A stretch of DNA of 16,826 nucleotides from Candidatus Moanibacter sp. (GTDB lineage Bacteria > Verrucomicrobiota > Verrucomicrobiia > Opitutales > UBA2987). Of the stretch, positions 1 to 16,826 are shown one piece after another. Location of the stretch: the NCBI GenBank assembly GCA_965215885.1, contig CBDCEW010000059.1:1-16826 (forward strand), written 5' to 3'. The notes under the pieces are model-generated. The model was not told the DNA's origin and searched no databases. It saw only the letters and a list, made by a program, of their open reading frames with translations. The position numbers and the translations under genes are program-made. Position 1 is the first letter of the stretch; each line of letters begins with the position of its first letter.

Positions 1-84
1 CGCATGACAGGCCTTTGCGACATGTCGTGCGAGGTGTCGCGGAAAGTGTCGTGATGGTTTCGCAGGGCATTGGTTCATAGTAAT

Positions 85-1231
85 TTATGAATTCAGGGAT
101 TCTCCTTTTTTGGTGAGTTTGTAGCCGTCCTTGCCGGTGTGGAAGTAGTCCTCCTTCTTCCCCTTGAGCAGGATGCGCTGAAGCGATCGTTTGGAGCCGG
201 AATCCTCTCCGCCAAGAGCGGCATGGATCTCGCCGATTTTTCTTCGGCCCGTCGGCAAGAGTTTCAGCGGCCTCGGCAATGGAGAAATTCGCATTGGACC
301 GCTTGCCCTCAACGTCGTCTTTCCAGGCATTGAGATGGAAGTTCGGATCGATATCATAGAGCATCGTCTCCTCGTTCAACTTGAGGCCCACCAGGTCGAA
401 GGGTTTGGCGTCGTTCGACTTGCCGCAGGAAACGACGATGCGGGAATGGTCGTCGGGATCTGCGGGAGCGATGTTGATTTGGGACCGCGCTCCCGAGTAG
501 AGGGCCTTGGAACCCAAAGCGAAGTTTCCCTTGTCCCACCCTACTGCTTGGGCGATGTTTTGCCGCCCGGTGCGTCCGTGGTGAACGATGATGATGGCAG
601 TGGTCGGATCGAAGAGGCGGCAAACCTTGGTCAGTTCACGCAAGGTCTGCCGGACATCGACGTCCTTGTTGATGTCGCCGACATTTACCTCGCCGAACGG
701 ATCGACATAGATGCAGTTCGGTTGAGTCGACTCGATCGTGTCCTGCCACTTCTTTCGGATGTCGTCGGAGCCGAGATTGATGAAAGCATCGTCAATCTCC
801 CAGACAACATGGAAGAAGACATGGGCATCGACCAAGGCCTTTTGATTAGGTGTGAGCGCGGCGGTCATTTTCAGGTAGTCGGATTTCTGACGGTAGATAC
901 TGTTCTCGGTGCCGATCAGGAGATGGCGCAGTGGCTCCGGGTGCGTAGGCATTCCGGCGACGGGCCAGCCCATGACTTGCGAAATGGCCGTCTGCATAAC
1001 GATCCGGCTCTTGCCGGTGCCACCCTGCCCGATGAGCGTGGTGAGTTGCCCGAGCGCGATCACGCCATCGCCCAGGACGTCGACCTTCGGCGGGACCGAT
1101 ACGCTACGGAGTTGCGCGCCCGAAAGCACGGTGAAGGGCTTCGATGCGGGATGGGTTTGATTTTCGATGGCGTGGAAGTCGGGATCTTCGATTTCCCGCC
1201 AGAGATCGGTAAAATTCCGCGATGCAGTCAT
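85..1231 (-). CDS. AAA_25 / RepA-like SF4 replicative helicase with a probable C-terminal winged HTH; one +1 frameshift at 237-241
   Basis: Translated by hand; absent from the ORF track because the frame runs off the window edge without a stop. ATG at 1231 overlaps the primase TGA (ATGA) and reads MTASRNFTDLW. Motifs: Walker A GQGGTGKS, Walker B CIYVDP, IIIVHHGRT, GSKALYSGARS. After GPKK, removing one A from the A5 run joins it to the tail of ORF 85..357 (IGEIHAALGG...GYKLTKKGESLNS*), which resembles a wHTH. Confidence 0.85.
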
Positions 1232-2089
1232 TCATGAAACGGGTTTGGATTGAAGTGGAGGACGTGTTGCGTTTCGCTGTTGTCGCGTCGGCCTCCGGGC
1301 ATACGCACGAGCTTGGCCGGGTCCCAGAGGGACGAATCGGCTCCGAGGTAAACCGCGTGCCGGAAAAAGCGGAGCTTGGCATACTCGGAGATTTGCTGGA
1401 CCTGGAACCAGCCGTGCAGCGACTTGCCCCCGGACCAAACGACCAGCGTCAGCGGAGTCAGTTTGGTGGACAGCGAACCAAGGATCGCGGCTTGTTCGGC
1501 AAGTGTTCCCCGGTCGAACTCGATGACCAGGTAGGTGCGCTGTTTCGTGGCGTTGTCGTGGCAACGTGCCGAGACGCGACCTGATTGATTGAGGCCGGTC
1601 CCCGCGGTCATCGGGTTGGCGACGATGAATTGAAGCGCCGCCTCCTTGCCCCGCCATGCATCGCGGGGCTGAGTCTGCGCGGATCGGGTGTCGAGCGCGG
1701 CACAGACCAAGGGATCGCCGGGAAAAAGCCGATCGACCACCATCTCGGCGGTGACCTCCAGCGGCGTCTCGGAGAATGGAACCGGGTGATGCTTGCGCCG
1801 TTCCCATGCGGCCGGATTGAAGTCCGGCCAAGCGGGGATCCGCCGATTTCCCGGAAACCTTGGCTTTTCCGAGTAGGTCCGGGCGACGGCGCGGTCGATC
1901 TCGGGACCGAAGTCGCGGTCGTCCCAACGGGACGCAACCTTGCGAAGGAAGCTGCGGACCTTCTCCGGCGAAGCGAAATGGCGTGCCCGCTTGGCGACGG
2001 TGAACAGCCACACGTTGCGACTGCCCTTGACCGGCGGGATTGTTGAGTGCCTCGGTGAGGGCCGGTGGAAGTCCTGAAAGAATCGCCAT
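1228..2089 (-). CDS. AEP-superfamily (RepB-like) primase; +1 frameshift near the 5' end (2024-2038)
   Basis: AEP-like motifs LVIEFD, WSGGKSLHGWF and DSSLWDPAKLVRMPG in ORF 1228..2160. The likely start is ATG 2089 (GAGG upstream, right after the polymerase stop), reading MAILSGLPPALTEALNNP in the neighbouring frame and switching to GSRNVWLFTVAK. Confidence 0.75.
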
Positions 2090-2099
2090 GATCGGTGCC

Positions 2100-3026
2100 T
2101 CACTTGCAGTAGGTTTGTGTTTCGATGCCCTCGGCAGCGACGGGCAGACCTGGCATCCATGTCGGAGTCCGGGCGAGCAAACCGGTGACAATATCGGGCG
2201 TGACTTCCGGATCCTCGGGCACTTCGCAGATTACCTCATCGTGAACGGTCCAAAGGATCCGAATTCCGGCCTGGTGGATACGGAGCAATCCCTCGGCGAA
2301 GACATCGCGACCAGTGGCTTGGACCACGTTTTCGGTGAGTTTTCCGCCATACCATTCGAAGCGGCGCCCGCCCCGCTCCGTTGCAGCGGTGATGCCGCTA
2401 TCGAAAGCGTGAACGTTGAAGTAGTGGATCCCGCGACCGCTTGGCAGACGCACGAAAAAGGTATGGCCATGGCGGCTCCGCATCTGGTTTTCGAGATTCC
2501 GCCACAACCCGGTGATGCGTGGATTGGCCGCACGGAAGTCGTCTACGGTGGCCTTCGCCTCGGCGAGCGTGATTTCCGGACCGTAGGTCTTGGCGAGGTT
2601 CTGGAAGGTTTTGGCTCCGGCACCGTAGCCGAGACCGATCACCCGGCATTTCGCCAAGAGGTAGCGACGCGGGTCCTCTTTCTTCAAGTTCGCTCCGGTG
2701 AAACCCATCGAAGTTTCCGCGTGGGCCTGATAGATCGTCAGCCCTCCACGTATTTTCTCCAGCAAGTCGAAGTCGCCCGCCATCCACGCGAGGACACGCG
2801 GCTCGATCCGGGAAAGGTCGGCGATGAGGAGCTTGTGGCCTGGTCGAGCGATCAGGCAGCGGCGCGGATCGACACCGTGAAGCGGCTCTCGGTTGAAGTT
2901 CTTGAGATTGAGGCCGGCATCCCCGGACCATCGACCGGTGGCAATCGCGCCGAAATACTTCAGCGAGAACGGGAGTGAGCCATCCGGTCGGCAACGGTCA
3001 CGCATCGTCTCCAAGACCCGAAGCAT
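2100..3026 (-). CDS. Phage-type family A DNA polymerase, C-terminal polymerase domain only (5'-truncated)
   Basis: TGRWSG, motif A ADLSRIEPRVLA, motif B RLLAK..IGLGYG (RYLLAKCRVIGLGYGAG), motif C TVHDEV. The frame extends upstream through PWIRHIRNWRKSNR to an in-frame TGA at 3120-3122, leaving no room for an exonuclease domain. Confidence 0.9.
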   Translation of the reverse strand: MLRVLETMRDRCRPDGSLPFSLKYFGAIATGRWSGDAGLNLKNFNREPLHGVDPRRCLIARPGHKLLIADLSRIEPRVLAWMAGDFDLLEKIRGGLTIYQAHAETSMGFTGANLKKEDPRRYLLAKCRVIGLGYGAGAKTFQNLAKTYGPEITLAEAKATVDDFRAANPRITGLWRNLENQMRSRHGHTFFVRLPSGRGIHYFNVHAFDSGITAATERGGRRFEWYGGKLTENVVQATGRDVFAEGLLRIHQAGIRILWTVHDEVICEVPEDPEVTPDIVTGLLARTPTWMPGLPVAAEGIETQTYCK

Positions 3027-3126
3027 ACGATTCGATTTCCGCCAGTTTCGGATGTGTCGAATCCACGGAGCGCGGCAAGACGGGGGCCAGTCTCGGTGCG
3101 GGTGGTGACTTTGGACAAGTCATCGC

Positions 3127-3348
3127 TTACCGGCGTCGAGGGTTGACGGTGCAATTCTCGTCCAGCGCGGCCCGGACCTTCTCCACGTCGAAGCGGACGA
3201 AGTGGCCGATCTTGACGTAGGGAATTTTCCGCTGGGCCTGCATCTGGCGAAGCCAGCGCAAGGACGGTCGGCTCTGTTCGTCGAAAAGGGCTTCGAGGAG
3301 CCCGTTGGCGTCAACGAGTTTCGGTTGGGTGGGCAAAGGTGTTTCCAT
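3127..3348 (-). CDS. Excisionase-like (HTH_17 / MerR-fold) DNA-binding protein
   Basis: 73 aa with PSLRWLR...RKIPYVKIGHFVRFDVEKVRAAL, the IPxxKIGxxVRF wing motif of Xis-like proteins; sits within the same minus-strand gene run. Confidence 0.75.
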   Translation of the reverse strand: METPLPTQPKLVDANGLLEALFDEQSRPSLRWLRQMQAQRKIPYVKIGHFVRFDVEKVRAALDENCTVNPRRR

Positions 3349-3360
3349 CTTCGTAATTTA

Positions 3361-3561
3361 TTAGAGTTTGGTGAAGTCGTCGGAGTGAATCAGGAGCCAG
3401 AAGCCGGGCCTGCCCTTCTCGGACAGGCGCAGCCGTTTCGCGTCACGGAGCGTGGTGGGCCGGAGCCCGTCACCGCCCGCGCGAGGCAAGCGGTGACAGG
3501 GCGACCCGTCGGCTTTATACCAGTGCGTGGACTGGCTCTGATCTTTCTTGAGAACTGCCAT
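3361..3561 (-). pseudogene. Chimeric remnant: N-terminus of a phage nuclease-like protein fused to the C-terminus of another small phage protein
   Basis: ATG 3561 with GGAG upstream. HWYKADGSPC...LRPTTLRDAKRL resembles (from memory) the start of phage PD-(D/E)XK-type exonucleases that continue GLxPSVT. Here it runs directly into LSEKGRPGFWLLIHSDDFTKL*. Confidence 0.5.
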
Positions 3562-3577
3562 GATCAGCGAACTCCGC

Positions 3578-4112
3578 TTAGAATGGGCCGTTCTCCTGCG
3601 GATCGACCGCGGGATTCCATGCCTGCTGCGGCGCAGCCGGCGGAGCGGGAGCCTGAGCTTGGGCGAAGGCTTCAAGCGGGAGCACCTGCGGCTTGAGCTG
3701 GTCGATGACCGGAGAAATGCCGACCATGTTGGCGTAGGTCTTCGTCCCCTCGCGGCTTTCCCTGTGGGCCACGGTAATCATCGGCGCCCTGGCCGCGAAG
3801 TTCGCAGTAGTCCCAACCATACTTCGGCGGATGGCCGAGCCAACTGGTCAGCAATTTGAACAGGTTGCTCTTGGGCGATCCGCTGATGCGGAATTCGAAG
3901 GTCTGGACCTTGTAGGTCTGGCCGTCCTGACCGCGGAACCCGAAAAGGAAGCCCGTAACATCGAGCTTCTCGATTTCCTGCGGGTTCTCGAATTTCGGAC
4001 GATCAACACCAAACTGGTCCTGAACGTCGAGACAGGTGGCAACGAATGTGCCAGCGGGAGCGAGGGCTCCGGTGTCGAAGCCAGAGGCTTCGGGTTCTTT
4101 CATAACTGCCAT
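3578..4112 (-). pseudogene. Phage SSB-like / NGO0469-family replication protein, split by a +1 frameshift at about 3781-3789
   Basis: ORF 3672..4112 (GTFVATCLDVQD...KSNLFKLLTSWLG...WDYCELRGQGA) continues in ORF 3578..3820 (MITVAH...KTYANMVGISP), ending in a Pro/Ala/Gln linker and an SSB-like tail DPQENGPF*. Confidence 0.65.
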
Positions 4113-4312
4113 GATTATCTATTTTCATCAGGCAGACCCTACCTTGCTCGTGCTTCATGCCGTTGCTTCTCGGTGAATCTGCCTTCACCTCGAGATGCGC
4201 TACATGCACGCGTAGCGATCCGCTACTTTTCGGGCGTAGCATCGAACTATTTTTGACGGAATTATAGCGTTTTGGACTTGACGGGGTGGTGATTCCCCTA
4301 TTTCTTATAGGT

Positions 4313-5219
4313 ATGAATATTATCGAAGTGTTCCAATCTTTCGAAACCAACGAGCAAGCAGCTGCCTACCTGGAGAAGGTCCGGTGGAACGGGAGAGCGA
4401 TATGTCCCTATTGCGGTGGACGTAAGACCTGCCGACATCGTGACGACAAGCGCAAGATCCGTCGGTGGCAGTGCTGGGGATGTCATAAGTCCTTTGCCGT
4501 GACGGTCGGGAACGGTGTTCCACCGGACCCATGTTCCCTTGCAAAAGTGGTTTCTCATTCTGGCCTTGATGCTGAATGCCAAGAAATCGGTGAGCTCCTG
4601 CCAAATCGCTCGCGATTTAGGGATGTATCAGGCAACGGCATGGTCGATCATGCAGCGGATACGAACAGCTATGGCTCTCGATCCGAAGCAAAGGGATCTC
4701 TTTCATGGGATTGTGGAAGTCGATGAGACCTATATCGGAGGCAAGCCACGCAAGAGCAATAAGGTGGAAAACAGAGTTCCCTCCCCGAGAGGCAAGGGAA
4801 CTTCGAAAACTCCGGTTGTCGGTGCTCTGGAACGCGGTGGCCGCGTCTATGCTCGGATGGCCAATGGGTCCACCGATTTAGACTCGATAGGATTGGGTCG
4901 GTTTATCAGGCGCTTCGTCGAGAAAGACGGAACGATCCTGATGACCGATGAGAACCCAGCCTATCGCTCGATCGGCCGCCATATGTTCCATGCCGTAATC
5001 AATCACTCGATGGCGTTCGTCGAGGGGTTGGTTCACACAAACGGAATCGAAGGCTTCTGGGCCCTTGTCAAACGAGCCTGGATAGGCCAGCATCATCACT
5101 ACAGTGAGAAGTATATGCCCCTCTATCTCGCCGAAGCGTGCTTCAAGTATAACCACAGGGGCCAAACCGATACCTTCAGGAATTCAATCGCAATCTGCTT
5201 GGGGGTTGAAAGTAATTGA
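4313..5219 (+). pseudogene. IS1595-family transposase, +1 frameshift at 4508-4512
   Basis: Zn ribbon CPYCG...WQCWGC, an HTH region, GIVEVDETY, LMTDE, INHS, HTNGIEGFWALVKR. The expected VTVGTVFHRT is broken at GTCGGGAACGGTG. Confidence 0.92.
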
Positions 5220-5252
5220 CATTGATCCGGGCTAGTCTAGTTTGTTTACCTT

Positions 5253-5477
5253 ATGAAATCAGAAGTTATTGATTCAGAATTAGAATCAACGGTTGAACGG
5301 ATAGTGAGAAGAGTGGTTGGGAAAATCGATGAGGAGAAGTTTAAAGCCACTGAAAAGTGGGGAGAGAAGATGATTGAGAGCCTCCTTGATGAGAAAAAAA
5401 AGAGAGGCACCCTCGTCTTATGGCGGGCTAAGAAGACGATCACGCAACTTATTCAGATGAAGTTCGAAAGAGCTTGA
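5253..5477 (+). CDS. Small hypothetical protein (IS1595 passenger)
   Basis: 74-aa charged, helical-looking ORF inside the IS IRs; no clear RBS; no recognised motif. Confidence 0.4.
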   Translation: MKSEVIDSELESTVERIVRRVVGKIDEEKFKATEKWGEKMIESLLDEKKKRGTLVLWRAKKTITQLIQMKFERA

Positions 5478-5651
5478 TCTATGAATTCTGTCCTCTCTTA
5501 TAGCGTTGTGCATACCATCGAGATAGTCTTCAATCCGACGCTTTCTTGCAGGATCGTCTAAAGATAAAAGAAGTATATCCTGCAGGATCTCAACTCGATC
5601 CTGCAAGACTTCAATATCATGTTTCAATTGCATCTGTCTTTCCTCACTCAT
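5418..5651 (-). CDS. Small coiled-coil-like hypothetical protein (IS1595 passenger)
   Basis: 77 aa; RBS-like GGAAAGGA before the ATG; heptad-like LKHDIEVLQDRVEILQDIL; inside the IS IRs. Confidence 0.55.
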   Translation of the reverse strand: MSEERQMQLKHDIEVLQDRVEILQDILLLSLDDPARKRRIEDYLDGMHNAIREDRIHRSSSFELHLNKLRDRLLSPP

Positions 5652-5993
5652 AGTTCATTTTCCTTTCCATTCGCTATCCTGCGTTTTCGCTCTTTGTTCG
5701 GGAAATAGGGCGATTTAGAGGCTAAAGCAAGTCCAAAACTTAATAATTGCGTTTATTTTTTGCTCAGCGCTCTGTAGTAATTACCGCTATTTTCTCTGTT
5801 GGCACCGAAAGTCCCTGACATTGTCACTGCAGGAGTTGTGTGCACCTGTAGTGAGCCTACCGGCGACCTTTCCGTTTCCACTGCCTGTGCCCCTTCAAGA
5901 TCGTTACTCCCATTCCTTCGTTTCCGAACTATTCATGTAAAATACCAGACACCGCAAGGCCTCGTCTCAATCCAACATTTCGCAGCCTGACCC

Positions 5994-7565
5994 GAATGGC
6001 GCTAAGATAAGCCCGATTAACGACGATTTTTGCCTTTGTTTCTGCGCGAGCGCGAGACTTTCATTTTCCCTCGCGGCTTCGTTAGTAATTGGTAAGGTTT
6101 CGGTCTTCGTTTGACCGCTCGTGGTTCGCTGCGGTGTTCTCGTAGTGGAACAGTCTCCTCGGCAATAATCAGAACCATCTCGTCAATGATGCGTTGTTGC
6201 TTTCGAGGTTGCTTGCGGGTGGCGTTCAGAGCGGTGCAGTACTGCCGAACGGTGTCGACCGTGCTCTTGAAGCTGAGCCGATGCAGGTCACGCTGATAGA
6301 GGGTGGCGGCGTGTTGCATGAGGGCGCGGATGAGATTATAGGCGATAAAGAACAGCTGGATTTCCTTACGCACCATTTCGGGAGTAAGGCAGCGTACCGT
6401 TTCCATCTTCATAGTCGTTTTAATGTCGCGAAAAAACAGTTCCACTGACCAGCGGCGGAAGTAGAGATCGGCCAGATCCTCTACGGTGTATTGGAGGGGG
6501 TCGGTAAAGGTGGTCACAAGATCGATCTTTCGGGTACGGAATCCTTTGATCTGAACGAAGAAACGCACCATTCGCAGAGTCAGTTCGGCCGGTAATTGAG
6601 CCCATTCTTCCGGGCTGAACCCGTGCTGTCTCTGCGGTTTTTTCCAGGTCACCAGCCGATCGTATCGGCCCAGTGTTTGGCCGCTACGGAAGTCGCATTT
6701 GCGCCTTTGGTGCAGGCGCATGACCGCGTCCATTTGATGGTTTAGAAGCAGCCCCAGATTGGCATAAGAGCAATAACCGCGGTCGCACAGAACCACCTCT
6801 GCTTTTTTCAAATACCCAACGAATTTGCGCAAAATGCCGCTTTCATGGTTTTTTAAGGTGGTCTCGACACAGTGCAGCAAGGCCCCGCTGGCCAAACAGA
6901 AACAGCCCACCAGAAGCATGACGGGAAATCCGCACCCCTCTTTCTGCCCCCCGGGTTGGGGAAAGGCCCTCTGGTTCTGCTCGGTATCGGGCATACTGAT
7001 CCCAGTACCGTCTATCACTCTGACCTCGTGCCCCTTCCACCGCTGCGCTTGCCTTACCTCCTTGTGTATCTGCTCGCTGACCTCTTCACCGATCTTTTGT
7101 AAGTCCTCTATACCTATGCGCTGACGTGCCTGGCAATAGGCCGAGGTGGAGGAACTGGGCAGGTTCAACTCCCGCTCACTACAGTAGCTCTGCACCTTTC
7201 TGACGACCTCCCGGCAGGCTGTCTGCGGGGAGAGCACCTGGAACAGAAAGCCCCAGAAGGTCGTTCTGAGTGAGTAGACTCGTTCCCGGCTGTTTTCTTT
7301 TTCGCTCTTGGGTTGCAAAACTCCCAGAGGAATCCACCGATCAAACAGATCCGACAACTCCGATAGAGTTGACTCTCTTAGATGAGCCAGTTTTTGCTTT
7401 AATTGTGCCAGGGCCGACTTAGGCGGGCGACCGCATAGAATGTGATTAAACCCAGGCAGGAATCTTGTCATATTTTTCATACAACAAGATTAGCCTACTA
7501 ACGGTCATAGTACAAGCTTTTTACATATTTTTTACAATTATTTTTGGCTTATCTTAGCGCCATTC
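5994..7565 (-). mobile_element. Complete IS4-family insertion sequence (1572 bp)
   Basis: Perfect 20-bp IRs GAATGGCGCTAAGATAAGCC (5994-6013 / 7546-7565) and an exact 11-bp TSD CAGCCTGACCC (5983-5993 / 7566-7576). Confidence 0.97.
6017..7480 (-). CDS. IS4-family DDE transposase
   Basis: 487 aa, intact. VIDGT, CDRGY, the YREK signature YFRRWSVELFFRDIK, and C-terminal EPRAVKRRPK. Confidence 0.96.
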   Translation of the reverse strand: MKNMTRFLPGFNHILCGRPPKSALAQLKQKLAHLRESTLSELSDLFDRWIPLGVLQPKSEKENSRERVYSLRTTFWGFLFQVLSPQTACREVVRKVQSYCSERELNLPSSSTSAYCQARQRIGIEDLQKIGEEVSEQIHKEVRQAQRWKGHEVRVIDGTGISMPDTEQNQRAFPQPGGQKEGCGFPVMLLVGCFCLASGALLHCVETTLKNHESGILRKFVGYLKKAEVVLCDRGYCSYANLGLLLNHQMDAVMRLHQRRKCDFRSGQTLGRYDRLVTWKKPQRQHGFSPEEWAQLPAELTLRMVRFFVQIKGFRTRKIDLVTTFTDPLQYTVEDLADLYFRRWSVELFFRDIKTTMKMETVRCLTPEMVRKEIQLFFIAYNLIRALMQHAATLYQRDLHRLSFKSTVDTVRQYCTALNATRKQPRKQQRIIDEMVLIIAEETVPLREHRSEPRAVKRRPKPYQLLTKPRGKMKVSRSRRNKGKNRR

Positions 7566-7578
7566 CAGCCTGACCCCC

Positions 7579-7839
7579 TACGATTCGCCGACGATTAAGA
7601 ATCTCCTGGTAACTGGCGGCGACTTCGCGGAAGCGATTGGTGCGTTCCAAATAAACACTAATGGTGTTGCCTATCCGTTTCCAATTCAGTCCGTGCACGG
7701 CCAAAGATCAATTCGCAACTCTAGTTTCCGCATCGATCTCGGAAGCGGAGATCTTCCTGCAATTACCCACACTTTCGTTGAGGCACCGGATGATTACTTC
7801 CTCACCGACGGTATCATCGTGATGGGCCCGTCAATATGA
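7579..7839 (+). pseudogene. 5'-truncated gene fragment of unknown function
   Basis: Stop-free frame YDSPTIKNLLVTGGDFAEAIGAFQINTNG...DGIIVMGPSI* with no usable start. Rejoining across the IS4 gives no upstream ATG/GTG/TTG before an in-frame TGA at 5852. Confidence 0.45.
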
Positions 7840-8113
7840 CTCGTAGGGATACCGAGAAGTTTACGTTGATGGGGCGCTAAACAGCAGATTTGAGATTTAT
7901 GCGGTGGAAGATCGCATTTTCGACCGACTCTTCTGTGGTAGAAAAGACGAAATCTACCTGGAAGACCTCAGTGAAGATCTCCAGAACGAAGTAAAATTTT
8001 GGGATGAGGTTTATGCTCGCGAAGTAGACCGCAGTACCGTGCAAGGAATTCACGGCATCCTCCATACCCATCCCAAAGCGAAAGTGTCCATATTGGAGCA
8101 TACATCAAATTGA
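7836..8113 (+). pseudogene. Small hypothetical protein with an eroded or frameshifted 5' end
   Basis: ORF 7904..8113 extends upstream in frame (EVYVDGALNSRFEIYAV) to a TAG at 7844. An out-of-frame ATG at 7836 overlaps the previous stop (ATGA). The DGAxNxxFxI...GIHGIL pattern resembles, from memory, a small uncharacterised family. Confidence 0.45.
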
Positions 8114-8130
8114 GCCCAGATTGGGCCCAA

Positions 8131-8160
8131 AAGGCCCAACGGGGCCTTGTTCCTCTTTCT
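8131..8160 (+). terminator. Possible rho-independent terminator
   Basis: AAGGCCC-aacg-GGGCCTT stem followed by a pyrimidine-rich tract, just after the 8113 stop. Confidence 0.4.
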
Positions 8161-8174
8161 TCCGCGCCTCCCTC

Positions 8175-8222
8175 ATTTCGCACCGCGGATAGTTTAGAAA
8201 TTCGCGTTACCGCGCGAATTTC
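8175..8222. repeat. 48-bp double-hairpin REP-like repeat, copy A
   Basis: ATTTCGC-N14-AGAAATTCGCG-N6-CGCGAATTTC with a perfect 10-bp stem at 8197-8222; 33/48 identical, ungapped, to 9476-9523. Confidence 0.7.
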
Positions 8223-8225
8223 CCA

Positions 8226-9446
8226 CTAAAAGGGAAACTCCACCTGAAACGGCGCGGCCTCTGCCTCTTCCCCAGCTCGCGAATCCTGCCGCGCGCCCAT
8301 TCCGCTTTTGCCACTTCTCCTCGAACGCCCTCTCTTTTTTCGCCGCCGTCGAGGCTTCTGTGACCATTGCTTGAGAGTGTCATCGAGTTCCTCAGTGAGG
8401 CGCAGGAGCCAGGATTCCCTTTGCCAGAGATCCGATTCGACCGATAAAGTGAGTGCATCGATGTTGCATTCTCCCCCCGAAAAGCCCCAACCCGGTTCCT
8501 TTTTCGCCTCAGTTAGAAATGCACGGACTGCCCGCAGCATCTCTCGCGTCTCTTCAACGATGTCGTCCACCGAGGAAATTGTCGTATGATCGGAAACGGT
8601 GTCATAGTGAATGTCGCACTTTGCCTCAACACGCAACAGAGCATCCATATTTTCATCGGCATACGCGCCCTGCAGCTCGTGCCACAACTGGAGACGCTCT
8701 TCGCCTGCAGACGGATTCTTATCGGGGTGAAGGCGCAGCGCCAGGCGCCTGTACATGTCCTTCAATTTCGGAATATTGATTCGCTTTGGCCTCCTGCCGT
8801 CCAACCCGAGCGATCGGTGAAACTCCTCCCGTGCGGCCTCTTCCTCAGTTTCATCTTCAAATACTTCAGAAAATACGTTCTCAAAAAATGCGTCCGCGAA
8901 AGACTCGACAAAATCGGCCTCTGATTCGAAAAAATTGCTCTCGTCGCCGTACTCCGGAATCTCCCCTTCTTCATCACCAAACTCTGGCGAAAAAGGTTCG
9001 TCTTCCTCCCCGAAGTCTCCTGCCTCGCGCCGTTTTAGGACACATTGATAGGCCGCGTAATAGCTGCCGCCCTTGAACGAGACCTCCAGATGGATCGCAT
9101 TCACCAGATTTTCCTTTTCTTTCGCTTCGGCCTCGAGTTCGCGGATCTTTGAAAGCCGCTCTCCAAAATTCCTGTGTACCCAAGAGGTAAAGGCCGGGAC
9201 ATCCTCCAGCTCGAAACGTTCCTCTTCTGCCCGCGCTTTTTCCAGCGCCCGTTTCAATCGCCGGTAAACTCCGATTCGCTTTCGCCGAATGGGTTCGCTG
9301 TCCAGAAGAATAATTGCGCAGCCCAAGGCGTGACGCCTCTCCCTCCGCATCCGCTCCCTCCGCTTCCGAGTCTTCGTCTTTTTCTTTTTGCGGAGTTTTC
9401 TCGCCACTCCTTCAATCTGGAAAGGTCCCGAGACAACGCAAGACAC
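8226..9446 (-). CDS. J-domain (DnaJ-like, type III) protein with coiled-coil and acidic regions; start uncertain
   Basis: Central LKDMYRRLALRLHPDKNP...WHELQGAY (HPD motif); basic termini and an acidic linker; no G/F region or Zn finger. Confidence 0.85.
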   Translation of the reverse strand: MSCVVSGPFQIEGVARKLRKKKKTKTRKRRERMRRERRHALGCAIILLDSEPIRRKRIGVYRRLKRALEKARAEEERFELEDVPAFTSWVHRNFGERLSKIRELEAEAKEKENLVNAIHLEVSFKGGSYYAAYQCVLKRREAGDFGEEDEPFSPEFGDEEGEIPEYGDESNFFESEADFVESFADAFFENVFSEVFEDETEEEAAREEFHRSLGLDGRRPKRINIPKLKDMYRRLALRLHPDKNPSAGEERLQLWHELQGAYADENMDALLRVEAKCDIHYDTVSDHTTISSVDDIVEETREMLRAVRAFLTEAKKEPGWGFSGGECNIDALTLSVESDLWQRESWLLRLTEELDDTLKQWSQKPRRRRKKRGRSRRSGKSGMGARQDSRAGEEAEAAPFQVEFPF

Positions 9447-9475
9447 TCTTATTCACATTCCATTCAATCTCTTTA

Positions 9476-9523
9476 ATTTCGCGCGGCGAAATGCCAAGAA
9501 ATCCGTGCCCTCGCACGAATTTC
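9476..9523. repeat. 48-bp double-hairpin REP-like repeat, copy B, abutting the RAYT stop codon
   Basis: ATTTCGC-gcg-GCGAAAT hairpin, then AGAAATCCGTGC-cctc-GCACGAATTTCT. Confidence 0.7.
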
Positions 9524-10524
9524 TACCCGAAAACCTCCCGTCGAAGATCGCGCAGCACAGTCAGGCCCTCCCAACCACTCCCTTTCATCCGCCTGGGACC
9601 GCTCTTTCGGTTCGCCCCAAACTGATTTCTGAACTCCTCAAATATGCCTTGAACGAATTCTTCCGAACCCATGACCGCACCATCCGCAAAATAGCGCACC
9701 CGGCACCGCAAGGCCGCCGCTACCGGCACTTTCCCTCCCTCTTCTATCACCTTTCTCCACTCCTCATCGGATATCTTTGCGCCTCCACTCGGCGAGGGTG
9801 AGGCACCTTTACAGTAGAGTAACTTGCGATACTCGCTCGCCGCTTTCCTCCAGGTCATTTCCTCGCCTTCAATTCTACGGATGCTCTCCTCGATCCCATG
9901 GCGAGCTCTGAGAAACCCTCCCATCGCCTCACCGTAGCCACTCCAACGATACTCCTTCGGGTCTTCCACGATCTTCGCCCGCACCGGATTCAGATCAATA
10001 TACGCTGCCGTGATCCGCAATGCAGCATCCGTCCCCTCCACCAGGGTACTCTTGAACCGTTCGCACCATAGCGTCCCCACTCGATTGTGCGTACGATTGT
10101 ACCAGATCGAAAATCGCTGCTTCAACGTCTTCATGAACTGGGAGACATCATGCATCCGATCCAGGAGCTGTTTCCTCAGGGCCTTCCCCTCCTCTCCATC
10201 TTCTAAAAGCTTCATCTCCAACACCTTGGCATCCGCCTGCTGATAGGCTGTGGGCTTCGGGTACAGCACCCGATATCGCCGCATTAACTCCTCATCGGAA
10301 ACCACTACACTCTCCCGATCAGGAATTCTTAAGAGCACGTGAAAATGATTATTCATTATACAGTAAGTAATCACCTCCACCCCGCTGAAGTCCGCAATCT
10401 GCCAGAGCTGCTTGCGCAGGACCTCTTTCGCTACCCGATCAATCAATTTTTCCTTGTTCACCGTCCGAGTCATACAATGATACACGGCACTACGCCCAAT
10501 AATCTTCAATCTGGATTTACGCAT
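9523..10524 (-). CDS. REP-associated tyrosine transposase (RAYT-like Y1 HUH)
   Basis: YHCMTR, YCIMNNHFHVL (HUH), LWCERFKS, YIDLNPVRAKIV...YRWSGY; 333 aa with a C-terminal extension; no tnpB nearby; RBS AGGGGG. Confidence 0.92.
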   Translation of the reverse strand: MRKSRLKIIGRSAVYHCMTRTVNKEKLIDRVAKEVLRKQLWQIADFSGVEVITYCIMNNHFHVLLRIPDRESVVVSDEELMRRYRVLYPKPTAYQQADAKVLEMKLLEDGEEGKALRKQLLDRMHDVSQFMKTLKQRFSIWYNRTHNRVGTLWCERFKSTLVEGTDAALRITAAYIDLNPVRAKIVEDPKEYRWSGYGEAMGGFLRARHGIEESIRRIEGEEMTWRKAASEYRKLLYCKGASPSPSGGAKISDEEWRKVIEEGGKVPVAAALRCRVRYFADGAVMGSEEFVQGIFEEFRNQFGANRKSGPRRMKGSGWEGLTVLRDLRREVFG

Positions 10525-10732
10525 GAATATTCCCCCTTCTAACTTTCTCGTTGAAAGATATAATAAGACTGTCCCTATTCCTCTATTCCTATTCTATCAA
10601 TCAGTCAAACTTTATTTTCGCATGGAGATCCATTCCGCAGGGTAAAAGGATTCCAGGAAGCAACTAGCTGATAAGCAAGAAGATAAAAAAAGAGCTAAAC
10701 AAACCCGAGGGAATCAGTCATGTTAAGATGGG

Positions 10733-11178
10733 ATGAAAGACAAAAAATCTTACCAACTGAATCCTTCGATAGATCGTTTAACTCTGCGTCTGGTCCTGCC
10801 CGAAGAGCAGGAGCGATTCAATGATCTATTGAAACAACATCATTATTTACACAGTGCGGGCAGCGCAGGAGAGACCCTGCGCTATGTGGCGCAGATCGAC
10901 GGGCAATGGATGGGCCTGCTCTTGTGGGGGGCCGCATCCTACCGGCTGAAGGATCGAGACGAATGGATCGGGTGGGACGGGGCGCAACGGCATGCACGAT
11001 TGAAACTGGTAGTACAGAACCGGCGTTTTCTGATTTTGCCCGGGGTGGATCTTGCAAATTTGGCCTCCAAGACGTTGGGTATGTGCCTGAGAGTCTTAGC
11101 CGATCACTGGCAGGAGGCTTTTGGCTATCGTCCCTTAGTAGCGGAAACGTTCGTGGACCCACAGATTCACCGGGGCAT
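10733..11178 (+). pseudogene. 5' part of the ISAs1 transposase: DUF4338 (DruA-like) domain, interrupted
   Basis: HHYL...LRYVA...WGAA..LKDRDEWIGW...NRRFLILP...NLASK...ETFVDP..HRG. The tail of ORF 10733..11299 after this point is read-through into the inserted IS. Confidence 0.88.
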
Positions 11179-13096
11179 AGACCCCATTCGAAAAGCCTTT
11201 CGAGCGGGCGGTTTAAGGTTCTCCGCCACGGGCGGACCAGCCTATGGCTGGCAGGTTTCGGGTTTTAGGCTGCCGGCGCTGCCGATGAGCAGGTATTGAG
11301 CGGCCATCGGCGTGGCTTGCTGCACAATACGTATATTTGCCGCTGTCTGGAGGCATACTCATCCCGTGGTGCTTTTTTCTCTGAGCTTCAAAGCGGTCAG
11401 ATTCAGGCTGCCTGTTCCAGTTCCTCCCCTCGGCGTTTCTTCATCAGTATGATGCGGCAGAAGTTGTAGGCCAGAACCTTCTCGAGCAGTTCATCGCCTA
11501 CCGCATCGATGCCGCGGCGGCCGAGTTCGCCAAAGGCAAATCCATCTTTAATCGTGAACATCAGCGACTCCACTGCGGAGCGATCGCGGCGTGCCTCGCG
11601 ATACGCCTCGCTCTCCCAGTCCTCGGGGGTGGTCAACTTCTTGCCCTTCGCCCCACTGATACTGATCTGCTTTACCCCCATGCTCAGCACCTCCTTGCGT
11701 CCCTTCGCCGAAGCATATCCGTCATCGGTGCTGACCAGTTCAGCAATGACACCGGTGCGCTTGATCGAATCGCCGATGGCCGGCGCCAGCTCAATGGAGT
11801 CTGCCGCGTTGCCTTGCGGTACGATCAGGCTGGTGACAAAACCGTTTTCGCTGCGAACCAGTTGTGGCTTGTACCCGATCACTGGATTGCGGCTGCCCTT
11901 CTTGATGTAGGCCGCCGATCCGTCCGAGAGGCTCAGGACCTTCTGTGTGGACGGTAGCTTCTTTTCGTGAAACACCCGATCATGAGCATACTCAACAACC
12001 CGCTTGGCGTCGGCAATATCGCCCCTGATCTGGCTCAATGCCCGCTCCAGAAGCTCCCGGCGAGTGGGAGGCAGTGAATCCATCGACAGGCCCTCTTCAA
12101 GATGGCTCAGTTCCCCCGTTAGTGAGTCGGCCGCCTTGCGGCCCCGCTTGAGCAACCGCCGGTAGTGTTTCTTCAGCTTGCCCTTCGACTTCGGTTTGCC
12201 CGCGGCCAGACAAATCTGAAACTCCAGCTTGTCCATTTCCTCCAGCCAACGCCCAACCCATCCCTTGCGAAAATCCTCCAGCCCGAAGACATGCAACTTC
12301 TGACCCAAACGATTGGCCCGCATCAAAAGACCGCTCAGAATCTTCCCATCGGTGGGCCAGCAGCTGTTTGCTTTCACCGAGGTGCTGTCGATCGTCAGCT
12401 TCCCGAAATCGTCCCATTGCTCCTGGAGGATAAACCCAATCTGTTTATCAAAGATCAACTCGCGGGTCCTATGGCTGACCAGGTTCACGTTCTCCAGAAT
12501 CGTCGTCACCGCCGGCATTCTCAGTCCCCCGCTCTGCAAAAATCCGTACAAGCTCATCGACTCGCGCACAAACCGCCGTGCCGGTTTCGTGGTCAACGAA
12601 CCCAGAAACCCTCGAATCATCACGAACACGTATACCGCATAAGCCGGCATCCGCGGCCGGCCTGCCCCAAGATTCAATTCAGCAGCCAGAATATTCTCCT
12701 CCTCGATGTCCAGCTCCGGCAGCTCCGCTGTGCGCCCTTCAAAGAACCTCGATCTTCCAATCGAAGTTTCTTCTTCTCACGCGCATGGGCGTCCAGATCC
12801 TTCTCGATCGCCTCGATGATTTGCGCCGCGAACCCGGCCAATTCTTCAACTTCATCCAGAAAATCACGGAAATCCGTGTCTGGAACCGGCAGAATGAGGT
12901 TGCTAAGGGGCGTCTTATCGCTTTTGTTCTCCTCTGTCGCACATGTTGGCATGTTTAACTCCTTTCTTAATCTTAGGTTGTTAAACACTAGCATGTTGCG
13001 ACACTTTTTATCAAGCCACAAAATGATTTTTCTCAAGTTTTTCTTGCGCCTTTTGCGCCTCTTTGCGGCCAATCAGTAGCTTTTCGGATAAGGTCT
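11179..13096 (-). mobile_element. IS5/ISNCY-like insertion sequence (about 1.9 kb) nested in the ISAs1 transposase
   Basis: IRs AGACCCCATTCGAAAAGC (11179-11196) and the reverse complement of 13079-13096, AGACCTTATCCGAAAAGC (15/18). The flanks rejoin HRG|CYEASGW of DUF4338. Confidence 0.88.
11403..12952 (-). pseudogene. IS5/ISNCY-like DDE transposase with a one-base deletion near 12750
   Basis: ATG 12952 with RBS AAGGAG. N-terminal part MPTCATEEN...KKKLRLED joins RFFEGRTAELPEL...GRPRM in the -1 frame. Motifs: IDSTSVKANSCWPTD, TDDGY, RSAVESLMFTIK. Confidence 0.85.
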
Positions 13097-14424
13097 TGCT
13101 ACGAAGCGAGCGGGTGGACGCCCTTGGGCTTGAGCGCGGGATATGGCCGCCAACGCGAAGATTTCTATCAACGCCATGAGCGTCCCAAGCAGATCTGGGT
13201 CAAACCCCTCAAGGCTAATGCCCTTGAGCTTTTGCGCGCTTCAGGGCCATTGCCCGCGGCACAGAGCCAGGCGCTCAATGAAACCGATAACTCCCATGCG
13301 GTCTGCCTCAAAGTGGAACAGATGAGCAGCCTGTGGGAACGCTTCAATCAGATAGAAGACTTCCGTCGTAAAGCGGGCCTTAGATATCGGCTCGCCACGG
13401 TCCTGAGCATGATTGTGCTCGGCACGATGTGCGGCAAACAGACCCTCAAGGGCATCGTGCGCCTGGCCCATCATCTCAATCAAGCCCAATTGCGCGCCTT
13501 ACGCTCCTGGAAAAACCCCAAAACAGGCCGCTATAAGGCCCCTTGCTATGATGTCTTCTATCGGGTCTTGCAAAACGTAAAGGCCGAGCTCTTCGATAAA
13601 ACCCTCACCGAATTCATCTGCTTACAAGACGGCTGTTTGCCCCGCGATATTGCCGTCGACGGCAAGACCCTCAAAGGCACAAACACCGAAGAATCAAAGG
13701 CTCTGCACCTGGTGGCCGCAGTCGATCACCAAAGCGCTCAAACCTTAGCCCAAGTCGCTACCGCCGATAAATCCAACGAGATCACCGCCGCCCAGACTCT
13801 CTTGCGAAAGATGCCCATTTTGGACGGCTCCACCTTCACCTTCGACGCCATGCATAATCAAAAAGAAACTGCCCACATCGTCGTCGAAGAACTCAGTGCT
13901 GACTATGTTATTCAAATTAAAGACAATCAGCCCAACATGCATCAATACGCTCAGAATCTCTTCAGCTCCACCCCCTTTTTCTCCACCAAACCGTGGACAA
14001 TGACCATGGGCGACTCGAAATACGTCAAATAGCAACCCATTCTCTAAGCGCTCCCTCTGCCGGCCTGCCCCATGCCCGCCAGTTCGCCTGTGTGCAACGC
14101 ACCTTCCATTATCCAAACAAAGCTGAACCTTCCTCTGAACGCTCTTACTACGTAAGCAGTCTCGATCCCGCCGATTTGAGCCCTCAACAGTTCCTCTCGA
14201 AAATTCGCAACCATTGGTCGATCGAAAATAAAAATCATTACCCCAGGGATCGCTTCTTCGATGAAGATCGATGTATGATCCGTAATCATAACGCAGCCAG
14301 AATTCTTGCTGCATGCAGGCAACTGGTTCTCAGCCTCAAGTCTTCCATGGGCGCTGAATCCACTCCCGCACTCTGTGATGATTTCGTCTTTAACTTACAT
14401 AAGGCCATCAATATCATCACCTAA
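13097..14424 (+). CDS. 3' part of the ISAs1 transposase (rest of DUF4338, DDE-associated domain, DDE domain) in two frames joined by a -1 shift at C5T5 (13971-13980)
   Basis: DFRRKAGLRY, IAVDGKTLKG, KSNEI, TFDAMHNQ, IKDNQP, then HGRLEIR and RNHWSIENKNHYPRDRFFDED. Confidence 0.92.
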
Positions 14425-14492
14425 TGCTCCGAGAATCATCGTGCAGCCGTGGGTTCTTTTTATGTTCCGGATGCACTCGAATTCATTGAACG

Positions 14493-14679
14493 GAAGGTAG
14501 TCTGCAGACGGCAGAGCACCGCATTGTGATCGCCGTAGTGATGAGGTTTCTCGATTCCCTTTGCGTCAAAGAACCTAGAGTGTCATCCAGGAATCTTATA
14601 GTAGCTCCAGGTTATTCATCCAAGGGGCCGAGTGGAGCCGCAGGAAAAACTCGGCGAGGCCCCTTTGTGAATAACTTGG
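14493..14679 (+). ncRNA. Orphan structured non-coding segment resembling the left-end non-coding region of another IS110-family element
   Basis: Stems ACGGC/GCCGT (14508-12/14532-36), AGGTT/AACCT, CTTTG/CAAAG (14559-71), and a long hairpin at 14607-14679. The family resemblance (GCACCGCATT...GCCGTAG...GAACCT...AATCTTATAG) is from memory only. Confidence 0.4.
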
Positions 14680-14733
14680 CCGATCAGTGGTTGGCGATGG
14701 GTCAAAGAGTTTGTTTGGCTAAGGGTGAAAATA

Positions 14734-14900
14734 TTCAAAGGCAGCCGTCCACTACGAACTTAGGAATCAGTCCGAAGAGGACTTCCGACAGAATTTCGAG
14801 TGGACGGCCTGCCTGGATGACCGAAAACGAACACTCAGTTTACATCCTCATAACAGGATCCAACTATAAGGACTTCGCCTGGACATCCAGTGCCTTTGAA
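14734..14900 (+). ncRNA. Bridge-RNA-like guide RNA of the IS110 element
   Basis: Closing stem TTCAAAGGCA/TGCCTTTGAA (10/10). Arm 1 GCCGTCCACT/AGTGGACGGC (10/10) with an internal loop and hairpin AGTCC/GGACT. Arm 2 CTGGATG/CATCCAG with an internal loop and hairpin ATCCT/AGGAT. Loop segments match the flank and the donor end. Confidence 0.8.
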
Positions 14901-14933
14901 AAAAGCAAAAAGACAAACTAAAGGAACAAAGGG

Positions 14934-16244
14934 ATGCAGAAAAGGGAAAAAACAAATCGATATAGTGTGGTGATAGGAATTGATTGGGCGGATCAGAAAA
15001 ACGATCTGTGGATCATAGAGAGCGAAACGGGAAAAGGGACCCATCGACAGGTGGCGCAGGATGCGGTCAGCTTGCACGAATTTGCCGTAGAGATGAGAGA
15101 AAAGTATGCCAGCGTGGGCAAGCGCATGGCCATGGTGGTGGACCAGAAGCGAGGAGGGTTGATCAACTTTCTGATGGGCTTGGAGTTTGTCGATATCTAT
15201 CCAGTGCATGCGGCCAGGGCGAAGGATTATCGCCGGGCGCTGTATCCATCAGGGGCCAAGAGCGACCCGGTCGATGCGCAAATACACGCGGAGTTTTTCC
15301 TCAAACATCCCGAGCTTTTTACCAAATGTTTCATACCTGACACGGCCCAAACACGGGAGCTGAACCTGTTGTGCGAGGACCGCCGTGGATTCGTCGATCA
15401 GGCTACCAGCCTCGAACAGCAGTTGGGCAGTTGTCTGAAGCAATATAACCCTTTGGTCTTGAAATTGTTCGATGATCTAGGCAGTGGCCTGTGCCTGCAC
15501 TTTATATTGCGTTGGCCGACCCTCAAGAAGCTGCACAGAGCATCGGAGGGTGTCTTGCGAAAGTTCTTCTATAAGCACAACTGTCGCAGTGACGCCAAAA
15601 TCCAGGAGCGTCTCGAATTGATCGGTAACGCACGAGCCTTGACCGAAGATGCAGCCATCATTGAAGCATCCAGCAGAAAAGCACAGACGTTGGCCGGACA
15701 GCTTTTGACCCTGTGCCCGCAGATCAAAGCGTATGAGAAGCGTATCAGGGAGCTATTCAGAAGCCATCCCGATGCAGCCGTGTTCAGTGGCATTCCCGGA
15801 GCCGGCGAGGTCATGAGTCCCCGGTTGCTGTGCGCGTTCGGGACCGATCGTTCGCACTTCGAAACGGCCCAGAACATGACCCAGTGGAATGGATCCGCTC
15901 CGGTCACGATCAACAGCGGGCAGGACAAAAGAACCGGACAACCGAAACGAATGGTCAACTGGCGGTGGGCGGCTCCTACCTTCGTGCGGCAAAGTTTCGT
16001 TGAATTTGCCGAACATTCGATCCGAAACTGTGCCTGGGCAAAGGCCTTTTACCAGATCAAAAAAGAACAGGGCAAACCCCGCCAAACCATTCTTCGTGCC
16101 CTCGCTCTCAAGTGGACCCGCATTCTGTTTCGCTGTTGGCAAAATAGCGAACGCTACGATGAGCAAAAGTATCTCCAATCGCTCCAACGCACCGGTTCAC
16201 CGGTGTGGAAAAGACTTCAGCAAGCAAATGCCAACGCCTTGTAA
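14934..16244 (+). CDS. IS110-family (DEDD) recombinase/transposase
   Basis: 436 aa, intact. IGIDWAD, VVDQKRG, KSDPVDA, GIPGAG, GSAPVTINSG (catalytic-serine motif), RALALKWTRILFRCW. Confidence 0.96.
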   Translation: MQKREKTNRYSVVIGIDWADQKNDLWIIESETGKGTHRQVAQDAVSLHEFAVEMREKYASVGKRMAMVVDQKRGGLINFLMGLEFVDIYPVHAARAKDYRRALYPSGAKSDPVDAQIHAEFFLKHPELFTKCFIPDTAQTRELNLLCEDRRGFVDQATSLEQQLGSCLKQYNPLVLKLFDDLGSGLCLHFILRWPTLKKLHRASEGVLRKFFYKHNCRSDAKIQERLELIGNARALTEDAAIIEASSRKAQTLAGQLLTLCPQIKAYEKRIRELFRSHPDAAVFSGIPGAGEVMSPRLLCAFGTDRSHFETAQNMTQWNGSAPVTINSGQDKRTGQPKRMVNWRWAAPTFVRQSFVEFAEHSIRNCAWAKAFYQIKKEQGKPRQTILRALALKWTRILFRCWQNSERYDEQKYLQSLQRTGSPVWKRLQQANANAL

Positions 16245-16566
16245 ACACAACATGAGAAAAAACTCAAAAAATCCCTTGACGGACTACCTCAGTTTTCTGT
16301 CGGAATTCGCTTTTCTAGACTTCCCTGAGGTACGGATTCTTAGGTGAGAGATTGAGATACCGACGAAGATTGAGACCGACAGATTCCTTCGAAGAAAATG
16401 AACCTGAGATTTGAGACAATTTGTAATACCTATTGCGTCCTTGGCTGAGATTCCTCCGATATAGAGTTGAGGCCCCTGCATTCATCGTGGAAAAATCGTT
16501 TAAAGCACATCGGCCGAGGAAAACTTCGACCACTCTCCCACAATTCTCAGATTCATTTTCTTATTG

Positions 16567-16634
16567 CTAGCAACCTGTCGGAATGAAACTGAGTAACTCT
16601 GCCGAAAGAAGCATAAAGTCCGACAGGTTGCTAG
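16567..16634. repeat. 68-bp MITE/REP-like element with perfect 16-bp inverted repeats
   Basis: CTAGCAACCTGTCGGA (16567-16582) and TCCGACAGGTTGCTAG (16619-16634); CTAG at both ends. Confidence 0.8.
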
Positions 16635-16650
16635 GCCGGAGCAATCAGCT

Positions 16651-16826
16651 ATGAAACGCAGGCTGAAGCATGTAGAATCTACTGAGCGAAGGGTATGGTT
16701 AGCTGCCCTCGCAATTGTCGTCCTGGTGCCGGCAATCGGGATGGGATTTCGAATTGTCGATAAAGCAACGCAAGAGCCACCTGTAGAAGAAGCTTCTCTG
16801 CTATCATTTTCCGCGAAACCCTCTAT
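16651..16826 (+). CDS. Partial gene: membrane-anchored or exported hypothetical protein (runs off the window)
   Basis: GGAG RBS; MKRRLKHVESTERRVWLAALAIVVLVPAIGMGF..., a basic N-terminus followed by a hydrophobic stretch. Confidence 0.6.
   Translation, partial: MKRRLKHVESTERRVWLAALAIVVLVPAIGMGFRIVDKATQEPPVEEASLLSFSAKPS

Follow-up and report, generated by a model that had tools for sequence, protein, structure and literature searches.

What does the folded left end upstream of the recombinase gene in this window (the whole stretch of 16,826 nucleotides that was analysed) do, and does it recognise DNA in the way the bridge RNA of IS621 does? We propose that 14734-14900 very probably encodes the bridge RNA of an IS110-group insertion sequence (14597-16296) that is complete and was recently active, with a mechanism taken over by analogy from IS621. 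The anatomy of the element, the complementarity between guides and DNA, the genomic copies with their sites, and the covariation in the family can all be observed directly. As far as the sequence can tell, all structural and comparative features that define an IS110-group bridge system are present, and expression, binding and reprogramming are predicted. The original prediction had described a natural, intact IS110 RNA-guided recombinase with its bridge RNA at this place, and the guides, the intact copies and the family covariation now support it. The system is thus a known kind of RNA-guided recombinase in a new host, and it leaves the current picture of how IS110 elements work unchanged. The coordinates of all features are given in Table 1.

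Table 1. Features of the insertion sequence, its bridge RNA and its insertion site, with the second target arms of three related loci. Positions are those of the window unless a locus is named.
Feature	Position	Strand	Basis or remark
Left target half LT, AGGAAT, outside the element	14589-14594	+	AGGAAT in 9/10 full copies
Left core dinucleotide CT	14595-14596	+	CT at both junctions, 10/10 copies
IS110-group insertion sequence	14597-16296	+	1,700 bp between two CT cores; 10 genomic copies
TATAGT, right donor half RD and -10 box	14597-14602	+	Reverse complement of RDG 14863-70
Long 5' stem-loop, 71 nt, at the predicted transcript 5' end	14608-14678	+	Fold of the left end
Closing helix, 5' strand	14734-14743	+	Pairs with 14891-14900; compensatory changes in 9/9 pairs (helix 1)
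Target-binding-loop arm (TBL)	14744-14808	+	Fold, covariation; TBL-only model R2, 58.4 bits
Left target guide LTG, UUAGGAAUC	14760-14768	+	Sense of LT plus first core base; matches AGGAATC 14589-95
Right target guide RTG, UCCGAC, with core complement AG (14790-91) and handshake AA (14792-93)	14784-14793	+	
Donor-binding-loop arm (DBL)	14813-14890	+	Fold; helices 4-6 all with compensatory changes
Left donor guide LDG, CUCAGUUUAC	14834-14843	+	Sense of right end CTCAGTTTTC; single mismatch at the base beside the core
Right donor guide RDG, ACUAUA, with core complement AG (14869-70) and handshake positions GA (14871-72)	14863-14872	+	
Closing helix, 3' strand	14891-14900	+	Fold and covariation
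Recombinase gene, 436 aa, DEDD_Tnp_IS110 and Transposase_20	14934-16244	+	Pfam; intact in 10/10 copies
TTGACG, -35 box of the predicted split junction promoter, right end	16276-16281	+	17-nt spacer 16282-16298 to TATAGT on joining
Left donor half LD, CTCAGTTTT, final bases of the element	16288-16296	+	Direct reading and copy comparison
Right core dinucleotide CT	16297-16298	+	Comparison of genomic copies
Right target half RT, GTCGGAA	16299-16305	+	Canonical sites: GTCGGA 7/9, GTCGGT 2/9
Remainder of the interrupted ~100-bp dispersed repeat bounded by inverted repeats	16297-16390	.	Genomic repeat comparison
Second, unoccupied target variant of the same repeat copy	16375-16388	-	Repeat comparison
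Second target arm, locus L039	L039:650-714		TBL-only model R2, 67.7 bits
Second target arm, locus L084	L084:663-727		TBL-only model R2, 61.6 bits
Second target arm, locus L085	L085:676-740		TBL-only model R2, 54.6 bits

The element, its copies and its target repeat

The protein encoded by the element matches both Pfam domains of the group, PF01548 (DEDD_Tnp_IS110, 1.2e-17, 64.5 bits against a cut-off of 29) and PF02371 (Transposase_20, 2.3e-09, 38 bits against a cut-off of 21.3), and the profile of its family matches the solved recombinases of IS621 (8wt6, 6.2e-15) and ISCro4 (9t56, 5e-14). The catalytic residues of IS621 are D11, E60, D102, D105 and S241 (Hiraizumi 2024, PMC11208158), and alignment to IS621 predicts D17, D70, D111, D114 and S328 as their counterparts. 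D17, D111 and D114 are conserved in 30/30 aligned relatives and S328 in 29/30. Residue 70, the second catalytic acid, is Asp in 4/30, namely this protein and its three nearest relatives (70-79% identity), and Glu in 26/30. The score with NCBIfam NF033542, 'IS110 family RNA-guided transposase', is 119.2 bits and below the cut-off of 140, which marks a remote branch, the threshold being a measure of sequence and not a functional feature.

The non-coding left end of the element is long (337 bp), the right end is short (52 bp), and terminal inverted repeats are absent, an anatomy that characterises the IS110 group. The left junction reads AGGAAT (14589-94), CT (14595-96) and TATAGT (from 14597). 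There are 10 left ends and 11 right ends of the element in the genome, the 11th right end lying at a contig start. The 10 full copies differ from each other at 0-2 positions per 1,700 bp; the recombinase ORF is intact and the RNA region identical in all of them, and it is only outside 14589 to about 16305 that their flanks diverge. Nine of the ten lie in the context nnAGGAAT-CT-GTCGG(A/T)n, with CT on both sides. Read by analogy with the IS621 scheme, the target is AGGAAT-CT-GTCGGA and the donor, at the circle junction, is CTCAGTTTT-CT-TATAGT. Near-identical copies occur in 17 sequencing runs from several studies. Neither a circle joint nor an empty-site joint was found in the contigs of four runs, where several bins were without cover, and nothing is concluded from this.

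In the earlier reading the left end stood about 130 bp to the right of its real position, with CTAAGGGT (14719-14726) taken as the left flank. This word is internal to the element and identical in 10/10 copies; its resemblance to a guide is spurious, and the true left end is at 14597.

The exact 14-bp target has 159 copies in the genome against 0.05 expected from composition, and the number rises to 382 with at most one mismatch and to 595 with at most two. An abundant dispersed repeat of about 95-105 bp carries it as its terminal inverted repeat. The same preference for a dispersed repeat is found in ISPpu10 and in IS621, whose target lies in REP elements (Durrant 2024, PMC11208160). Further downstream in the window, 16570-16640 contains a palindromic unit, TAGCAACCTGTCGGA...TCCGACAGGTTGCTA, both arms of which carry the target's right half with one base changed; it looks like a further member of the CTGTCGGA-type repeats of the host.

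One of the ten copies (L010, G000:C84:54652-56300, minus strand) lies outside the usual target. Its site, ACCTCAGTTTA-CT-TATGGGG, resembles the donor junction of the element itself and agrees with the left donor guide at 10/10 positions, including the base at which the real donor mismatches. By analogy, this copy corresponds, in a natural genome, to the donor-like or 'half-match' off-target insertions described for IS621 (Durrant 2024, PMC11208160; Xie 2026 preprint, 10.64898/2026.08.31.748434). An inverted duplicate of its right flank, 3 kb or more in length and with 5 mismatches, adjoins a second right end at the start of the contig (C84:1-491). The copy on contig C25 has the same right flank as the window copy (window 16299-16826; 528 nt compared, 2 mismatches) and an unrelated left flank, which points to duplication, to recombination among the copies or to strain variants within the assembly. 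On a single contig of run X3, from another sample, the left end of the element (14595) is joined to ...AGGAATCTGTCGGACTTTGAATTC, an insertion 17 nt deeper in the same target repeat with an intact target adjoining. Two copies have tRNA-like left flanks; ARAGORN found no tRNA within the window.

Fold, guides and proposed mechanism

The minimum-free-energy structure of 14720-14935 (-66 kcal/mol) consists of two stem/internal-loop arms inside a 10-bp helix. The two arms and the outer stem 14734-14743/14891-14900 had been predicted in this form, and covariation at 9/9 pairs of the helix agrees with the fold. The bridge RNA region has a z of -5.28, with 0/200 shuffles equally stable, and the entire left end a z of -5.41. 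The hairpin at 14608-14678 corresponds to what the published consensus names the '5' stem-loop' (Durrant 2024, PMC11208160). The verrucomicrobial relatives L031-L033 have a clearly similar hairpin at this position, and different hairpins stand there in other clades. From the left end to the closed RNA there are 137 nt here and 65-323 nt across the family. The loci with longer left ends (243-323 nt; L050-L052, L059, L074, L078, L080, L086, L101 and L104) have an extra GC-rich hairpin, in form GGGGTGCAGGGGAAGGGG...CCCCTTCCCCTGCATC, which may be a small repeat inserted inside the leader. Within 14000-16826, no Rfam 15 family matches at E <= 1. A phrase search in the running text of papers found none on a bridge-RNA three-way junction in IS110, and novelty is not claimed.

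All four guides are present in the two loops, and their polarity is that of IS621, as had been noted for those guides recognised at first. In the target loop, TCCGACAGA (14784-14792) is the exact reverse complement of TCTGTCGGA (16296-16304), and in the donor loop, CTCAGTTT (14834-14841) is identical to 16288-16295; direct reading agrees with the original prediction on both. UCCGAC-AG (14784-91) is complementary to CT-GTCGGA, and together with the handshake bases the right target guide (14784-14793) is the reverse complement of TTCTGTCGGA (16295-16304). The right donor guide had been reported as missing, with the suggestion that donor recognition might differ from that of IS621. It was overlooked because the left end had been misplaced: ACUAUAAG (14863-14870) is the reverse complement of CTTATAGT (14595-14602) and complementary to CT-TATAGT. 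With this guide found, and better conserved in the family than any other loop segment (CUAUAAGG), the supposed departure from IS621 falls away.

The right guides (RTG and RDG) contain AG for both core bases, and the left guides (LTG and LDG) cover the first core base only, with CA where CU would match. According to the handshake rule, the two bases that follow the core complement on its 3' side pair, once the strands have been exchanged, with the non-cognate DNA (Hiraizumi 2024, PMC11208158). In the target loop, AA (14792-93) is complementary to the donor TT (16295-96), and because of this pairing the RNA has 11-nt complementarity to the integrated right junction of this copy. In the donor loop, GA against the target AT gives a G-T wobble and an A-A mismatch, a poor fit.

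Chance matching was assessed with 20,000 dinucleotide shuffles of 14734-14900, scored by the longest shared word. The observed word was reached by 1859/20,000 shuffles for LT in sense (7 nt), 39/20,000 for RT in antisense (10 nt), 333/20,000 for LD in sense (8 nt) and 52/20,000 for RD in antisense (8 nt); two or more guide words were matched together in 36/20,000 and all four in 0/20,000. Since so many shuffles reach its 7 nt, the LTG match is weak by itself; the set of four matches is not chance. With ten near-identical copies, hundreds of empty targets and a full guide set, the element is a self-consistent natural example of a bridge-RNA system from an uncultured host.

A promoter for this RNA is predicted only across the joined ends, and a promoter scan of the linear window, as would then be expected, found no promoter-like site for it. 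Once the right and left ends join through one CT, the sequence would read as a split promoter, TTGACG-17 nt-TATAGT. In the homologues, TTGAC(A/G/T) with a 16-18-nt spacer to TATAGT is present in 28/29 unique right ends. The predicted transcript start near 14609 is at the foot of the 71-nt hairpin (14608-78). Contigs from RNA libraries cover the left end at 14650-14883 (depth 21.5) and 14589-14889 (depth 13.7), and the 5' part of the ORF has a depth of 2.6-5.9; these contigs come from two metatranscriptome runs of one study, are blind to ends, strand and level, and possibly include DNA, and they give a weak hint that the RNA is expressed.

From the parallel with IS621 we infer transcription, RNA-protein binding and chemistry as follows. 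The excised element would circularise, so that its right end is joined to its left end. This join would build a sigma-70 promoter with TTGACG, a 17-nt spacer containing the CT core, and TATAGT. The transcript, starting at about 14609, would carry the 5' stem-loop and then the closed three-way junction with its two internal-loop arms, and the DEDD/Ser recombinase (14934-16244) would bind this bridge RNA. By means of LDG (14834-43) and RDG (14863-70), the donor loop may pair with the two strands of the circle junction CTCAGTTTT-CT-TATAGT, and by means of LTG (14760-68) and RTG (14784-91), the target loop may pair with the two strands of AGGAAT-CT-GTCGGA. Strand exchange at the CT core would then insert the element with CT on each side, and the preferred target would be the terminal inverted repeat of the abundant ~100-bp genomic repeat.

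Covariation in related loci and competing readings

The recombinase has 1,588 homologous proteins at E <= 0.001, the nearest 79% identical and most of them 41-48% identical and 418-445 aa long. A related-locus search with the single protein found no relatives; a profile of 30 homologues led to 80 loci in the genomes of Verrucomicrobiota, Acidobacteriota, cyanobacteria and other phyla, with proteins 35-46% identical. The covariance model R1, built from the RNA of the window alone with the guide loops unpaired, has a plus-strand match upstream of the ORF in 60/80 of these loci (E 6e-20 to 3e-4), 58 matches being full length and 2 cut by contig ends. Some of the 20 loci without an R1 match have short upstream sequence, and the TBL-only model R2 recovers L087, L102, L103 and L105; many of the remaining misses are cyanobacterial.

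Standard pairs fill 94.3% of the alignment cells versus 33-48% when the partners are slid by 1-3 columns, in an alignment that was fitted to the model and thus favours the structure. Changes on both sides are seen in 42/47 stem pairs, and 6/6 helices are supported, the outer closing helix at 9/9 pairs. The words in the donor loop are conserved (aCUCAGAUG; CUAUAAGG nearly invariant, 60 loci) and those in the target loop are variable, which is the pattern of the published bridge-RNA consensus (Durrant 2024, PMC11208160).

The ends of the homologues were located by their own RDG and LDG words, and guides were scored against flanks in a fixed register after 11/62 alignment rows had been dropped (8 misaligned loops, 3 minus-strand or partial matches). 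For LTG and the left flank (30 unique guides), cognate pairs score 5.10/8 versus 2.34 for non-cognate pairs; for RTG and the right flank (22 unique guides), the scores are 4.77/6 versus 1.75; 0/10,000 permutations reach the cognate score on either side, and as kin share guides and targets, such shuffle and permutation counts overstate independence. The fixed register is off by one base in several clades (e.g. L045 and L057), thus understating the matches. A covariance model of the homologues combined with a search for covariation between loops and flanks had been put forward as the check on the guide reading; it has now been run and is positive (60/80 loci; both flanks covary). In the stems, loops, flanks and split promoter of the family, the covariation or conservation is that expected under the IS621 model. 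The rules known from IS621 are thereby extended to recombinases of ~430 aa in a distant branch, with 35-46% identity among them.

Considering that the left end immediately precedes the ORF and that nothing terminator-like separates the two, it might serve as a cis-regulatory 5' leader only, which controls translation or stability or yields regulatory small RNAs and guides nothing. Earlier work proposed small RNAs that modulate expression of the ISPpu9 recombinase (cited in Durrant 2024, PMC11208160). We consider this very improbable, since the loops match and covary with DNA outside the element (0/10,000 permutations on both sides) and the second loop holds both senses of both element ends. 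It is barely credible, too, that the end and flank words inside the element work as double-stranded subterminal repeats bound by the recombinase, with the RNA structure being incidental. The LDG and RDG words do repeat the element's ends, and subterminal inverted repeats are present in IS1111 relatives (Durrant 2024, PMC11208160); however, 42/47 stem pairs are kept through two-sided changes in several phyla, which means selection on a folded single strand, and the guide words always lie in the internal loops of the fold, while the target words are absent from the ends of the element.

The element could also be an inactive relic, with guide matches that reflect past function. The change from E to D at catalytic position 70 would fit a relic, as would the fact that no circle junction was seen in the contigs of four runs. 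The same E-to-D change, however, occurs in the three nearest relatives at 70-79% identity, the ten copies have 0-2 differences with all ORFs intact and RNA regions identical, and near-identical copies are found in 17 runs from several studies; we thus give next to no weight to a loss of activity.

Known systems and the wider branch

Taken as the bridge RNA of an IS110-group element, the structure closely follows that of IS621 of E. coli (Durrant 2024, PMC11208160; Hiraizumi 2024, PMC11208158). Both systems have a recombinase with DEDD RuvC-like and Tnp/Ser parts, and an RNA in the long left end with the order 5' stem-loop, target loop, donor loop. In both, the left guides are in top-strand sense, the right guides are complementary, and the core is CT. 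The promoter, predicted here from sequence, is split over the junction of right and left ends, the target lies inside a dispersed repeat, the target loop is variable and the donor loop conserved, and insertion sites are occasionally donor-like.

The differences from IS621 are of degree. The recombinase has 436 aa here versus 328 residues in the PDB chain of IS621, with ~80 extra residues between the RuvC and Tnp parts; sequence similarity is only remote, and the NF033542 score is under the cut-off. A 9-10-bp helix here closes both arms into a three-way junction, a feature unmentioned in the IS621 passages compared here. The left end is 337 bp long versus 191 bp, and RTG has 6-7 nt versus 4 nt in the native IS621 RNA (Durrant 2024, PMC11208160). 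LTG and LDG cover one core base here, and D replaces the second catalytic E. The naturally long right target guide and the closed RNA architecture may be of interest for the engineering of bridge recombinases.

ISPpu10 of Pseudomonas putida, one of the six elements in Fig. 6 and Extended Data Fig. 10 of Durrant 2024 (PMC11208160), is an IS110-group element whose insertions are all in one conserved repeated intergenic sequence with stem-loop potential (Na 2026, 10.64898/2026.03.19.712850); its repeat, guides and host are other than those found here. ISCro4 (PDB 9t56) is the second solved relative (family profile 5e-14), and it differs in the same ways as IS621. Hiraizumi 2026 (PMC13626964) is also among the papers cited. 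The IS1111 group, with its seekRNA, shares the recombinase superfamily and an element-encoded two-loop guide RNA. In IS1111 elements the RNA is in a long right end, and there are subterminal inverted repeats of 7-17 bp (Durrant 2024, PMC11208160), whereas here the RNA lies in the left end and the right end measures 52 bp. Indeed, the RNA model matches the left end only, in 10/10 copies, which places the element outside the IS1111 group.

In three of the 80 loci (L039, L084 and L085), a second complete target-binding arm lies upstream of the closed bridge RNA. The left guide of the extra arm is UCGC(A/G)GAGCC and that of the main arm U(C/U)GCGUUGCC; the right guides are nearly identical. The flanks of L084 agree with the extra arm at 6/8 and 5/6 positions versus 4/8 and 4/6 for the main arm (counted by hand), and the left flank of L095 agrees with the extra guide of L084 at 8/8 positions. 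From their guide words, the two-arm relatives suggest one element with two target specificities. Phrase searches of the literature found no paper on two target-binding loops in one bridge RNA.

A broader proposal can be offered only tentatively, and we think it rather unlikely to hold as a whole: the 1,588 proteins may form a large branch of bridge recombinases, maybe undescribed in detail, in which the RNA is a closed three-way junction that tolerates added modules such as the second target arm in L039, L084 and L085. In this proposal, the covarying helix ties the 5' and 3' ends together, and one RNA molecule must therefore hold both loops. If the proposal is true, the second target arm would enable a single element to use two kinds of target.

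Upstream of the IS110 element, the window contains a DDE transposase (DDE_Tnp_1_assoc and DDE_Tnp_1) at 13124-14424, which is split over the overlapping frames 13124-14032 and 13993-14424; it is probably an insertion sequence with a frameshift. In the non-RNA runs X2 and X3, the contig depth over 14300-14438 is 147-393 versus 20-48 for the IS110 element; 14300-14438 is therefore a high-copy repeat.

Follow-up and report, generated by a model that had tools for sequence, protein, structure and literature searches.

A probable RNA-guided IS110-family recombinase directed to the tips of IS1182-type MITEs

Among the described systems closest to the locus examined here, IS621 of E. coli carries, according to the available text of its reports (PMC11208160, PMC11208158, PMC13626964), a non-coding left end with a 5′ stem-loop, a target loop and a donor loop, together with a CT core, a promoter at the circle junction, a multicopy intergenic palindromic target and rare donor-like insertions; all of these are shared with the IS110 element described below. 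ISPpu10 of Pseudomonas putida is likewise reported, in the text available (10.64898/2026.03.19.712850), to have a CT core and to target a family of about 200 intergenic repeats, 40.8% of which lie in convergent pairs less than 200 bp apart. Its target includes a conserved 5′ stem-loop (10.64898/2026.03.19.712850), whereas the left flanks of the sites occupied here were unrelated beyond ~8 bp and no such gate was evident. In the IS1111 group, the accessible part of PMC11187229 describes (i) RNA-guided insertion of IS4321/IS5075, ISKpn4, and ISPa11 onto the terminal repeat of another element, attC or REP; and (ii) close relatives that were naturally re-directed (ISEc11/ISXne4 and ISEc21/ISMch6). 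The non-coding region of that group is downstream and accompanied by subterminal inverted repeats (PMC11187229), in contrast to the upstream, IS110-type arrangement found here. Published work on the IS110 family already covers the targeting of REPs, attC sites, and transposon ends, as well as paired targets in convergent orientation and re-direction in nature.

The window, meaning the whole 16,826-bp stretch of DNA analysed, corresponds to contig C59 of an IS-rich assembly of 6.36 Mb that is 90% complete. It carries an IS110 element (Table 1) whose left-end guides match both the tip of a MITE and the joined ends of the element itself, and we consider it probable (roughly 0.9) that this element encodes an RNA-guided bridge recombinase which inserts at the CT of the MITE tip. 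Several differences from IS621, as described in the available text on that element, were apparent: (i) the protein is 436 aa compared with 328 aa and could be aligned over the C-terminal part only (E-value 2e-4); (ii) the predicted RNA is ~300 nt compared with 177 nt, with a right target guide of ~8 nt; (iii) the target is the tip of an IS1182-type MITE rather than a REP; and (iv) the handshake, read in the IS621 register, is neutral, and target and donor share a T at position 7.

Table 1. Coordinates of the IS110 element, its predicted RNA and the adjoining repeats in the window.
Feature	Position	Strand	Basis or remark
Left flank of doubtful assembly	14439..14588		150 bp, degenerate copy of the tRNA-His region on C104
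Left target AGGAAT, outer half of the arm split by the IS	14589..14594	+	Hexamer immediately to the left of 9 of the 10 copies
IS110 element	14595..16298	+	1704 bp with both CT cores included; flank comparison of copies
Left CT core, true left boundary	14595..14596	+	Flank comparison of copies
-10 box TATAGT, doubling as right donor	14597..14602	+	Promoter present only in the predicted circle; putative activity
Predicted bridge RNA 5′ stem-loop	14607..14679	+	Fold z; similar hairpin in distant relatives
Internal left-end sequence GCTAAGGGT	14718..14726	+	Within copies; taken for flank in the earlier note
Target-binding loop	14740..14813	+	Guides at 14760-14768 (left) and 14784-14791 (right); AA handshake at 14792-14793
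Donor-binding loop	14813..14890	+	Guides at 14834-14843 (left) and 14863-14870 (right); GA handshake at 14871-14872
IS110 recombinase, 436 aa	14934..16244	+	PF01548 and PF02371; PDB matches IS621 and ISCro4
-35 box TTGACG, in right end	16276..16281	+	
Left donor and right CT core (core 16297-16298)	16288..16298	+	Copy flanks
Rest of repeat A, IS1182-type MITE	16299..16388	+	98 bp when empty, family mostly 96-97 bp; far arm 16376-16388, minus strand
Repeat C, 22-bp inverted ends	16392..16562		171 bp; overlooked in the earlier note
Repeat B, 16-bp perfect inverted ends	16567..16634		68 bp; CTGTCGGA in common; unoccupied by IS110

BLAST analysis of the region identified 10 full copies of the IS110 and two fragments in the source genome, with alignments beginning at ~14589-14595, and the nine copies compared base by base were near-identical (0 to 2 differences). 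The left end was assigned to position 14595 because (i) the ends joined at this site give TTGACG and TATAGT at a spacing of 17 bp; (ii) both joined ends are read by the donor loop; and (iii) three relatives of 38-44% identity share the start, CT followed by TATAG, and the 17-bp spacer. The earlier note had placed the flank within the left end of the element, at 14718-14726, and the empty site reconstructed from it was found nowhere in the genome (0 occurrences). Insertion at the CT was scarless, in that the empty sites are intact arms and removal of the copy on contig C84 restores an intact protein sequence. A 3-bp TCT core was also considered and was ruled out, as its first base (position 7) follows the target in 3 of 20 copies of a related genome (G006) as well as in the C84 copy, which leaves CT as the core.

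The surroundings of the element in the window are less secure on the left than on the right. The window ends 530 bp after the IS110, and this right flank is 99.6% identical to contig C25. Positions 14439-14588 had no cover in any of the four runs and correspond to a gapped, noisy copy (78%) of the tRNA-His flank of the IS110 copy on contig C104, and the ISAs1-like element before this segment is without its usual end. The left junction of C25 was covered into the IS in two of the four runs (X2 and X3), and the C104 flank in X3. The left join of the window is therefore likely chimeric, combining a C104-like flank with the C25 right flank; the candidate left flanks from C25 and C104 yield the same empty site. 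The copy on C104 (324306-326149) occupies a solitary arm, with a tRNA-His gene on one side and a tRNA-Arg gene on the other. No tRNA was detected in the window by ARAGORN. Further upstream, the ISAs1-like element (10638-14438) has an N-terminal DruA/DUF4338 domain and is interrupted at 11178-13096 by the most abundant IS of the genome (BLAST group of ~100 copies). A 333-aa RAYT-like Y1 transposase with several paralogues is encoded at 9523-10524, and it is not flanked by CTGTCGG repeats. Phage-like replication genes occupy 1228-4112 on the minus strand, including a DNA polymerase A fragment, a putative primase-like ORF without a Pfam match and a possible single-strand-binding protein.

The recombinase scored above the cut-off for both PF01548 (64.5 bits) and PF02371 (38 bits), and below it on the NCBIfam IS110 model NF033542 (119 vs 140). 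Residues D17, D111, D114, and S328 are invariant in 30 homologues, and D70 replaces the catalytic E, with D at that place in 4 of the 30. As judged by these residues and domains, the protein has the DEDD RuvC-like plus Tnp (catalytic serine) composition of the IS110 group. Twelve viral loci were detected at ~36-47% identity, and a single-protein query of the genome collection returned no relative.

The non-coding end upstream of the recombinase gene was found to fold into target and donor loops with guides that match target and donor, as is typical of the IS110 group, and the fold of 14595-14935 had a z-score of -6.4. Prediction of the guides from 14760-14768 and 14784-14792, which had been proposed from the sequence of the window, was correct. 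When seven left ends were aligned by RNAalifold, the stems of the target loop were supported and the 5′ end was mis-paired with the right donor guide, a result that is to be expected since these two segments are complementary. The 5′ hairpin (14607-14679; L015, L214, L215, and L216) has a purine-rich GAG/GGAG..GAA internal motif that is conserved in distant relatives, and Rfam gave no match across 14400-16826, this hairpin included. In all five elements compared, joining of the ends generates a putative sigma-70 promoter, TTGACG-17 bp-TATAG(G/T). Neither a circle joint nor an empty-allele joint was listed in the public runs, where the search covered assembled contigs, from which rare forms are dropped.

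By analogy with IS621, excision would join TTGACG to TATAGT at 17 bp, and the promoter of the joined ends would switch on a bridge RNA of ~300 nt. The target loop of this RNA would pair with (T)AGGAAT-CT-GTCGGA and its donor loop with the circle junction, after which the recombinase would exchange strands at CT with no duplication of flanking DNA. The MITE tips, composed of a CTAG duplication and the IS1182 terminal repeat, would supply hundreds of intergenic landing sites. The handshake, which is a regulatory feature and does not define the family, was scored in the IS621 register and gave two Watson-Crick pairs before and two after exchange in the window element, and three and three in the G006 homologue. 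This register is supported by three distant relatives (L214, L215, and L216), for which the pairs before/after exchange were 1/2, 0/4, and 2/4. Target and donor of the window element share a T at position 7, a match of the kind that design rules for bridge editing avoid. In the available text of the IS622 preprint (10.1101/2025.05.14.653916), a matching position 7 in target and donor disturbs the handshake.

The repeats to the right of the element were examined for their frequency and arrangement in the genome. AGGAATCTGTCGG is present at 16376-16388 on the minus strand, and the pair at 16567-16582 and 16619-16634 is a perfect 16-bp inverted repeat, CTAGCAACCTGTCGGA, both as the earlier note had reported. 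Exact copies of AGGAATCTGTCGG numbered 256 in the genome compared with 0.65 expected (Markov model on 6-mers), and 170 of these had a partner in convergent orientation within 130 bp when up to 2 mismatches were allowed, compared with 6 in the divergent control; an exact convergent arm was present within 130 bp for 94. The motif is thus a real and paired inverted-repeat family, which the earlier note had made a condition of its reading. The 8-mers CTGTCGGA were paired in 82 of 568 cases, compared with 0-10 in 20 random placements. Only 13 of the 256 arms fall in ORFs of at least 200 aa, though such ORFs cover 69% of the genome, and the lengths of the repeat A pairs cluster at 35, 64-65, 88, and 96-97 bp. 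Repeat C is represented by 81 ends and 19 pairs of 171 bp; 26 of 27 repeat C pairs have, on one side or both, an immediate neighbour that is A, B, or the short palindrome D, an arrangement that forms mosaics. No autonomous partner was found for repeat C, and its ends had 0 matches in the viral scan. In the window, the 98-bp repeat A, the 171-bp repeat C, and the 68-bp repeat B together make up a mosaic of 345 bp, and 12 BLAST matches, the window and C25 among them, span at least 300 bp of it. An attC-like reading of repeat B was set aside, as the repeat is perfect and has no extrahelical bases and its 50-arm family has an IS1182-type end. Of 40 relatives searched, the motif was abundant in one (G006, 591 copies) and gave single matches in three others; scans of the collection revealed it in several phyla, often as ~165-bp pairs, and a plasmid search with a 165-bp relative returned no match.

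All ten full copies of the element were then compared in terms of the site occupied. Nine reside in AGGAATCTGTCGG, at AGGAAT-CT-GTCGG with 14 to 16 of 16 guide matches, which agrees with the proposal of the earlier note that the IS110 is programmed against MITE-type inverted-repeat ends and leaves little room for its converse, that other copies would lie in sites lacking CTGTCGG. Seven of the nine are in GGA-type and two in GGT-type arms, near the availability of these arms (159 and 72). Eight is a safer count of independent insertion events than nine, as the C59 copy may duplicate the C25 or the C104 event. The window copy sits in one arm of an inverted pair, as had been suggested, the other arm of this 98-bp repeat being the one at 16376; across the nine occupied repeats, the opposite arm is intact in six and absent within ~140 bp in three. 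None of the 10 copies lies in family B, which is mismatched at position 4 of the left target; given 50 B and 256 A arms, this absence is not significant and does not prove exclusion. Further insertions at neighbouring targets, also raised in the earlier note, are possible, although not special to this spot, as 289 sites of the genome are within one mismatch of the 15-nt target.

Guide and target were found to covary between orthologues. The related genome G006 has ~23 copies of a homologue with 79% aa identity, whose left guide (TTAGGAG) has a G where the window IS110 has an A. A G was present at that base in 20 of 20 readable left flanks, compared with 237 of 828 exact arms (binomial 1e-11, with copies that are not independent). 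As the G006 copies form one lineage, this shift appears from the sequences to be a single natural re-targeting event. The distant relatives L214, L215, and L216 (38-44% identity) carry guides of unrelated sequence, each in agreement with the flanks of its own element. Separately, in 3 of the 23 G006 copies (L003, L008, and L027) the left end of the IS110 was replaced by other DNA; two of the three share the base of the 5′ hairpin at which this happened.

The proposal that the IS sits in a mismatched site with a better target 80 bp away, and that the recombinase inverts the DNA between such inverted targets, was weighed against these data. The 16376 arm is a valid type of target, 2 of 9 copies being in GGTC-type arms, and inverted pairs are common in the genome. 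Against this, the claim of a better-matching unoccupied site is a consequence of the wrong left end: the occupied site matches the guide at 14 of 16 positions (run of 14), the unoccupied 16376 arm at 13 of 16 (run of 13), each B arm at 13 (longest run 8), and the site reconstructed in the earlier note at 12. None of the nine occupied repeats was seen to carry an IS in each of its arms. In IS621, moreover, no target-target recombination occurs and two target loops assemble no tetramer, according to the available text of PMC11208158, so that by analogy inversions made by the recombinase between two MITE arms are unlikely. Where repeat A lies beside repeat C the arm was mostly of the GAGA/CAGA type with no clear flipped class, which is a weak test. 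We regard the proposal as extremely improbable. The nature of the target repeats was weighed in a similar manner. The 35-bp palindromic forms, the mosaics of adjoining repeats, the intergenic location and the many Y1_Tnp genes in the genome would fit an origin as REP/REPIN sequences maintained by a RAYT transposase of the HUH type. This origin is nonetheless very unlikely, as no arm was located within 1 kb of any of the 21 Y1_Tnp matches examined (of 29 listed), by which a RAYT was ruled out as the mobiliser, ~165-bp paired forms recur across several phyla, and intact IS1182 elements are bounded by the same ends. Complete IS1182 elements of 1598-1641 bp (L078/L084, L108, and L116) have CTAG on both sides in all three cases, with CTAG-GAGTCTGTCGGA at one end of the full-length forms and a close variant at the other, and an AGGAAT variant occurs on a truncated IS1182 (L140). 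The L084 transposase scored 366.9 bits on NF033551 (cut-off 270), with the IS5 models under their cut-offs. The loci examined contained 196 arm matches, and 14 loci had mutually similar transposase peptides. The earlier suggestion of a MITE or IS5-like family thus holds as to the MITE ends, and the autonomous IS with the same ends belongs to the IS1182 family and not to IS5 proper. Repeat A is short, non-coding, multicopy and intergenic, with terminal inverted repeats in common with autonomous IS1182 (NF033551; L084, L108, and L116), namely GA(G/A)TCTGTCGGA with CTAG flanks; from these alignments the guide appears to spell the CTAG duplication plus the terminal repeat of IS1182-type ends. CTAG is partly kept at the MITEs of the source genome, where, among the bases that precede the arm, T was counted in 164 of 256 and C in 131 of 256. 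The local repeats differ from IS1182 in being gene-less, 35-217 bp, often single-armed or in 345-bp mosaics and without an intact partner in the genome. One query identified no intact IS1182 in the source genome (90% complete) or G006, only broken fragments (2 and 1 matches, respectively), and no autonomous IS with these ends was present among the long arm pairs or multicopy elements of the source genome, where IS1182 remnants alone were detected.

The tenth copy (C84:54652-56355; L018) is the exception to insertion at MITE tips and interrupts a gene for a 698-aa SAM-methyltransferase/spermidine-synthase-like membrane protein. Its flanks match the target guides at 7 of 16 positions but agree with all 10 bases of the left donor guide, and the site is the only exact CTCAGTTT.CTTAT in the 6.4-Mb genome. 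Removal of the IS with one CT kept gives FPDTSVYLWGAE, the same as in P0121, an intact 698-aa allele of 99% identity, and 93 of 120 homologues have a similar motif. That this is a single event, on a contig that has large inverted duplications and may be misassembled, would be compatible with ordinary off-target insertion, with a relic junction or with faulty assembly; these explanations are, however, rather unlikely in view of the 7/16 against 10/10 guide match, the single exact site in the genome and the existence of an intact allele in which these residues are the same. Judged from these sequences, the C84 copy is likely to be a natural donor-donor insertion into a chance donor mimic, with use of the donor loop only. 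Donor-like insertions occur in IS621 and IS622 experiments, as described in the available text (IS622: 10.1101/2025.05.14.653916). No natural donor-donor insertion was found in the literature searched, a narrow search that does not establish absence. The inverted duplications of C84 (1-15348 vs 43679-55142; 99.6% identity) start inside the IS110, and a fold-back misassembly or an amplification is possible.

No published report of an IS110 paired with an IS1182 element or MITE was present among the matches listed. What may be new is a lineage specialised on cross-phylum IS1182 ends, with one-base re-tuning, a neutral handshake, the same base at position 7 and a fixed donor-donor knockout of a host gene, a combination that we put forward only tentatively and hold to be doubtful as a whole. 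The window IS110 (10 copies) and its G006 homologue (~23 copies) both have a neutral handshake. If the combination holds, the element would be a bridge recombinase with a different control of directionality. Overall, the locus provides a clean natural example, from a distant branch of IS110 with large proteins, in which guide, target and donor can be read alongside numerous sites, both occupied and empty, and it offers three testable side results: (i) one-base re-targeting; (ii) a likely donor-donor insertion with an intact allele; and (iii) multiplication without handshake asymmetry.
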